In this document: in pieces, positions 1-64,000 of the stretch
Position numbering within the stretch: the stretch's first letter is position 1
Layout of the letters: the number at the start of each line of letters is the position of its first letter
Origin: a virus
Length of the DNA stretch: 64,000 nt
Strand: one strand, 5' to 3'
Virus record (IMG/VR): IMGVR_UViG_3300048687_000113
Location: 1 to 64,000 of that record
Made by a program: the position numbers and the translations under genes
Notes under the pieces: generated by a model
The model's input: the letters and a program-made list of their open reading frames with translations, nothing else
Database searches by the model: none
Told to the model about the DNA's origin: nothing

Positions 1-2
1 CA

Positions 3-128
3 GACGAAGAGGAGGACATCGACGAGCGATCTCTCGCGATGTTCCATTTCGTCACCCGCGCCGCCTGCTCCGCCGTCATCGCTCACCTCTTGGAATCCGG
101 CGACCTGGAAATCGGAGACGACTCATGA
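3..128 (+). CDS. 3' end of hypothetical protein (partial)
   Basis: Open frame DEEEDIDERSLAMFHFV...GDDS*; stop overlaps next ATG (ATGA). Confidence 0.6.
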   Translation, partial: DEEEDIDERSLAMFHFVTRAACSAVIAHLLESGDLEIGDDS

Positions 129-538
129 GCCAAGAATTCTGGTTGAAGAAGTTCAACGAGGCCCGGGGAGGCACACCCCCGCGCCCGCAGGCCGGCCTCA
201 CACCCGCCGGCACCCCGTGGTGGGCCCACCCCACCTACACGCGCCCCGAGACACCGCCGGCCGAGCCGGCGAGCGAACCGCAGCAGCTCCAGCGCGAGTA
301 CCAGACGGAGCGCGCCCAGTCCGCCAAGCACTCCGAGGTCTGCCCGTCCTGCTCCAGCGAGCACTACTGGCGGCCCACCCCCAACTCCCAGGCGACCTGC
401 TTCGACTGCGGCTGGCCCGTCCAGAACTCCACCCAGGGCGTGGCCATCGCCAACAACAGCAGCGCGCCGGCCCGCGTCTCGCTGCATCAGGCGAAGGGCT
501 CCGGCTACAACCCGACCACCATCATCGGCCACCTCTGA
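125..538 (+). CDS. Hypothetical Zn-ribbon protein
   Basis: CPSC...CFDC motif; ATGA coupling. Confidence 0.7.
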   Translation: MSQEFWLKKFNEARGGTPPRPQAGLTPAGTPWWAHPTYTRPETPPAEPASEPQQLQREYQTERAQSAKHSEVCPSCSSEHYWRPTPNSQATCFDCGWPVQNSTQGVAIANNSSAPARVSLHQAKGSGYNPTTIIGHL

Positions 539-569
539 ACCCGTCCCAGGCTTCCTTCAAGGAGATTCC

Positions 570-785
570 ATGCCTGCCGTCCTCCGCCCCCTTCTGCTGC
601 TTCTCGCCATCTCTTTCAGCGCGGCCGGCCTCTACCTGATCGTCGCGGGAGAAAGCCACAGCAGTACACCCCGGACCCCTCCCCGGACTCCGGCCGCCAG
701 CATCGGCCCCGACGGCGCGAAACCGGCCTGGAGGCACGTCTGCCCCGGCGAGAATAACGATCCGAAATGGTGCGAGGACATCTAA
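570..785 (+). CDS. Small membrane-anchored protein
   Basis: AAGGAG RBS; N-terminal hydrophobic helix. Confidence 0.6.
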   Translation: MPAVLRPLLLLLAISFSAAGLYLIVAGESHSSTPRTPPRTPAASIGPDGAKPAWRHVCPGENNDPKWCEDI

Positions 786-842
786 AAATAGGCCACCCGT
801 TTGGCCCTGTGCGGTATTTTTTGCATTCCATACGGTGCAGGA

Positions 843-1886
843 ATGCCGCTCAGTGATGAGACCCGCGCTCTCATGGCGCAGATCAACAAGAAGTACGGCT
901 CGGGATCGGTTGTTCTCGCATCGAAGATGCCGACCGTTCCGCGATTCACCTCCGGCTCGCTCTCCCTCGACGTAATGCTCGGGGGCGGGTGGCCCGGAAA
1001 TCAGTGGAACGAGATTCTGGGCGCCGAATCCTCCGGCAAGACAACCGTCGTCCACAAAACGATCGCCGCGAATCAGCAGCAGGACCCGAATTTCACCACT
1101 TTCTGGGTCGCCGCTGAGGGCTATGACCATGAATGGGCCGCCACGCTCGGCGTGGACGTGAGCCGCGTCATTGTCTTCGAGACGAACGCGATGGAAGACG
1201 CGTACGCGGAGATGATCAAGGCGGCCAATTCCCGCGCGGTGGACGCGATCGTGCTCGACTCCTACCCCGCGCTCGTCGCCGACGACGAGGACGCCAAGGA
1301 CATGGACGAGGCCACCATGGCGTCCGGGGCCCGCGTCACCGGCCGCTTCTTCCGCAAGGTCGGGGCCGCCACCCGCCGCTCTCTCGTCGAGCAGGAAAGG
1401 CCCGTCCTGTGCCTGATCGTGAATCAATTCCGCGATCAGATCGGGGCCTGGTCCCCCAACGGCACCACCCCGAAGACATCCCCCGGCGGCAAAGCCAAGA
1501 ACTACGCGTACTACACACGCGTCGAGGTGAGCCGGACCGAGTGGATAGACGAGAAACGGCCCGGCGGATCGGTCCGCGTCGGCCAGGTCATCAAGCTCAA
1601 GACCCTCAAATCCAAATCGGCCGCCCCGCAGCAAGTCGCCTCGCTCCGCTTCTATTTCGCCGATAGCTCGGCCGGCTTCCGTGCAGGCGAGTACGACACA
1701 GCATCCCAACTCGTCACACAGGGCGTCCTTCACGGCCTTATCCGCCTCGACGGCTCCTGGTACAAGTACGCCGATTACCAGTGGCACGGCGACAAGAAGA
1801 TGACGTCCGCGCTCCGCGAAGACCTCGACCTCCAAGAGCAGCTCACCAACGACGTGATGGCCGCCGTGGGTCGGGAGGCGGCCTGA
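843..1886 (+). CDS. recA: RecA-family recombinase (phage type)
   Basis: SGSLSLDVMLGGG, Walker A GAESSGKTT, Walker B IVLDS, NQFR, SPGG motifs; TACGGT -10 six nt before ATG (probably leaderless). Confidence 0.95.
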   Translation: MPLSDETRALMAQINKKYGSGSVVLASKMPTVPRFTSGSLSLDVMLGGGWPGNQWNEILGAESSGKTTVVHKTIAANQQQDPNFTTFWVAAEGYDHEWAATLGVDVSRVIVFETNAMEDAYAEMIKAANSRAVDAIVLDSYPALVADDEDAKDMDEATMASGARVTGRFFRKVGAATRRSLVEQERPVLCLIVNQFRDQIGAWSPNGTTPKTSPGGKAKNYAYYTRVEVSRTEWIDEKRPGGSVRVGQVIKLKTLKSKSAAPQQVASLRFYFADSSAGFRAGEYDTASQLVTQGVLHGLIRLDGSWYKYADYQWHGDKKMTSALREDLDLQEQLTNDVMAAVGREAA

Positions 1887-2200
1887 TGGACCGCCGCATC
1901 AAAGCCTCCCGCCGCCAGGAAAAGAAGCTCGCCAAGGACATCGGCGGCACCACTACCGCCCGCTCCGGCGCCGGATGGGCCGTCAAAAACGACGTCCGCA
2001 ACCAGGACTGGTCCATCGAATGCAAAACCACGGCCGCCGCCCGCTTCTCCCTGACCCACCGCGACCTCGTCAACGCCGAGACCAACGCGCTGCTGGATTT
2101 GCGGCAGATGGCCTTCGCGATCGAGATGCAGGGCCGCACCTGGGTCGTCGTCTCCAGGGAGACGTTCCTGCGCCTGATCGAGCGTGAGGAGGACACGTGA
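1886..2200 (+). CDS. PD-(D/E)xK nuclease, Holliday-junction resolvase-like
   Basis: QE..SGAG..KND..IECKTT motif; TGATG coupling to recA. Confidence 0.8.
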   Translation: MDRRIKASRRQEKKLAKDIGGTTTARSGAGWAVKNDVRNQDWSIECKTTAAARFSLTHRDLVNAETNALLDLRQMAFAIEMQGRTWVVVSRETFLRLIEREEDT

Positions 2201-2565
2201 TGGGGATTCGCGCCGTCGTCAACGCCCCCAACTGGTCCGAGACGCACCACCGGGGCGAGGCCAAATGCCGTGACACCTCACTCACCCCCACGCGGAACCG
2301 GGACGTGTTCTTCGAGGACGAATCCCTCGCCCTCGACATCTGCAACGGCACTTACGACGGCCAGGTGTGCCCCCGCCGCACCGAATGCCTGCGCGTGGCC
2401 ATGTTCAACCGGGAGAACTTCGGCGTCTGGGGCGGAATGACCGCTCAGGACCGCCTCGAAATGCGCATGCGCCACCCCCAGATGCCCGAGCGCTGGATCT
2501 GGCACGCCCCCGGACAAACCGAAAGCCCCAGCAACGAGGAGAACCAGTGGCCAGCCGCGTCGTAA
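2200..2565 (+). CDS. WhiB-family transcription factor
   Basis: Four Cys (AKC, IC, CP, EC) and GVWGG turn. Confidence 0.9.
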   Translation: MGIRAVVNAPNWSETHHRGEAKCRDTSLTPTRNRDVFFEDESLALDICNGTYDGQVCPRRTECLRVAMFNRENFGVWGGMTAQDRLEMRMRHPQMPERWIWHAPGQTESPSNEENQWPAAS

Positions 2566-3458
2566 AAGCGGGCCCCGCGCTCACCCAGTACCTGAACGCT
2601 GCCAAGGCATCCGAACCGCTCTACGGCGACGTGCAAAAGCACGTCCTGGAAAAGGCACTGCGCCCCTCCGGCCGCCGCCAGGACGTCCTCCACCCCTCCG
2701 AGATGGTCAAGCCCGACTGGTGCCACCTCGCCGCGTTCCACCGCCTGCGCCTCGAAGCCGAGCCGGCCGAACGCTCACGCACCACCTTCACCCGCGAAAA
2801 CATTTTCCAGGAGGGCCACGAAACCCACCGCAAATGGCAGCGCTGGCTCACCGAAATGAACCGCCTCGCCGGCGACTGGAAGTGCTGGTACTGCGGCGAC
2901 GTCTTCTGGAACGACACCACACCGGCCGAATGCCACTCCTGCTCCGCGCCGCCGTCCTGCCTTGAGTACGCCGAAGTCCCCCTCAACGCAACGGCCTTGC
3001 GCATCGGCGGCAAGGCCGACGGCTACGCCCCCGACGACTGGGCTCTCATCGAAATCAAGACGCTCGGGCTCGGCTCCCTGCGCTACGAGCGCCCCGAATT
3101 CCTGGAGCGCCACATGGTCGAGACCGAGACCTTCGGAAATCTCCCGGACCTGACTCGCCTGTGGAAAGACTTCCGCCGCCCACTGCCCTCCGCCGTGCGC
3201 CAGACGCAGCTCTACATGTACCTGGCCAATCATTTCGAGGATCTGCCGGCCGAGCGCTGCGTCTTCTTCTACGACTTCAAGTCGACCCAGGAAACCAAGA
3301 GTTTCACGGTCACCTACGACGAAGCGTTCTCCGAGCCGCTCATCGAAGCCGCCACCGCGATCGTCGACTGCGTCAAAACCGACACCCCACCCCACTGCAA
3401 CATCAACGGCCGGGCGGGCTGTCCTGCGTGCCTGGAATTCAAGGAGCCGACGAAATGA
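2547..3458 (+). CDS. Cas4-like PD-(D/E)xK exonuclease (phage recombination)
   Basis: HPSE..C, G...H, GKADG, IEIKT, QTQLY, C-terminal C..CPAC; extra CxxC pairs. Confidence 0.85.
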   Translation: MASRVVKAGPALTQYLNAAKASEPLYGDVQKHVLEKALRPSGRRQDVLHPSEMVKPDWCHLAAFHRLRLEAEPAERSRTTFTRENIFQEGHETHRKWQRWLTEMNRLAGDWKCWYCGDVFWNDTTPAECHSCSAPPSCLEYAEVPLNATALRIGGKADGYAPDDWALIEIKTLGLGSLRYERPEFLERHMVETETFGNLPDLTRLWKDFRRPLPSAVRQTQLYMYLANHFEDLPAERCVFFYDFKSTQETKSFTVTYDEAFSEPLIEAATAIVDCVKTDTPPHCNINGRAGCPACLEFKEPTK

Positions 3459-3925
3459 GCGCATGGGACCACGTCACCGACGCCGTTGAGCGCCAGGGAT
3501 TCCCCCGTGAAGAGCAACCCGACGGGGTGCTCCCGGACTTCCCCACCGACATCACCGCCATGCAGAGCGAGGACATCAACCGGCTGTCCGCCGAGTACAT
3601 GGTGTGGCAGGAGTACGCCGCAGCCCGGGTCAGCGAGGCCCGCACCCGCGAGGACGAATGCGAAGACCGCCTCGACGAGCAGCTCGCCACCGCGACCGCC
3701 TCCGTCCAGGGCGAGAAGACCGTCGCCGGCCGCAAGGCCGCAGCCGCCGCACACCCCGACGTCCGTGACGCGAAGACCGAGCTGCGCAACGCCGTCGCCC
3801 TGCGCCGGCGCTACGAGGACATCGCCAAGAACATCGAGTGGCGGCGCACCCTGCTCTCCCGCGAGATCACCCGCCGCAAGGACACCCAGCCCCTCGACTC
3901 CCGCGACGCCCGCTGGAGGCCGTAA
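3455..3925 (+). CDS. Coiled-coil hypothetical protein (possibly UvsY-like mediator)
   Basis: Helical; coupled between exonuclease and RuvC-like gene; function is inference. Confidence 0.65.
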   Translation: MSAWDHVTDAVERQGFPREEQPDGVLPDFPTDITAMQSEDINRLSAEYMVWQEYAAARVSEARTREDECEDRLDEQLATATASVQGEKTVAGRKAAAAAHPDVRDAKTELRNAVALRRRYEDIAKNIEWRRTLLSREITRRKDTQPLDSRDARWRP

Positions 3926-4486
3926 ATGGCCCGCCAGTTCATCGGCATCGACCAGTCCTACTCGGGCTGCGCCATCGTCATCTATCGGCCCTGCGGCACC
4001 GACTGGAACGCACGCGAAACCGTCTTCGACTTCTCCCCCAAGCGCGTCGGCAACGGAATCCCCCGCCTCGTCCACGTCCAGCACACCTTGCGCGAGCACT
4101 TCGCCGCCATCGAACGCCTCGGCACCGTCTCCCACATCTGCTACGAGGGCTACTCCTACGGCTCGAAGTACCGGCGCGAGGAGATGGGAGAACTCGGCGC
4201 CGCGCTCAAGCTGGCCCTGGCCCACCAGTTCCCCATGCATGTCCAGCGGCGCATGCACGCCGTCGCCCCGCCCAGCGTCAAGAAATACGTGACCGGCTCC
4301 GGCCGCGCCGACAAGGACAAGATGCTTCTTGCCGTATTCAAGCGCTGGGAGCACGAAGCCTCCTGCCACGACGCCGCAGACGCCTACGTACTGGCGCGGA
4401 TCGCCGCCGCCCTGGCCAGCCCCGAACCACCCGAGCTGGCGTTCCAGAAGGAGGTGCTGGACACGATCCGCAAGGGCGAGGCATAA
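3926..4486 (+). CDS. RuvC-like Holliday junction resolvase
   Basis: IGIDQS, YEGY, ELG, VKKYVTGSGRADK, DAADA motifs. Confidence 0.9.
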   Translation: MARQFIGIDQSYSGCAIVIYRPCGTDWNARETVFDFSPKRVGNGIPRLVHVQHTLREHFAAIERLGTVSHICYEGYSYGSKYRREEMGELGAALKLALAHQFPMHVQRRMHAVAPPSVKKYVTGSGRADKDKMLLAVFKRWEHEASCHDAADAYVLARIAAALASPEPPELAFQKEVLDTIRKGEA

Positions 4487-4549
4487 CAACCGGTAATTGA
4501 CTGCCCATACGCTCCCTGCATCAGTTCAAAAGCAGGGAGCGTAATTGCC

Positions 4550-4864
4550 GTGCAGAATCAGGACACGCCCTCGCGCGTGCGGGAATTCAGAGTGAAGTCC
4601 ACCACGCCTCCACCGGAACTCGGCTCCGCCATTGCCCACGCCATCAAGGCCGGCGACGAAATCAGCCTCAAGGCCGTGGGGGCAGGCGCCATCAACCAGG
4701 CCGTCAAGTCCATCCCGATCGCGCAGAGTTTCGTCAGCAGCTTCGGCGTCGAACTCACAGAGAAGATCACGTTCTTCCGCAGCACGACCCCGGAAGGCGA
4801 ACTCCTCGGTATCTCGATCCTTGTCAGGACCGAGAAATATCCGCTGGAAACTGCACGCCCCTAA
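4550..4864 (+). CDS. SpoVS-like (Alba-fold) protein
   Basis: RVKSTT.P..LGSAIAH..AVGAGAINQAVKSI matches the SpoVS pattern. Confidence 0.8.
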   Translation: MQNQDTPSRVREFRVKSTTPPPELGSAIAHAIKAGDEISLKAVGAGAINQAVKSIPIAQSFVSSFGVELTEKITFFRSTTPEGELLGISILVRTEKYPLETARP

Positions 4865-4957
4865 ACTCCCCGGAGCAGGGCCACTCTCTACCGATTCGTA
4901 CAGCACTCGTGTTCAGCATCTCCCCACGGGCCCTACACGCGCCGCGCGGAGGAGAAC

Positions 4958-5335
4958 ATGAGCGAGAAGCACTGGACCCCGCCCAACAAGGGCAAGACGA
5001 ACATCGTCAGCGCCCTGAACACCGGCGAATTCCCCACCATGGCAGGCGAGTCGCACAACGTCCATTGGGCCCGCCCGACCAACGGCACCTCCCGGTCCCG
5101 CTCGGGCCTGGCCAAGAGCCAGGACCCCACGGTGAAGAACGCCGCACACCGCTCGCACCGCACCACCAGCGCGTCCGAGACGTACGGCCCGACCGGCGTC
5201 GTCACCGTCGCCCGCTCCTACCACGGCGCCGGCTGCCCCTGCTGCGCAACCACCAGCTCCCGCCGGGTGCGCTCCGCGTTCGGTGAGCAGGAGAACTTCC
5301 GCAGCGGCGGCTCGACCGGCTACAAGGCGGGCTGA
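4958..5335 (+). CDS. Hypothetical protein (probable virion module)
   Basis: GGAGGAG RBS; first of a run of coupled small genes. Confidence 0.7.
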   Translation: MSEKHWTPPNKGKTNIVSALNTGEFPTMAGESHNVHWARPTNGTSRSRSGLAKSQDPTVKNAAHRSHRTTSASETYGPTGVVTVARSYHGAGCPCCATTSSRRVRSAFGEQENFRSGGSTGYKAG

Positions 5336-5338
5336 GCC

Positions 5339-5623
5339 GTGCTGCCCCTGATCGCCGGCATAGCCGGCAGGGCCGCACTGTCGATGGGGGCCCGCGCAGC
5401 AGCCGGCACCGCCGCCCGCTCGGCCGTCACCTCGGCCGCAGAGAGCGGCGCCATCCGCGCCGGCACCGCCGCATCCGCCGGCCCGTCCTCGAAGGTGCTC
5501 TCGGCCATGCAGTTCGGCAACGCCGCCTCCAATGCCCTGCAAGGCAGCGGAAGCGACGGGGGCCCGGCAGCCGCGCCCTCCGCTCCGCCGCCTGCCGACG
5601 ACCTCGGGTGGGCGCGCTCATGA
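5339..5623 (+). CDS. Ala-rich hypothetical protein
   Basis: ORF coupled to the next gene. Confidence 0.65.
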   Translation: MLPLIAGIAGRAALSMGARAAAGTAARSAVTSAAESGAIRAGTAASAGPSSKVLSAMQFGNAASNALQGSGSDGGPAAAPSAPPPADDLGWARS

Positions 5624-5826
5624 GCACTGGAGCCACCTCACCCAGCAGCCCGCGCACGGCCTCCCTGCCGCTGACCGGCTCGGCCGCCAACGGCTCCCTC
5701 GCCGTCGCCCCCGCCCGGCCGGACATGGACCAGCAGGCCGACACCGGGTTCGCCGCCAACACGGGCCTCGACCGCACATCCGCACTCAACGAGTTCTCCC
5801 ACGGAGCCCAGTCCACCTGGAGGTGA
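5620..5826 (+). CDS. Hypothetical protein
   Basis: ATGA overlap. Confidence 0.6.
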   Translation: MSTGATSPSSPRTASLPLTGSAANGSLAVAPARPDMDQQADTGFAANTGLDRTSALNEFSHGAQSTWR

Positions 5827-5827
5827 C

Positions 5828-6637
5828 ATGCCTGAGTTCTCTCAGCAGTTCCGCCAGCCGGCCTTCTACGGGTACGGCGACCAGGGCATGGCCAAGCACC
5901 GTGTTGTCCCCGACGTGCCCACGCCCCAGGCCCCCTCGCCCGCGCCCCGGGCGCAGGGCCAGCAAGCCTCCCTGTTCTCCGCCGAGGAGACCCGCAATCC
6001 GCAGGGCCCCGGCGCCCCGACGTTCAACGCGTCCCAGTTCCGCACCGCCCAGCACGCGCTTCCGGGCATGAGCAATCCCGCGATGCGCTCGCAGCGCGTC
6101 ACCCCGGCCGCAGCCCCGCAGGCACCCGAGACGACCGACCGTTCCGCCTCTGGGCCCCGATGGGTGCAGTCCCCGATCACCGGCCTGGGCCCCGCCCGCT
6201 CCTCCGTCCACGCGCCCGGCGCGGCCGGCCCGAGCCCCACCCGCTGGCACACCCCCGCGCAGGCCCCCAGCGACGAGCCCACCCGCGAGCCGCGCACGGT
6301 CACCATCAACGGGGCCGACTACCAGGCCGTGAGCGACCGCTTCGGTGCGCCGCCCGGCGCCAGGGGCACCACCGGCCGCCGGGCCTCGGACCCGTCACCC
6401 ACGCCCGCCCCGGACACCAGCGGGCCGCAGCATCCGCCGCAGCCCTCCCAGCCGCCCGCCACCGGACCCGCGCGCACCTCGCAGACGCCGGCCTGGGTCG
6501 GGCGCACCGCCCGCTACGGCGGTCTCGCCGTCGGCCTGGCGGCCGAGGCGTCCGAGTCGATGAACAAGGTCGCCACCGACCCGAAGCGGGCCGGCAATCC
6601 CAAGTTCCAGACGAGCGGAGGGTGGGCCAAGTCATGA
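5828..6637 (+). CDS. Pro-rich low-complexity hypothetical protein
   Basis: GGAGG RBS; high GC3. Confidence 0.7.
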   Translation: MPEFSQQFRQPAFYGYGDQGMAKHRVVPDVPTPQAPSPAPRAQGQQASLFSAEETRNPQGPGAPTFNASQFRTAQHALPGMSNPAMRSQRVTPAAAPQAPETTDRSASGPRWVQSPITGLGPARSSVHAPGAAGPSPTRWHTPAQAPSDEPTREPRTVTINGADYQAVSDRFGAPPGARGTTGRRASDPSPTPAPDTSGPQHPPQPSQPPATGPARTSQTPAWVGRTARYGGLAVGLAAEASESMNKVATDPKRAGNPKFQTSGGWAKS

Positions 6638-7206
6638 CCTACTCCAGCCGTGCCGGCGCCAACTCCAACCTGTCCTACAACCCGCCCTACCAGGGCGGCC
6701 CGGTTTCCGGCGGCACCACCTACACCGGCGGCAGCGGCGGCTACCTGATGACCGGGGCCCGCGACATCCTCGACGCCCGCCGTCTCATGGAGACCGGGCA
6801 CACCCCGAGCGCGGAGTACCCGGACGGATACCTCGGCACGATCGGCAGCAATACGCGGCGCCAGGACCGGCTCCTGGACCAGATCGGCAACCGCGCCACG
6901 CAGAAGTCCTACCAGCGTGGCGTGCACAAAGGGGAGCGCATCGACCCCGCCGATTACTACTGGACCGACGACGTCCACCCGAGCGCCGGGCTTGAGGCAC
7001 AGGCGCGCGGCGAGAAGTGGACGCAAGCCGGCTCGATGATCGGGTCGCCGCTCGTCAACGACGGCAAGAGCGAGACCCTCGTCGCCACCCAGGCCCGCTT
7101 CGCCACCGCGCAGCGCGTGTACACGCAGGAAGTCACGCCGCCGTTCACCGCCGTCAACGAGCAGCGTCGCGCCCAGTTGCAGCGTTTCCGCCCGGCGTGG
7201 AGGTGA
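6634..7206 (+). CDS. Phage hypothetical protein (YQRGVHKGERID motif)
   Basis: ATGA overlap; well-formed ORF. Confidence 0.75.
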   Translation: MTYSSRAGANSNLSYNPPYQGGPVSGGTTYTGGSGGYLMTGARDILDARRLMETGHTPSAEYPDGYLGTIGSNTRRQDRLLDQIGNRATQKSYQRGVHKGERIDPADYYWTDDVHPSAGLEAQARGEKWTQAGSMIGSPLVNDGKSETLVATQARFATAQRVYTQEVTPPFTAVNEQRRAQLQRFRPAWR

Positions 7207-7209
7207 GCT

Positions 7210-7503
7210 GTGCTTTCCCAGGACTCGATATACGCACGTCGGCCGTGGTCGTCGCTCCAGGAACAGCAGGTCACCAACTATTTGCGTGAGTGGACTGACC
7301 TGCCGCCGGACGCCGCTCGCCGTATCAAGCCGCCGGTGCCCAACATCGGCAGGCTGCCGCCTCGGTTCGGCTACCGCCAGCACACCCCGACCATCGACGA
7401 CATCGCCCGCCTGGACACCGTCTACCCCGGCTCCCGCGTCGACTACAGCCAGCGCCAGTCCGGGTATTCCGCGACCTCTTATCCCGCTCTGGGAGTGATC
7501 TGA
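7210..7503 (+). CDS. Hypothetical protein
   Basis: GGAGG RBS, GTG start. Confidence 0.7.
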   Translation: MLSQDSIYARRPWSSLQEQQVTNYLREWTDLPPDAARRIKPPVPNIGRLPPRFGYRQHTPTIDDIARLDTVYPGSRVDYSQRQSGYSATSYPALGVI

Positions 7504-7504
7504 C

Positions 7505-7756
7505 ATGCCGAAGGCGACCAGCCTCTCCGACCGACGCCGGCACGGCCGTGGAGACAACTCCAGCCGTGTCGTCAGCAGCAAGGCCAACCTCCAGGACCAG
7601 CGCACCAAGGGCGCGTACGGGCCCAAGGCGCCCAGCGCGAACTCGGAGTTCTCCGCAGGCGTCAACGTCGGCCGCACCATGGGCGCCGGCGTGAAGTCCG
7701 GCTCCTCGAAGACACGTGCCGCACCGGCCGTCCGAAAGCTCGGGGAGAAGAAGTGA
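7505..7756 (+). CDS. Small basic protein
   Basis: GGGAG RBS; K/R-rich. Confidence 0.65.
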   Translation: MPKATSLSDRRRHGRGDNSSRVVSSKANLQDQRTKGAYGPKAPSANSEFSAGVNVGRTMGAGVKSGSSKTRAAPAVRKLGEKK

Positions 7757-7875
7757 TGCGACTGCCCCGGCTCAACCTCAACTGGCTGCGCCGCTCCACG
7801 GCCAAGGCACAGCCCGTCGTGAAGAAGGCGGCGAAGAAGGTGGCCGCGAAGAAGAAGGCAGGTGGGACGAAGTGA
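7756..7875 (+). CDS. 39-aa Lys/Ala-rich peptide
   Basis: MRLPRLNLNWLRRSTAKAQPVVKKAAKKVAAKKKAGGTK; TGATG and GTGA overlaps on both sides. Confidence 0.6.
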   Translation: MRLPRLNLNWLRRSTAKAQPVVKKAAKKVAAKKKAGGTK

Positions 7876-8123
7876 GCTACGCGAACCCGCGCTCCCTCAC
7901 CGGAGACCTCAACGAAGGCGTCACCGACGGCGCCTACAAGAAGGTCGTGACCGACCGGGGCGGCCAGGTCGAATCCACCACCTGGCACGCCCGCTCCGAC
8001 CTCAACGACTGCTGGTACGGCATCCACGAAGACCCGCTCAAGCACACCCCCGACGGCCGGCCCGTCACCACACCCAATTACGTGGGCACGCCGGCCCCCA
8101 CCGCGTTCGGCTACGGGATCTGA
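7872..8123 (+). CDS. Hypothetical protein
   Basis: GTG start overlapping the previous stop. Confidence 0.7.
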   Translation: MSYANPRSLTGDLNEGVTDGAYKKVVTDRGGQVESTTWHARSDLNDCWYGIHEDPLKHTPDGRPVTTPNYVGTPAPTAFGYGI

Positions 8124-8124
8124 T

Positions 8125-8532
8125 GTGAAGCGAGACTGCGGCGCTTACTACTACTACCCCCCGGCCCTGACGAAGAAGTTGCTGGGCGTCGGCCTCAGCG
8201 TCTTCACGGCTGCCGCCGCCCTGCAAAAGGCGCTGGGCTCGACACCGTTCTCGGTCGTGGACGCCCCGAACGACAGTGCCGCGTACAGCATCGCTCTCGC
8301 CTACACCACGCTCGGAGTCGTTCTCGGAGTCGCCTCCACCGTCTACTCCCTCAAGACGTCGAGCCTGCGCCTGATGGGATATCTCGCCGCATACCTTCTG
8401 GCTTTCGCTTCAGTTTCGCTTTTCAATTCGCCGGCCACACTGTGGATGCAGATAGCCAACGTGACGGCTTTTATCGGAGTTTCCCTGGCGGCATTCTCCG
8501 CATGGCTGAGGCATCTGCGGGAGCGGCAATGA
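8125..8532 (+). CDS. Multi-pass membrane protein
   Basis: About four hydrophobic segments. Confidence 0.65.
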   Translation: MKRDCGAYYYYPPALTKKLLGVGLSVFTAAAALQKALGSTPFSVVDAPNDSAAYSIALAYTTLGVVLGVASTVYSLKTSSLRLMGYLAAYLLAFASVSLFNSPATLWMQIANVTAFIGVSLAAFSAWLRHLRERQ

Positions 8533-8693
8533 CAATGAGCGACGTGGCGGCACAACTGCTGTCCATTCTGGTCAGCGCTTTTGGCCTCGTCATTTTCCGG
8601 CTGATCGCCAAGTACCTGCCCGAAGACCCCCCGCCGGTCCGCCGCGACACCGGCACGAACACAGCCGAGGAAGGCCCCCCTGATGGCGAATGA
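8529..8693 (+). CDS. Small single-TM membrane protein
   Basis: ATGA overlap; hydrophobic helix. Confidence 0.6.
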   Translation: MTMSDVAAQLLSILVSAFGLVIFRLIAKYLPEDPPPVRRDTGTNTAEEGPPDGE

Positions 8694-10488
8694 AAAGTGG
8701 AACCTGGAGACGAACTCGGCGCTGACCGCAGAGCCCGGCTCCCCGGTCGCACTCGTCGATGACCCGCGTACCGCCGAGGAGCGCGTCGCCGACCGGCCGG
8801 CCGACTACGGCGAGAGCATCGTTCCCCCGAAGCCCACCTGGTACAAGACGGCAGACGGCGAGGACACCGGCGCGGGCCGCGTCCAGCCCCGCGAGATCCA
8901 GGTCTACTGGCGCTCCAACATCGGCGAAATCAGTGCGCACGCGAAGATGCCGCCGCTCCCGCCGCTGCCCGACCAGGGCGGCTACAACCTCGGCTCGCGC
9001 GGCCTGGACCACATCTACATCGCCGGCCACCGCGTCACCGTCGTCGGCGAAGGCGATGTCATCGTGCCCGGCTCCGAGGGCGACGCCCTGATCACCGGCT
9101 ACTGGGACCGCACCAACGCCGTCCGCCCCCAGTGGGTGCGCATCACACCGGAGACCGAATACACGCTCACCGTCGCCGCGTACAACCACGACGACGTCTA
9201 CGGCCCCGAATCGGCCCCGCTGACCGTGACCACCCCGGCCGTCGGCTACGACCAGCAGCACACCACCCTGCCGCCCACAGCCCCCGACAACCTCCAGTTC
9301 GGCGCCCCGCTCCCGGTCATCACCTCGACGGCCGGCGGCCCCATCGTCCTCACCTGGGACAAGCAGCGAGACGTCACCCTGTACGAGGTCTACACGAACC
9401 CGACCCGCGAGACCGACGTGGCCATGGACCCCGACCGCATCGGGCTCGACGTGGGCGACGTGAAGGTGGGCGAGATCAACCAGCCCACCGGCACGAACCC
9501 GACCGTCACCTTCACTACCTCGAACTTCACCGTCCCCGAGCAGCGCCTGGCCCTCAAGGTCCGCTCCGTGCGCACCGACGCCAACGGCACGGCCTTCAGC
9601 CCCTTCTCCACGGTGCTGCGCAGCCAGCTTCCCCCGGCCACGGCCTCCCCCGGCAAGGCCGGCACGCCCACCCTCACGGAGTCCCCGGTCGTCGGCGGCC
9701 AGGTCAAGCTCACCCTCACCCCGCCGTCCATCGGCCCCGTCAACGGCGCCCCCAGCTATTACGCGGTCTACGACGGCAGCCGGCAGGTCGCCTCCGTCCA
9801 GGCCCCGCTCCCCGCCGCCCCGCACGTCACCCTCAACTACAAGGCCGGGCAGGCGTACAGCTTCACCGTCGTCGCAGCCAACTCGCTCGGCGTCGGCCCG
9901 GCCTCGACCGCGCTCACCGGCACCGTGCCCACGCCTGCCGCCCCCGCAGCGCCGACCGGCCTCGCCCTCAACGGCGCCGTCGCCACCACGAGCGTCCCGG
10001 TGAAGTGGAATGCGATCACGATGGACCCGCCGGTCACCCGGTACACGCTCTACCAGGGCACCACCAACAAGGGCACCGTCGACCACCCCAACACCAGCGG
10101 CACGGTCACCGGCTACACCGCCGGCCAGAACTTTTCGATCACCGTCACCGCCACCAACTCCGTCGGTGAATCCGCGAAGTCGACCGCGCTGACCGGCAAG
10201 ACGAACGCCGCCCCCGCCGCCCCCACGGCCGTCGCTGTCAACTCGGTGACCACCACCGGCATGAACGTCACGTGGACCACACCGGCCGGCGCCCAGCCCG
10301 CCGTGACCTCCTACAAGGTCTACGACGGCACCACCCTCAAGGCGACCATCCCGGCCGGCACCACCACCGCCGCGCTCACCGGCTACACGGCCTCCACCGC
10401 CTACTCCATCACCGTCGCCGCCGTGAACTCCGTCGGCGAGGGCCCCAAGTCGAGCCCGGCCGTGACCGGCACCACCCCCGCCGCCTAA
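8683..10488 (+). CDS. Fibronectin type III repeat protein (probable virion surface or tail)
   Basis: Repeated W...Y.V...Y.itV.A.N.vGeg FN3 pattern, about 5 domains. Confidence 0.85.
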   Translation: MANEKWNLETNSALTAEPGSPVALVDDPRTAEERVADRPADYGESIVPPKPTWYKTADGEDTGAGRVQPREIQVYWRSNIGEISAHAKMPPLPPLPDQGGYNLGSRGLDHIYIAGHRVTVVGEGDVIVPGSEGDALITGYWDRTNAVRPQWVRITPETEYTLTVAAYNHDDVYGPESAPLTVTTPAVGYDQQHTTLPPTAPDNLQFGAPLPVITSTAGGPIVLTWDKQRDVTLYEVYTNPTRETDVAMDPDRIGLDVGDVKVGEINQPTGTNPTVTFTTSNFTVPEQRLALKVRSVRTDANGTAFSPFSTVLRSQLPPATASPGKAGTPTLTESPVVGGQVKLTLTPPSIGPVNGAPSYYAVYDGSRQVASVQAPLPAAPHVTLNYKAGQAYSFTVVAANSLGVGPASTALTGTVPTPAAPAAPTGLALNGAVATTSVPVKWNAITMDPPVTRYTLYQGTTNKGTVDHPNTSGTVTGYTAGQNFSITVTATNSVGESAKSTALTGKTNAAPAAPTAVAVNSVTTTGMNVTWTTPAGAQPAVTSYKVYDGTTLKATIPAGTTTAALTGYTASTAYSITVAAVNSVGEGPKSSPAVTGTTPAA

Positions 10489-10502
10489 GGAGGTTCAAGA
10501 CA

Positions 10503-10808
10503 GTGCCCACCCCCACCCTCGGCCGCACCGTCCAATTCCGGGCCAGCGCCGACGACGCCGCACAGATCAACAAGCGCCGCAAGGACGCCGCCGAATCCCG
10601 CATCGCCAGCAAGGAGAACGGCGCCGTCGTCCACGTCGGCAACGAGGTCGCCGAAGGCCAGGTATTCCCGGCCGTCATGGTCCGCATATGGCAGGCCGGC
10701 TCCGTCAATCTCCAGGTCCACCTCGACGGCACCGACATCTTCTGGGCCACCAGCCGCTCCGAGGGCGACAACCCCGGACAGTGGACCTGGCCGGAGGTGG
10801 TGGGCTGA
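10503..10808 (+). CDS. Phage hypothetical protein
   Basis: AAGGAGG RBS; PTLGRTV..PAV..VNLQV..W.WP pattern. Confidence 0.75.
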   Translation: MPTPTLGRTVQFRASADDAAQINKRRKDAAESRIASKENGAVVHVGNEVAEGQVFPAVMVRIWQAGSVNLQVHLDGTDIFWATSRSEGDNPGQWTWPEVVG

Positions 10809-11605
10809 TGTCCGACCCGCTCAGCCCCGCCGCCTTCCTCGCCGCCCTGCGCGCCGAGGGCCTGACCGTCGTCGAGGTCGGCTCCTGGCGCACCCACAAC
10901 CGCAACCACATCGGACCGTGGGGCGGCGTCAACGGCGTACTGATCCACCACACCGTCACCTCCGGCACCTCCCGCACCGTGGAGATATGCCGCAACGGCT
11001 ACAGCGGACTCCCCGGCCCGCTGTGCCACGGCGTCATCGCCAAGGACGGCACGGTCTACCTCGTGGGCTACGGCCGCGCCAACCACGCCGGCGGCGGCGA
11101 CGGCCATGTCCTGGACCAGGTCATCGCCGAGAGCTACAAGACCACCCCGTCCAAGCCAACGAAGACCGACGCCACCGGCATCGACGGCAACCCCCACTTC
11201 TACGGCTTCGAGTGCGAGAACCTCGGCAACGGCAACGACCCCTGGCCCGCCAAACAGGTCGAGGCCATCGTCCGCGCGAGCGCCGCCGTCTGCCGCGCCC
11301 ACGACTGGGGCGCCAAGTCGACCATCGGCCACCTCGAATGGCAGCTCGGCAAGGTCGACCCCAAGGGCTTCACCATGACCAGCCTGCGCACCCGCATCGC
11401 CGAGCGACTCAAGCACGCCGCGTCCTGGTCCCCCGGCGGCACCGCCACCTACACGGTCAAGAAGGGCGACACCCTCTCCTCCATCGCCAAGGCCAAGCTC
11501 GGCGACGCCAAGCGCTACAAGGAGATCGTCACCCTCAACAAGGCCAAGCTGCCCGACCCCAACAAGCTCAGCATCGGCCTGGTGCTCAAGCTCCCCCGAA
11601 AGTAG
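10808..11605 (+). CDS. Endolysin: Amidase_2 N-acetylmuramoyl-L-alanine amidase plus LysM
   Basis: IHHT, ANHAG, GFECEN, IGHLEW..K.DP; C-terminal YTVKKGDTLSSIA LysM. Confidence 0.93.
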   Translation: MSDPLSPAAFLAALRAEGLTVVEVGSWRTHNRNHIGPWGGVNGVLIHHTVTSGTSRTVEICRNGYSGLPGPLCHGVIAKDGTVYLVGYGRANHAGGGDGHVLDQVIAESYKTTPSKPTKTDATGIDGNPHFYGFECENLGNGNDPWPAKQVEAIVRASAAVCRAHDWGAKSTIGHLEWQLGKVDPKGFTMTSLRTRIAERLKHAASWSPGGTATYTVKKGDTLSSIAKAKLGDAKRYKEIVTLNKAKLPDPNKLSIGLVLKLPRK

Positions 11606-11641
11606 GCGCGTTGAAGCGCTGGAAGCGAAAGGAGGCACGGC

Positions 11642-11947
11642 ATGACCTTCTACGACTGGGTCGTCTCCGTATGGCGCATGCTCGTCCCCGTCATCGTCGG
11701 ATGGGTCGTCACGCTCCTCGTACAGATCAACGTGACCGTGGATGAACAGGCCCTCTCGAACGCGCTCGTGGCGGGATTCACCCTCGTCTACTACGGGATC
11801 TTCCGGACGCTGGAAGCCCGCGTAAGCCCCGCATTCGGCTGGTTCCTGGGCCTGGCCCGGCCGCCGTCCTACCCGACCAAGCCGGACACCGCCCCCAGGG
11901 CCACTCCGACCAGCACCACCTCCCCGTACGGAACGCCGCCCGTATAG
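11642..11947 (+). CDS. Holin-like membrane protein
   Basis: Two TM helices directly after the endolysin; AAGGAGG RBS. Confidence 0.75.
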   Translation: MTFYDWVVSVWRMLVPVIVGWVVTLLVQINVTVDEQALSNALVAGFTLVYYGIFRTLEARVSPAFGWFLGLARPPSYPTKPDTAPRATPTSTTSPYGTPPV

Positions 11948-12041
11948 CGGATACCAGCCTCAATTTCCGAGGCTCTACGGTGACAGGCGCCGGAACGCCG
12001 AAGGGATCGCCGGGGACCTGTCCCCGTTGAAAGGACACCTC

Positions 12042-12761
12042 GTGTCCCGCCCGAAAATCCCCAACGTTTCCTGGCGCCAACTCCGCATCGCCGTCGCACT
12101 CTTCCTCGCCGGCCTCCTCACAGCCGCCATCCTCGCCCCCAAGGCAGACGCCAAGGACCACCACCCCACACACGACAACAAGGCCGCCCTCACCCCCGCG
12201 ATGACGCCACTGCGCGACATCCTGCGAAGCGACCACCTCCACCTCGTCACCGCCCTGGGCCTCCAGTCACAGGCACAGGCCAAGGCCCACCGCCAGGCAG
12301 CCGCCGAAGCCGCAGCCAAGCACCGGGCCGCCAAGGCAAAGGCCGCAGCCCAGCACCGCGCCCAGGAACAGGCCGCCGCCAAGCGCCGCGCCGCCCAGGC
12401 AGCCGAGCACCAGCGCAGCGCCCCCACCCGCAGCTCCCGCACACGGCACCGGGCAGCCCCGCAGAGCGCCACCGTCTCCGGCGCTCGCGCCTACGCCCAG
12501 TCCCGCATGTCCCCCGCCCAGTTCCAGTGCCTGAGCAGCCTCGTCAGCCGGGAAAGCGGATGGAACCACCGGGCCAGCAACCCGAGTTCGGGCGCCTACG
12601 GACTCTTCCAGGCCCTCCCCGGATCGAAGATGTCATCGGCCGGCAGCGACTGGCAGTCGAACCCCCTCACACAAATGCGGTGGGGGCTTTCTTATATCCA
12701 GGACCGCTACGGAAACCCCTGCGCCGCCTGGAATTTCTGGCAGGAAAATGGATGGTATTAG
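12042..12761 (+). CDS. Secreted lytic transglycosylase (SLT domain)
   Basis: Signal peptide, Ala-rich linker, RESGWN..A.NPSSGAYGLFQALP..YIQDRYG.PC. Confidence 0.9.
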   Translation: MSRPKIPNVSWRQLRIAVALFLAGLLTAAILAPKADAKDHHPTHDNKAALTPAMTPLRDILRSDHLHLVTALGLQSQAQAKAHRQAAAEAAAKHRAAKAKAAAQHRAQEQAAAKRRAAQAAEHQRSAPTRSSRTRHRAAPQSATVSGARAYAQSRMSPAQFQCLSSLVSRESGWNHRASNPSSGAYGLFQALPGSKMSSAGSDWQSNPLTQMRWGLSYIQDRYGNPCAAWNFWQENGWY

Positions 12762-12770
12762 CGTCCAAGC

Positions 12771-13286
12771 ATGACGCAGATCCGCCTACTCCTCTGCAAG
12801 GACTGCCATTCCACCGAAGTGCTTCCGCACTACGAGGGTGACCCGCGCGGAGACACGGTCCTCGAATACGCCGTAGCCAAGCATCAGTATCCCAATGGGG
12901 AAAGGCATTTCGGCCGGCTCTATCCGGTCGACGGCGTGGACGAGGACCGCTGGCATTCCGACGCCGGCGCCCGCGACGAAATCCTGCGCCGCGTGTGGCA
13001 GGAAGAAGGCGCCACCGGAATGGAGCCCTGGGTCTACCAGGCCGTCGACACCCTCAAGGCCGACGCCATGCAGTGCTGGCGCTCCCGCCACCGGCCCGAG
13101 ACCTGCTCGGACTTCCACTCCGAAAAGAAGCTCCTCACCCCGCCCACAGCAGGCGACCGCAAGAGTGAGGGCCTGCCGAAGTGGGACAAGAACAACCCTG
13201 CCGGCCAGCGCTACCTCTGCGACTACTGCCCCATCCGCAGCGTCAACGAGCAGAAGGTACGCGCCAAGCTCGGCCTGTACGAATGA
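12771..13286 (+). CDS. Cys/His-rich hypothetical protein
   Basis: CKDC and CDYC motifs. Confidence 0.7.
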   Translation: MTQIRLLLCKDCHSTEVLPHYEGDPRGDTVLEYAVAKHQYPNGERHFGRLYPVDGVDEDRWHSDAGARDEILRRVWQEEGATGMEPWVYQAVDTLKADAMQCWRSRHRPETCSDFHSEKKLLTPPTAGDRKSEGLPKWDKNNPAGQRYLCDYCPIRSVNEQKVRAKLGLYE

Positions 13287-13768
13287 GCCCCGACCGCCGG
13301 CCCGCCCCGGGCGGCTGGGAGCGCCGCTTCTTCGACAAGGTCGACAAAGGCACGGAATTCGACGACTGCCACATATGGCTCGGCGCACGCGACGACTACG
13401 GCTACGGAAAATTCCGGCTCCCCAACGGGCGCGTCAAGGGCAGCCACATCATCGCCTGGGAAATGGCCAACGAACGGACCGTGCCCCCGGGTTGGCACGT
13501 CGACCACCTGTGCCGAATACGGGCCTGCTGCAACCCCGACCACCTGGAGCCGGTTCCGGCGAGCGAAAACGTGGAACGCGGCGAATCTTTCTCCGCCAAA
13601 AACGCACGCAAAACGCACTGCCCCAAGGGCCACGAATACACCGAAGAAAACATCCGCTGGCACTCCGGCCGCCGCGAATGCGTCACCTGTATCCGCGCCC
13701 GCGACAAAGAACGCCGCCGCTCCCGCCGGCTGGAAAAAGAAGACCTCTACTCACACGAACTCGACTAG
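13283..13768 (+). CDS. HNH homing endonuclease
   Basis: CHIWLG..GYG, VDHLC..RACCNPDHLE..EN, C-terminal HCPKGH..CVTC. Confidence 0.9.
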   Translation: MSPDRRPAPGGWERRFFDKVDKGTEFDDCHIWLGARDDYGYGKFRLPNGRVKGSHIIAWEMANERTVPPGWHVDHLCRIRACCNPDHLEPVPASENVERGESFSAKNARKTHCPKGHEYTEENIRWHSGRRECVTCIRARDKERRRSRRLEKEDLYSHELD

Positions 13769-13776
13769 GAGACCCC

Positions 13777-14061
13777 ATGCCCAACGAGTCCACGGCCGAC
13801 GGCCCTCTCCAGGTGCGCACCGCGTTCCTCGTCGTCCAGCATGAGAATGGCGAGTGGGAAGCCGTCGCCGACCTGGACAAGCCTGTCACGCCCGAACACC
13901 CCGCCTCGGTCATCGAGATGAAGTTCGGCGCTTCCGAGGTCGTCTCCGACATCGAGGCCAGCAAGTTGGCCGCGATCACCGCCCATCAGCTCATGGCGAT
14001 GACGGCGCAGATGCAGCAGGCCGCCCAGAACCAGAGCCTCGCCGACCGCCTCAAGATCTGA
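13777..14061 (+). CDS. Hypothetical protein
   Basis: AGGAG RBS. Confidence 0.7.
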   Translation: MPNESTADGPLQVRTAFLVVQHENGEWEAVADLDKPVTPEHPASVIEMKFGASEVVSDIEASKLAAITAHQLMAMTAQMQQAAQNQSLADRLKI

Positions 14062-14548
14062 CCGGCAACGGCCGGCCCACATCGACCAGCTCTTCTGCCG
14101 TGAGGCCCTCGGCCAGGACGGGGCGGAGCTGGTCGATGTCGTAGGTCATCCCCGGCCCGTACGACGGCGCACCGCGCCCCGGCCCCAGCGGGATACCCAG
14201 GTAGGCAACGCCCGGCGTAGGCCACGTCGGGTCGACCACCGTCCCGTCGGCCGTCACACACCAGGCGTGCTGAAGAGGCAGCAAGTCCCCGTCGCCGAAG
14301 TCGCACACCGCGTACCCCTCGACATACGTCAACTCCTCGCGGACAGACGCCATCGCGAACGCATTCGCATAGCACTGCCGCTCGGGCAGACGCCGGTAGC
14401 GCCTGGATAGCGGGGCAGGGGTGAACAGCCTCCCGTGCACCAGCAGCAGCTCGTCGAGCGACCGGTACACCCACGCATCGCGATGACCCGCCGGCACCCG
14501 GCCAACGCGCTCCCGCAGCTCTCGAATTAGCAGGCTTTCCGCCACCAC
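14051..14548 (-). CDS. Putative transglutaminase/papain-like (Cys-His-Asp) protein
   Basis: QCYANA, YVEGYA, HAWCV, VDPTW; GGAGG RBS. Confidence 0.65.
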   Translation of the reverse strand: MVAESLLIRELRERVGRVPAGHRDAWVYRSLDELLLVHGRLFTPAPLSRRYRRLPERQCYANAFAMASVREELTYVEGYAVCDFGDGDLLPLQHAWCVTADGTVVDPTWPTPGVAYLGIPLGPGRGAPSYGPGMTYDIDQLRPVLAEGLTAEELVDVGRPLPVRS

Positions 14549-14663
14549 AGTTCCCTCCACTTCGAACGCACCATAACGGCCCGCCCGAGACGCCACCATT
14601 AACGGCTCAAAATGCCCCATTCGTACGCTTCTTGGATTCATCCGGGCGTATGGAGCTGATCGC

Positions 14664-15128
14664 GTGCTAGCCGCCGTCATGGTCGTCGAGGGAGTCCTTC
14701 GCATCCCCGACAGCGAAGGCCACATCGACACCGGCTGGGGCCTCTACCAGTCCCTCGCCAGAAACTGCCGCCTCCACCTGCTCTCCCACACCTGGACCGA
14801 GCAGGACATCGCCCTCTGGCTCACCAAACGGCAGATCAGCGGCCACCAGTCCTACCTCCACGCCCCCGAGCCCGGACCCGCCGGCCGCCTCGACGCCCTC
14901 CACCGCGTCCGCGCCTGGCGCATCGGCGCCCTCGTCATCGAATCCGACCCCCAGTGCGCCCTCGCCGAACTGGACGCCGGCTGGAACACCGCCCTGATCA
15001 CCTCCGCCCACCAGGGCCCCCGACCGCCGGCCACCCAACCGCAGACGATCCGCCCCTGGGACGACCTCGCCCACGACATCGAGCGCCAGCACGAACTCCG
15101 CCTCACCCCGCACCCACCGGAGCACTGA
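14664..15128 (+). CDS. HAD-fold-like protein (catalytic Asp apparently absent)
   Basis: VMVVEGVL (DxxGVL-like), WL, VIESDP pattern. Confidence 0.55.
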   Translation: MLAAVMVVEGVLRIPDSEGHIDTGWGLYQSLARNCRLHLLSHTWTEQDIALWLTKRQISGHQSYLHAPEPGPAGRLDALHRVRAWRIGALVIESDPQCALAELDAGWNTALITSAHQGPRPPATQPQTIRPWDDLAHDIERQHELRLTPHPPEH

Positions 15129-15370
15129 TGATCGTCCCCGCCCACCTCGCGCCCCGCCGCTTCCGCCTCATCCGCACCGACGACGTTACCGGCGTCTCCG
15201 GGCCAGGCCACGTCGCCGACGGCGTCCAGTGGCCCGACGGCACCTGCGCCGTCCGCTGGCGCACCCAGATCGCCACCCACGCCCTCTACGACGCCCTCGA
15301 CCACGTCGAGCACATCCACGGCCACGACGGCGCAACCCACATCGAGTTCGTCGACCCGCGCCAGGACTGA
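15128..15370 (+). CDS. Phage hypothetical protein
   Basis: D.TGVSG.G.VA.GV.W.DG..HGH.G pattern; TGATG coupling. Confidence 0.75.
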   Translation: MIVPAHLAPRRFRLIRTDDVTGVSGPGHVADGVQWPDGTCAVRWRTQIATHALYDALDHVEHIHGHDGATHIEFVDPRQD

Positions 15371-15373
15371 CCC

Positions 15374-15562
15374 ATGGCCATGTCCCGCAAGCACTACCGC
15401 GCCCTGGCCCAAGTCCTGCGCCAGGCCCGCGAGTACTACCCCGACGACCAGACCTGCATCGACTTCGTCATGCGCGAACTGGCCGACGCCTGCGCCCGGG
15501 ACAACCGCTCGTTCCGCCGCCAGCAGTTCTACGACGCAGCCACCCCGGAGCCTTCGACATGA
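15374..15562 (+). CDS. Small phage protein
   Basis: MSRKHY...DNRSF..QF..A pattern. Confidence 0.7.
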   Translation: MAMSRKHYRALAQVLRQAREYYPDDQTCIDFVMRELADACARDNRSFRRQQFYDAATPEPST

Positions 15563-17058
15563 TCATGTACTTCGCGGGCGCGGAAATCCCCTCCCACCGC
15601 AACCTGCTCGCGGCCGAAGACGTCCCGCACGTCGGCATGAGCTACATGGGGCTCCGCCGCCGCGTGAAGTTCAGCAAGCCGTGGGCCATCGCCGAGCACT
15701 ACACCCCCCAGCAGTCAGTGTTCCTGGACAGTGGCTGCCACACACTCAACCGGCCCGGCGTCGAAGTCACCACCGGAGAAATCCAGGACATCGCCACCCA
15801 CTACGACGAATTCGTGGAGCAGAACCTGGACCGCGTCCAGGCGTACGTCGAATTCGACGCCCTGCCCATGGGCCGCGACTGGATTGAATCCCGCCGCCAG
15901 CACCTCGACCCCGAAAAAGCCATCGTCGTCTGGCACGAGGAATGGGGCCTCGACGTCCTCAAGCAGATGGCCGACCAGTGGCCCTACATCGCGGTGGGAC
16001 AGGGCACCTGCGGCGACCGCGACATCATCCCCACCCTGCGCTCCATCAGCCGCACTATCCGCCTGCACGGCATGGGCTTCAGCTCCCCGCCGCTCATGCT
16101 CTCCGCCGACTGGTACTCCGTCTCCTCCACCACCTGGCTCAGCGCCGCCCAGCACGGCGAGACCTTCATCTGGGCCGGCAACGAGATGAAGCGCTACCCC
16201 GCCCGCTACAAGGCTCAGGCCCGCAAACGCCACCGCACCCTCATCACCGGCAACGGTTTCGATATCGACCGCATCGAAGCCGACGACGCCACCGAGAACC
16301 TGCGCCTCTCCTTGTGGTCGTGGCGCCGCCAGATCGACCACATTTCCCAGCGCCAGGGCAACGGAGTAACTGACACCACCCCACCCCCCACACCCGGAAG
16401 CAGGGAAAGCAGTGCCCCCACAGTTACGGCGACCTCTCCAGGAGAGCAGCACGAGGGGGTAACTGAACCGCCTGCCACACGAGTGAAGAAACTCCTCCCC
16501 GGCATCGAAACCGAGGAGTTCACCCACCGCTACACCGACCCCGACAGCGGGGAACGCCAGACCCGAACCGAGCACCGCATCAACGCCGTCGACCCCGGCG
16601 TCCGCGTCTGCGACGGCTGCTTCCTGGCCCAAAAATGTCCCGAGTACCAGCCCGGGGAATCCTGCGCGTACGAAATGCCTGTGCGCGTGCGCACCAAGGA
16701 GCAATACATCGCGCTGCTCGACTCGATGATCAGCATGCAGGCCATGCGCGTTTTCTCGATGCGCATGTCAGAGGAGGTAGAAGGCGGGTACGCCGACCCG
16801 AATCTCTCTTCCGAGATGGACCGCCTCGCCAAGTACGTGAAGTTGAAAAGCGACATCGAAGAGGCCGGCTTCAGCTTCTCGATGAAGATGCAGACGAAGG
16901 ACAACGCAGAAGTCGGGCTCATCTCCCGCCTCTTCGGCCCCAAGTCGGATGGGCCCCCCGCGCTGTCCGACGCCGGGACAGTGTCATCCGAATCCGCCCT
17001 GGCCCAGATGGGCATCGTGGACGCGGAAGTCGTCGAGGAGCCCGAGCGAAGGGAGTAA
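15559..17058 (+). CDS. tRNA-guanine transglycosylase/DpdA-like domain fused to a Cys4 domain
   Basis: YFAG, FLDSG, EFD, VWH, LHGMG, SVSSTTW; C-terminal CDGC-x4-C-x8-C. Confidence 0.65.
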   Translation: MIMYFAGAEIPSHRNLLAAEDVPHVGMSYMGLRRRVKFSKPWAIAEHYTPQQSVFLDSGCHTLNRPGVEVTTGEIQDIATHYDEFVEQNLDRVQAYVEFDALPMGRDWIESRRQHLDPEKAIVVWHEEWGLDVLKQMADQWPYIAVGQGTCGDRDIIPTLRSISRTIRLHGMGFSSPPLMLSADWYSVSSTTWLSAAQHGETFIWAGNEMKRYPARYKAQARKRHRTLITGNGFDIDRIEADDATENLRLSLWSWRRQIDHISQRQGNGVTDTTPPPTPGSRESSAPTVTATSPGEQHEGVTEPPATRVKKLLPGIETEEFTHRYTDPDSGERQTRTEHRINAVDPGVRVCDGCFLAQKCPEYQPGESCAYEMPVRVRTKEQYIALLDSMISMQAMRVFSMRMSEEVEGGYADPNLSSEMDRLAKYVKLKSDIEEAGFSFSMKMQTKDNAEVGLISRLFGPKSDGPPALSDAGTVSSESALAQMGIVDAEVVEEPERRE

Positions 17059-17095
17059 CCCCCTCCCCGAGCCCCACGACTGGAAACGCGTTCGT

Positions 17096-17392
17096 CTATG
17101 AAGTGGCGTGCACCCGGACGATCATCTGGGTAGTGAACTCGCACTCCACGCCCTCGCTGTCCACCGCGAGGAAATTCCCGACATCATCCGGCTCACTTGT
17201 CGCCACACATTCACGCTCTGCGATCGTGTCGAAGAGCCCGCCGACCGGAGCCACCAACCGCTCGCCCCTGCCAGCCCGGGATCTCCGCGCGTGCTCTTGC
17301 GCACAGGGCACGCACAGAGGGCCGCCGTCAGCCAGCCCGTCAGGACACCACAGACATGGCGGGTCCTTCAGGTGTAGCCGCTGCCCGCTCAC
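17096..17392 (-). CDS. Hypothetical protein
   Basis: CxxC pairs; overlap coupling. Confidence 0.55.
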   Translation of the reverse strand: MSGQRLHLKDPPCLWCPDGLADGGPLCVPCAQEHARRSRAGRGERLVAPVGGLFDTIAERECVATSEPDDVGNFLAVDSEGVECEFTTQMIVRVHATS

Positions 17393-17634
17393 AGAAGCAC
17401 CTGGTCGACCGGCTTCAGGCCGACCAGATCCTGAATCTCCTGCTCCACCGGCTCACCGAGCTGAACCATCCCTTCGATCAGCTTGGAGAACGCCTCCTGG
17501 TCGACGTCGTGCAGCTCCCGCAGCGAGGCCGGCATCTCGCCCTCGCACACCTCCTCCAGCCTCACCCACGCCTCCGCGAGCTGCTTCTCGACCTCCTCCC
17601 TCGGCCGCACGGTGACCATCCGCTGCTCGCTCAT
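17389..17634 (-). CDS. Hypothetical protein
   Basis: Acidic ORF MSEQRMV..., coupled. Confidence 0.65.
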   Translation of the reverse strand: MSEQRMVTVRPREEVEKQLAEAWVRLEEVCEGEMPASLRELHDVDQEAFSKLIEGMVQLGEPVEQEIQDLVGLKPVDQVLL

Positions 17635-18335
17635 CCCTGCTCTCCATTCGTCCCGAGCCCGTTGCGCAGGATCTCCTCCAGCACGCCGAACCGCTCGAAA
17701 TCGACCTCCACGGTGACGCGCCCAATGACCCCCGCTCTCGGGTGCTCCTTGGCGTAGAAGCGGACGCCGGCCGCCACCCGATCCGGCACGTCCACCCGCT
17801 CGTGAAACCGCGTCAGCAGCTCGGCCAGCGCCGGGTAGTGCTTCGAGAACACAGCACGCTCCGCAGCCTCCTCGGCCGCGTACCTGGCCTGCCGTTCCTC
17901 TTCCTTCTTCTGCTGCTGGGCCGCCTTCGCGGCCTGCCGCGCCAACGCGTCGTCCTTGATCTTCTGGAGACGCTCCGGCGACACCACAAACTTGATCTTG
18001 CTCATGGCCGGGCCAACCTCGCGGTGCTCCGTGACACGGAACGTGCCGCGCTTCACCTCGCCCGCCACCCACACATCCGGCGGGTCCGTCACCTCGGCCG
18101 GCCACTCCAACAGCAGCCGCCGGCCCGCATGGGAAACCTCCAGCAGCGCCCCCGACTTGATTACCGCCCGGAGGTACTTCAGCGCGGCCGACTCGGAGAT
18201 GCCCAGCACCCGCGTCAATGCCCGGCTCTGTGCACCGATCGACAGCAGCACATTGTCGCCTGCCGCCTCCCCGCCCCGCACCGCAGCAATCACATCGGCA
18301 TGCCAGCCGGGCACGTTCTCTTGAACCATGGGCAT
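17631..18335 (-). CDS. Hypothetical protein, possible wHTH
   Basis: SRALTRVLGISESAALKYL HTH-like segment. Confidence 0.6.
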   Translation of the reverse strand: MPMVQENVPGWHADVIAAVRGGEAAGDNVLLSIGAQSRALTRVLGISESAALKYLRAVIKSGALLEVSHAGRRLLLEWPAEVTDPPDVWVAGEVKRGTFRVTEHREVGPAMSKIKFVVSPERLQKIKDDALARQAAKAAQQQKKEEERQARYAAEEAAERAVFSKHYPALAELLTRFHERVDVPDRVAAGVRFYAKEHPRAGVIGRVTVEVDFERFGVLEEILRNGLGTNGEQG

Positions 18336-18573
18336 CTGTCTACCACCCTGACTGGCCTCCTCGGGAGTTTTCACCGCCTCCGCCTCCTTCCCCGCGCGGG
18401 CTTCTCCCGCGACATCCACCATGCCGATAGGGCCAGCGAACAAACCGCCAGCACGACCGCCGTGAGCGCCGTCGAGAGCCTGCTCTGAAACAGGAATTCC
18501 AGGACTGCCAAAGCCCCTCCTCCAGACATGACGAAGCCCCCGCTCCGGCTGAAGCAGGGGCGAATCTCGTGAA

Positions 18574-18939
18574 CTAGTCCCTGGGGCACCCCTCGTGCGG
18601 CTCCAGGCACGCGTGAACCCCGAGATGCGTGATCCCACCCGGCTGACGCGCGCCCAGCGCGATCGCGGCGGCCAGCGCCGACAACACACCCGTGGGCTTC
18701 TGCCCCTCCTTCTGATGCTCGAAGACGTCAGCCTTGTGCGCGATCAAGTCCTCCGACTCCTCGGCCACCTGCCTCAGCCGCTCCTCGGACTCGCCGGCCA
18801 GATCTGCGCTCCAGAAGGGCACGAGCCCCAGCAGGCCCCAGCGCACGTTGTCCCAGAAGTCGTCGTTGTCGACCACAGGGTCAGGCACGCACGTCACGTA
18901 CACGCGCGCTGCCGCCGCTTTCGTCAATTCCTTGGCCAC
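18574..18939 (-). CDS. Hypothetical protein
   Basis: AAGGAGG RBS, GTG start. Confidence 0.65.
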   Translation of the reverse strand: MAKELTKAAAARVYVTCVPDPVVDNDDFWDNVRWGLLGLVPFWSADLAGESEERLRQVAEESEDLIAHKADVFEHQKEGQKPTGVLSALAAAIALGARQPGGITHLGVHACLEPHEGCPRD

Positions 18940-18968
18940 AGGCCCCTCCTTATTGATTCCGGGCATGC

Positions 18969-18998
18969 AAAAAGCCCCGGCCTCAAGAGACCGGGGCT
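18969..18998 (-). terminator. Intrinsic terminator
   Basis: AGCCCCGG/CCGGGGCT stem with T-tract on minus strand. Confidence 0.7.
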
Positions 18999-19018
18999 CG
19001 AATAAGTGGGGGTGAGGG

Positions 19019-19651
19019 CTACTCCCAGACGATGTGCGTCGGCGACTCGGGTGCGCTCCCGCCCTTGCATAGATACGTGCCGTACGTGTCCTTCACGCAC
19101 CGGCCTGACTCGTCGAACACCAAGCCATCACCGCACTGCCGGCACATCCCCGCCGATCCACCCGGCACACCGGGCGCCACCAGCGGGACGGGGAACATGC
19201 CAGCCATGTCCGCCTCATCCAACGGACGCCAGCCGTTGGAATAGAGACTGGCGGTCATCACGAGCAGGCGGGCGTCGTCGTACTCATCGGCTTCGATGCG
19301 AACCCCGCCAGCGTCGACCTCGACGACCGTGAAGCCCTCCGAGTAGCCGGCCTCGCCCAGCTCCCGAACACAGCGGCGCTCCAACTCCGTGCCGGCAGCC
19401 GTCAACGCCTCCGGCTGCTCGGCACCGACCACGTCTCGGCCGGCCCGAGTGATGAACGAATCGAGAGGGCCGTGCCGGTGCCCAGGCCCGATCCGGTGCC
19501 CGCAAGAGTCACGCCCGACCGCCAGGCCGGCGTCTCGCAGTGAGAGGGTCGTGGCCACCGGCGTCCCGCTCGGAAACCGGCCCAGCCGATCCGCCGCAGC
19601 GGCTTGCAAGGCCCGCAACTGCGCGGGCGAGACCTTCCGCGTTTTAGCCAC
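19019..19651 (-). CDS. Hypothetical protein
   Basis: ORF with RBS; C-terminal CxxC. Confidence 0.65.
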   Translation of the reverse strand: MAKTRKVSPAQLRALQAAAADRLGRFPSGTPVATTLSLRDAGLAVGRDSCGHRIGPGHRHGPLDSFITRAGRDVVGAEQPEALTAAGTELERRCVRELGEAGYSEGFTVVEVDAGGVRIEADEYDDARLLVMTASLYSNGWRPLDEADMAGMFPVPLVAPGVPGGSAGMCRQCGDGLVFDESGRCVKDTYGTYLCKGGSAPESPTHIVWE

Positions 19652-19940
19652 GGCCTCCGGCCCCCTTCAGTGTCTCCAGGTACCGGTCAGCCATCTCGTA
19701 CGGCATCTCACCCGAGATAAGCCACATCGACTCCGGATCATGGTCCTGGACGTACGCCGCCGCCTCCGCCGGGTTCGGCCGGCTCGGCACCGACCACACC
19801 GCGAAGATGTCACCCGTCCAGGACCCAATCCGGTTCACCGCGTCCTCGACCTTCACGGCCACCTTTATCTCGTCGGTGACCACCAGCTCGTCCCCGCCGG
19901 ACTTCTGCGCCACCTTTGCCACGATGTGGTGGATGGTCAT
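19644..19940 (-). CDS. Hypothetical protein
   Basis: GGAGG RBS. Confidence 0.65.
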   Translation of the reverse strand: MTIHHIVAKVAQKSGGDELVVTDEIKVAVKVEDAVNRIGSWTGDIFAVWSVPSRPNPAEAAAYVQDHDPESMWLISGEMPYEMADRYLETLKGAGGRG

Positions 19941-20076
19941 GCTGTCCTCCCCTTCCTATCGCCAGCGTGTGCCGACTGCTCGGTCCCACATGCCTCCACC
20001 CCTCTGACTGAAGGCATGGAGTACTTCCAAAAGCCCCCGCTCCCGAAGGAATGAGGGGCCCGCCTCGACGGTTTAC

Positions 20077-20934
20077 TTACTCGCCGTGCTTCCAGCGACG
20101 GTCGAGGAGGTCTGCTTCCTCGTTCAGGACAGTCACCCGCGCGTTTCGGTTGAACTCATTCAGGTCGGTGCTCCGTCCAACTTCAGCAGCCCGTCGGCGG
20201 AGGTACTGCGCAATGAACTCGTCCCAGTCGGACTCCTCCTGAGCGGTCGCCGCCTCCCGCAGAGTGCGCTCCGCGTCAGCAGCCTCCCTCTCAAGCTGCA
20301 CACTCAGCGCGTCCGTGTCGGACTCGCAGTCGTTCTCGATCAGCTCGGCAACCCGGTCAGCCGCGTACCGCTTGTTGCCGATCTCTCGCGACGCCAGGCA
20401 CTCGCCGCCCGGCGGGTCGAGGGCCTCCTCCCCGAGCGGCAACAAGTCCTCCAGCCACCGCTTGGCCTGCCGAGTACCGCTGCGCTGAAGAATGGAACGC
20501 AGCGCCCGCACATCCTCCAGCCCCGCGTACAGGGTGAAATGCCCCTGGGCCGCGAAGTGGACCCTCATACCGTTGTCCCACTCGGTCAGCAGCGGAAGGA
20601 TCTGCGCCATCAGCTTCTCTGTCGGATTGGTGGTGCCCTGCGGGAGATAGTGCAGCTCGGTGTCCGTCTCCATCAGCGCGTCGAAGAACTCCCCAACCAG
20701 TACCGAACTGTGCGGCAGCACCTCCCGGCCGCGCAGCAGCACTTCGTGCACCAGCCCCGCCGAGATCTCAGCGACAAGAGCCTTGAAATCCGCCCGGCCC
20801 TCCCCCGTGTCCACGAACCACCGGTCGGGCTCGCGGCCGTCGCAGCACGAGATGATCGTCTCCTTCTCGCTGGCCACTTCCTGCGAGAAGACCGCCCCCA
20901 GGTACGCCGCCGTATAGCGCTTACTCACCCTCAT
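20077..20934 (-). CDS. Hypothetical protein
   Basis: 285-aa ORF coupled to the upstream gene. Confidence 0.7.
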   Translation of the reverse strand: MRVSKRYTAAYLGAVFSQEVASEKETIISCCDGREPDRWFVDTGEGRADFKALVAEISAGLVHEVLLRGREVLPHSSVLVGEFFDALMETDTELHYLPQGTTNPTEKLMAQILPLLTEWDNGMRVHFAAQGHFTLYAGLEDVRALRSILQRSGTRQAKRWLEDLLPLGEEALDPPGGECLASREIGNKRYAADRVAELIENDCESDTDALSVQLEREAADAERTLREAATAQEESDWDEFIAQYLRRRAAEVGRSTDLNEFNRNARVTVLNEEADLLDRRWKHGE

Positions 20935-21388
20935 ACACCTCGTAATCGTGTTTTTCCTCGGTGCCGGCGAACGTCAGAAGCGTCAACGGCCTACCCCAGT
21001 GCTCCGCCAGCTCTGCCCGGAACCCCGGCCTGTACGCTGTCGCGGCCACAACCAGGTGGTCACCCTCCGGGCCCACCAGTTCCATGAACGGGCTGCCGTC
21101 CCCCGGCCCCAGTTCCTGCGGCATGACCACGAACGCCCAACGCGGTCGCGCCGTGACGTAGATGCGGTGCGCGTAGTTACCCACGCCCTCCTCGATCGTC
21201 TCGCGCTTCCCCAGACGGCGATGGACGTTTGCCAGCAGGCCCGCCCTCACCGCCATCAGCGGCGCTTCCCCCTCCATGAACCGGCTCGCGACATTCACGA
21301 AGGCGCCCATCGCGGCTTCATCACCCTGAAGGCTCCGCACGGCCTCTACTGACACCGGCACAAAGCCCGTGTACGGCTCACTCGCCAC
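20921..21388 (-). CDS. Hypothetical protein
   Basis: GTG start with RBS. Confidence 0.65.
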   Translation of the reverse strand: MASEPYTGFVPVSVEAVRSLQGDEAAMGAFVNVASRFMEGEAPLMAVRAGLLANVHRRLGKRETIEEGVGNYAHRIYVTARPRWAFVVMPQELGPGDGSPFMELVGPEGDHLVVAATAYRPGFRAELAEHWGRPLTLLTFAGTEEKHDYEVYEGE

Positions 21389-22208
21389 TTCCCTGCTCCT
21401 CTTCTTCCTTTGAAGCGCTGGGGGCGTGGTACATCTGCGCCAGCTCATCGCCCGATGCGGCTGCCGCCTCCCGCTCCAGACGCTTTTTGACCTCGTCCAT
21501 CTCATCTGACCGACGCCAACTCGCGGTCTTGAAGTCGGTCAGAATCCACCACTCGGTGCCTTTGTCCTCATCCGGGCTGGGCGCTGACGCCAGCTCGAAC
21601 GCGTGCCCGTTGCCCTTCAAGAACGCGGTCGCAAGCATGACGTCCGCGTAGGTGACGCCTTCGCCGTCCAGCACGTACGCCATCTTCCAGTGGGAGTCGA
21701 CGTCGGCCATCGGACCGGGCTTGTCGGGGTCGTACGTCTCCAGCACGTTCTTGAAGTGCTCGAAGTCGAAACCGAACGACGTGCCCACCAGAAAGTTGAA
21801 GTCCCGCTCTGTGATCGTCATCGGAACGGTCACCGGCGGTGCCGGCTCCGGCATCGGAACAGCCGCCACCTCCGGTCGCACCGGCGCGGGTTCGCTCAGC
21901 GTGATCAGCGCCTTGCCCGCCAACGCCTCGTCCAGCGCCTCGGCGAACCCCTCCTCGAACTCCGGCGCGGACACGATCCAGTGCACCTGATCCGTCAGCC
22001 CGAACTCCGATGCCATACGCGGCACATCCGCGACCGTCATGGGGTGCCCGTAGTAGAACGCGACCACCACAGTCTTGTCGGGCGCCGCGTAAAGAAGCAC
22101 CTTCGCATGCGCATGATCCCGCCAGTGCAGGTCCAACTCGTCGTCAAGCAGCAGCTCCTCGAAGTCCGCGCGTGCCCCCCGCACAAAGTGCACCCTGGGC
22201 GTGATCAT
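21378..22208 (-). CDS. Hypothetical protein
   Basis: AAGGAGG RBS; acidic two-domain ORF. Confidence 0.7.
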   Translation of the reverse strand: MITPRVHFVRGARADFEELLLDDELDLHWRDHAHAKVLLYAAPDKTVVVAFYYGHPMTVADVPRMASEFGLTDQVHWIVSAPEFEEGFAEALDEALAGKALITLSEPAPVRPEVAAVPMPEPAPPVTVPMTITERDFNFLVGTSFGFDFEHFKNVLETYDPDKPGPMADVDSHWKMAYVLDGEGVTYADVMLATAFLKGNGHAFELASAPSPDEDKGTEWWILTDFKTASWRRSDEMDEVKKRLEREAAAASGDELAQMYHAPSASKEEEEQGSGE

Positions 22209-22311
22209 GAAAATCCCTCCTTGCCGCATGCGCTTCGCAAAGGCTAGGCGCCACCACTGACAAAGGCCCCCATCTCCCGCAGGAGACAGAGGCCCATTCA
22301 CCACGGCCGGC

Positions 22312-22629
22312 CTATCCGAACCGCGAGTCTTTGTCCTGCGCAACGTCGGCGCAGCCCTGCACCCAGTCGGCGCGCACGATCTCCTCGCCGCCGTACATCC
22401 GGGAGAGCTTGCCGTACAGGCCGTCGCACTCCGCTTCGATCTCGTCGCGGCTGCCGTGCAGGTAGATCGCCGCCCCGCCGAAGGCGTCCCTGTAGCCGAG
22501 CGTGTAGCTGCGCTTGTCGAGGCCGCCCGTGTCCGGCCCGCCGTGCGATGCGGCGAAGGCGATGCCTATGCCGGCGAGCACCACGCCCACGACGACACCG
22601 ATAACGATCTGCCGTAACTGCGCACTCAT
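22312..22629 (-). CDS. Membrane-anchored or secreted protein
   Basis: N-terminal TM helix; two Cys. Confidence 0.65.
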   Translation of the reverse strand: MSAQLRQIVIGVVVGVVLAGIGIAFAASHGGPDTGGLDKRSYTLGYRDAFGGAAIYLHGSRDEIEAECDGLYGKLSRMYGGEEIVRADWVQGCADVAQDKDSRFG

Positions 22630-22695
22630 TTCCCCTCCCATATAGGCATTTTCAGAAATAAATACGACAACCCATTTGGCCGCTGGCGTCAAAAA

Positions 22696-22893
22696 ATGCG
22701 CCCGGTGAAAGTCGATGGCATGCTCAGCCACCACCACTCACCGGGCGCATCTACCCCACCAACCGAGGACGAATGCTGGGTCGCCTTCTGGGACATCATC
22801 GGCCGCATCGCACACCGTGTCTGGCTGGAGGATCACCCCGCCAGCGACACCTCCGCCGAAGCCTCCGGACGCTTGCGCCGCCGATCAAAGTAA
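22696..22893 (+). CDS. Small ORF convergent with the serine recombinase (possible directionality factor)
   Basis: Only plausible + strand ORF in the block; function is inference. Confidence 0.4.
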   Translation: MRPVKVDGMLSHHHSPGASTPPTEDECWVAFWDIIGRIAHRVWLEDHPASDTSAEASGRLRRRSK

Positions 22894-24554
22894 CGCTCCG
22901 ACGCCGGGGCCCACTTCGGCACGACCCTGGCTACGCGTCCTGAGCCCACGCCACCCGGCCCGTCTTCGACACGAATATGGTCGACCACCTTCTTTGCCGC
23001 CATCTGCCGCTCCTCCACCGTGGCACGCTGCCACACAGCAGAGAGCCCCTGGAACTCCTCCGCCGGCGGCACCACGTGCGCGGAGACCTCGGCCTTTAGG
23101 CGCTTCACTTCGGCCTCAAGATCCGCGAGTTCGAAGTTCACCTTCTCCATGCGCACCTTGGCCTCTTCGATCGACGTCAAGCCTGCCTCGTACCCCTCGT
23201 TGATCCGGGCCTTCCGCTGCTTCAGCGCATTAATCAGCGCCTCGGTCTTCGGGATACTCGACTCTGCCTTCTTCACCTCGGCGGCACGCTCCATGCTCCC
23301 CTGTGCCAGGTGCTCGCCCTTCGCGCAGCCGAAGAGCCAGGCTTCGAAAGCCTTCCGGACCCGGTTCAGGTCCATGGAAGCCGTCTTTCCACTGGCGTGC
23401 TTCTCGCTCCGGTCGCACCGGAACAGCTTCAACACCGGGTACCGCGTGCCGTCGCTCTTCTTCGTGCCACCCCCGTTTACGACGGTCATGATCTCGAAGC
23501 AGACAGAACCGTCATGGCAGATCTGCCCGCACCGCGCCAATGACGAGAGGTCGTAAGACGGCTTGCGTGTACGCGTCTTGGGCGACGTCTGCTTCAGTCG
23601 CCGTTCTACGTACGCGTCCCACAGGTCCATCCCGATGAGCGCCTCGTGTGCGGCGTCCGCCCAGATGTCGTATTCCGCCGGGGAGGTGGACGAAGGTTTT
23701 CCGCCTTCGCTACGCGTCCTCAAGAGCCCTGCGGCGAACCCGGAATCCAGAACGGTCCTCCACTGGTTTTCACGCATGATGGCGCCACGGGCAGACCTCA
23801 GACCGTCACGGTAGGCGTCCTCCGCGATTCGCCAGAGGGTGGCACCTTCGGCCCACATTGTGTACGCCTTCACGTACCAGTCGGACCGGAAGACGCTGGG
23901 AGGCTCCTCGTAGGGGAAGTCCTTGTCCGGGATGAGGATTCCGCCGCACTTGTTGGCGCAGTAGTAGAACCTCTCCCCCGGCCTCTTCTCGCACCCGGGG
24001 CAGCGGACGTACCCAAATCGTGGAGTTCCGCTGTGCGGCAGCCCTTCGCGGAAGCGGCGGGCGTGGGCTGTCATCCAGCTCGCGCGGATGGTGTCGAGTT
24101 GGTATTCAGCGAGGCGCAGGAACTGGTCCCGCATGTACCGGCCGGCGGGTGTCGTTGCGTCAATGTCCTGTGTGGCGGAGAGGAGTTCGCCACCTGCACG
24201 GGTCAACTCGTTGATGTAGTGGAGCGATCCCACCAGCGTGCGGCCGAAACGGCTGTATTCCCAGACGACGACGGCGTCAGCTTCTTTGTTCTTTACGCGC
24301 TCGATGCATTCGGAGATGCGGCGCTTAGCGAAGTCCGCGCCGGAGAGGTCGAGATCCTGTACAGGCTCTCCGACTATTTCGATCCCCTTCATCGCGCAGT
24401 AGGCCCGGCAGATGAGGGCCTGTTCGTCGTGGCTTTTCATGTTCTCGCGGGCCGTGGATACCCGGACGTAGACGATCGCCCGTCGAACGACTCTGCCGTT
24501 CGCGAGCGTGAGCGCGGGGCCCTTGTGGGCGGGGACGAGTAGGTCACTGTTCAC
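22833..24554 (-). CDS. Large serine recombinase (integrase)
   Basis: AIVYVRVS (catalytic Ser), DLDLSG, SRFGR, recombinase domain PRFGY, Zn-ribbon and coiled coil. Confidence 0.93.
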   Translation of the reverse strand: MNSDLLVPAHKGPALTLANGRVVRRAIVYVRVSTARENMKSHDEQALICRAYCAMKGIEIVGEPVQDLDLSGADFAKRRISECIERVKNKEADAVVVWEYSRFGRTLVGSLHYINELTRAGGELLSATQDIDATTPAGRYMRDQFLRLAEYQLDTIRASWMTAHARRFREGLPHSGTPRFGYVRCPGCEKRPGERFYYCANKCGGILIPDKDFPYEEPPSVFRSDWYVKAYTMWAEGATLWRIAEDAYRDGLRSARGAIMRENQWRTVLDSGFAAGLLRTRSEGGKPSSTSPAEYDIWADAAHEALIGMDLWDAYVERRLKQTSPKTRTRKPSYDLSSLARCGQICHDGSVCFEIMTVVNGGGTKKSDGTRYPVLKLFRCDRSEKHASGKTASMDLNRVRKAFEAWLFGCAKGEHLAQGSMERAAEVKKAESSIPKTEALINALKQRKARINEGYEAGLTSIEEAKVRMEKVNFELADLEAEVKRLKAEVSAHVVPPAEEFQGLSAVWQRATVEERQMAAKKVVDHIRVEDGPGGVGSGRVARVVPKWAPASERYFDRRRKRPEASAEVSLAG

Positions 24555-24564
24555 CGGTGTGCTC

Positions 24565-25062
24565 CTAAGCGGCTAGCGCGACCGACGTGCGGCTAGCCCC
24601 CAGGTTCTGCCACCTGAGCAGGGCGTATGTACCGCTGCCCGAGTGGTATGTGTGAAGTATGGTCGGTGAACACAGGCTATACGAACCTGATACGAGGGCA
24701 CCATCCTCGACCTGACCTGCACTGATGCCGCTGCCGGTGTCCTCGAAGCGCGCCGGAACAGGCGGCCCGGCATGCGGAACGGCAGCCTCACGGGCCAGCT
24801 TCTCGTCGAGCAGCGGAAGGCCACAGGCGATGCGCAGGGCGTCCGCTTCGAGGTCTTCCTTGTCGCCCAGGAGCGTCTCCACGTAGGCGAGGAGCGCGGG
24901 CGTCATGGCGACGTAGGTGACGCCACTGGCGGGCTCTTGAAGCTCCTCTGGGACGGGGAGTCCTTGTTCGACGCGGGCAGCGCGCATGCGTTGCTGAAAC
25001 CGTTCTGCGGCTGGCTTGCGCTTGTCGTCACGCAGGGCCTTTTCGACCGGCGACAGCTCCAT
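24565..25062 (-). CDS. Hypothetical protein ending in an ssrA-like tag (VALAA)
   Basis: Stop overlaps the integrase RBS; low-GC3 C-terminal tail. Confidence 0.6.
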   Translation of the reverse strand: MELSPVEKALRDDKRKPAAERFQQRMRAARVEQGLPVPEELQEPASGVTYVAMTPALLAYVETLLGDKEDLEADALRIACGLPLLDEKLAREAAVPHAGPPVPARFEDTGSGISAGQVEDGALVSGSYSLCSPTILHTYHSGSGTYALLRWQNLGASRTSVALAA

Positions 25063-25219
25063 ATCCCCACCCCTGGTTGTGGCTGCTCCAAGGGGGTGAG
25101 CGTATACGGCTGCGGCCGTGTCCAGTCGGCCAACGGGGCAACTTCGTTGGGCTTGGACATGGGAAACCCCCGGCGGCTGGGTCCAGGCTGCCGGGGGTGT
25201 TCAGGGGAGGGCGCGGGGT

Positions 25220-25900
25220 CTATGCCGCGCGGCGTTCGTTGGCCGTCTCCCGGTCCTTCTTGCTGGCCGCCGGCCAGTGCCTGCACTTGGTCTGGTGCGC
25301 ACGCCGGGCGTCCTCGCTGAGAAATCCGTAGCCGCCATTTTGGGCGCACACCGCGTGGTCGACGCAGAAGTGGGTGAACGTCTGGCCGTCTTGGAGTTCG
25401 AAGCCAATGTCCGGCCCGTCGTACGGTGTGCCGTCGTCTCGATTGTGCGATTTGCCGTGCTGCGTGCGGTTGCGCAGGTCGACGTAGTACGGGTCCGGGC
25501 TGCCGGCGCGGTGCTTTAGCGGGCAGATGACCTGAATTACATCGTCGCGCCAGGCTCCGCCCCTTACCCCCTTGCGTCGCTTGGGGGCGTTCTCGGGCTC
25601 CGGCGCCTGCTCGCTGGCGTTATCGGGGGCCAGTGCGAGTTGAGCATGGTCATTGCGGCGAGGGACGGGCTTTGTTTCGCGCGCCGAGCGCCGGAGTGCG
25701 TCTAGGACGTCCGGCTGGAGCCGTGGCAGAACGTCGTCGCGGCGGTGGTAGACCGTGTCGAAATACCAGCCGCACGGGTCGCACAGGTCGACTACCTTCC
25801 CGTCGCCAATTGAGCGTTCCTGCGTCGCCGGCACGCGGGGGGCCTCGGGGAGCGCTGCATGCCAGTCGCAGGTCGTGAGGTCAACGATCGCCTTTGCCAT
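25220..25900 (-). CDS. Protein with Lsr2-dimerisation-like N-terminus and Cys/His C-terminus
   Basis: MAKAIVDLTTCD..DGKVVDLCDPC resembles the Lsr2 N-domain. Confidence 0.55.
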   Translation of the reverse strand: MAKAIVDLTTCDWHAALPEAPRVPATQERSIGDGKVVDLCDPCGWYFDTVYHRRDDVLPRLQPDVLDALRRSARETKPVPRRNDHAQLALAPDNASEQAPEPENAPKRRKGVRGGAWRDDVIQVICPLKHRAGSPDPYYVDLRNRTQHGKSHNRDDGTPYDGPDIGFELQDGQTFTHFCVDHAVCAQNGGYGFLSEDARRAHQTKCRHWPAASKKDRETANERRAA

Positions 25901-26355
25901 CAGGCGGCGCCCCTGCGCGCCGACTTGCTCTTCGCGCTGCGCAGCGGGATGGGCGCTTCCCGGACTTCGTCCCACAGCGCGCCCAGGCTCAATTCGTGGC
26001 GGATGCTGATGCCTGTCTGCCGGACGCCGCGCGGGCTGGCGAGTGCCTCGTTGCGCTGGGTGTAGGCCCATTTCGTCCTGTCGACGGGGCCGCGACGCCC
26101 CATTGTCATCGTCGTGTGACGGAGCTGGTCGCAGCGCGCGCAGCGCTGGGTGATGTCGATGTAGACCGCGTTCTCCGGCTTGCGGACGCTGTGGTTGTTG
26201 GCGTTGAACCCATGCCAGTCGTAGGCGACCCACGCATGCTTGTCGGCGATGCATGCCTTGAGTTCGTCAGGGATCGACTCAACGTGGGCGTAGACCTCAG
26301 CGACGAAAGCTTCCACCGGTGACTCCTTGTGACGACCTAATTTCGTTCCGGTCAA
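25900..26355 (-). CDS. Hypothetical protein
   Basis: C..H.W and CARC motifs; coupled to the next gene. Confidence 0.6.
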   Translation of the reverse strand: MTGTKLGRHKESPVEAFVAEVYAHVESIPDELKACIADKHAWVAYDWHGFNANNHSVRKPENAVYIDITQRCARCDQLRHTTMTMGRRGPVDRTKWAYTQRNEALASPRGVRQTGISIRHELSLGALWDEVREAPIPLRSAKSKSARRGAA

Positions 26356-26408
26356 GCTATCGGTCGAAACCAGTCGTTAGGAACGCTGCGGTGAGAAATG
26401 TTTATGCA

Positions 26409-26424
26409 CCACTCGAACGGGTGA
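26409..26424. promoter_or_regulatory. BldM-box-like palindrome (one mismatch)
   Basis: CCACTCGAACGGGTGA vs consensus TCACcCgnncGgGTGA; intergenic. Confidence 0.5.
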
Positions 26425-26512
26425 ACCCGATCGGTCGCGGGTAGCTGCCCGCAGCCGTGTAGGCTGCGGGCTTCACAAACCGTCCACGAATTGTCCTGGC
26501 CTTAAACACGTG

Positions 26513-27451
26513 TTACTTCGTCGACTCGTTGCGCACTTTGTAGGCGTACTCGCCGAGCTTGGTCAGACACCAACCGTCCCGTGTACCCGGTGCTGCCTGA
26601 ATCATTTCCAGGTTTTCGAGCCGGATATCGCTCGTCGCGAGCCCCGAGATGTTGCCGTCCTTGTTCCTGGTGCCGGCGGCCATGCGCCCCAGGACGGCCA
26701 GGTTGAAGGGCGTGAGCAGCTCGATGCGCTCCACGAGGCTCAACTGCTCGACCTTGTGCCCGCTGGCTGTCCGCCCCTTCCAGGCGCGGGAGTCCTCGAA
26801 TCCCTCGTCGAGGTTTGAGTGCTGGGTGTTCGGCACGTAGTGCTCGCGTGCCTCCTTCTCGGCCGGGTCCGCTTCCTCTTCGCCGGCCGGTTCCTGTGTG
26901 GGTGTGGCGTCCTCGGTGCGGGTGGCGCTCAGTGGACGTCGCGGCGCTTCCGCCGCCTTCTCCCGGGCGGCCTTGAGCGCCTCCTGCACGTCGCTCTGCG
27001 GCACCGCGAACTCCGGCGTCCCCGGGTCGAGCCTGCCTTCCTGCTCATTGAGCAGGGCGTCGAGGCGGCTGCGGTCACCGAACTTGTCGAAGCTCCTGTA
27101 GGCGTCCTTGATTTTCTTCGGGATTCGACCGCGCGGAGGCACGTCCAGGCCCTGCTGTCGGGCCCAGGCGCGGGTGGCCTTGGGGTCAATTCCTCCCTGG
27201 TGCCGGTTGAGGGTGGCGCCCCGGCCGGCGGGCTCGGTCATCGCCCTGGCGGGGCGCTTGCTCTGACGCTTGATCGCCCTGCCTGCCCGCATGAACTCCG
27301 CGAGCTGGGTGCGGAGTTTGGTGTAGTTGTGGTCGCTGAGGTCGATCTCGTACTCGTCGCCGTCGAGGGAGAAGGTGTGGGTGCCGGCGGCTTCGGTTTC
27401 GCCGGTGGGGTCGAGGTCGTCGGTGAGGATGATGGTGATCTGCTGGGACAT
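26513..27451 (-). CDS. lsr2: Lsr2-family nucleoid protein with C-terminal extension
   Basis: LTDDLD..FSLDGDEYEIDLS..RAWARQQG..RGRIP. Confidence 0.9.
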   Translation of the reverse strand: MSQQITIILTDDLDPTGETEAAGTHTFSLDGDEYEIDLSDHNYTKLRTQLAEFMRAGRAIKRQSKRPARAMTEPAGRGATLNRHQGGIDPKATRAWARQQGLDVPPRGRIPKKIKDAYRSFDKFGDRSRLDALLNEQEGRLDPGTPEFAVPQSDVQEALKAAREKAAEAPRRPLSATRTEDATPTQEPAGEEEADPAEKEAREHYVPNTQHSNLDEGFEDSRAWKGRTASGHKVEQLSLVERIELLTPFNLAVLGRMAAGTRNKDGNISGLATSDIRLENLEMIQAAPGTRDGWCLTKLGEYAYKVRNESTK

Positions 27452-27475
27452 GGTGGGCTCCTGTTTCTGGGCATG

Positions 27476-27502
27476 AAAAAGACCCCGCCAGGAGGCGGGG
27501 TC
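27476..27502 (-). terminator. Intrinsic terminator between the lsr2 paralogues
   Basis: GACCCCGCC/GGCGGGGTC stem followed by TTTTT. Confidence 0.75.
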
Positions 27503-27569
27503 ATGTGGCTTTCTGATGAAGGTTGCTTGAGAGGCCTGTAAGCGGGGCGGATACGGGTTCCGTGCAGGA

Positions 27570-28301
27570 TCAGGCGGACAACGCAGGCTGTCGCAGGCGC
27601 ACCCAGGCGTGCCCAACTTCCGTTACGTGGAAAGAATCGTCGGCCTGTTCGTAACTCATGACGCCACGTCGGACGAGGGCTTCGTAGCTCCGTCGTTCGG
27701 ACGTGTCTTGCGCTGTGGCGGTTCCGTCCTCGGCACATGCTTCTCGCAGGAGTCTTTCCTGAGGGGCAGACAACTTTCCAACCTTGCGTGCGCAGCTTTC
27801 ATGCCGGGCCTCAACCGTATGTACTGCCTTGTTAATTGGGACAACCCTTGCCGGTTCGACCGGAGGAAGGCTTGGGTCAACGTTGGCCTTTTCCAGCAAG
27901 AGGTCAAGCCGCGTGCGGTCATTGTGCCGGGTGTGGTCCAACCAGGCTTTCCGTGTTGCGAGCGGGATGCGGCCGAGCGGCTTGACCGGCAGATGGTGGC
28001 GAGCACACCAGGCCCGGATGCTGGCTGCCTCCTCGCGCTGCTGAGCCTGCGTCAGGGGCGGCGGCGTCGCGTCTGCGTCCACCGGCACTGTGGCGGCGGG
28101 GACTCCCTTGGCTGCGATGTTGTCCGGCGCGGCCGGCCGGCTTGCCGTCATGTACGGCTCCAGCAGCTCCCTGAATTTCGCCGCATTCTCGTTCGACAGT
28201 TCGATTTCGCGAGGCTTTCCGTCCAGCGCAAACGTCACGGTCTCGTCTGCTTCACCCCCGTCCAGATCATCGACAAGTCGAACCTTCACCCTCTGCGCCA
28301 T
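27570..28301 (-). CDS. lsr2: Lsr2-family protein, LGR variant, with C-terminal extension
   Basis: MAQRVKVRLVDDLDGGEADETVTFALDG..IRAW..LGRIP. Confidence 0.9.
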   Translation of the reverse strand: MAQRVKVRLVDDLDGGEADETVTFALDGKPREIELSNENAAKFRELLEPYMTASRPAAPDNIAAKGVPAATVPVDADATPPPLTQAQQREEAASIRAWCARHHLPVKPLGRIPLATRKAWLDHTRHNDRTRLDLLLEKANVDPSLPPVEPARVVPINKAVHTVEARHESCARKVGKLSAPQERLLREACAEDGTATAQDTSERRSYEALVRRGVMSYEQADDSFHVTEVGHAWVRLRQPALSA

Positions 28302-28528
28302 GTCTCTTCCTCCAAGGCGAACGACTTTATGCCTAGGACGGAACTGTAGCCTCCAGAGGGCGGCGACCCCTTGGGATGAAGCGTTCTTGAGGTTTTTTAG
28401 CGCCCAGGCGTGTAAACGGATGACCTGGAGGTTTGGCTGCATATGCCAAGGCGCCGGGCGCACCTCTGGCACACGCTGGCGCATTTCCTGCTAAGCACTC
28501 GTCAAGGGCGTTGGCAAATACGCTGGCG

Positions 28529-28544
28529 TCACCCATTCGAGTGA
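28529..28544. promoter_or_regulatory. BldM-box-like palindrome upstream of lsr2
   Basis: TCACCCATTCGAGTGA. Confidence 0.6.
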
Positions 28545-28681
28545 TGTTTCAACGGTTCCCTGATCGCCCCACGTGGGGTAAGGATGGCCGCTCCGCACGT
28601 CTGGCGCGAGGAATGTAAAGGCATAGCCCGGACAGTCTGTAGGGACCGTGGAGACTCCATGGCAGGAGCGCCGGCCGCTCC

Positions 28682-29587
28682 TCAGTGCTCGTCCGTCCGC
28701 TCGGCCAGGCGGGCTGCGGCAATCTGCCCGTCCTCGAAGTACTGCACCGCCGTGTGGATTTCGCCGTAGTCGATGACCCGCCCGGACACCTGCTCGGTCG
28801 GCGCCGTGACACCTTCGAGCAGCTCGCCGGCAGGGCTCGTCGGCAGCGTGATGCCGGGCTCGTCCGACTGCCACCAGACGATGCAGCCGTTTCCGTTGGT
28901 GGGCTGGTTGCTCCAGGCAAGAATCCAGCCCTTCTTCACGAACTCAGCCATCTTCGAGAACACCCAGCCCTCGACCGGGCGTCCATCGAAGTCCTGATCC
29001 TCGTCGTCGAGCAGCCCCATCTCGGCCCCCGCCGTCCGGGCCTCTGCGCGGATGTTGAGCAGATCCACCAGGCGCTCGGCGTACTCCTCACAGACCGGCA
29101 CATCTCCGCCCGGGAAGACCAGAGCCATCTCGTGAAGGTTCACCTGGAGGTGCGGAACGGCGGAGTCATGCAGGAGGTGCGCGACGAGGGTGTGTCCGCC
29201 GACCAGAGCCTCGTGCAGGTACTCCTCCTCGTGGTCGCCGACTGCGCGCCGGATGGAGTGATGCGTGTGCCCCCGGTGGCCTACCACCTCGCCGGGACGC
29301 TCCTCGACCAGCAGATCGCTCTCGATCGCGCCGAGGAACCGACCCTGGTCCAGGAGGCGGAAGCCGGCGTCTCCGGTAACGACCTCTTCGTCCTTGTCGG
29401 GCAGGCGCAGCGTGAAGGAGATGTCCCAGTCGGTGCCGTCCGCGTTGTCCTTCACCGACCAGCCCTCGGCCACGAGCCGGAACGAGGCGAAGTAGGCCAG
29501 GCGGCTCTCGATGAAAGCCTGGCGGTGCTCGGAAGGGTACGGCTCGCGGTTGCGGGCCATTTCCTGCTCGTGCTCTTCGTCCGTCAT
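28682..29587 (-). CDS. Hypothetical protein
   Basis: 301-aa acidic ORF with RBS. Confidence 0.7.
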   Translation of the reverse strand: MTDEEHEQEMARNREPYPSEHRQAFIESRLAYFASFRLVAEGWSVKDNADGTDWDISFTLRLPDKDEEVVTGDAGFRLLDQGRFLGAIESDLLVEERPGEVVGHRGHTHHSIRRAVGDHEEEYLHEALVGGHTLVAHLLHDSAVPHLQVNLHEMALVFPGGDVPVCEEYAERLVDLLNIRAEARTAGAEMGLLDDEDQDFDGRPVEGWVFSKMAEFVKKGWILAWSNQPTNGNGCIVWWQSDEPGITLPTSPAGELLEGVTAPTEQVSGRVIDYGEIHTAVQYFEDGQIAAARLAERTDEH

Positions 29588-29590
29588 TTT

Positions 29591-29911
29591 TCAGTCCTTC
29601 GCATCTCGTGCGGATTGGCGCTTATTCCAGGCATTGAGGACATTGCGCCCAAATTCGGTGAGGCCGGTGATAATCCACCCACCCTCACGCGTCTCCTCGT
29701 CGCCGGGCTCCACCCAGTCCACTGTCCAGAGGCCGGTGTCCTGCATCTTCCTGACGTCTTGCACGGCCCAGGCCCGCTGCCCGGGTGTCTGAAGCCGTCC
29801 GACAGGCGCGTTCTCCTTCACATAGGCCAGCCTTTCGGCACCGCTGGCATAGAGAGCGCGCACGTGTCCGTCCTCGTCGACGTACTTCAAGCTGTAGCGG
29901 CTTTCGGGCAT
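29591..29911 (-). CDS. Hypothetical protein
   Basis: GAGG RBS; wHTH-like C-terminus (LTEFG). Confidence 0.65.
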   Translation of the reverse strand: MPESRYSLKYVDEDGHVRALYASGAERLAYVKENAPVGRLQTPGQRAWAVQDVRKMQDTGLWTVDWVEPGDEETREGGWIITGLTEFGRNVLNAWNKRQSARDAKD

Positions 29912-30189
29912 TTTCTACTTTCCTCAGGGATTAACCGATGACCCGGCCCGGCATGACGCACCGGGGGTACTTTCGGCTGCGATCCGCTCCAGCCCACCAC
30001 CCGGACCTGCGGGATGGGCTGGCGAAGAAGGCAGCAGATCGGCGCCGGCCAGCGCGTTGCTGCTGTGCCCGTGCTCAGGTCGTCACACGGGGAATTCTTC
30101 CATCGAGGTCTGACAGCGGGAGCGAGAGCGGCCCGACCCCCTTGACTCACGTGGAGCCTAGGGGGTCGGGTCGTGGTCCAGGAGCGGTG

Positions 30190-30921
30190 CTACTCCACGC
30201 TCTTGGGCGCGCGTTTCCGACGGATGACGACTCCGCCGGCCGGCACCGTGCGGGGCGGTTCGACGGGAGTAGGCGACTTGTACGGCCGGTGCACCCGCTC
30301 GTCGGTCGTCTCCATGACTTCGGACTTGCAGGCGTCGAAGCCGACGTGCCAGAGCACATCGTTATCGCCCTTGAAGTCCAGGACGCCGTAGCCGCTCGGC
30401 TTGAACTGCTCCCCGGGCGTGAGCTTTTGGCACGCTTCCAGCAAGCTGCGGGCCTTGACCACGCCGGTCAGGTGAGTGGGCCGGTACACGATGACGTACT
30501 CGTGCTCCTCCAGGGTCTCCGGCTCCCCTTCCCCCTCGGCAGGCGCCGTGGTGTCCGCCGGGGACAGCGGCTTCACCTCTGGCGTCCTCATGAACTTGCG
30601 CAGCGCATCCGACCACGCCACCAGGGCGGCAGCACCTTCACGTACCTGCCGCTGCTGGTCCGCGTTGGCGATCATGCCCACGGTGATCCACTCGTCGGCT
30701 TCGCCCTCCGTGGTCTTCGTCTTGTACACCGCATCCGGCGGCGCCTCCTCGGCCTCCGCCTGCGCGCACACCCGCTCGACGAACTCGGGGCCGAGCACAC
30801 CTCCGAGAGCGTGGAAGGCCCAGACGTACGGGTGGCCGTGCCACTGTTCCGGAGCGGCCGGCAACGACATGGCGATGCCCTCGGGCGCCTCCAGCCGGGG
30901 CCTGTCATCGGTCACGGACAT
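30190..30921 (-). CDS. Hypothetical protein
   Basis: Coupled ORF. Confidence 0.7.
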   Translation of the reverse strand: MSVTDDRPRLEAPEGIAMSLPAAPEQWHGHPYVWAFHALGGVLGPEFVERVCAQAEAEEAPPDAVYKTKTTEGEADEWITVGMIANADQQRQVREGAAALVAWSDALRKFMRTPEVKPLSPADTTAPAEGEGEPETLEEHEYVIVYRPTHLTGVVKARSLLEACQKLTPGEQFKPSGYGVLDFKGDNDVLWHVGFDACKSEVMETTDERVHRPYKSPTPVEPPRTVPAGGVVIRRKRAPKSVE

Positions 30922-31187
30922 CACGTGCCCTCCAGGATGTTGTGCCGGGTGGTGGTCAGCTCGTGCACACGGTCGAGCACCGCGCCTTCGTCGGGCTTGC
31001 CGACCTCGACGAGCGTGATGCGGCGGCCGTCGTGGACCGCACCGAGGAACAGCGGTGCGAGGTCGGCTATGGCGTCCCGGTCCGTGACGATCTTGCCGAC
31101 GTAGAACCGGCCGTCGTCGATACCGGGAGTCGTCTCGTCGTCGCCGTCCTTCGGGTCGGCGTACACGTACAAGAAGCGGGCGCTCAT
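30921..31187 (-). CDS. Hypothetical protein
   Basis: ATGA coupling. Confidence 0.65.
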   Translation of the reverse strand: MSARFLYVYADPKDGDDETTPGIDDGRFYVGKIVTDRDAIADLAPLFLGAVHDGRRITLVEVGKPDEGAVLDRVHELTTTRHNILEGT

Positions 31188-31657
31188 GAGGCTGTCACCG
31201 AAGCGGGCGCGGCGGTGTCGAAGCCGCCGAACACCAACTTCGCCATCTCGCTGAGCAGGTCGTCGTGAATGTGCTGCCCGAGGTCCATTTCGTGGCTGGC
31301 CTGTGCGTCGTCGTAGGCGCGCTGGTCCTTCGCGTCGCCGTCCTCGTTGAGCAGCTCGTCCCGCTGCTGCTCCCACTCGTCGTCGGTGTCGAGAGCGGAG
31401 GCCAGGGCGGGAAGAATCGGCTTGCCGGGGACCCGCTCGAAGCTGGTGGAGCCGACCGGATACCGGAGGAACTCGCTCTCACCGTGGCGGTAGAGGAATG
31501 CGATGCCGTCCTCGATCTTCACCAGGAGACCGGTGGCCCCCTTCGCGTTGGAGAAGACATTGATCATGGCGCCGGCGAGCGCCTGGCGCTCCTCCTTGCT
31601 CAGGTCCACCAGGCAGCCGCTCGTGGGCGGCAGCGTGCGCTCTTGAGTCTCGGACAT
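31184..31657 (-). CDS. Hypothetical protein (paralogue of 31660-32118)
   Basis: Shared G.TGLL....PALA.A....W pattern. Confidence 0.7.
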   Translation of the reverse strand: MSETQERTLPPTSGCLVDLSKEERQALAGAMINVFSNAKGATGLLVKIEDGIAFLYRHGESEFLRYPVGSTSFERVPGKPILPALASALDTDDEWEQQRDELLNEDGDAKDQRAYDDAQASHEMDLGQHIHDDLLSEMAKLVFGGFDTAAPASVTAS

Positions 31658-31659
31658 GG

Positions 31660-32118
31660 TTACTCTCCTTCGTAGTGCGGGTGCAGGTCGCACACCGGAA
31701 TGTCGTTCAGCTCCTGCATGAGGGCCTGGTGGATGTCGATCAGGCCCACTTCCCATTCGCCGCGCCGACGGTCCCAGTTGTCCTGGTCGCTGATCGGGGC
31801 CTCGCTGTCGCCGCCGCGCAGGGCCCGGTCGGTGTCCTGCCACTGCCGCTCGTAGGCCACCGCTGCGGCGAGCGCGGGCCGGGGCGTCTTGTCGAGGTGC
31901 CGTATGAAGGTCACGGCACTGATGCGGAAGCGCTCGGTACCGCGAAGTCGCGGCTGGTAGATCTCGGCGTACTTGCCGTCGACCCGGATCAGAAGTCCGG
32001 TGTAGCCGTATGTGCCTTGAAGCACCTGGATGTGGTGGCCGACGAACGCGGCCAGCTTCTTCGGTCCGATGCCGCGCATGTGGTCCAGGCGGGGCTTCTG
32101 GTCGACCACGGAGGCCAT
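31660..32118 (-). CDS. Hypothetical protein (paralogue of 31184-31657)
   Basis: Same shared pattern. Confidence 0.7.
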   Translation of the reverse strand: MASVVDQKPRLDHMRGIGPKKLAAFVGHHIQVLQGTYGYTGLLIRVDGKYAEIYQPRLRGTERFRISAVTFIRHLDKTPRPALAAAVAYERQWQDTDRALRGGDSEAPISDQDNWDRRRGEWEVGLIDIHQALMQELNDIPVCDLHPHYEGE

Positions 32119-32212
32119 GGGGTCACCTTCTATATCGAGGGATGATGCGATTACGTCCGGCAATGACCGCGCGCGCCCCCGAAGGGGCTCCACGGACGCG
32201 GCCGGGTCGGTG

Positions 32213-32710
32213 TCAGTGCGGGAGGTTGTTGTAGAAGTTGCGCAGGGCCTGCCACTTCTCGCGGGGCAGCTCACTGGCGCGGGCCGTGTACCACTCGCCG
32301 TGTGGTCCGCCAGGCATACAACCCAACCTGCGCTCGATGATCTTTCCGGCGTCCGTGAAGTGGATGAAGGCGCTGCCGTAGTGGTCCTGCTGGGTGCGGC
32401 GCGGCACGAGCAGACCGACGATGCGGGGCGCTCCTGCCCACCAGTTGCCGTGATAGGTAGCGACCATCCGGACGCGGGAGATGTTGCGCAGAGAACTGTT
32501 GCGCAGGAGCTTGCACTTGAACTCGTCCTGGGGCGTCTGCTGCGGGCGGCCGTTCTCCACGTGCGGGGCGCACTCACCGCACGGCTTGTCGGATTCATCG
32601 GCGCCGGGTGTCTCGTGGTCGACGCCGTCGGGGTACTCCTCCGGGTCGGCCTCGATGACGTACTCGCGGCACCTGGGGCACTTCAGGTTGCCCTCGTTGA
32701 CCATGACCAT
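32213..32710 (-). CDS. Hypothetical protein with CxxC motifs
   Basis: CPRC, CGEC; RBS. Confidence 0.65.
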   Translation of the reverse strand: MVMVNEGNLKCPRCREYVIEADPEEYPDGVDHETPGADESDKPCGECAPHVENGRPQQTPQDEFKCKLLRNSSLRNISRVRMVATYHGNWWAGAPRIVGLLVPRRTQQDHYGSAFIHFTDAGKIIERRLGCMPGGPHGEWYTARASELPREKWQALRNFYNNLPH

Positions 32711-32803
32711 CTGACGTTCCTCTCGGGGGTGTTGGAGACGTGGAAGGGCCCGCTCGCCGACACGTCTGTGCCGTGACCAACGAGCGGGCCCGAATTGAGA
32801 TCC

Positions 32804-32819
32804 TCACTCGTTCGAGTGA
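32804..32819. promoter_or_regulatory. BldM-box-like palindrome
   Basis: TCACTCGTTCGAGTGA; intergenic. Confidence 0.6.
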
Positions 32820-32854
32820 GGCAATAACAGTTCCTTGGTAATGGGGCTGACATG

Positions 32855-32882
32855 AAAAAGCGGCCCCTTTGTGTGGGCCGCT
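32855..32882 (-). terminator. Intrinsic terminator
   Basis: AGCGGCCC/GGGCCGCT stem plus T-tract. Confidence 0.7.
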
Positions 32883-32905
32883 CGTGTTGTGGTGGCGTCC
32901 GGGCG

Positions 32906-33631
32906 TCAGTAGTGCTCGTAGTGGCTTCGGACCAGGAAGAGGAAGTCGACCGAGAGGGTGTTTCGGGCGGTTCCGAGAATCTCGCCGTTGGCGCGGTCGA
33001 TGATGATCTCGTAGCCCGGCTTGGCTGACGATGCCAACACAAAGCGGGTCCCGTCGCGTTCGGTGTAGACGCAGGGGGCGTCTTGCGGGCAGTTACAGAT
33101 CGGCACCACGTCCAGGAGCTGGATCTCGGCCGCCGTGGTGGGGACGAACGAGCGGTGCACGAGCATCTGGCGCAGCATCTCGTCACGCTCGTGCTGGTCG
33201 CCGGGGCGTTTACGGTCGGCGTCGTAGATGGCGCAGTTGACGGTGCGCTCTGAGTCGGGCTCGCCCTTGACCGCGAACGTGACGCGGTAGCGGGTGCGGC
33301 CGTCGCCGGGTTCCGGCTTTTCGTGCTCCGCTGGTGCGTCACTGTCAGCGGGGGCCTCCGGCTCTGCCTGATGCTCCTCGAAGTGAAAGGTGTAGGAGTA
33401 GGCGACCTTCTCGCGGTCGGCGTCCAGGAAGTGCAGGGTGTCGCCCTCGATGCGGACCGCCAGTGCTTTCGGCCAGTCGGTCCACCACACGCCGTCCTGT
33501 GAGCGGGTGGCCAGCTTCTTCGTCTGCACCTTCTCCACCGTGCGCTCACCGGAAAGGTGCGGGTGCACGTTGTTGGTCACGCTCACGCGCTGGCCGGTCT
33601 TGATACGTCGCTTGAATGCAGCGAGGCTCAT
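32906..33631 (-). CDS. Hypothetical multi-domain protein
   Basis: GAGGAGG RBS. Confidence 0.7.
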   Translation of the reverse strand: MSLAAFKRRIKTGQRVSVTNNVHPHLSGERTVEKVQTKKLATRSQDGVWWTDWPKALAVRIEGDTLHFLDADREKVAYSYTFHFEEHQAEPEAPADSDAPAEHEKPEPGDGRTRYRVTFAVKGEPDSERTVNCAIYDADRKRPGDQHERDEMLRQMLVHRSFVPTTAAEIQLLDVVPICNCPQDAPCVYTERDGTRFVLASSAKPGYEIIIDRANGEILGTARNTLSVDFLFLVRSHYEHY

Positions 33632-33930
33632 TCCGATTCCTCCTCGATCTCTTTCAGTGATTCGGGCCCCTGGTGGGATTCGTTGGGGCCGGCAACGTCG
33701 GACCAGTGACCGTCCCAGCGCACGTGCAGCGGCCAGGGACACGCGGACGCGGCTCGGGGAAAGCCACACTTCGCGTGCCCGCACTCCCGGCCTGGACCGC
33801 CCTCGCCGACCTGCTGCTGCCACTTGTGCCGCTTGCACAGGCACACCACGACCGTGCCTATCCAGGTGCCCCAGTCGGTTTCGACGTGTGTGACGCGGGT
33901 GCCGGGGACGAGCCGAAGCGCGGTCTTCAC
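33628..33930 (-). CDS. Hypothetical protein
   Basis: Coupled; Cys-rich. Confidence 0.6.
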   Translation of the reverse strand: MKTALRLVPGTRVTHVETDWGTWIGTVVVCLCKRHKWQQQVGEGGPGRECGHAKCGFPRAASACPWPLHVRWDGHWSDVAGPNESHQGPESLKEIEEESE

Positions 33931-34388
33931 GACTTGGTCGTGATCGTGAGGCTGTACGTGGTCTCTTCGGCCTCCAGGGTGCCGGAGCCTCCGGGGGCGC
34001 AGGCCACGCTCTCCGCGATGCCGGCATAGGCCGCGTCCTCGGTCTCCGCGCGGACCTCGACCGTCACGTGCACCCAGGAGTCCTTGGGTGCGTACCAGTC
34101 CTGGCACCGGTCGGTGATGCTGGGCGGCTCGAACCAGAACAGCGCCGACGCGGCGCCCTCCTTGGACTGGAACTCGGGCATGGCGATCTGCTGGCGGGCC
34201 GGGTCCGTGGTCCAGTCGGCAACCCAGCCGGCACCGGAGGTTTCGTAGACGTGGCCGAGGAGCTGGTCACTGGTCCAGTGCGCGACGCGGGCGTGCACGG
34301 CGTAGTGCTCCCGGCCCGGCTCGGTCTCCGTGAAGATGAAGTGGGGCTGGATGGAACCGCCGACGGGCGGCAGCGACTTGATGGGCAT
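33927..34388 (-). CDS. Hypothetical protein
   Basis: ORF with GGAG RBS. Confidence 0.65.
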   Translation of the reverse strand: MPIKSLPPVGGSIQPHFIFTETEPGREHYAVHARVAHWTSDQLLGHVYETSGAGWVADWTTDPARQQIAMPEFQSKEGAASALFWFEPPSITDRCQDWYAPKDSWVHVTVEVRAETEDAAYAGIAESVACAPGGSGTLEAEETTYSLTITTKS

Positions 34389-34394
34389 GGGTGT

Positions 34395-34646
34395 CTACTC
34401 CGTTCTGCCGGTCTCGACCGGCTTGTTGTAGCGGTGGAGGAACTGGGCGGCCCAGGTGCGGGAGGCGAAGCCGGGAACGCCGCCTCCGCTGCCCGGGTGA
34501 TCGCCGGGGAATTCGGCGACCCAATGGCACACGCCGTCGGGGTCCTGCCACACGACGCCGTACTCCGTGCTCGGTTCAGTGCGGTCGATGACGCGGTCCC
34601 CGAGCGAGCCGGTGTTTCTCGTGAAGGCGAAGGGAAGCTCGGGCAC
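34395..34646 (-). CDS. Hypothetical protein
   Basis: GTG start with GGGGAG RBS. Confidence 0.6.
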   Translation of the reverse strand: MPELPFAFTRNTGSLGDRVIDRTEPSTEYGVVWQDPDGVCHWVAEFPGDHPGSGGGVPGFASRTWAAQFLHRYNKPVETGRTE

Positions 34647-34648
34647 GG

Positions 34649-35704
34649 TTACTCCCCGCTCGGGTACTGACGGGAGGAGAACTGGACCGTGGCCAGGGCG
34701 CCCCACTCGTCGATGACGGCGGCGAGCAGGTCATCGAACTCGATGCCTTCCGCCACGGTGAGACGGCCCATCTCACTTCCCTCGGCCGAGTACAGAACTG
34801 CCTCGGTCGCCTCCCGGTGCCAGATCGCGAACGGCATGCTGCCGCTGTCGTTGACTCGGTGGACGAAGTGGAAGACGAGCTGGCGGAAGTCCTCGCGGTA
34901 TGCCAGGTCGATGAGTGCCGGAATCCAGCACTCGTGCTCGCGGAAGTCGGCGACGCGGGCAAGTCGCTTGCAGTCCACGCACCGGAACAGGAATGCGCCG
35001 TGCGGGTTGTTGTTGTATCCGCGTCCGGTGTTGGCGAGCCGGTGTCCGGACTCGCGAAGGAACCGGTTGCGTGTCGGAATCTGCGCCTCGTGGTCGGGCT
35101 TGTCGGCGGCCCGGTAGGTGGCCAGGATCTGATGCAGCCCGTCCGCGCCGAAGAGCCGCTCCATTAGGCTCCAGACCGGTGCTCTCTCCCCGTCACGGTC
35201 GAGGTCGGCGAGGACCGTCGACCACACCTTCCATTCGAGGAGCTTGTCGCCCGTGAGCGGGTAGTGCGGGTGGTCGTCGGGCTTGTTGACCCCGGCCGCC
35301 AGGTCGTCGCCCACATGCAGCCTGATGACGGTCTGCCGGTCGACGTCGTTGAGTGCGAACAGCTCGACCTCGAAGAGCTGCTTCACCACGCGCCGGCCGG
35401 TTTCCTCGTCATCCACGTGCGTGGCCCCGGCGTACCGGCCGAGGTGCAGGATCTGGTGGGTGCGGCGGATCTCGTTGAGGACGTCGATCATGGAGTAGCC
35501 CCCGGTTTCAGAGTCGTGCACTTCCGCGCAGAGTTCGCAGATGTACCCGCCCGGCACCCGGTACTTCCGGGTGTTGGGAACGGGGCCGTGACCGTTGCCG
35601 AATGCGCTCGGGCATTCGGCGTTGGCACAGTAGAAATGGCTCTGCGCTTCGGGCTCGGGGCCGCCGTCCGGCCACTCAGGACCGACGTAGACGCTGCGCG
35701 TCAT
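34649..35704 (-). CDS. Hypothetical protein with Zn-binding motifs
   Basis: C.NAEC, CELC, CVDC..H.C. Confidence 0.7.
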   Translation of the reverse strand: MTRSVYVGPEWPDGGPEPEAQSHFYCANAECPSAFGNGHGPVPNTRKYRVPGGYICELCAEVHDSETGGYSMIDVLNEIRRTHQILHLGRYAGATHVDDEETGRRVVKQLFEVELFALNDVDRQTVIRLHVGDDLAAGVNKPDDHPHYPLTGDKLLEWKVWSTVLADLDRDGERAPVWSLMERLFGADGLHQILATYRAADKPDHEAQIPTRNRFLRESGHRLANTGRGYNNNPHGAFLFRCVDCKRLARVADFREHECWIPALIDLAYREDFRQLVFHFVHRVNDSGSMPFAIWHREATEAVLYSAEGSEMGRLTVAEGIEFDDLLAAVIDEWGALATVQFSSRQYPSGE

Positions 35705-36318
35705 GCCGTCTCTCCGGCGAGCCAGTAGGTGTTGTAGCCGTACTCGAACCGGACCGGGCCGCTTGCCTCCCGGACCAGCTCGACCGCGCCGTGCCGGTCG
35801 ACGGTGATGCCACGGGTCAGATGCTGCTTGGCGCCCATCTCGGTGCTGCGCAGGAAGTGCAGCAAGTAGTACTTCGCCTGGTGGAACGGGAGCGGGGTGG
35901 TGTGGCTGCCGACAGGTGCACGGTGGCCGGCGTCGCTCTCCTGCCAGCCGGCCGCGAGCTTCGGGGCGCCGGCCACTTCGGGCCCGGCCCAGTGCCGGTC
36001 GATCGCTTCGCCCACGCGCTGCTCGAAGATCCGGTCCCACACGTACGTCTCGTAGGACATCTCCACGTACTTCTTCAGCGCTTCGTCGGCGTTGTCCGTG
36101 CCCTTGGGCCCCTCGAACCGCGTGCCGTGAGCCCACTCGCCGTCGCGGAATCCGTCGTCCACGGTCTTGCCGTTGTACATGCGCCCGACGTACCAGTTGT
36201 CGACGCCGTCTCGGCCCTCCCGGACTCCCAGGAACTGGCCGTAGAAGCGGTCGTCGTAGTGCTTTTGCCGGGCCTGATGGACGATCTCCCAGCCTTCTAC
36301 TCCGACCTTCTCGTTCAT
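35701..36318 (-). CDS. Hypothetical protein
   Basis: AAGGAGGAGG RBS. Confidence 0.7.
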   Translation of the reverse strand: MNEKVGVEGWEIVHQARQKHYDDRFYGQFLGVREGRDGVDNWYVGRMYNGKTVDDGFRDGEWAHGTRFEGPKGTDNADEALKKYVEMSYETYVWDRIFEQRVGEAIDRHWAGPEVAGAPKLAAGWQESDAGHRAPVGSHTTPLPFHQAKYYLLHFLRSTEMGAKQHLTRGITVDRHGAVELVREASGPVRFEYGYNTYWLAGETA

Positions 36319-36881
36319 GCCTCCTCCTTACTGACCGACTGGTCGGTCTGCTGACGTGGTGTGTATGGCTTCAACTCGTGCAGAGGCAGCCGCTTGGGGT
36401 TGCAGGGCGTGCCGCTCGGCGCGTAGTCGGTGCGCCGGCAGATTGCGTAGCCGGTGAGCGAGCCTTCCTCGGAGTAGCCATCGGAGTCCGCCTCCAGGCT
36501 CTCCACCCGGTAGGGCCGGCTGCGGAAACTGACCACCGTGCCGACCAGGGCTCTGAACTCGGAGGCCCACAGGTCCGTGGCCACCCACCGCAGAGGGAAA
36601 TCGATGATCTGCTCGGGATGGCTGTAGCCCCCGATCGCGTCCGGCGGTCCGACCCGGTTGATCACTGAGTCGATGACTCGGTACGAGGAATTGCGGGGGT
36701 TTTTGCTGGTCAGTTGAATCTCCAGCATTTCCGCCTGGCCCGCGCGGATTTCTGCTGCGTCCTTGGGCTCCAGGTCATCGATCGGCATCCGGCCGTCGGT
36801 GTAGGCCCCGGTCGGCTTGCCCTGCTTGATGATGCGCAGCCCTAGCAACTCCGGCCGCTCCGGCAGGCGTTCGCGCCTCAT
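36315..36881 (-). CDS. Hypothetical protein
   Basis: ATGA coupling. Confidence 0.65.
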   Translation of the reverse strand: MRRERLPERPELLGLRIIKQGKPTGAYTDGRMPIDDLEPKDAAEIRAGQAEMLEIQLTSKNPRNSSYRVIDSVINRVGPPDAIGGYSHPEQIIDFPLRWVATDLWASEFRALVGTVVSFRSRPYRVESLEADSDGYSEEGSLTGYAICRRTDYAPSGTPCNPKRLPLHELKPYTPRQQTDQSVSKEEA

Positions 36882-37696
36882 GCGGCCACCGCCTGCTGCT
36901 GCGCGGCCTTCCACTGCTCGTACAGGGCGGCGGCGGGGGCGGGTACGAGCCAGGCGAACAGGTCGGCCCACTCCCGGTAGATCTCGCCCTCCGACTTCTG
37001 GTAGTACGAGTCGCTGGCCGGGTCGACGATCAGTTCCGGATTTGCGGTCAGCTTCTCGACCGTGTCCTGGCACATGCGCTCGGTGCACACGACCTCGTAG
37101 CCGAGGCGGGCCATCTGGTCGGAGCCGTCGCCGAAGCACTCGTCGCACACGCGCACGCGCTGCCCGCTGACCTTGTGGACGAGCATCACCCTGGCGCCCT
37201 TGTACGTGTAGCTGGCGCAGCGCAGGCAGTAGAAGTAGCCCTCCTTGTTCAGCGCGCCCCTGTGGACGTCCGACCACTCCCGGAAGACCTCGAAGTCGTC
37301 GTGGATAGCGGTGACTTCAGAGATCTTGGCCCGGTAGGCGTTCCAGTGCTCCAGCTCGATGTACGCGAAGGCAGGTCGGGTTGGCGTCCCCCGGTACCTT
37401 CCGCCGTTGGTCTTCTGGAAGTGGTCGATGCGCCCGTAGTGGTGCTCCAGGCGCCCGTCCTTCTGCTCGACCACGACGCGCACCATGTCGCCGACCCCGA
37501 ACGGCCGGCGGTGCGTGTCGACGGCCTGGCGCCACTTCTCCTCGCCGGCGGCCTCGAACCCGAATCCGGGCCCCAGGTCGTAAAAAGCGTCACGCATGAT
37601 CCCGGCGAGGTTGTACGCGTTGGGGTTTCGCCCCTCCTTTTCCAGCGTCGCGATAACCACCGCTCGCACAGCACGCTTGCTTCCGTATCCGTTCAT
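36878..37696 (-). CDS. Hypothetical protein
   Basis: GGGGAGGGG RBS; CLRC/CDEC motifs. Confidence 0.7.
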   Translation of the reverse strand: MNGYGSKRAVRAVVIATLEKEGRNPNAYNLAGIMRDAFYDLGPGFGFEAAGEEKWRQAVDTHRRPFGVGDMVRVVVEQKDGRLEHHYGRIDHFQKTNGGRYRGTPTRPAFAYIELEHWNAYRAKISEVTAIHDDFEVFREWSDVHRGALNKEGYFYCLRCASYTYKGARVMLVHKVSGQRVRVCDECFGDGSDQMARLGYEVVCTERMCQDTVEKLTANPELIVDPASDSYYQKSEGEIYREWADLFAWLVPAPAAALYEQWKAAQQQAVAA

Positions 37697-37844
37697 GTTT
37701 CCCCTCCCTGATCCGCAATGAATGACGTGAGCGCCCAGCACGGGAATTTGTACCCGCCGATTACCGACTGGGGGAGAGCAGTAATCGCAATCATTTGACC
37801 GGGCCTGTTTCAACTAGCTTTGCCGTACTACTCCAGGCCGACGC

Positions 37845-38393
37845 TCACCACGCCTCACCGCCCTTGATGGCGTCGAGCTGGGCGGCGGCCAGGCCCGCAG
37901 ATTCACGACTCGGACCGAACCACTTCGCCCCCTGGTCCCACCGGCACACCCAGAACTGGCGCCAGCCCCGGTAGGCGAGCAGCCGGTACACCCTGCCGTC
38001 GTCGGCCGTGTACGTCTCCAGTGCACGGCTGTTGACGTAGTACTCGCGGTCGGGCGTGACGCCGGGCTTGTGGTCGTGGAAGCCGAACGGCGCGTTCGTG
38101 ATCCACGTGCCCTCGTGCGGCGGCTCGTCCTGTAGCCGGATCTCCCGCACCGCGTAGATGCGGTCGCTGGCCGTGGCGAAGCGCTGCTCGCCGTTGCTGA
38201 GCCGGAAGGCGTAGCGCGTGCCGCCGTATATGGAGGCCGAGCTGCTCGGGAGGATCGAGACGTCCCAGATGGGGATGAGTTCCCGGCCGGGCTCCATGTC
38301 GACGACCTCGCGCGGCACCCGCATGCCGGGCTTGATCTCGGCGGGGTGTACGGGCTCGATGAGTTCGGTCATGCCTCGAAGAGACCACTGCAT
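37845..38393 (-). CDS. Hypothetical protein
   Basis: ORF with RBS. Confidence 0.65.
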   Translation of the reverse strand: MQWSLRGMTELIEPVHPAEIKPGMRVPREVVDMEPGRELIPIWDVSILPSSSASIYGGTRYAFRLSNGEQRFATASDRIYAVREIRLQDEPPHEGTWITNAPFGFHDHKPGVTPDREYYVNSRALETYTADDGRVYRLLAYRGWRQFWVCRWDQGAKWFGPSRESAGLAAAQLDAIKGGEAW

Positions 38394-38395
38394 GA

Positions 38396-38731
38396 TCAGC
38401 TCTCCCTGTTCTGTTCGATCGGCTCGGTTGCTGCGGCATCCGCGCGGGTCAGCGGGACGCCCATGCGCGCGGCTTCCTGCTCGGCCACGACCACCCCGGC
38501 GGCAAACTTGCCGCCCTGCCACGTGCGCGGGTTTAGGCGGTCCAGGAGCGTGTGCAGGTCGCCGGATGCCTCGGTCAGCGCGAAAGGCCAGGTGTACCCA
38601 ATGCCGATCACCTGTTCGCGCTCGATCACCAGCACGTCGCCGTCACGGATCTCGTCCCGGCACTGGACCGCGCCGTACGCCTCACCGGTGCTGTAGAAGG
38701 TCCACACCTGCGGCACACGCGTGTCGCTCAT
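38396..38731 (-). CDS. Hypothetical protein
   Basis: F.STGEAY.A.QC..I.DGDVL pattern. Confidence 0.7.
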   Translation of the reverse strand: MSDTRVPQVWTFYSTGEAYGAVQCRDEIRDGDVLVIEREQVIGIGYTWPFALTEASGDLHTLLDRLNPRTWQGGKFAAGVVVAEQEAARMGVPLTRADAAATEPIEQNRES

Positions 38732-39303
38732 CACTCAGCCCCCAACTTCCGGAACTTGCCCGTGCACTTCGGGCAGAGCAGGTCCCCGTCCCCGTCCTGG
38801 TCCAGTTCGTAGAGCCGGATGTACGGCCCCTGCGGGCCGTCGCCCTCGACGCAGAACTGCCACCTGTAGGTGTCTGCGGTCTCGTACAGGTGGCCCCCGT
38901 CGCACTCGATCCACGCGGAGCTGAAGCCCAGGAAGTCCTCCGGCTCCGGGGCCGTGATCTTGAAGAACTCCGGGTGCTCGACCCTGCGGGGCCCGCTCGT
39001 CGCGACGTAATGGTCCTCGCCGAGCTGGAACACCGTGTAGTGGAAGTCCTCGTCCAGCCACGAAACGGTGTTCTGAGTGTTCTCGGTCTTCAGAGCGCCC
39101 CAGTGGGGCCCTTCGACCGGTACGCCGCGCCGCTCCAGCCAGGACAGGAACTGCATCGGCCCGTACGGGAACTTGCCGTGGACCTCGTACCACTTCTCGA
39201 AAAGCTCATCGAGCCGCACACACGGCTCGGTCTTGTCGTCCATCCACGCCTCGGTTTCGCCGATCACGGCTTCCGAGTCGATAAATTTCAGGTCGATTCC
39301 CAT
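38731..39303 (-). CDS. Hypothetical protein
   Basis: C-terminal CPKC. Confidence 0.65.
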   Translation of the reverse strand: MGIDLKFIDSEAVIGETEAWMDDKTEPCVRLDELFEKWYEVHGKFPYGPMQFLSWLERRGVPVEGPHWGALKTENTQNTVSWLDEDFHYTVFQLGEDHYVATSGPRRVEHPEFFKITAPEPEDFLGFSSAWIECDGGHLYETADTYRWQFCVEGDGPQGPYIRLYELDQDGDGDLLCPKCTGKFRKLGAE

Positions 39304-39305
39304 GG

Positions 39306-40169
39306 TTACGCACCGTCCAATTCCTGGAATCCGATGCGGCCGTGGCAGGCCGCGCAGTCGCACGTCCACACGTCGTGCAGTTCCTCGGGCTTAAAGACCC
39401 CCGTCGGCGACCAGGGCGCCGAGTCCGTCTGCCAGTCCCAACGGACCTTGACCATGTCCGCGCCGCTGGTGCCGATCACGTACGCCTCGAACGTGAACGG
39501 CGACCGCGCACGTGTCAGGCCACCGGGCCGATCCGGCACCGCGTAGAACGGGCGTGCCCTGACGAGCAGACCGGCGTTGGCCAGCGTTTCTGCTGCGTCC
39601 TTGGCGTGGGTCACCGGCGGACCGATCGGGCGCTCTTCGCTGCTGAACGCCACGTACTTCGTGTACGTCGGGCCCTCGTCGGGGTGGGCGAAGGTTTCGG
39701 CCGGCACTTCGGCCGGCGCCGCCTCGGCCGGCTCGCCCTTCTCAGCCTCAGGATCGGGCTCGCCCTCGGGCTCGTCGTCCTCCGGATCGTCCTCGGGCTC
39801 CGGCTCGGGCAGCACTTCGACGTCGACCGACACCCACTTGAGTCCGCCAGCCGTGAAGCTCTCGGTCTCGCCGGGCTTCATCTCGTCGACGCGCTTCTCG
39901 ACCCACTCGCGCACCGACTCCATGTGGTGGTGGCGGCAGTCCCCGTACGCACGGCACCGCAGCGAAACCGGGTCGAGGACACACCCGCCCTCGCCGAAGT
40001 CCTCCATGCCGGAGAACGTGAGCTTCGGGTGGGCCTCCAGCAGAGACGTGATGGAATTCGCGACCGAGTCCGGCCACTCGAATTCCTCGGTCTCCCCCTC
40101 CAATAGATCCTGGCTCGTCTTGCCGCGAACGGTGCGCTGCTGGCGCCATTCCGTCGTTACACGGATCAT
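39306..40169 (-). CDS. Hypothetical two-domain protein
   Basis: Acidic linker; terminal CDCAAC. Confidence 0.7.
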   Translation of the reverse strand: MIRVTTEWRQQRTVRGKTSQDLLEGETEEFEWPDSVANSITSLLEAHPKLTFSGMEDFGEGGCVLDPVSLRCRAYGDCRHHHMESVREWVEKRVDEMKPGETESFTAGGLKWVSVDVEVLPEPEPEDDPEDDEPEGEPDPEAEKGEPAEAAPAEVPAETFAHPDEGPTYTKYVAFSSEERPIGPPVTHAKDAAETLANAGLLVRARPFYAVPDRPGGLTRARSPFTFEAYVIGTSGADMVKVRWDWQTDSAPWSPTGVFKPEELHDVWTCDCAACHGRIGFQELDGA

Positions 40170-40526
40170 TCATTCCCCCTCGGAATCGCGGCAGTACTCG
40201 CACGGCTTGTGGTGCAAGTTCTCGCAGTCCTCGTCATCCTTGGCGTGCTGGTCGATCAGCCACTGCACGTTCTCCTCGTAGTAGCCGAACTCCCGAGCCA
40301 GGGCCGCTACCGCTTCCACCTCCTCACAGGTCAAGAAGCAGTCGTAGTCGCCGGGAAGAGACCACAACACCTCGTCGCACTTCTTGAGGAAATTGCCCGC
40401 CAGTTCAGCTCGGACCTTGATCCTGCTGGCCGCTTGCCGACGGCGGTACGCCTTAACTTTTCGCGCTTGCCGCACTTGCCCCCTCCAGGGATTGAGCCAT
40501 TCGATTGACGGGATAACAGTTCTCAT
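40170..40526 (-). CDS. Hypothetical protein
   Basis: ORF; C/H-rich C-terminus. Confidence 0.6.
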   Translation of the reverse strand: MRTVIPSIEWLNPWRGQVRQARKVKAYRRRQAASRIKVRAELAGNFLKKCDEVLWSLPGDYDCFLTCEEVEAVAALAREFGYYEENVQWLIDQHAKDDEDCENLHHKPCEYCRDSEGE

Positions 40527-40532
40527 TTGCGC

Positions 40533-40587
40533 AGCGAAAAGGGAGCCGACCGGTGCAACACGCGCGCACCGAGGCTCCCTTTTCGCT
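40533..40587. terminator. Long bidirectional terminator-like hairpin
   Basis: AGCGAAAAGGGAGCC/GGCTCCCTTTTCGCT 15-bp inverted repeat. Confidence 0.7.
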
Positions 40588-40595
40588 CGGTTGAT

Positions 40596-41642
40596 TCAGT
40601 TGTCGTACCGGTAATGGCTCACGTCGGCGTACTTGTCCTGGACCCGCTTTACGAGTCGGTCCCAGGTCTCGTCCCACTGCCCGCGAACGTCCTCCGGAAC
40701 GTCGTCGTACCGGAGAACACGGCCGGGCCAGATCTTGACCCACTTCTTGTGTCCGTCGTCGGCGGCACCGTGGCCGGGCTCGTCGATGTACAGATCCACG
40801 ACCTCGTCGCCGTCGTTGTCGGTTCTCATCGGCCATGACACGACCGCCGGTATCAGCTCCCGACAGATATCGATCACGATGCGCTCGTCGGCCTTCAGCT
40901 CCAACGGCTCACCACTGGCACGCGATGAACGCGTGGACTCCCACCAGTTCTCGAACTCCCATGCGCGGTGATCCTGCGGGTACTTGGAGCGGAACGCTTC
41001 GGTGTACCGGTCGACCTTCGCCGCCCAGGTCTTGCGCTCCGCATCGGTGAGTTCCCGTGTGGGATTCGGTGGGTAATTCCACTGGCCCGCTTCTCCGGGC
41101 CGACCCACGCGCGGCGTGCGGTACTTGTGGTTGTACTCCCGGACCGTCATGCCCTCCGGGTAGTCGTTCATCTGGCTACCGGGTGCGGCGTAGCCCCGGA
41201 ACGCTCCGATGGCGTGGCGGAATGCCTCGGCGCTCATGAGGTCGATGTCCGCGCGCTTGTCGGCGAGCTTCTGCTGGATCTCGGGGTCCTGGCCCAGGTG
41301 TTCACGGGCCAGATCACGGATCGTGTTCATGCGCGGCACGTCGAAGGTCCGCTCGACCACCTGCACTTGGCCGCTGTAGAGAATCCAGGCGACCGGTGTC
41401 CCGTCGACCGTGACCGTGCACCGGAGCGCCGTGGGAATCACCGGCGAGCGTCCCCAGCTCATGTAGTCCAGGGTCCGAGCGTCAGCCGCCGCCACGTGCG
41501 GCGCATACTCCTCATCAGTGAGCAGGCCACGCGGGTGCTCGCAGGTGAGCACGGCCTGGTGCTTGAGCGTGAACCCCTTCACCTTGTGGTGGGTATTGAG
41601 TGTGCGAAGCGCGGCCACCGTCGCGCCGATATCGAGCTGCAT
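40596..41642 (-). CDS. Hypothetical protein
   Basis: 348-aa ORF. Confidence 0.7.
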   Translation of the reverse strand: MQLDIGATVAALRTLNTHHKVKGFTLKHQAVLTCEHPRGLLTDEEYAPHVAAADARTLDYMSWGRSPVIPTALRCTVTVDGTPVAWILYSGQVQVVERTFDVPRMNTIRDLAREHLGQDPEIQQKLADKRADIDLMSAEAFRHAIGAFRGYAAPGSQMNDYPEGMTVREYNHKYRTPRVGRPGEAGQWNYPPNPTRELTDAERKTWAAKVDRYTEAFRSKYPQDHRAWEFENWWESTRSSRASGEPLELKADERIVIDICRELIPAVVSWPMRTDNDGDEVVDLYIDEPGHGAADDGHKKWVKIWPGRVLRYDDVPEDVRGQWDETWDRLVKRVQDKYADVSHYRYDN

Positions 41643-41785
41643 AAAGCCCCCCATTGTGTGTGCCGAGTTGCTGCGGCATCCGGGCCGACCCCACGGCCGG
41701 CCGGAGCGCAGACAGGCGTGCAGCGGGTCGCGCACAGCCACGGCCGGCCTGGGTACCGAACGGCACCGAGGCCCGCTGAAGCTGT

Positions 41786-42169
41786 CTACGCGTCCACCGG
41801 CCGCTCGTCGTCGATCGGCCGCTCGCTGTCGATCAGGTCCTGGATCTCGTCGAGCCGGAAGCCGAGGTGTCGGTTCGAGCGGTCGAGTGCGCCGGGGGCA
41901 CGGTGGTTGGCCAGCTCGTCGACCATGCGCCGCATCACTCCGGCCTGCTGGGCGAGGTCATCGGCGAGCGCGAGCAGCTTGCTGCTCATGTCCAGCCGGT
42001 CAAGGGACTCGCGGAGGAACGCGAGCGCATTGACGTCGATAGCGCCGGAGTTGGCGAACGCGTAGGCCAGGCTCTCGACTTCGCTCTGCACGAGCGTGAT
42101 CTCACGGCCGACCGGACCTTCGAGCCGGGTAAGGGCCTGGTGCTCGGACTGGAATGGGACGATGGTCAT
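41786..42169 (-). CDS. Hypothetical helical protein
   Basis: GAGG RBS. Confidence 0.65.
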   Translation of the reverse strand: MTIVPFQSEHQALTRLEGPVGREITLVQSEVESLAYAFANSGAIDVNALAFLRESLDRLDMSSKLLALADDLAQQAGVMRRMVDELANHRAPGALDRSNRHLGFRLDEIQDLIDSERPIDDERPVDA

Positions 42170-42504
42170 GCGGACACCTCTTTCTGGATCTCGTTGGGAA
42201 CGAACCCCGGGCGGGCCGCTAGGCCCTCGTACATGGGGTCGAACCATTGCGGGTGAAGCAGGTTGGGCCAGAATTCGACCCCGTCGATGGTTTCGATCCG
42301 CGTGATCGCGAGCGGGTGTTCCTGAGCACGCGTGCACCGGAAATGCGCCCCCTGCCGGGGCGTGGTGTCGGTGTAGTCCTCGCGCAGACAGGCGAACTCC
42401 CTGCTGAACTCCAGGAAGTTGACCCATTGGGCCGCTACCGTGGCGTCACTGTCACCGAACTGCGTCGTGACACCCGGGACGTACCGGAATTGTGCGGCGC
42501 TCAT
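42166..42504 (-). CDS. Hypothetical protein
   Basis: AGGAGG RBS. Confidence 0.65.
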   Translation of the reverse strand: MSAAQFRYVPGVTTQFGDSDATVAAQWVNFLEFSREFACLREDYTDTTPRQGAHFRCTRAQEHPLAITRIETIDGVEFWPNLLHPQWFDPMYEGLAARPGFVPNEIQKEVSA

Positions 42505-42526
42505 ACCGCGACCTCCTGTCGATTGG

Positions 42527-43003
42527 TTAGCGGACGTACATGGGCTCGGAGTCCCGTCCGTACATGCTGGACTTCCGGTTCGTGGCGTCGAATGCGCGGT
42601 AACGCCGGTTCACGCGCTCGACGCGCGACTGGGGGCCGAACCGCTGCCGGGGCTTGACCCCGTTCCACAGCGCCTTGCGCTCGATACGGTGGCGTCGGTG
42701 GGCAGGTATTTCCGGGGCGAGGATCTTGAAGTGCGTCCGCCGGGCACGCAGCCTTTTCGCGTTCAGCGGGGGCCGCTTCATCGAGCGCATTTCGTCTGCA
42801 ACGTCCATGCGACTGAGGCGCCGATTACTGGCGATGACCATGCGCCCGATCACGTACGCGGTATCGGTCATCCCCGACCGCTGTGCGCGCAGGTTCGCGA
42901 ACCGGCTCTCAACGAACAACCCATGCCCGTAATGCACGTGGTGCGTGGAGTCGAGATTCAGAGAGCGCCGAGCCGCAGCTCGGCGCAGATTTTCGTGCTG
43001 CAT
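42527..43003 (-). CDS. Arg-rich basic protein
   Basis: GGAGG RBS; very basic. Confidence 0.6.
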   Translation of the reverse strand: MQHENLRRAAARRSLNLDSTHHVHYGHGLFVESRFANLRAQRSGMTDTAYVIGRMVIASNRRLSRMDVADEMRSMKRPPLNAKRLRARRTHFKILAPEIPAHRRHRIERKALWNGVKPRQRFGPQSRVERVNRRYRAFDATNRKSSMYGRDSEPMYVR

Positions 43004-43063
43004 AGTGCCTCCCGGCGTTGTTGCGGCATCCCGGACGATTCCCGGGATGTTCCTCGCGCTGGA

Positions 43064-43432
43064 TCAGCAGGGCTGTTCCTCCACGCGCATGTCGCATGCG
43101 CGGCACGTTCGGCTGTCGGTGCAGCACTCCGTGAGGTCCGTGTTGGCTCCGGCCACGTGCATCTCGTATCGAGTGGCGATTCCCGCCCGGTACAGGACGA
43201 CCTCAGCCGCCTTTTTGGCTATGGATTCCGTGCGCGCCCACACGTCCACGGTGTGCACGATGACCCCGTCCGCATTCCGGCATTCCACGGTCATGCGGGT
43301 CTGGACGTTGACGTGATGGCCGTTCATGAGCCAGCAACCGCACGGGCGTTGAGAAAGCCCGTGCGTCAGCTCCTTCGTACGGAGTTCCACGACCGCATCG
43401 ATAGCCGTAAGCGGTCCAGTGGTGATGGTCAT
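43064..43432 (-). CDS. Hypothetical protein
   Basis: AAAGG RBS. Confidence 0.6.
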   Translation of the reverse strand: MTITTGPLTAIDAVVELRTKELTHGLSQRPCGCWLMNGHHVNVQTRMTVECRNADGVIVHTVDVWARTESIAKKAAEVVLYRAGIATRYEMHVAGANTDLTECCTDSRTCRACDMRVEEQPC

Positions 43433-43453
43433 GGGCTTACCTTTCGGGCATGG

Positions 43454-43499
43454 AAAAGGGCCGCACCCCGTGACGATTTCCCGTCCGGAATGCGGCCCT
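43454..43499 (-). terminator. Intrinsic terminator
   Basis: AGGGCCGCA/TGCGGCCCT stem plus T-tract. Confidence 0.6.
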
Positions 43500-43516
43500 G
43501 CTGTGTGGTGGTGTGG

Positions 43517-44041
43517 TTACGCGGGAGTGGTCGAGTAGCGGACCGACGCACCGTGCTTGCGCGCGAATACGTCGAGTCTGGCGCCGTCGCGCGTCATCGA
43601 GCCGACGTGTTCCCACATGCGCGGCGCGGCTCCCCACGTTATGTACTTGACGCAGTCCCGCACGTCCTGCGGCAGCTCAGCAGCCTTGATAGATGTGTAG
43701 ACGCGCGTGCGCAGGTTCGGCACGTGCGGCGCCTTGACCGGCTTCGGCGGCGTCTCCGGCTTACCCATAGCGGCTTCCCACAGAGTCTTGGGAGTCGGGG
43801 CCGGGCACCGAGTTTCAAGCGGCGTGAGCGGCAGGATCTTGGGGGAAGGCTTCGCCGCAAACGTGGCGGACACCGTGGCGTGCGTGCGCGCGAGATTCTC
43901 TACTGCCTTCACACTCAGCGCGGCGTGCGTGCCCGTGGCGCCCATTTCAGCGCCACGCATGTGGTCGAGAAATGCCAGATCCTTCCGGCGCTTGTCTGCG
44001 ACGCGTGCGCGCTTACGGGCGCGATTGGTAGAACGGCTCAT
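43517..44041 (-). CDS. Basic hypothetical protein
   Basis: AAAGGA RBS; ATGA coupling. Confidence 0.6.
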   Translation of the reverse strand: MSRSTNRARKRARVADKRRKDLAFLDHMRGAEMGATGTHAALSVKAVENLARTHATVSATFAAKPSPKILPLTPLETRCPAPTPKTLWEAAMGKPETPPKPVKAPHVPNLRTRVYTSIKAAELPQDVRDCVKYITWGAAPRMWEHVGSMTRDGARLDVFARKHGASVRYSTTPA

Positions 44042-44541
44042 GATCCTTTGTTCTCCTTTTCCAGGGTGCGGACGATTCGGCGCAGATCCCGAGCGATGTT
44101 GCCGTACGTGTCGCGCGCTATACCCTTAGCGGAGCGCTGCATTTTCAGCGCGTAGTCACGTGCCGCGCGCATTTCACTGATCACGCGCGTGTCGTAATAC
44201 GGGCAGGCAGCGTCAACGCGTACGAGGAACGCGTAGCCGTTGTTGTCCCCGTGACCCATGCCGCGCGCAAAAGACCCGGGCACATAGGTGGGAGAGTTCC
44301 CCAGTTCCTTGGGCGCGTCCGAAAGGACGTGACGCTTAGGCGTGCGGAGGTTCTTACCCGTGTGCCGCTTGTGGGGCGCGTTTACCTTTGCGCTCGTACG
44401 GTCCCCACGGAGATTGATCTTGCCCTTGTAGTTCACCGGGTAGTTACGCGCTTTGTGACTGTTCGTGTTCGGCGCCATTCGCGCCTGAGAAACCGGCGGA
44501 CCGAAAGCAACCGTTCCGGCCCCGTAGTGACTACCGCTCAT
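44038..44541 (-). CDS. Basic hypothetical protein, first gene of the leftward block
   Basis: TAAGGGGG RBS; MSGSHYGAG start. Confidence 0.6.
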   Translation of the reverse strand: MSGSHYGAGTVAFGPPVSQARMAPNTNSHKARNYPVNYKGKINLRGDRTSAKVNAPHKRHTGKNLRTPKRHVLSDAPKELGNSPTYVPGSFARGMGHGDNNGYAFLVRVDAACPYYDTRVISEMRAARDYALKMQRSAKGIARDTYGNIARDLRRIVRTLEKENKGS

Positions 44542-44579
44542 GTGTGCCACCCCCTTACGTGTGTGTGCTGTCAGGTTCG

Positions 44580-44650
44580 TACGCGCGCTAGGTCTTGCAC
44601 CTAGACAGATCACCCGAGAATTTCCGAGCGTCAGAGCTATATTCGCGCGT
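44580..44650 (-). ncRNA. tRNA-shaped element (acceptor stem plus T-arm mimic), not a canonical tRNA
   Basis: ACGCGCG/CGCGCGT 7-bp stem abutting CTAGG-TGCAAGA-CCTAG (5-bp stem, 7-nt loop). Confidence 0.45.
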
Positions 44651-45460
44651 CCCCATTTCCGTTTAGGTTTGTGTTCGCTTAGGCAACCACCCATGACCCT
44701 GTATCCACATAGACCATTGGGGGAGGAAATCTCGGCACGTGTGGCACTCCCCTTTCCACAGGGGGCGCCTACGCGGTAGCGGTTCATTTCGAGAGGATTC
44801 CTAGCGCCACTGCCCCAACGTTCAGAACAGTGTTTTAACGGACATTGAGGCCAACCCCACCTAGGAGGTTCCCGCCCCGTACCCAACCACCGCTTACCGG
44901 CTTACTCACCCTCACGGGCTTTCCTCGGCAGTTCAGCTGTCGTTCCGTGCTACTGGTCCCCTTGCCGATGCACGTTTCCGCGCACGGCCGAAGATTCCGT
45001 TGCAATGTCTCGTGACTTCGAAAGTTCATGGGCGCGAAAAACCGCGCGGTGAAGTCACCGGAGAGACACTGCGTCCCTACACAACTACCTCTCGTGCCAG
45101 GAAATCGCCGCTCAGTTCCCAACCCCTGCCAAGGGGCTTAACCGCTAGGTGGCCCGATCGCTTCACAGCGTCGAAACTGACCTAGCAGCCGTCCAGAGGT
45201 GACGCGTCCGTAAAGGTAGGCACTGGCGTGCGCGGACTGACGTCACGATGGGACGGGAAACTGGCAACCAAGACCGTAGAGGCTTAAATGAGGCTCTCTC
45301 CCCTGTGCGAGCAAGAGAGGGCTTTAGCCACGGTCACGCGTGGCGAGGAAATGAAACGCCACGTGTGCCAGGAATACCGGGATAGGACCGGCGTCACACC
45401 CGCTAGACGCACGGGTGCCATAGGGCACGGCGAGGGAATTCCCCTCGCTCTGATCACCCC
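44651..45460. ncRNA. Candidate large structured non-coding RNA or leader
   Basis: No credible CDS; more than a dozen nested complementary helices. Confidence 0.45.
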
Positions 45461-45520
45461 CCTTTCGCGCCCCCCGCCCGCCGGATTGGCGAGCTGCGGT
45501 GGGGACAGACACGTTTCTAC

Positions 45521-45545
45521 GGCATCACGAGGGTGTTGTGATGCC
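45521..45545. promoter_or_regulatory. Inverted repeat, candidate operator
   Basis: GGCATCAC-N9-GTGATGCC at the edge of the structured region. Confidence 0.4.
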
Positions 45546-47281
45546 CTATTTTGTAATCACTCAACTGCGTTCCGTGGTAACACCAGGTCAGAGGTGGCGC
45601 CAGAGGGCTAAAGAATCTTGAAAATAGGGGGGACATCTCAGCATGCGGACGATCAAGCTGTCGCGATTGCCCGGGTGAATCTGGACAAGCTACGCGTTGT
45701 CGCCTAGTTCCTTACGAATACCCCTGTGTCCGTATTCAGGAGGGCAAAATTTCATGATCGCTCCCCATGGGGCGTCAAGCCCCTAGAGGTGCCGAAAACA
45801 GCCCCTGACCTGCGAAAACACAATTTTTCCGCGATCATGGAAAACGGCCGTTCGGAGGGGCCGCCCGCGCCGACGTGGGTACCAAAACGGCACAACCGGG
45901 ACAAAAAAATCCCGCGCCCCTGTACGCCTCCCTACGGCGCTCCCCTCCCTTGGGGGCCCGACGGTCCGACCGTGGCGTTTCAGGCCGGTACAGGGCCGCT
46001 GACAGGGGCTCTTGCCACTGCCCGCGCGCCGACGGGGGGTGCGTAAGGGGGCGCCCGTGGCTCTGTATGCCTCTGTCGTGGCCTAACTCGGCGTCGGGGT
46101 CCCCTTGCCTCCCCACGGGGTCCGACGCGTCAGGACGGCGCTCAGCGACTCGCGCCTACCTGTGGGTAAGGAATTGCCCGCTTGTGATTTAAGCGGAGGT
46201 CGGCATCCGTTTAATTCACAAGGGGGCAGGATCTTTCCGTGGGGTAAGGTGACGGCGCCTCATATGGATTACCTGAATCCATATTCAAAAACTGACGGCG
46301 CGTCATGAGGACTGGCACGCTCCACATGACAGGGCGTCAGGAAATACGGGCTAATCCGACACGCCCCGGAAAATGCACGGGCGCGAAAATTCGGGGGTTC
46401 TCATGCGGTGTGCCCCCACTTGCGGCAGTACGACAGGGTATGAGGTAGAGGATCACGACACGCCCGCGCTTGCCCGGCTATGAGGTAGCAACTCCCCTAT
46501 GCCGGTGAAATGGCTAATGCCAGGGGTGCGGCTTAGGTCCGCATACGTGCATTTTAGGCAGTACCTCACACTCGCCCCGTTACCTGTTGATACGTGCAGA
46601 CATGAGGCGGATAGGCATTATGCCGGTATTTGCAATGCAAAGCGGAGCGCAGGTTCCGCTAGCATTGCGGTACGCGCTGGTAACGTCACGATGCGCTCAA
46701 CATTACGCAAGGTAGCTGGAACTACCGTGCGTAACATGGGGCATAGGGCATGTTACCGGGAGTACGGGGCGCATGGGTGCCTTTCGGGGCAGACCCGGGG
46801 GTACGTGATTTCCAGCCCTATAAGCCTCACGAGTGCCGCAACCCCTCGAAACCGGACAAATAGGTGACGAATCCCTGCAAACCCGGACCCCCCACCATTA
46901 AACGCCCAAAATGGACAATTGGGTGCCTGGGCCTCCACACGCTTCTCAGCGGTAGGCCGGCGGGCAGTGTCCTCGCTGCCGGCAGTGGCCGGACGCCAAT
47001 ATTCCGTTTTATTGCGGGTGGCCGAGGGCTCAGGGAACCGCCCGGGGCCCTCGGCCCGGATTCGGACCCACCAGGTGCCGAACTCCAGGCCACGAAGGTA
47101 TCAAACGGCATACAGGGGCTGTCTGTTGCTCGTCCCGCGAATTGGGTGCGGGGCCGCCGGAGTCTCAACGTCACGCGATGGTCTGCCGTAAGGGTCACCC
47201 CTCGTGGACGCCCACCAGACGCGCGCCAGAGCAGCGGACGCGGCCCCGCAGGACGAGGATAGCGATCGGCCTGCGGAGCTT

Positions 47282-47608
47282 CTACGGCGCCGGCAGCACA
47301 TCCGTTTCGACGTTCTCGACGAGCCGCACGATGTCGGCCGGCCGGATCGGGCGTTTCTCGCCAGTGGCTTCCCAGCGAGTGCGCGGGCCGTGGAGGACCA
47401 GGAGCGGGGACATCTCCTCGCCGTCGTCGTACACCGGGAACTCCCGCTTGCGCACATCGCCCAGGGCAAGTGACAGGGCGTATGCCGTGATGGTGGACAG
47501 CGGGAGGCCGTTCGGTCCTCTTACGGGCTCGTGCCGCCGACCGGCCCACCGGCAGATGGCGTCGGCTTCGGCCTGCGTGACGCGCTTAAGTGTGAGATCC
47601 GGGCTCAT
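47282..47608 (-). CDS. Hypothetical protein (probably leaderless)
   Basis: TACCGT -10 six nt before ATG. Confidence 0.6.
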   Translation of the reverse strand: MSPDLTLKRVTQAEADAICRWAGRRHEPVRGPNGLPLSTITAYALSLALGDVRKREFPVYDDGEEMSPLLVLHGPRTRWEATGEKRPIRPADIVRLVENVETDVLPAP

Positions 47609-47806
47609 GCCTCAACGGTAGGCCGGAGAGGCGCCGTTCAAGTGCGGTTCGTTCGACCCCAGCTCGACCGCAGAAAGGCCGGCGACCCTCGACGGGGGTG
47701 GCAAGGGCCGCCGGTGTGTGAGGGCCGGCCGCCCAGCCCCGAAGGGCCCCCACGAGCAGCCGACAGCTCCGACGGTACAGCGTCACGAGTGGGTCAGGAT
47801 GGCCGT

Positions 47807-48079
47807 ATGAACTCAGAACCCGGCCCCAAGCCCGAGGGCCTGCTGCTCTCCCCGAGCGACGCCGCCATGCTCGCCTGGTTCGTTATCGACGACGTCGAGC
47901 GGCTCACGATCGAGGAGGCCGCCGGCAAGCTGGGCGTGAGCCCTGAGACGGCTCGGGTGATCATTTCCAGGGCAAAATCGAAGCTGCGCCGCTACGCGGG
48001 CACGCACTGGCCGCTCCCGGCGGGTGACCCCACAGAGGTGGTCGGGGATTTCTCGACCGATGCGGGGCCTACGCCTTAA
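47807..48079 (+). CDS. Sigma-70 region 4-like HTH protein
   Basis: LTIEEAAGKLGVSPETARVIISRAKSKLR. Confidence 0.75.
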   Translation: MNSEPGPKPEGLLLSPSDAAMLAWFVIDDVERLTIEEAAGKLGVSPETARVIISRAKSKLRRYAGTHWPLPAGDPTEVVGDFSTDAGPTP

Positions 48080-48264
48080 GCCTTCTTGTTCTTCGCCCTG
48101 GCGGCCTCAAGCTTGGCGGCGCAGACGTTGCACAGCGGGCTGGACGGCCGGCCGGCGGCTCCGTACTTCGGCGCCATGTTTTCGCACCGGGCGCTCGCGC
48201 AGGGGCCGGCGCCCTCGCTGGGGCGGACATAGAGGACGACCGGGTCGGGGGCAGGGGTGCTCAA
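48076..48264 (-). CDS. Small Cys4 protein
   Basis: C-x4-C...C-x2-C; AGGA RBS, TTG start. Confidence 0.55.
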   Translation of the reverse strand: MSTPAPDPVVLYVRPSEGAGPCASARCENMAPKYGAAGRPSSPLCNVCAAKLEAARAKNKKA

Positions 48265-48378
48265 GGCGGTGCTTCCTGTTCAGTTCGGGATTCAACAGGA
48301 AGGGTACGTCGGCCGGCGCCTTAGCCGGCGAAGCCCAGCTCGGTGTCCGTGCCGCGAGCAGCGCCCACGCCGACCAGC

Positions 48379-48544
48379 AGCTCCAAGAAAGCACCGAGGA
48401 GCTACAGCCGGCGTGGGCCTCCACACAGCTCCAAGAAAGCAGCGAGGAGCTGCTGCCGGTGGTGACCGCCATGGGTAGCTCCAGGTTCCAGTCAAGGAGC
48501 TAGCGGTCCCGCCGACGGAACCTCCAAGGATCAGCCGAGGAGGT
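48379..48544. repeat. Four 25-bp palindromic units A(G/C)CTCC-N13-GGAG(C/G)T with unique 18-25 bp spacers
   Basis: Units at 48379, 48427, 48477 and 48520. Confidence 0.8.
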
Positions 48545-48557
48545 TCCGCTGGGGAGG

Positions 48558-48944
48558 TTAGCGCGTGCCCTCTGCTGCGGGCAGGGCCGGTGTCTGGGCG
48601 ACGCGGCCCTTGCGGACGCGGCGGCGGTGCCGGCGCTCGGCTCGACGGTTTTCCTTCGGGTTCCATCCGAGAGGGTGGTGCCACGGCTTGCGGACGTTCA
48701 CGCACTCGTCCGGGGCGTAGTAGCGCGGGTCGTCGGGCCGGGTGCGGGGACGTCGTGTGAGGCAGAGGCGGCAGGCGCTGAGGTTCTGGTCGTCGAGGTG
48801 GGTGCGGGCCCTGTCGAAGAAGTGGGCCAGGATCTCCGCGTCCCGCTGGGCCTGCTGTTCGGGGGTGAGCGGGGGGTGGGCGGCTCGGTATGCCTCGCCC
48901 CAGCGGGTGAGTAACTCGCCGACGGTGATGGTGTGTTGGCTCAT
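48558..48944 (-). CDS. Basic hypothetical protein (probably leaderless)
   Basis: TACATT -10 six nt before ATG. Confidence 0.65.
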   Translation of the reverse strand: MSQHTITVGELLTRWGEAYRAAHPPLTPEQQAQRDAEILAHFFDRARTHLDDQNLSACRLCLTRRPRTRPDDPRYYAPDECVNVRKPWHHPLGWNPKENRRAERRHRRRVRKGRVAQTPALPAAEGTR

Positions 48945-48948
48945 GGCG

Positions 48949-48988
48949 GCAATGTAGTGCGCACGCAGTTGCGTACGCACTACATTGC
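48949..48988. promoter_or_regulatory. 40-bp palindromic operator/promoter with tandem TGCGTACGCA-like boxes
   Basis: GCAATGTAGTGCGCACGCAGTTGCGTACGCACTACATTGC. Confidence 0.75.
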
Positions 48989-49011
48989 GTTGAAGTTGGC
49001 CTGTTGCGGGT

Positions 49012-49338
49012 TCAGGCGGAGCGTTGGGAGCTGGCGCGGAGCTGGGCGACGACCAGCTCGTGGGCGGCTTCGGCCTCGATGACGGTGCAGGGGTGATGGC
49101 CGGCCCACTCGTCTCGCCAGCGGTTGTTGCGGCAGACGCCGGTGTGGAACATGCTGCCGGCGCCTACCACGCCGGAGTCGATTCCTTCCCACATGGTGCG
49201 CACGAGGAGGTCGTCGACTTCGGTCTCGGCCACCAGGCGGTACTCGATGTCGGCGAAGAGAACGGCCCACTCCATCACGGCCAGGGGCCGGCCCTCCTTG
49301 TCACGGTGGCAGATTCGGTCGGTGGTCTGCTCGTGCAC
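49012..49338 (-). CDS. Phage hypothetical protein (same family as 52207-52647)
   Basis: AGGAGGAG RBS; GRP...L.ADIE.R...VRT...A...H pattern. Confidence 0.7.
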   Translation of the reverse strand: MHEQTTDRICHRDKEGRPLAVMEWAVLFADIEYRLVAETEVDDLLVRTMWEGIDSGVVGAGSMFHTGVCRNNRWRDEWAGHHPCTVIEAEAAHELVVAQLRASSQRSA

Positions 49339-49424
49339 TGCTCCTCCTGGCTGGGATTTTGCGTCGCGTCGCCTGCCGGGGCGCAGGCTCCGCCGGCCCC
49401 ATGTTGGGTGAAGTGCCTGCCCGT

Positions 49425-49446
49425 TGTCAGTCGTGCGTGCCATAGT
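49425..49446 (+). promoter_or_regulatory. Candidate promoter of the CRISPR-like array, PafBC/RecA-NDp-like
   Basis: TGTCAG-N10-CATAGT vs TGTCGG-N10-TANNNT. Confidence 0.4.
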
Positions 49447-49470
49447 GGTTGAGCCGTCGGGAAGTTGGGC

Positions 49471-49854
49471 GGTCTCCCCGCGCGAGCGGGGGTGTACCGG
49501 TTGAAAGGCACGGCCGCGCTGTTGCCTGGATACTTTCCCCGCCGACGCGGGGGTGGTCCTTCTTTGTGTTTGATTGCAGGTAGGGATCTTGATTTGACCC
49601 CGCGCATGCGGGGATGGCTCGATTTCTAAGGGCATAGCACGATGTTCCCCGCGCAAGCGGGGATGGCCCCGCAGTTGAGAGAGCCAGTACTTGCTCCCCG
49701 CACACGCGGGGATGGTCCTGTAGTCAAGAGGGCTGGTATTTGCTCCCCGCGCACGCGGGGATGCTCCGCTTCGGCGGAGGTGGATCGAAACGGCATCTCG
49801 TGAGAGGTCCCTGAAGATCTCAGAAAACCGCTCCGCACACGCGGAGGTACGCGG
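49471..49854 (+). CRISPR. Orphan degenerate type I-E CRISPR-like mini-array (8 repeat hairpins)
   Basis: 29-nt repeats at 49471, 49532, 49593, 49642, 49691, 49740, 49759 (overlaps previous) and 49826; stem CCCCGC-N4-GCGGGG or CTCCGC-N4-GCGGAG; spacers 32, 32, 20, 20, 20 and 38 nt. Confidence 0.9.
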
Positions 49855-49890
49855 AAGGCTCGTCTCCTGGGGAGGCGGGCCTTTCGTCTT
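49855..49890 (+). terminator. Intrinsic terminator closing the array
   Basis: AAGGCTCGTCTCC-TGG-GGAGGCGGGCCTT followed by TCGTCTT. Confidence 0.7.
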
Positions 49891-49947
49891 GCCTGGGATG
49901 TCGGGGGTGTTGGGGATGCGCGGTTTGGCATATGCCAACTCGTGACT

Positions 49948-49970
49948 GTGCGTACGCAGTTGCGTGCGCA
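49948..49970. promoter_or_regulatory. Tandem TGCGTACGCA operator, copy 2
   Basis: GTGCGTACGCAGTTGCGTGCGCA. Confidence 0.7.
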
Positions 49971-50091
49971 GCCACTACCTTCGTGATACGCGCCACATCG
50001 GCCCGGGGAGCGGTCCCGGCCAACGGGTGCGCGGCGCGGGGACGGTCTGCCGGAGTGCGGGCAGGTCGTGACGTTCGGCAGGAGGTTCCCG

Positions 50092-50517
50092 ATGGGTTCG
50101 GTAGACCAGCTCCACAGGATGCTCGGTGAGGTCAACCGGTTGGAGGGTTACGACCCGAGAGCGCCGAAGCTGCCGGCGGTGCCTGCGCACTGCCGCCGGC
50201 ACGGGACACCCTACTCGCCGCAGGACACCATCAACGGGCTGTTGTGCTGCGCCTCGTGCCTGGCGGAGTCGGATCTGAAGCGGTACGAGGAGTCGAAGCA
50301 TGAGCGAGACGGTGATGAGCTGGGAGGCGGCGCGGAGGCTGCTGAAGCGGGACCCGGAGGCGGTGGTGTCGAGCCTGTCGTGGGCGCAGCCGGGCAAATG
50401 CATTTTCAGAGCCAAGGCGTTCGTGGTGGTGCCGGCGGCGGCGATCACCAAGGAGGAGCCGGTGGGCGCGATGCCGATCAGCGAGCAGGAGAGCATTCCG
50501 GCGCTGTGGTTCCGTGA
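50092..50517 (+). CDS. Hypothetical protein with Cys/His motif
   Basis: AGGAGG RBS; C.RH...CCASC; 3' part overlaps the next gene. Confidence 0.5.
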   Translation: MGSVDQLHRMLGEVNRLEGYDPRAPKLPAVPAHCRRHGTPYSPQDTINGLLCCASCLAESDLKRYEESKHERDGDELGGGAEAAEAGPGGGGVEPVVGAAGQMHFQSQGVRGGAGGGDHQGGAGGRDADQRAGEHSGAVVP

Positions 50518-50608
50518 CCAGGCGGGGCGGGTGGGCCCGTATGCCGGTTCGGCGTTCGGGGATGAGCGTGATGACTGGGTGGTGGGGCCGTCGGTCGGCG
50601 ATTCCTGA
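50300..50608 (+). CDS. Hypothetical protein
   Basis: GAGGAG RBS. Confidence 0.6.
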   Translation: MSETVMSWEAARRLLKRDPEAVVSSLSWAQPGKCIFRAKAFVVVPAAAITKEEPVGAMPISEQESIPALWFRDQAGRVGPYAGSAFGDERDDWVVGPSVGDS

Positions 50609-50639
50609 CGCGGTGCGGGCCGCAGCCTCTTTTGTGCTG

Positions 50640-50702
50640 GCCCCGCAGGTGTGTCGTCCTCCCCCGGCCGGCACGCCTGCGGGGTCTTTTTGTGTCTTTT
50701 TT
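50640..50702 (+). terminator. Intrinsic terminator
   Basis: CCCCGCAGG/CCTGCGGGG stem and long T-tracts. Confidence 0.75.
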
Positions 50703-50746
50703 CGCGGTGGGACGATTGCGGTCAAATGCCTTGTAAGGAGACCGGT

Positions 50747-51640
50747 ATGGCCGTGACGAGTTCCGCGACGTTGTCCGCTGGTGAAGTGCCGGCCGAGGTT
50801 TCGGTGGAGGTTGTTTCCGATACGAGCGTTCGGGTCTCCTGGACGAGTGCGGAGGACCCGCTGGGCTTTGTCGTGGCGTGGTCGGTCGCCGGCGCGGAAG
50901 CCTGGACGGAGCGGCAGGTGTCGGGGGGCGCGCGGAGCCTGGTGGCGACGGGGCTGCGGCCGGGGACGGGGTACGTGTTCCGGGTGCAGTCCGAGTCGGT
51001 CTGGAGTACGGAGGCCGGCGCGGAGACGACGGGCTCGACGCTCGGGGCGCCCACGCTGCTCGTGGGCGACATCCTGGACCGCAACGCGAGTGTGAGTGTG
51101 CTGTCCCCATTCCTGGTGAGCCAGGCGCGTGTCGTCGAGGCGCAGGTGCGGGACACCCGGACGGACAGTCCCTGGTATTCCGTCTCGGATGTGCCGTGGA
51201 ATCTGGCGGCGGTGGGTCTGTATGAGACGGGGTTCGGGCTGAAGGGGCTGTCGACGGGAACCACGTATGCGGTGCGGGCCCGGGTCACGGCCGGCGAGGT
51301 GGTGTCGGAGTGGTCGCCGGAGACGCGGTTCACGACGACTGGGACCAGGAGTGGGAAGCCGAGCCTGTCGGTGGTGGCGGACTCGGCGACGTACAGCTCG
51401 GTGAAGCTGACGTGGGGGACGTCGCTGAAGGCGACGGTGCGGATTCACCGGTGGGTCAGGTCGACGTCGCCGGGCTCTCCGTTCCTGTCGCAGCAGGTCG
51501 GGTATTCCACGGACCTGGCGGGGACATTCACGGACTCGGGTCTGTCCCAGGGGACGGACTATTGGTACACGGTCGAGTGGGTGCGGGATTCGCGGACGAT
51601 CAGTGTTTCGAATCCTGTTGCTGTACGAACGCGGGGCTAG
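50747..51640 (+). CDS. Fibronectin type III domain protein
   Basis: VRVSW...TGLRPGTGYVFRV; about three FN3-like domains; AAGGAG RBS. Confidence 0.8.
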   Translation: MAVTSSATLSAGEVPAEVSVEVVSDTSVRVSWTSAEDPLGFVVAWSVAGAEAWTERQVSGGARSLVATGLRPGTGYVFRVQSESVWSTEAGAETTGSTLGAPTLLVGDILDRNASVSVLSPFLVSQARVVEAQVRDTRTDSPWYSVSDVPWNLAAVGLYETGFGLKGLSTGTTYAVRARVTAGEVVSEWSPETRFTTTGTRSGKPSLSVVADSATYSSVKLTWGTSLKATVRIHRWVRSTSPGSPFLSQQVGYSTDLAGTFTDSGLSQGTDYWYTVEWVRDSRTISVSNPVAVRTRG

Positions 51641-51973
51641 GGGAGGCTGGTTCGGGGCGGGTGCCGCACTGTTATTCAGGTGATGGGGATAACGGACGCG
51701 AAGCGCCTGGACTTTCACCTCGCGGATAAGGCATGTGCCCGCGTAGAAACTGTGCTGTATTCGTGAAGAAATACGGCAGACGACAGTTGCCGGTGATACC
51801 TGGTGGGGCGTATGAGTGTTCGCCAGCAATCACGAACCCAGGCCATACCCCTTACCGGGGGTGACCGTACTGCCGAGTAGTCTCGCTATTCGGGACACCA
51901 TCTCCGGCATTTCGGATGCATTCACCGAGCGGCATATGCCGAGCACGCATCCACCCGGAGCACAAGGCCGCCG

Positions 51974-51989
51974 TCACTCATTCGAGTGA
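51974..51989. promoter_or_regulatory. BldM-box-like palindrome
   Basis: TCACTCATTCGAGTGA; intergenic. Confidence 0.6.
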
Positions 51990-52206
51990 CAGGCCAACAA
52001 TTTTTCAATTCCGCCGTGACTGACCCCGGGGCGTGTGGGTTGATAGTTCTGCGGTGGACACGGCGGGCCCCCGAGCCTCTTCCATTTGCTCTCGGGGGCT
52101 TGCTGTCCGCCAAGGCCGGTCCGGCACAGAGGCCGCGCAGCAAACCCCCCCTGCCTGCGCCTGCCTCTGTGCCGGGCCCTTCCGTTTTGAAGGGAGAGAA
52201 ACTGTC

Positions 52207-52647
52207 GTGTCAGTTAGCGAGTTGGTCTCCGCCCCTACGGGTCCTTCACGGCTTTCTTTCGCATTCGGCCTGGACGGCAGGCCGGCTTCACGCCACGAAG
52301 CCGCTCATCTGCTCGCCGATATCGAGCACAGGACCCTGCATAAGACGGACCTCAGGCTGGCGACGGGCGATTGGGTCACCGTCCGCACGGTCTGCCTGGT
52401 CTTCGACCCGGACTTGCAGGCCGGCGAGCTGGTCTCTGCCGATTACCGGCCGCGTGTGTGGGGCACCGCCCTCTACACGCCGGCCCCGGAGAATGCGCTT
52501 CTGGAGGTGCTGTGCGGCTACGACGACGCGGACCAGGCCGTCGAGGAACACAAGCAGGCCCTGGCGATGGTCGCGGTGGGAGCCAACAGCCCTGGCAGGG
52601 AACCGAATTGGGCTGCTGGGCTGTCGTGGACGGGGCCGGGCCAGTGA
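52207..52647 (+). CDS. Phage hypothetical protein (same family as 49012-49338)
   Basis: GRP...LLADIEHR...VRTV...A.EEH. Confidence 0.7.
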   Translation: MSVSELVSAPTGPSRLSFAFGLDGRPASRHEAAHLLADIEHRTLHKTDLRLATGDWVTVRTVCLVFDPDLQAGELVSADYRPRVWGTALYTPAPENALLEVLCGYDDADQAVEEHKQALAMVAVGANSPGREPNWAAGLSWTGPGQ

Positions 52648-52910
52648 CGCTGCCCACGCTGTTCGTGCCGCATGTGCCGGACGGCGACCAGGGCCTGGTC
52701 CTGCGAGTCAACGGTGTTGCGCCGGAACCGTGCGGGCGTCGCTGGTACGTCCTGACGATGGAGGGCGTCGCCTACCGCTTGCCCCGGGCGCTGTGGCCGT
52801 GGGCCATGGAGCTGGACGCGCAGATGCGCCGGCGCGAGCGGCGGATGCCGGCCTCGTTTGCTTTCCGCCGTACTGGCGAGACGCTCTCCGCCGAGTCGAT
52901 CTCGGCGTGA
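52644..52910 (+). CDS. Hypothetical protein (paralogue of the next gene)
   Basis: YRLPRALWPWAMELD. Confidence 0.65.
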   Translation: MTLPTLFVPHVPDGDQGLVLRVNGVAPEPCGRRWYVLTMEGVAYRLPRALWPWAMELDAQMRRRERRMPASFAFRRTGETLSAESISA

Positions 52911-52926
52911 GACGAGAGGAGATGGG

Positions 52927-53259
52927 ATGCAGACGCCTTTCACCGGCGCCAACCTTCAACGGCTGCTCGCCGAGGTGCGCGCCGCGCGGGAGTTCCGCAT
53001 CGACGAGGGCTACACGCGCCGACGAACGGAGCTGAAGGCGGTGTGGGCCGACGAGGCGACCGGCCTGGTGTGGATCGAGGCACACAACGGCACCTGGCGC
53101 CTGCCACGGGAGTTCCTGCCGTGGGCCCTGGAGGTCGACAGACGCGCGTATGCGGTCCTCGGGCACGGCGAGGTGTTCCCGTGCGGTGCGGTTTTCGAGC
53201 GAATACACAATGGCTCTTGGGAAGTGGAGATTTTCCCCGATGTACTCGCTGTTCGATGA
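52927..53259 (+). CDS. Hypothetical protein (paralogue of the previous gene)
   Basis: WRLPREFLPWALEVD. Confidence 0.65.
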   Translation: MQTPFTGANLQRLLAEVRAAREFRIDEGYTRRRTELKAVWADEATGLVWIEAHNGTWRLPREFLPWALEVDRRAYAVLGHGEVFPCGAVFERIHNGSWEVEIFPDVLAVR

Positions 53260-53300
53260 CGCAAGAATGCCGCACTCCAGGCACCCGGAGTGCGGCATTC

Positions 53301-53546
53301 TCATGCATGGACTTCCTCAATCCGCCAGCCAGTGTGGCACGTTGCGCGATCGGGGCCATCCGCCGTTCGAGGGAGGGCGCTGTCGATGTCCGCCGGCTGG
53401 TTGCTCCAGCGCCAGCGCGCCCCGTCCCACACGACGAGCTGGCCGTGGGACGGGCACACGCAGCACTGCCCCGGCTGGGTCTCGGGGTCCACGGCGAACA
53501 CGGCCAGGGCCTCGACGATGCAGCGGCATGCCGTCAGGCCGCTCAT
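53301..53546 (-). CDS. Small Cys-rich protein
   Basis: ATGA coupling. Confidence 0.5.
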   Translation of the reverse strand: MSGLTACRCIVEALAVFAVDPETQPGQCCVCPSHGQLVVWDGARWRWSNQPADIDSALPRTADGPDRATCHTGWRIEEVHA

Positions 53547-53896
53547 GCGGCCGGTTTCCCGTCGCAGGTCGCCTTCGTCCAGTGCCAGTAGCCGCACGGG
53601 CACAGCCGCATGCCGTGGGCGTCGTCCTGGAGCTGGTAGACGCACCGCACGCTCTCGCCGGCCGGCCACGGCGGACGGTGGTAGACGGCCCAGGCGCGAA
53701 GCGAGGCGCCGCAGCAGCGCATCCACCCCCCGCCCTTGGTCTGCGGGGGCGTGAAGGCGTCCGGGTCGGCGTCGAAGACCGCCTGAGCGGGATAGAAGTC
53801 GTGGCAGTCCCCGCAGTACCCGTACTCCATTTGGGTGGGGCTCAATTCATTGTTGCACTCGGGGCAAACGGCCCCGGTCTCGTGCCGTGAATCCAT
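53543..53896 (-). CDS. Zn-ribbon hypothetical protein
   Basis: CPEC..CGDC; likely leaderless. Confidence 0.6.
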   Translation of the reverse strand: MDSRHETGAVCPECNNELSPTQMEYGYCGDCHDFYPAQAVFDADPDAFTPPQTKGGGWMRCCGASLRAWAVYHRPPWPAGESVRCVYQLQDDAHGMRLCPCGYWHWTKATCDGKPAA

Positions 53897-53909
53897 AGGG
53901 GGGACAGTA

Positions 53910-54410
53910 ATGGCTACGATGCCGATCATGCCGGAAGCAGTGAGTGTCGGAACTGACTGGCGTCTCCTCGGGTGCGCCTATGTTCAGTTCTTCGTCACCA
54001 AGGACAGGACCAACCAACGGCTCCTGGAATCACATCCCTTCGACCTCTCGGCGAGTGTCGGCCGACTGGCTTATGCCATCAGTGAGGAGGTGTTCTTCCC
54101 GAAAGTGTTCGGGGTCGAGACCGACAGTTCCTACCGTGCCGTCGAAAGCCTGCGCCACCACGATCCCGCCTTCGGTGCCGCGTGGCTGCGCCGGGCGCGT
54201 TACCGACGCCAGGGCTTGGGCCTTACCCTCGCACCAAAGCGCAGGTCACGGCACGTTGCGGCCGATATTGCCCGCATGCTGTGCGCCTCCTGGGCGCACG
54301 CCCACGACCCGCAGCAGCATGCGTTCCAGGTCTGCGACATCGTGCCGGTGATGCTCGATGAAATCCGCTCGGGGCTACGCCATTCGAGTGAGTACCCAAC
54401 AGATCCGTAA
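53910..54410 (+). CDS. Hypothetical protein
   Basis: ORF; start uncertain. Confidence 0.55.
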   Translation: MATMPIMPEAVSVGTDWRLLGCAYVQFFVTKDRTNQRLLESHPFDLSASVGRLAYAISEEVFFPKVFGVETDSSYRAVESLRHHDPAFGAAWLRRARYRRQGLGLTLAPKRRSRHVAADIARMLCASWAHAHDPQQHAFQVCDIVPVMLDEIRSGLRHSSEYPTDP

Positions 54411-54586
54411 CCGATCAGGAGGCCACGCGTTTATGGGTTTGTACGGTGTCTATCTGGGCGCCCGGCCTGCCCTCGTCGGCCGGTGTGCATCCCGGATACC
54501 TGTGCACGGGAGTCCCCTGGTGCCGCATCCACACAGGGGGCTCCCTTTTTTGCCTGCTTTGACGCCGAACAAGCGAAGGGAGTGCC

Positions 54587-54835
54587 ATGACTGAGAAAAT
54601 GCAAGTGCTCCAAGCACTGTCCCGTACAGCAGACGCCAATATGTGGGACATCTCCGAGTCTCTCGCCGTTCTGCCGGGCCGCGTCTTCGCCGCGCTCCAG
54701 GCGCTCATCCGGGAGGGGATGGTCACCAGTGACCGGCCGGCCGACGACCTCCGGTACGCGCTCACCGATGCCGGCCGCGACACCGTTGTCTCCTGGGAGC
54801 CGGCCCTGCGGCGCGAGGAGGCAAGCCGTGCCTGA
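54587..54835 (+). CDS. Small winged-helix protein
   Basis: DISESL..ALQALIREGMV..YALTDAGR. Confidence 0.7.
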   Translation: MTEKMQVLQALSRTADANMWDISESLAVLPGRVFAALQALIREGMVTSDRPADDLRYALTDAGRDTVVSWEPALRREEASRA

Positions 54836-55250
54836 TGAACCCACCCTCGACCTGCGACCCGACCGGGCCGCCGAACTTCTTCAGAGCCTGATGGAAGTGC
54901 TCTACCTCTCCACGGCCTGCGCGCTGGGGCACCACTCCATGTGCCGGGGCGTGGAACCCTTCCGGGGCCTCGTGTGCTGCTGCCTCGACTGCGAGCACAC
55001 CGACGTCCACAGCACCGGGCCGACCTCGGCCGGCGTCCCCCTGCTGCACAAAGTACTCGCGGAGGAAGAGCGGCTCGACAGCCACAGCTACCTCGACGGC
55101 GACGATCTCGGGGTGCGCACCGACCTCGTCGAGGCCCTGGAGAAAGACCTCGAAGAGGCCGACCCACACACGAGCCCCGAGAAGCGCCGGCTGCTGGCCG
55201 TGCAGCTCGGAGTCACCGCGTGCCTCATCTTCGCCCCCAGGGGCCTTTGA
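54828..55250 (+). CDS. Hypothetical protein
   Basis: YLSTAC..H..C..C.C.CEH motif; GGAGG RBS. Confidence 0.65.
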   Translation: MPDEPTLDLRPDRAAELLQSLMEVLYLSTACALGHHSMCRGVEPFRGLVCCCLDCEHTDVHSTGPTSAGVPLLHKVLAEEERLDSHSYLDGDDLGVRTDLVEALEKDLEEADPHTSPEKRRLLAVQLGVTACLIFAPRGL

Positions 55251-55397
55251 CACTCAGGGCTCCGCCGTTCGGGCGAGACAGAAACAGTTCCACAACTGCC
55301 GTGATTCCCCGGGAAATGCGCTTCGGAAGTGAGGCGCAGTCCTTTCACCCGTGCGGCCGTCCGTGTCGCCGGCAACAGTTGCTGGCTGCTCGTGACC

Positions 55398-55736
55398 ATG
55401 GGCGTCATGCACAGCGAGCTGGAATCCGGACTGACCGTGTACCGCGAGCGCGCCTATCTGCTGGGCGGCTATGTAGCCATGTTCGGCGGTGTGTTCTCCC
55501 ACACCGACCAACAGGCCCCCGACTACCCGGTCCTGTACGTCGAGACCCCGAAGGGCCAGGTCTCCTGGCACATCCACCCCGACGACCTGGATTGCTTCGA
55601 CGGGCTGAACATCCCCAGCATTGACGCCTACCCGTGGGACGGCCACTCCACGGAGGAGAAGTACTTGCGCGTCCAGGCGCTCAATCTACTGATCCCGAAA
55701 ATGACCTACGCACGCCCCCGTTACGGAAACCCGTAA
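55398..55736 (+). CDS. WDGH-motif protein
   Basis: YRER, TPKGQVSWH, WDGHST. Confidence 0.75.
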   Translation: MGVMHSELESGLTVYRERAYLLGGYVAMFGGVFSHTDQQAPDYPVLYVETPKGQVSWHIHPDDLDCFDGLNIPSIDAYPWDGHSTEEKYLRVQALNLLIPKMTYARPRYGNP

Positions 55737-55859
55737 CCCCCGAGCTGAGGCCCGCGTTCTGAGACATTCCCCGAGCCAGGACGCGGGCCTCACCCCAGCC
55801 ACGATTACCACGCACAATTTTGCGGCGGCCACCGTGGATTACACCCCACCCGAAACGAG

Positions 55860-56171
55860 GTGACCGTCATGCCGCTCGTCAGGCGCCCCAATCCGTCGTG
55901 GCAGGCGTTCCAGGAGGTGCTCCCCGGCACCCCCACCGGCGGCCCTCGAAGCCAGCTCGCGGCCGGCTGGCCCACCGAGCTGCCCGACCCCCGGGCCGGC
56001 GCCACCCCCGCCCTCGAAGCCGCGTCCCTGCCGCGCCCCACCGCACAGCCCGGCACCACCCCGGTACGCGGCCGGCCCACCCGCTCCCAGCTCGGCCTCG
56101 GCGCCTCCCCCACCGGAGCGCCGGCCACCACCAACGGCCGCTCCAGCATCTTCTCCGCGCCCACCTACTGA
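55860..56171 (+). CDS. Pro-rich hypothetical protein
   Basis: GAGG RBS. Confidence 0.5.
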   Translation: MTVMPLVRRPNPSWQAFQEVLPGTPTGGPRSQLAAGWPTELPDPRAGATPALEAASLPRPTAQPGTTPVRGRPTRSQLGLGASPTGAPATTNGRSSIFSAPTY

Positions 56172-56301
56172 CCCCGGAGGTCCCCATGTCCGCTGTGCTC
56201 GATGCCCTCGTATCCGTGTGCGCTCACGTCGGCGTACTCGTCGGCCTGTAGCCGCGCCGAAGCCGTCCGCCGGCGGGAAGGCGAAGTCCCGCAAGCGGTC
56301 A

Positions 56302-56351
56302 TGAGAACGGCCCGCTCCCCTTGATCACGTCAGGGGAGCGGGCCGTTCTCA
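56302..56351. terminator. Bidirectional terminator (20-bp perfect inverted repeat)
   Basis: TGAGAACGGCCCGCTCCCCT/AGGGGAGCGGGCCGTTCTCA between convergent genes. Confidence 0.8.
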
Positions 56352-56369
56352 GTCGGCTAGTTCAGATAC

Positions 56370-56615
56370 TCACTTCTTGGGGGTCAGGCCCTGCTGTCCG
56401 GCCTTCACACCTCCGCAGAAGGCCGTGTACTCGCCATCCGTCAGCCAGATCTTCTGGTCCTGGTTGATCGAGTGGCGCAGCACCCAGCCGCCATCGAGCT
56501 GTGCGACCTCCAGGCAGTCACCCGAGCCGCCACCACCGGAGAGTTCCGACTTGGTCCACTTGATTCCCGTGAGGTCCTGCGCCTGGAGGGCCTGGAGGGC
56601 TTGTTCCTTAGTCAC
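56370..56615 (-). CDS. DUF397 (BldB-like) protein
   Basis: W.KS..S...GDCLEVA..LRHS. Confidence 0.85.
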   Translation of the reverse strand: MTKEQALQALQAQDLTGIKWTKSELSGGGGSGDCLEVAQLDGGWVLRHSINQDQKIWLTDGEYTAFCGGVKAGQQGLTPKK

Positions 56616-57486
56616 GCGACAACTCTTTTCTGACTGCACGAATTTGCTCCAACGATTCCAACGGTGAGAGAGACAACTCCTTGGATGATTCGAGGAGTCC
56701 TCGGATGCCCCGAACCTCCTTGGCTCTCTTCTCGAAGGACATCCCCGTCACGCCGTCGAACGCCGCGATCGGGCTCTCGCTTGCTCCACTGAACTCGAAC
56801 AAGTGAAAGAAGTAGGTCAGCGTCGCTTCCGCGCTGAAGGGGATGATGCGGACCTTCACGCCTCTGTCTGTGATGTCCGCGATTAGCGAGTCAAGCTGCT
56901 CCAGCATGGACGTCCTGCCGCCCACCTGTTGCAGCAGGGCCCCCTCTCCGATGATCGCTTCCACGGCAGGCGGCGTGCTCTTGTCGAACACGCGGCGCCG
57001 GTTCTTTCGCAGCTCGACGGATCGCTCAACCATCACGGTACTGAGCGAATCCTTGGAGAGGTGACTGGTGACCGCCCGACCGTAGTTGGGGGTCTGGAGG
57101 AGGCCGGGGATCAGGTTGCCGGCGCACGTGGTGATCGTCCGTGCCGCGTCCTCGTAGGCCACGAACGTGATGAGCGACTCCGGGAAATCCTCGTCGAACT
57201 CGGTCCACCAGGCGCTGGCGATCGACATGCCTTCGCGGCGCATCGTGGTCAGCGTGACGCGCGTCTCCGTGTCGAGCTGGAGGCACTTCACTATCGCCTT
57301 CCACTCGGCGTCGGTGGGCCACGTTTCGCCCCGTTCCATCCGGGAGTAGCGGTGGTAGCTCCTCTGTCCCATCGCCTGCGCGACGTGAAGCTGCTTCACT
57401 GTGCCGCCTGGTGCGGCGATGCGCGCCCTCTTCAGCTCGTCGCCGAACCGCTTCCTCGCGAACATCGCTGCTGTGTTGACGGCCAT
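56608..57486 (-). CDS. XRE-family regulator with DUF5753 (WhiJ-like)
   Basis: FGDELKRAR..YSRMERG HTH; IPGLLQTPNY; GEGAL..VGG. Confidence 0.9.
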   Translation of the reverse strand: MAVNTAAMFARKRFGDELKRARIAAPGGTVKQLHVAQAMGQRSYHRYSRMERGETWPTDAEWKAIVKCLQLDTETRVTLTTMRREGMSIASAWWTEFDEDFPESLITFVAYEDAARTITTCAGNLIPGLLQTPNYGRAVTSHLSKDSLSTVMVERSVELRKNRRRVFDKSTPPAVEAIIGEGALLQQVGGRTSMLEQLDSLIADITDRGVKVRIIPFSAEATLTYFFHLFEFSGASESPIAAFDGVTGMSFEKRAKEVRGIRGLLESSKELSLSPLESLEQIRAVRKELSRD

Positions 57487-57580
57487 CTCCACCCCTCCCT
57501 GAGCCCTGTCGGCGGTTGAGGGCAGCGTAACGCGGGGGCGCCCAATCACGGCACGTCCGAGGGGAATTCTGGCGATGGGG

Positions 57581-57610
57581 TTGCGTACGCAGTTACGTAC
57601 GCACCAGACT
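57581..57610 (+). promoter_or_regulatory. Tandem TGCGTACGCA operator, copy 3, overlapping a TTGCGT-N18-CAGACT promoter
   Basis: TTGCGTACGCAGTTACGTACGCA between divergent XRE and HATPase genes. Confidence 0.7.
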
Positions 57611-57691
57611 CGTCGTCACGCACCGGACGATCCACGTCGCGGTGTGTGACGAAGCTATGCGGCTGGCCGCAGCCGCGTGCCGGAGGCTGCC

Positions 57692-58096
57692 ATGCCCACA
57701 TTAGGGCAACTGCAAGGGCCGACATCCGTGTGCAGAACTTTCACCACAGCTCCGAACACCGTTGAAATGGCGCGGAGTTGGGCCTGGAAGCGATGCGCTG
57801 AGTTCGGCGTCTCTGAAGAACTAGTGGACACCTACAAGCTCCTCATCAGCGAGACCGCCACGAACGCGGTCACGCACAGCGGTGGCGAGGAGTACACCGT
57901 AGTGGTCTGTCCGGATGGCTGGATCGAAGTCTGGGACGACAGTCCGAAGTTGCCCAGGCAGAAACCGCATGACCTGGACTCACTGGGAGGCCGGGGCCTG
58001 GAGCTGCTGGAGCTTTTGGCCCCTGGTTACCTGGTAGTTGAGGACGCCAAGCGCGGCGGGAAGTGCGTGCGCTTCCTTCCGAAAGAGATCGCGTGA
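57692..58096 (+). CDS. HATPase_c ATP-binding protein (anti-sigma/AbaA-like)
   Basis: SETATNAVTH, EVWD, GGRGL, GK.V. Confidence 0.88.
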   Translation: MPTLGQLQGPTSVCRTFTTAPNTVEMARSWAWKRCAEFGVSEELVDTYKLLISETATNAVTHSGGEEYTVVVCPDGWIEVWDDSPKLPRQKPHDLDSLGGRGLELLELLAPGYLVVEDAKRGGKCVRFLPKEIA

Positions 58097-58581
58097 GCGT
58101 TCGCCTGACCGTCTTGGACGAGCGGACGCTGGACGGCGACCTGACCCCGGACCTTCCGGTTCGGCTGCACCTTCTGGGCCACTACTTGGCGCCGGTGGAC
58201 GGTGTCGAGGTCGCGGAGATCGAGGTCCGCCTGAACCCTGCGACCCTCACCGATCTCGTGGCCCAGGCGCGGGCGGCCCAGATGGATCTCGCACGACGTG
58301 CGCGCCGCGATGCGGACACGGTGGCCTTTGCCGCCCAAGTCGCTTTCGGCTCACGAACGTTGGCCCGCAACGACCCAGCCGTGCTTCAACGCGTCCATGA
58401 CGCGCTACAGGCCATACCGCACCAGGACTTGCCGGTACGGGGCGGCCCCCGGCCGGCGAGATCGCGAACGGGGAACCCACCGGGGGGTGCCGATCGCGAG
58501 TACGGCAGGGAGACACCGCGAACCTCCGAGCCGTACAAGCCGCCCTTGCCGCGCCGCCAGCTCGGCAAGGGCGGCCCATAA
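58093..58581 (+). CDS. Hypothetical protein
   Basis: GTGA coupling. Confidence 0.55.
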   Translation: MSVRLTVLDERTLDGDLTPDLPVRLHLLGHYLAPVDGVEVAEIEVRLNPATLTDLVAQARAAQMDLARRARRDADTVAFAAQVAFGSRTLARNDPAVLQRVHDALQAIPHQDLPVRGGPRPARSRTGNPPGGADREYGRETPRTSEPYKPPLPRRQLGKGGP

Positions 58582-58731
58582 CTGCGGCGGAGGGGACAAG
58601 GCGCGACAGGAGCGCCTCGGGCCGGCTGTCCGGGAGTGCGCCCCGGCCAGTCCCCCTCCGCCGCTCTGACGGGCCCGGCCGGTGCACTGCGCCGTACCGG
58701 CCGGGCCCTCCCATCGAGGAGACCTACCGCA

Positions 58732-58932
58732 ATGAGCAAGCTGACCGGCAGTTGCGTCACCGACATCTGCGCCCTGGCCAGCATTTTCGTCGTGACGATA
58801 TTCGTCGGCCTCTTCTCGATGATGCGCGCGGTAACGCGACACCCGTCGTGGTGTCCCTGCCACGCCGAGAACGACGAACTCGACTATCTGGAACCCGACT
58901 TCGGGGCTCCCTCCAAGCGCACCGCTCCGTAA
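58732..58932 (+). CDS. Small membrane protein
   Basis: GAGGAG RBS; TM helix. Confidence 0.5.
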   Translation: MSKLTGSCVTDICALASIFVVTIFVGLFSMMRAVTRHPSWCPCHAENDELDYLEPDFGAPSKRTAP

Positions 58933-59148
58933 GGGCGGTGCTGCACAGCCCGCAGCCGGCCTTCACTGGGTCCGCTGCGGAAGCGTTGCGATGGCGGGGC
59001 CGGTGCCAAACTCCCCGCGTCCCGGCCCCGCCATCTCAACGGGAACGTCACTTCGGACAGAGGAGCTCCCCGTGAGACATTCCCTTGAGTTACCGGGGCG
59101 GGCGGCAGCCTGCTGCCGCCGTATAGCGGTGCCATTGGTGCGTGCGTC

Positions 59149-59775
59149 GTGAGCGGATTCTTTTTGACGGTCGACGGTCCCAAGGGCGTCGGCAAGAGCG
59201 CTGTCGTCGACGAGGTCGCCGACCTCATCGAGGCGTCGGACGGGCAGGCCCTGGTCACGTCGGAACCGTCGAAGACCCCTCTGGGCAATCTGCTGCGCGT
59301 CAGCACCGAACGGTACCGGGGCTACAGCTTCGCGCACCTGATGGCCGGCGACCGGCTCGACCACGTCGGCACCACGGTCCTGCCGGCCGTCCAAGCCGGC
59401 ATCACGGTCGTCTGCGACCGGTACGTGGCCTCCTCCCTGGTGTCCCAGCGCCTCGACGGGATGCTCCTGGAGGAGACCTGGAACATCAATCAGCCGCTTC
59501 TTCTCCCGTCCCTCTCCGTCGTCCTCACGGGCACGGCGGAGGTCATCGCGGAGCGGCTGACCAAACGCGGCTACCGGTCCGCTCGCTACGCGCTGACGGA
59601 CGGCTCTACAGCCCGGGAAATCCACTTCTTCGCTGAGGCCGCCCACTTCATGCGCTGCCAGGGAGTCCACGTCGTCACGATCGACTGCACCGAGCTGACC
59701 GTGTCACAGGTCGCCGCGCATATCGTCCAGGAAATTGACTCCATGCAAATGGCCGAAGGACTCACGCGGTCCTGA
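59149..59775 (+). CDS. tmk: Thymidylate kinase
   Basis: VDGPKGVGKS P-loop, EPS, DR, CDRYVASS. Confidence 0.88.
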   Translation: MSGFFLTVDGPKGVGKSAVVDEVADLIEASDGQALVTSEPSKTPLGNLLRVSTERYRGYSFAHLMAGDRLDHVGTTVLPAVQAGITVVCDRYVASSLVSQRLDGMLLEETWNINQPLLLPSLSVVLTGTAEVIAERLTKRGYRSARYALTDGSTAREIHFFAEAAHFMRCQGVHVVTIDCTELTVSQVAAHIVQEIDSMQMAEGLTRS

Positions 59776-59807
59776 GCGGCCTGCCCTGTTGCAGGCCCCG
59801 GCCGCTG

Positions 59808-61085
59808 CTATGCGCGGTTCCGGAGCCGCTCGGCGAGGGCCTGGGCGTCGGAGGTGTCGCCGACGAGCGGCAGGCGGGCGGTGATGTTGCTCAGGCCGTC
59901 GTCGATGCGGACGGACTGCACGCCGTCGGCGCAGTCGAGGAATTCGTTCCAGGTGGCCAGCGCGGTCTCGATGTTGCCGCGCTTGAGCTGGACCTGGCCC
60001 AGATCGGCCAGCACGATCGCGCGTGTGCGTTTGCGGTCCAGGCCGTGGATGTCGAGGGCGAGGTGCAGGTGGTCTTCGGCGGCGGCGAGGTCACCGAGGC
60101 GCGCGTGGATCATGCCGGACTCGTGGGCCCACCGGCCGGGGCTGTAGTGCGAGGCCCAGGACTGTCCGGGCCGGGCGGGGGCACGCTCGATCGCCTGCTG
60201 GGAGCCGGCCAGCATTTTCGCCGCCGTCGCCCCGTCGCCGTCGGCAGCCGCCGCGCGGGCGAAGGTGTTGCGGTAGTACGCGAGTGCTTTGAAATTGTCC
60301 AGGCGCCGGCCGCGCTGCTCGCATGCTTCCGCGATCCGCACCGCCACCGGGATGTGCCCCAGGTCGATGGCCTGGTCCGCCAGGCCGCGCAGTGCGGTGG
60401 CGGCCAGCTCGTTCTCGCCGGCTTCGGCTGCCAGCCGGTACGAGTACAGGTGGTACTTCTGGCACAGTCCGTCCAGGCCTTCGTCGCGGGCCATCCATCC
60501 GATGAGCTGGACCAGTTCGGAGGTTGCGGCGAACAGGTCGCGCCCGACCGGGTCGGTGAAGCGGCCGTTGAGCCAGCGCTGGACGTCGACCGTGAGGTAG
60601 CGGACGGCGAGGTGTCGGGCGTGCCCTCCGCCGAGTTCGGAGGCCGCGTCGCCCAGGGTCGTGGTCATGGTGCGCACGGCGGCGACTTCGCCCCTGCCGA
60701 CCGCCACGGGGCCGGGGTTGCTCACGCGGCGGGTGACGGCGCCGGCATCGGGCAGGTCGAGGGCCGCCAGGCCGACTGCGGCCGAGGCGGTCACAAGGAA
60801 CTGCCTTCGGTCCACGTCGCTGCCTCCCAGTCGCATCACTGCGGTCACGGTATCGACGAACTCAGGCTTATTGTCGCCGGATAAATCGATACCCAAGACA
60901 CGCTCGATGAAGGGCAGCCACTCCGTGGGAATCCGGGTACCCGCTTCCCACCGGTAGACCTGCTGCCGGCCGACGAGACCGGTTCGGCCCCAGCGCATCA
61001 GCGACAGCTCGCCGGCGAGCTTGGCCTGACTGCAATGGGGCGTACGGGCGGTGCGTGCCGCGCGGATGCGCTCTGCGATCGTCAT
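59808..61085 (-). CDS. XRE-HTH plus TPR-like regulator (NsdA-like)
   Basis: IRAAR..SQAKLA..VYRWEAG; DRRQFL; GGGHAR; GWMA. Confidence 0.8.
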   Translation of the reverse strand: MTIAERIRAARTARTPHCSQAKLAGELSLMRWGRTGLVGRQQVYRWEAGTRIPTEWLPFIERVLGIDLSGDNKPEFVDTVTAVMRLGGSDVDRRQFLVTASAAVGLAALDLPDAGAVTRRVSNPGPVAVGRGEVAAVRTMTTTLGDAASELGGGHARHLAVRYLTVDVQRWLNGRFTDPVGRDLFAATSELVQLIGWMARDEGLDGLCQKYHLYSYRLAAEAGENELAATALRGLADQAIDLGHIPVAVRIAEACEQRGRRLDNFKALAYYRNTFARAAAADGDGATAAKMLAGSQQAIERAPARPGQSWASHYSPGRWAHESGMIHARLGDLAAAEDHLHLALDIHGLDRKRTRAIVLADLGQVQLKRGNIETALATWNEFLDCADGVQSVRIDDGLSNITARLPLVGDTSDAQALAERLRNRA

Positions 61086-61216
61086 GTCGGGCCGTTCTCG
61101 GTCCTGGTTCACAACTGGCAGACATCTGGCAGACATTCTGGCAGCTTCCCGCAGGGCAGGACAGCGCGTTCACTCAGGAACGACAGCACGCAACACCCCG
61201 TCTCCTGGAGGAAGTT

Positions 61217-61804
61217 GTGACTCTCACCCTGACCCGCCCCACCCCCGAGTCGGTCGCCGAACGCGCTCGGACCATCCACGGCGACTGGCTCGCCGACCCC
61301 GAGATGGCTGCCGTCCTCGACGGGTGCGCGAAGTACTCGTCCGACTGGGACGACTTCTACGGCGGCCCCCTGATCAGCAACTACAGCGTGGCCCAGGACG
61401 CCGGGAACTTGCTGGCCGACGCGGTGAAGGTCATGGCCATCAAGTCGGCCGTGTACGAGGTGACCGGTGACGAACTCGCCTCCGAGCTGCCCGTGCCGGT
61501 CCCGGTCGACGTCACCTGCCACGCGCTGTGCGCGCAGATCACCGCCCTGTCGCGAATCCAGACCCGCACCGGGCACCTGTTCGTGCACTCCACCGTCAAC
61601 GAGCACGTCAACGACACCCCGTGGACCAGCGGCGACTACACGCACCAGGCGTACCGGCAGGCGTTCGGGCCGGTCGACGAGCGGTACTGGTTCGACGCTT
61701 CCGAGGCCGAGCGGCGCCGGAAGATCCTCGACGCCAAGTACGCCACGATCGGCATCACCGACCGAGGAATGACCAGCGCGATTTCCTTCGCGCCGGCTTC
61801 GTAG
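61217..61804 (+). CDS. Hypothetical protein (glycine-rich-domain-protein-like)
   Basis: VD..H....FVH...T..AY..AFG..W pattern. Confidence 0.6.
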   Translation: MTLTLTRPTPESVAERARTIHGDWLADPEMAAVLDGCAKYSSDWDDFYGGPLISNYSVAQDAGNLLADAVKVMAIKSAVYEVTGDELASELPVPVPVDVTCHALCAQITALSRIQTRTGHLFVHSTVNEHVNDTPWTSGDYTHQAYRQAFGPVDERYWFDASEAERRRKILDAKYATIGITDRGMTSAISFAPAS

Positions 61805-62069
61805 CCTCCACGGTCTCCTGAGGGGACTCCGGCACGGACTCGGGTGCTTTCCGGTCCGGCTCCAGCCCGATCTTGTGCGGGTGGACGCATGCCGGGGTCC
61901 CCTCCGCCGTATAGCGGTACCCGTCGGCCTCGTTGAACTTCGTGTCGCGGTTGGGCCGTTCGTAGATGACGAACGCTTCGCGTGGCAGCCGCTTGGACGG
62001 GCAGATCCCGCACACCGGCCGTGCCGGATCGTCTTCGTCAGGGTCGATGTAGGGCTTCGGAGAGTCCAT
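61755..62069 (-). CDS. Hypothetical protein
   Basis: CGICP..CVHP. Confidence 0.6.
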   Translation of the reverse strand: MDSPKPYIDPDEDDPARPVCGICPSKRLPREAFVIYERPNRDTKFNEADGYRYTAEGTPACVHPHKIGLEPDRKAPESVPESPQETVEATKPARRKSRWSFLGR

Positions 62070-62346
62070 AGCGCCGCACCATATCGACACTCAGGGCACG
62101 CTCAGGCGGAACTTGGCCAGCTTTCACCCGGCCCGGCTGCCGCCGGTCCTGCGGGCACATGTGTGTGGGGCGCGGTGGCGCCTCCGTCGGCAAACGGAAT
62201 GCAGGCAACACCGCGCCCCACGTTAGAGCCAGGCGCCCACCACTATCAGGGGTGCTCCGTGGCGGTTTCACGGTAGAGGGCGCTGCCGGTCCGGGGCCAG
62301 CGCCGCAGGGGTTTTGGGACGGTGCCGCATCAATGGGGCGCGGGCT

Positions 62347-62565
62347 TCACGGGGCGAGGCGTTCGCGTACGGCCTGGAGGGTGGCCAGCGCCATGTCCCA
62401 CTCGCCGAGGTCGTCGTCGAGGTGCTCGCCGGGGTTCTCGGCCACGCGCATGCCGTATGCCCAGACGCTGACGGCGTACTCGCGGGCCGCGTCGGGTGCC
62501 ATCTTGGCGATCCGCCGGCGGGCGTCGTTCAGGTACGGGTTGGGGGATTCTCGTCGGGTGAACAC
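62347..62565 (-). CDS. Hypothetical protein
   Basis: GGAG RBS, GTG start. Confidence 0.55.
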   Translation of the reverse strand: MFTRRESPNPYLNDARRRIAKMAPDAAREYAVSVWAYGMRVAENPGEHLDDDLGEWDMALATLQAVRERLAP

Positions 62566-62834
62566 GCGGGCGTCTCCGGGGCGGTGCGGCGGTAGTTGGG
62601 CAGGAGCTGGCCGTCGGAGCCCAGGAGGGACGCTGGGCGGGCTCCCAGTGCCTGTGTGAGGGCCTGGTGCTCGTCGGGGGCGCGGGAGGTCCAGCGGCCG
62701 ATGACGAGGCCGAGGGTGCCGATCCTGAAGACCGTGGCGGGATCGGCCCGGCGGAAGGGCGGGCTGGTCTCCTGGAAGTAGGTGCGGTAGCGCCAGGGCC
62801 AGGTGCGTTGGCATCGAGTCGTTGTGATCAGCAT
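62529..62834 (-). CDS. Hypothetical protein
   Basis: TAATG coupling to the KTSC gene. Confidence 0.55.
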   Translation of the reverse strand: MLITTTRCQRTWPWRYRTYFQETSPPFRRADPATVFRIGTLGLVIGRWTSRAPDEHQALTQALGARPASLLGSDGQLLPNYRRTAPETPACSPDENPPTRT

Positions 62835-63370
62835 TACCAGGTCGCCGGTGTGTAGGGCTTTCCATTGAGGGTGGAATTGACGTAGCGGCCCGGCGACCAG
62901 TTGTCGCGGAACTTCGCCCACTCCTGCGGGGTGACGTTGTAGTACTCGTAGCCGACCCCGTCCGCGTACTGCTCCGGCCCGGTGCGCTGTCCCCGGAAAC
63001 GTACGAACAGCGTCTGGGACTCGGAGTCGTAGCCGGCCGCGAGGGTGCGCGGGCGCGGCGGGTAGCTCGTGTTGGTGGGGCGGGTGGTCAGGAGCTGCTC
63101 GTCGTCCCACAGCCAGTGCGCCCGGCGCAGCGCTTCGCGCCGCTCGGGGCTGAGGTTCTGGGAAGCCTCGTCGATCGCGGTGTTGATCTGATCGCGGGGG
63201 TAGGCCGGCTGGGTGTTGATCTGCCGGGCCCGGTTCGCGATCGGCGGCTCGACGCCGGCGCCGAAGTCCCGCTGCTCCGTTATGGTCCGGTACGGAGTTG
63301 TTCCGGCCTGGCCGCGATTCTGTGCGGCGCGGGGGTTCCGGTTTCCGATTCGCCTTCGCCTGGGCGGCAT
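62834..63370 (-). CDS. KTSC domain protein
   Basis: AGYD...TLFVRFR..YEYYNV....W..F...SPGRYVN. Confidence 0.85.
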   Translation of the reverse strand: MPPRRRRIGNRNPRAAQNRGQAGTTPYRTITEQRDFGAGVEPPIANRARQINTQPAYPRDQINTAIDEASQNLSPERREALRRAHWLWDDEQLLTTRPTNTSYPPRPRTLAAGYDSESQTLFVRFRGQRTGPEQYADGVGYEYYNVTPQEWAKFRDNWSPGRYVNSTLNGKPYTPATW

Positions 63371-63435
63371 GAGAAAACCCTCCTCTGCTCGGTATCAAGA
63401 CCGTAGGCAGGGAGGGTTTTTGCGCGATATTCGCG

Positions 63436-64000
63436 TTACGGCGCCTGCGTCTTCCAGTCGACGCCGTAAGGATTGCGGTGGGAGCCGGCCGGGAGACGGT
63501 CGGCGTTGCGGTAGCCGAGGGTGACGTCCAGGTCGTGGTGGTCGTAGTACGTCATGACGCGGTCGATGGACGGCTGGTTGGGGTCGACCAGGGACAGCGT
63601 GATCGAGGTCGCGCGGCCGTCGTGCGGCGAGATGTTGAAACCGCAGCGCTCGCCGGCCTGTTTGACCATGCGCCACAGCCCGGATGAGTCGAGACGCGTG
63701 TGCTCCAGCTCGCCCGTCTCCTTGTTCCGGGTGCGCCGGAGGGTGGACATGACGAGGGGGCCGCTGGTGCGCCCGTCGATCAACGCGTCGATCAGCGGGT
63801 TCAGCGGCTCGGGGATGTCGATGTCCTGCCAGCGGGCCTTCCCCTTGCGGCGCAGGTGCAGCATCCGGCCGCGCGGGACCCGGTAGAAGTTCTCGACGTC
63901 GATGCGCTCGACCTCCTCGCAGCGCACGCCGGGCCCGAAGAAGAAGGCGGTCGCGACGGCTGCCCGGATGGATTCCTCGCGGGCCGCTGCGACGACGTCG
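63436..64000 (-). CDS. Tyrosine recombinase (C-terminal part, partial)
   Basis: GVRCEE (R), KG (K), HDGR (HxxR), H...T..Y catalytic set. Confidence 0.9.
   Translation of the reverse strand, partial: DVVAAAREESIRAAVATAFFFGPGVRCEEVERIDVENFYRVPRGRMLHLRRKGKARWQDIDIPEPLNPLIDALIDGRTSGPLVMSTLRRTRNKETGELEHTRLDSSGLWRMVKQAGERCGFNISPHDGRATSITLSLVDPNQPSIDRVMTYYDHHDLDVTLGYRNADRLPAGSHRNPYGVDWKTQAP

Follow-up and report, generated by a model that had tools for sequence, protein, structure and literature searches.

A putative multiplexed Cracr array in a temperate Streptomyces phage, with units that resemble host type I-E cas-regulating mini-arrays

We report herein that positions 49425-49890 of a temperate Streptomyces phage, judged from sequence, probably hold a multiplexed viral Cracr array, that is, an RNA counter-defence directed against several Streptomyces lineages of the type I-E CRISPR system; we put the chance of this reading at about 70%. 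Viral Cracr RNAs and arrays have been described by Liu et al. (bioRxiv 10.1101/2024.10.29.618823). In that work, a tested type I-E Cracr array of a Salmonella prophage represses PcasA, a guide is assigned to the class when it shares at least nine PAM-proximal bases with a host CreR or CreA guide, and the mechanism combines cas repression with sequestration of Cas proteins (10.1101/2024.10.29.618823). The host type I-E CreR was described separately (10.1101/2023.03.10.532045), and shortened spacers yield Cascades with fewer Cas7 subunits (PMC5159557). The concept of a Cracr array is already published, and the array presented here is not new in kind.

Setting and layout of the array

The window (the whole stretch of DNA analysed, 64,000 nucleotides) belongs to a virus record of 109,243 bp, a temperate Streptomyces-type myovirus with genes for a terminase, a tail sheath, a baseplate and a serine integrase. 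The array occupies the gap at 49339-50091 between two divergent orphan genes, one at 49012-49338 on the minus strand and the other beginning at 50092 on the plus strand. The absence of a cas operon from the window, observed in the initial annotation, extends to the whole record, in which a Pfam Cas7e search found no cas genes and a tblastn search with eight type I-E Cas protein queries, including the cas1 region, gave nothing (best E 0.045). A cognate cas operon elsewhere on the element, which that annotation had named as the mark of an ordinary decayed array, was thus looked for in the entire 109 kb and not found. The array is virus-borne and lies outside any CRISPR-cas locus, as Cracr arrays do. 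Its surroundings (48500-51000) had no match in the phage database, relatives of the flanking proteins were absent from the viral contig set, and Pfam and PHROGs searches with the four nearest open reading frames returned nothing. An Rfam search of the window at gathering thresholds was likewise empty, and at a relaxed threshold its sole match was a weak one of CRISPR-DR28 to the fourth repeat (27 bits, cut-off 35).

Eight differing 29-nt type I-E repeats lie in one orientation at 49471-49854 on the plus strand. Six of them carry the stem CCCCGC/GCGGGG: R1 (49471-49499, loop GCGA, 3' handle GTGTACCG), R2 (49532-49560, loop CGAC, handle GTGGTCCT), R3 (49593-49621, beginning with TTTGACCCCGC, loop GCAT, handle ATGGCTCG), R4 (49642-49670, loop GCAA, handle ATGGCCCC), R5 (49691-49719, loop ACAC, handle ATGGTCCT) and R6 (49740-49768, loop GCAC, handle ATGCTCCG). 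The other two carry the stem CTCCGC/GCGGAG, namely R7 (49759-49787, loop TTCG, handle GTGGATCG) and the last repeat, R8 (49826-49854, loop ACAC, tail GTACGCGG). The eight starts, both stem types, the eight loops and the eight 8-nt 3' tails all agree with the initial annotation. Hairpins of the form CCCCGC-N4-GCGGGG occur in the window only as the six array copies, where 0.05 would be expected from shuffles, and the whole 109,243-bp record holds no further copy.

In sequence the repeats come near to CTGCTCCCCGCnnnnGCGGGGATGGTCCC, the canonical I-E repeat of Streptomyces, which adjoins cas3-cas2e on plasmid NZ_CP120984, and differ considerably among themselves (pairwise identity, 48-90%). R4, R5 and R6 are identical to one or another Streptomyces array repeat at 27, 28 and 27 of 29 positions, respectively, and R7 agrees at 22 of 29 positions with a host repeat ending in CTCCGCGAAGGCGGAGGTGGACCG. 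R6 and R7 overlap by 10 nt with no insert between them, such that the handle of R6 is the 5' stem arm of R7, and this overlapping junction recurs in a Streptomyces prophage (G205) and in phage contig L042. Host-type repeats with intact 6-bp stems and 8-nt handles surround spacer-like inserts, as in a Cracr array, where the first repeat keeps the 5'-handle portion and the second the hairpin.

The inserts measure exactly 32, 32, 20, 20, 20 and 38 nt, as had been noted, and all are read from the plus strand. These are psiS1 (49500-49531, 32 nt, seed GTTGAAAGGCAC), psiS2 (49561-49592, 32 nt, seed TCTTTGTGTTTG), the three 20-nt inserts psiS3 (49622-49641, ATTTCTAAGGGCATAGCACG), psiS4 (49671-49690, GCAGTTGAGAGAGCCAGTAC) and psiS5 (49720-49739, GTAGTCAAGAGGGCTGGTAT), and psiS7 (49788-49825, 38 nt, seed AAACGGCATCTC). 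psiS4 and psiS5 stand in a diverged tandem duplication whose 49-nt units share 76% identity, and the two inserts, read by eye, agree at 13 of 20 positions, with all seven differences being transitions. A homologue of the psiS1 unit with the same flanking repeats is found in phage contig L042, where the seed reads GTTGACGAGCAC, and phage contigs L043 and L032 carry TAGTAAGAGGGCTG guides to which psiS5 is, by eye, related. A canonical immune array would have nearly identical repeats and unique spacers of one length, and either cas genes in cis or spacers matching mobile elements. The array of the window is not of this kind: its repeats are only 48-90% alike, its inserts are 20, 32 or 38 nt long, two of these are diverged duplicates, cas genes are lacking, and phage databases match only its repeats.

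A conserved block at 49425-49451 on the plus strand (TGTCAGTCGTGCGTGCCATAGTGGTTG, which holds TGCCATAGT) precedes the repeats. Its conservation suggests the role of a promoter, and it includes a -10-like CATAGT at 49441-49446 with a TG three bases upstream. The block is identical in the array of the G205 prophage and unchanged in a closer relative, X3, and a similar block, GTGCCATAGT, stands upstream of the arrays in the unrelated phages L047, L059, L073, L100 and L109. The candidate promoter of the initial annotation thus retains a block conserved in two relatives, although a sigma-70 consensus scan found no promoter at the array. Directly after R8, as that annotation had it, is a terminator-like element (49855-49890, plus strand) made up of a 13-bp hairpin with the loop TGG and a U-rich tail, TCGTCTT; a simple terminator scan missed it because the tail has four rather than five T in eight positions. 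The G205 prophage keeps the hairpin, its stem altered by a compensatory pair (AAGGC..GCCTT versus AGGGC..GCCCT), and most other phage arrays also have a strong hairpin after the last repeat. In the minimum-free-energy fold of the whole transcript different repeats pair together, and the fold is little informative.

Conservation and recurrence of the design in other phages

X3 is a 91%-identical relative, represented by one contig at a depth of about 2. The X3 counts that follow are drawn from the changes listed, and five further substitutions lie outside that listing. Among the changes listed, none falls in the 96 stem bases and 45 fall in the 288 other bases of the array (p 1.5e-6), with the loops taking four changes in 32 bases. 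In psiS1, psiS2, psiS3 and psiS7 together, positions 1-12 are unchanged (0/48) while the distal positions have 23 changes in 74 (p 2e-6, changes listed). Among these same listed changes, all six in psiS1 are at positions 15-32, those in psiS2 are confined to positions 25-31, psiS3 is altered at position 14 alone, and all 12 in psiS7 are at position 13 or later. The repeats follow a similar course, again among the changes listed: R1 keeps its stem and has one handle change, at 49495; the sole substitution in R2 is in the loop (49544), with one base inserted in the 5' flank behind 49534; the sole change in R3 is in the loop (49607); and those in R8 are confined to the 5' flank and the loop. The seed of psiS4 differs in X3, and psiS5, once the listed changes are applied, acquires the seed of the window's psiS4. 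A 151-nt contig of X1, which seemed to skip 49617-49740 (with 36 other letters between), was rejected as a variant of the locus; it is a different array that shares repeats.

The Streptomyces prophage G205:C2 carries a homologous array at 30% protein-level divergence from the window phage. Its array differs from that of the window by entire units, of 61 and 49 nt, and by a single step of exactly 12 nt, the homologue of psiS2 being that much shorter (20 instead of 32 nt). In the psiS3 homologue the first 12 nt are identical (12/12) and the last 8 nt agree at 3/8, and the homologue of psiS7 is 37 nt long. The I-E locus of the G205 lysogen has no match to the guides of its prophage or of the window. 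G045, G152 and G135 also encode homologues of P0003, with no array in the 5 kb around these. As a side observation, closer homologues of P0003 and P0005 are found on Streptomyces contigs.

Comparison of the related elements revealed no broken stems (for X3, among the changes listed), and the whole-unit differences and the exact 12-nt step in G205, together with the stems and seeds kept in X3 and G205, bear out the suggestion of the initial annotation that the array is under selection rather than in random decay. Its further statement that only the processing determinants are preserved has to be given up, as conservation extends to the guides, over their first 12-14 nt. From its sequence, the array is not decayed.

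Repeat pairs of the array type occur in 98 viral contigs. The inserts in other phages cluster at 14, 20-21, 27 and 32-33 nt, and among those with I-E handles 59 of 72 within the searched range measure 20-21 nt. The stepping of spacer lengths by 32 +/- 6n, first remarked in the window, is genuine: a difference of exactly 12 nt separates homologous guides, and inserts of other phages cluster at set lengths. An exact seed with an AAC or AAG PAM was found in casA-upstream regions for nine of 122 phage guides, against 1.5 (maximum 6) in 200 shuffles, and several of these nine fit both the host guide and the host target exactly. Exact sharing of at least nine PAM-proximal bases with a host guide is seen in like-built arrays of other phages. 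In the guide family AG..T.AGGGGC, positions 1-14 are mostly conserved and positions 15-20 are not. The other array-bearing phages show no synteny with the window phage. Cultured Streptomyces phages, Piccadilly and its relatives (host, S. sanglieri), carry a similar array; that of Piccadilly (NC_073489) has six repeats and lies between gp53 and gp54.

Host cas-regulating mini-arrays and searches for targets

In Streptomyces I-E loci we found 36 CreR-like mini-arrays, each with a guide/target pair. The guides are 14, 20-21, 32-33 or about 37 nt long, the targets lie upstream of casA next to a PAM of AAC, AAG or AAT (AAN), and guide and target are mismatched at positions 6 and 12. In 14 of 80 Streptomyces I-E loci the mini-array follows cas3 directly and runs on the other strand from the cas genes, and all 14 of these guides match a site about 350 nt away with the PAM AAC. 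With ten scored seed positions (1-5 and 7-11), each of the 14 matches at nine or ten; outside these, a mismatch stands at position 12 in every case and at position 6 in the majority. The immune arrays of the hosts are very different in spacing, a 61-nt interval being found in 3081 of 3373 cases (intervals under 130 nt) and a 49-nt interval once. About 42% of the sampled Streptomyces genomes have a I-E casA; this tally takes in genome G132, on which the other results do not rest.

Several units of the window resemble these mini-arrays. psiS3 is similar to the guides of host class A: it is identical to the L161 guide at 14 of 20 positions and to the L150 guide at 12 of 14 (mismatches at positions 2 and 6), and it matches the casA-upstream target of L150, AAC-AGTTCAAAGGGAAT, at nine of the ten scored seed positions, with the mismatch at position 2. 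psiS2 resembles the guides of class D (CTTCTnTGTTTG...), with which it shares positions 5-12, and the 5' part of R3 resembles the second repeat of class D mini-arrays (TCGACCCCGC). R7 is a repeat of the type seen in host class C mini-arrays, and R7-psiS7-R8, with its CTCCGC stems and 38-nt guide, resembles that class and its guides of about 37 nt. Of what the initial annotation offered, the involvement of several I-E families finds support in units that resemble three classes of host mini-array, and a role as short regulatory guides finds support in the likeness to host cas-regulating guides, which fall into the same length classes (14, 20, 32 and about 38 nt).

Searches for the targets themselves were less productive. 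They gave an exact target for none of the six guides, the best being that of psiS3, with one mismatch, in one host. The 177 casA-upstream regions examined offer no recognisable counterpart to psiS1, psiS4, psiS5 or psiS7, and psiS3 and psiS2 have no exact PAM-flanked cas-promoter site in about 800 Streptomycetaceae genomes. The patterns AAN+psiS3 and AAN+psiS2 gave three matches in 401 Streptomycetaceae genomes, none near cas genes. Two are psiS3 seed matches and were dismissed, both lying inside unrelated coding sequence (KISKG motifs); the single psiS2 match lies between ABC-transporter genes and is at the level of the reversed control. In L157 the psiS4 seed is matched exactly (10/10) at a site that lacks a PAM, a match no better than chance. 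Within the genome of the phage itself no guide finds an exact seed match beside a PAM, and the phage databases match the array in its repeats only. The search of spacers against hosts, cas promoters and phages, as advised in the initial annotation, thus yielded the likeness of psiS3 and psiS2 to host cas-regulating guides but no exact cas-promoter or phage match.

Proposed action, alternative readings and comparison with known systems

We propose that 49425-49890 would be expressed as one non-coding transcription unit of the phage, a chain of crRNA-like modules in which a 5' repeat, the source of the 8-nt handle, is followed by a guide and then by the hairpin of a 3' repeat. Every module would mimic the repeat type, seed and guide length of the CreR-like mini-array found beside casA in one I-E lineage. 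In an infected or lysogenic I-E cell, the host Cas6e would cleave the transcript at the hairpin bases, and we infer that the products are loaded into host Cascade, where they would displace immune crRNAs. About 11-14 paired PAM-proximal bases would then keep Cascade on the casA promoter with no cleavage of DNA, and short guides would give Cascades with fewer Cas7 subunits. The outcome would be that the host CRISPR genes are turned off and the Cas proteins soaked up, and the joining of modules for at least three recognisable I-E classes in one string may widen the host range of the counter-defence. A bolder version may be entertained tentatively, with the odds against it: the array may act as a master key, each module fitting the repeat class, seed and guide length of one I-E lineage, with lengths of 14, 20, 32 and 38 nt (all 2 mod 6) giving Cascades of 3, 4, 6 and 7 Cas7 subunits that bind without licensing Cas3, while psiS1, psiS4, psiS5 and psiS7 steer Cascade to silence further genes of the host, for instance those of CRISPR-guarding toxins or of different defence systems.

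The array might instead be a pure decoy of the Racr kind, its repeat hairpins of several I-E families titrating Cas6e and Cascade and its inserts having no targets. The stems are indeed its most strictly conserved part (0/96 in X3, changes listed), the insert-less R6/R7 junction recurs in other phages, the searches yielded no exact target of the window's guides, and solitary-repeat RNA anti-CRISPRs are established (PMC10651486). What a pure decoy leaves unexplained is the contrast between seed and distal changes in four inserts (0/48 versus 23/74 in X3, changes listed), the 12 of 12 seed positions of psiS3 kept across 30% protein-level divergence, and the likeness of the inserts to host regulator guides. 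We therefore regard it as rather improbable and, because the published mechanism combines both effects, as more a sub-case than a true rival.

A slightly smaller chance is given to hijacked guides with other targets, be they promoters of CRISPR-linked toxins (creT type), further defence or metabolic genes of the host, rival phages (superinfection exclusion) or genes of the phage itself. Four of the six guides lack a cas-promoter counterpart in the sample, virus-borne mini-arrays against other viruses are known (PMC6858448), and Cracr RNAs against creT promoters have been described (10.1101/2024.10.29.618823); yet the phage's own genome offers no PAM-flanked exact seed match, the phage databases match only the repeats, short guides conserved only in the seed do not accord with interference against rival phages, and psiS2 and psiS3, for which a placement is possible, resemble cas-regulating ones. 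I-E arrays that are orphaned or degenerate are frequent in the genomes and plasmids of Streptomyces, and a host-captured, functionless array in decay would be one more of these. Decay of a single array would not yield eight repeats that all differ (pairwise identity, 48-90%) and resemble more than one I-E repeat class, and 20- and 38-nt inserts are nearly absent from host arrays. Moreover, two relatives keep the promoter block, the stems, the seeds and the terminator while loops and distal guides drift, and the same design is found in many unrelated phages. We consider this last reading very improbable.

If the multiplexed Cracr array works as proposed, it would be more highly multiplexed than any other RNA-based counter-defence array so far seen for type I-E, and actinophages would routinely carry such arrays. 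Since about 42% of the sampled Streptomyces genomes have a I-E casA, the matter is relevant to Streptomyces genetics and to phage work. The set of 36 cas-regulating mini-arrays from Streptomyces, each paired with its promoter target, is a by-product that may prove equally useful, and host guide lengths stepping by six would link the Cas7 periodicity of Cascade to natural regulatory guides. Piccadilly and its relatives, being cultured, make the idea testable at the bench.

The I-E Cracr array of the Salmonella enterica Se29 prophage has much in common with that of the window. Both are phage-borne and lie outside a cas locus, both set degenerate I-E repeats around short guides with several guides per transcription unit, both have guides like those of host CreR, which target the casA promoter with an AAN PAM, and in both the modules seem aimed at variants of one CRISPR type. 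On the other hand, the window has six guides and eight repeats, whereas the I-E Cracr arrays reported have two or three spacers; its modules differ in repeat class too (CCCCGC and CTCCGC stems; handles GTGTACCG, ATGGCCCC and GTGGATCG); guides of 20, 32 and 38 nt stand in one array and mirror the length classes of host regulators; modules of different class are joined by a spacer-less overlapping junction; and the host is Streptomyces. In addition, the window's array is known from sequence, and psiS3, and less clearly psiS2, only approach the sharing of at least nine PAM-proximal bases by which Cracr guides are recognised.

Host CreR and crlRNA mini-arrays (10.1101/2023.03.10.532045; Shmakov et al., 10.1101/2023.03.03.530964) consist of two degenerate repeats and a guide partly complementary, on the PAM-proximal side, to the casA promoter, and the handle, guide lengths and seeds of the 36 Streptomyces mini-arrays are the same as in phage modules. 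The host elements are single modules beside cas3 or casA that regulate their own locus, whereas the window has a chain of modules on a cas-less phage with no target nearby. The virus-borne mini-CRISPR arrays of Medvedeva et al. (2019, PMC6858448) are similarly cas-less and dependent on host Cas proteins; their spacers are of full length and match rival viruses, in contrast to the window's guides, which are short or conserved only in the seed and have no match in the searched phage databases. Finally, the window's array shares with Racr (Camara-Wilpert et al. 2023, PMC10651486) the mimicry of repeats by a phage without cas genes, and both would bind Cas6 and Cas7. Racr is a single guide-less hairpin; in the window, an effectively guide-less repeat is found only at the R6/R7 junction and in the terminal R8. 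Thus, Racr comprises solitary repeats that act by sequestration alone, whereas the window's repeats are arrayed around guides whose seeds appear to be under selection.

The array and its phage setting

The virus record, which derives from a soil metagenome, is a 109,243-bp genome rated complete by CheckV, and the window (G+C of 66.5%) is its first 64 kb. It encodes a large terminase, a tail sheath, a baseplate, a serine integrase and a DpdA-like enzyme; the terminase is 56% identical to its counterpart in Streptomyces phage BRock and relatives, and both genes flanking the array have homologues in Streptomyces genomes. The array (49425-49890, plus strand) sits where two divergent orphan genes, at 49012-49338 (minus strand) and from 50092 onward (plus strand), leave 750 nt between them. 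Re-examination bore out every detail of the initial annotation: eight 29-nt repeats (R1-R8) with eight different loops and eight 8-nt tails, stems that read CCCCGC/GCGGGG in six repeats and CTCCGC/GCGGAG in two, and guide-like inserts (psiS1, 2, 3, 4, 5 and 7) of 32, 32, 20, 20, 20 and 38 nt. R6 and R7 share 10 nt. In sequence the repeats belong with those of Streptomyces type I-E systems, and the hairpin motif is absent from the remainder of both window and genome. The window was also said to lack a cas operon, and no I-E cas gene was found in the full 109,243-bp record. Among the sequencing runs listed as containing the array, none is an RNA run.

Several other features were observed in the window. 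A 609-aa protein (15229-17058, plus strand) matches phrog_887, the phage queuine tRNA-ribosyltransferase (DpdA-like) family (E 2e-70), and suggests that the phage modifies its DNA with 7-deazaguanine, which would give this genome another counter-defence. A 23-nt near-palindrome, GTGCGYACGCAGTTGCGTRCGCA, is present twice (48957-48979 and 49948-49970, 91% identical), flanking the gene at 49012-49338 together with the array, and a perfect palindrome, TTGGCATATGCCAA, lies directly ahead of the second copy (49925-49938); these look like putative operator sites for a regulator of the divergent region. A 182-aa open reading frame (47531-48079, plus strand), with a sigma-70 region 4 match just under the Pfam cut-off (E 4e-5) and matches to PHROG sigma-factor families, lies about 1.4 kb from the array; it may encode a phage sigma-like factor and might be relevant to the array's non-consensus promoter.

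Constraint on stems and seeds

The array had been claimed to be selected rather than decaying. It was compared with two relatives: X3, a contig from another public run that spans 49300-49960 at about 91% identity, and a homologous array in a prophage of Streptomyces genome G205, where the neighbouring protein is 70% identical to that of the window. When the listed differences of X3 were mapped onto the array, none of 96 stem bases was changed, versus 45 of 288 in the rest of the array (p 1.5e-6); in the loops, 4 of 32 were. In psiS1, 2, 3 and 7, positions 1-12 were unchanged (0/48) versus 23 of 74 distal positions (p 2e-6). This comparison rests on one contig at a depth of about 2 with five substitutions unlisted, and the contrast is still significant (p 0.008) if all five are placed in the four seeds. 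Unlike these guides, psiS4 and psiS5 carry seed changes; once the listed changes are applied, the psiS5 seed in X3 is the one that psiS4 has in the window, a pattern suggestive of turnover rather than drift.

In G205, the upstream block (49425-49451) is identical and the terminator hairpin is maintained through a compensatory pair of changes. The two arrays differ by whole modules (61 and 49 nt) and by a single, exact 12-nt indel that leaves psiS2 with 20 nt in place of 32, while psiS3 retains 12 of 12 seed bases and 3 of 8 distal ones. The difference patterns in both relatives thus indicate constraint on the stems, handles, guide seeds, promoter block and terminator, and none on loops and distal guide parts. 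Judged from these alignments, the array is under selection, not decayed, and the earlier claim stands.

Host mini-arrays and their counterparts in actinophages

In 80 Streptomyces I-E loci, immune arrays have a 61-nt period in 3081 of 3373 intervals below 130 nt, and a 49-nt period once. Fourteen of the 80 loci contain a solitary mini-array directly past the cas3 stop, on the strand opposite the cas genes, in which a guide of 20-21 or 32-33 nt lies between a first repeat that ends in GGGGATGGCCCC and a second one (CTGCTCCCCGC...). All 14 guides match a site about 350 nt off, toward casA, adjoining an AAC PAM; of the ten seed positions scored (1-5, 7-11), nine or ten agree. Every one of the 14 has a mismatch at position 12, and most have one at position 6; these positions are reported as not paired by type I Cascades (Shmakov et al., 10.1101/2023.03.03.530964). 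Guide and target co-vary from locus to locus. A further 100 casA-upstream regions, out of 401 Streptomyces genomes (167 with casA), added a class with 14-nt guides, handle GTGTTCCC and PAM AAN (AAG, AAT or AAC), class D with 32-33-nt guides (CTTCTnTGTTTG...), a second repeat starting TCGACCCCGC and PAM AAT/AAG, and class C, in which the stems are CTCCGC and the guides about 37 nt long. The guide/target pairs number 36, each a self-target upstream of casA with PAM AAC, AAG or AAT, mismatches at positions 6 and 12, and guides of 14, 20-21, 32-33 or about 37 nt (for example, at L135, about 6997-7400, L225, L220 and L258). By eye, several targets overlap a TANNNT -10-like hexamer. These 36 mini-arrays, a set not found in the literature compared here, are CreR-like cas regulators, as known for Salmonella I-E (10.1101/2023.03.10.532045) and from Shmakov et al. 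(10.1101/2023.03.03.530964). Host guides, at 14, 20, 32 and about 38 nt, are separated in length by multiples of six, and six nucleotides is the Cas7 step in I-E Cascade (PMC5159557).

The window modules resemble several of these classes. PsiS3 (20 nt, handle ATGGCTCG) is identical to host guides at 14 of 20 positions (L161) and 12 of 14 (L150); nine of its ten scored seed positions also agree with the target upstream of casA in L150, which adjoins AAC. PsiS2 and R3 resemble class D guides and the class D second repeat, and R7, psiS7 (38 nt) and R8 agree with class C in their stems and in guide length. PsiS1, psiS4 and psiS5 have relatives in phage arrays (L042, L043 and L032) and none in the host sample; exact searches with psiS3 and psiS2 in 401 further genomes gave unrelated hits only. 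Plausibly, one repeat can serve two adjacent modules when both are of one class but not when class A is followed by class C, so that R6 and R7 abut; their overlapping junction is also present in the G205 prophage and in L042. A spacer-less junction of the same kind recurs in IMG/VR contigs L020, L045, L073, L100 and L109, where a repeat ending in handle GTTTCCCC overlaps the next (GGTTTCCCCGC...) by 9-10 nt; the leading repeat has a CTCCGC stem in at least three of the five.

When IMG/VR was scanned for pairs of such hairpins spaced 44-54 nt apart, 98 contigs emerged, mostly of 64-74% G+C, many with cas-less arrays of variant I-E repeats, a strong hairpin after them and often GTGCCATAGT before. 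Inserts with I-E-type handles are 20 or 21 nt in 59 of 72 cases inside the searched range, and mainly 14, 27-28 or 31-33 nt beyond it. Exact seed matches with an AAC or AAG PAM in host casA-upstream regions were found for 9 of 122 phage guides, versus 1.5 (maximum 6) for shuffled ones, and several phage guides match both a host guide and the target of that guide. The AG..T.AGGGGC guide family is conserved over most of positions 1-14 and not over 15-20. These phages have no synteny with that of the window, and the design is common in actinophages.

Two further arrays were observed. Streptomyces phage Piccadilly (NC_073489, about 34.6-34.9 kb; L302 1440-1730) has an unannotated array between gp53 and gp54, with six variant I-E repeats and inserts of about 21-33 nt; the region is matched in phages Ignacio, Vondra, Cumberbatch, Eastland and HFrancette. 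These are cultured phages of S. sanglieri, and would offer a ready experimental system. Plasmid NZ_CP070374 (Streptomyces sp. MBT27, 130 kb, circular; L011 11771-12075) likewise carries six variant I-E repeats in a cas-less array. The inserts measure 35, 19, 32, 29 and 14 nt, a terminator hairpin comes immediately after, and the annotation shows no cas gene for 12 kb around.

Relation to viral Cracr arrays

Cracr RNAs are phage crRNA-like copies of host CreR/CreA that compete for Cas proteins, make the effector repress its own promoter and are often stacked in arrays; Liu et al. list sixteen two-spacer and four three-spacer I-E arrays, and tested one from a Salmonella prophage (bioRxiv 10.1101/2024.10.29.618823). 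In the hosts sampled, the window array nearly, but not quite, shows the nine or more PAM-proximal matches to a host guide by which Cracr RNAs are recognised, because cognate hosts are absent from the samples searched. Given this near match, and a fit in where the array lies, how it is built and how it resembles host regulators, it is probably a viral Cracr array, a kind already known. Some modules may have targets other than cas promoters. Compared with the known arrays, to which it is alike in those three respects, the window element is bigger: it has six guides, and more than one repeat class and guide length are combined in it.
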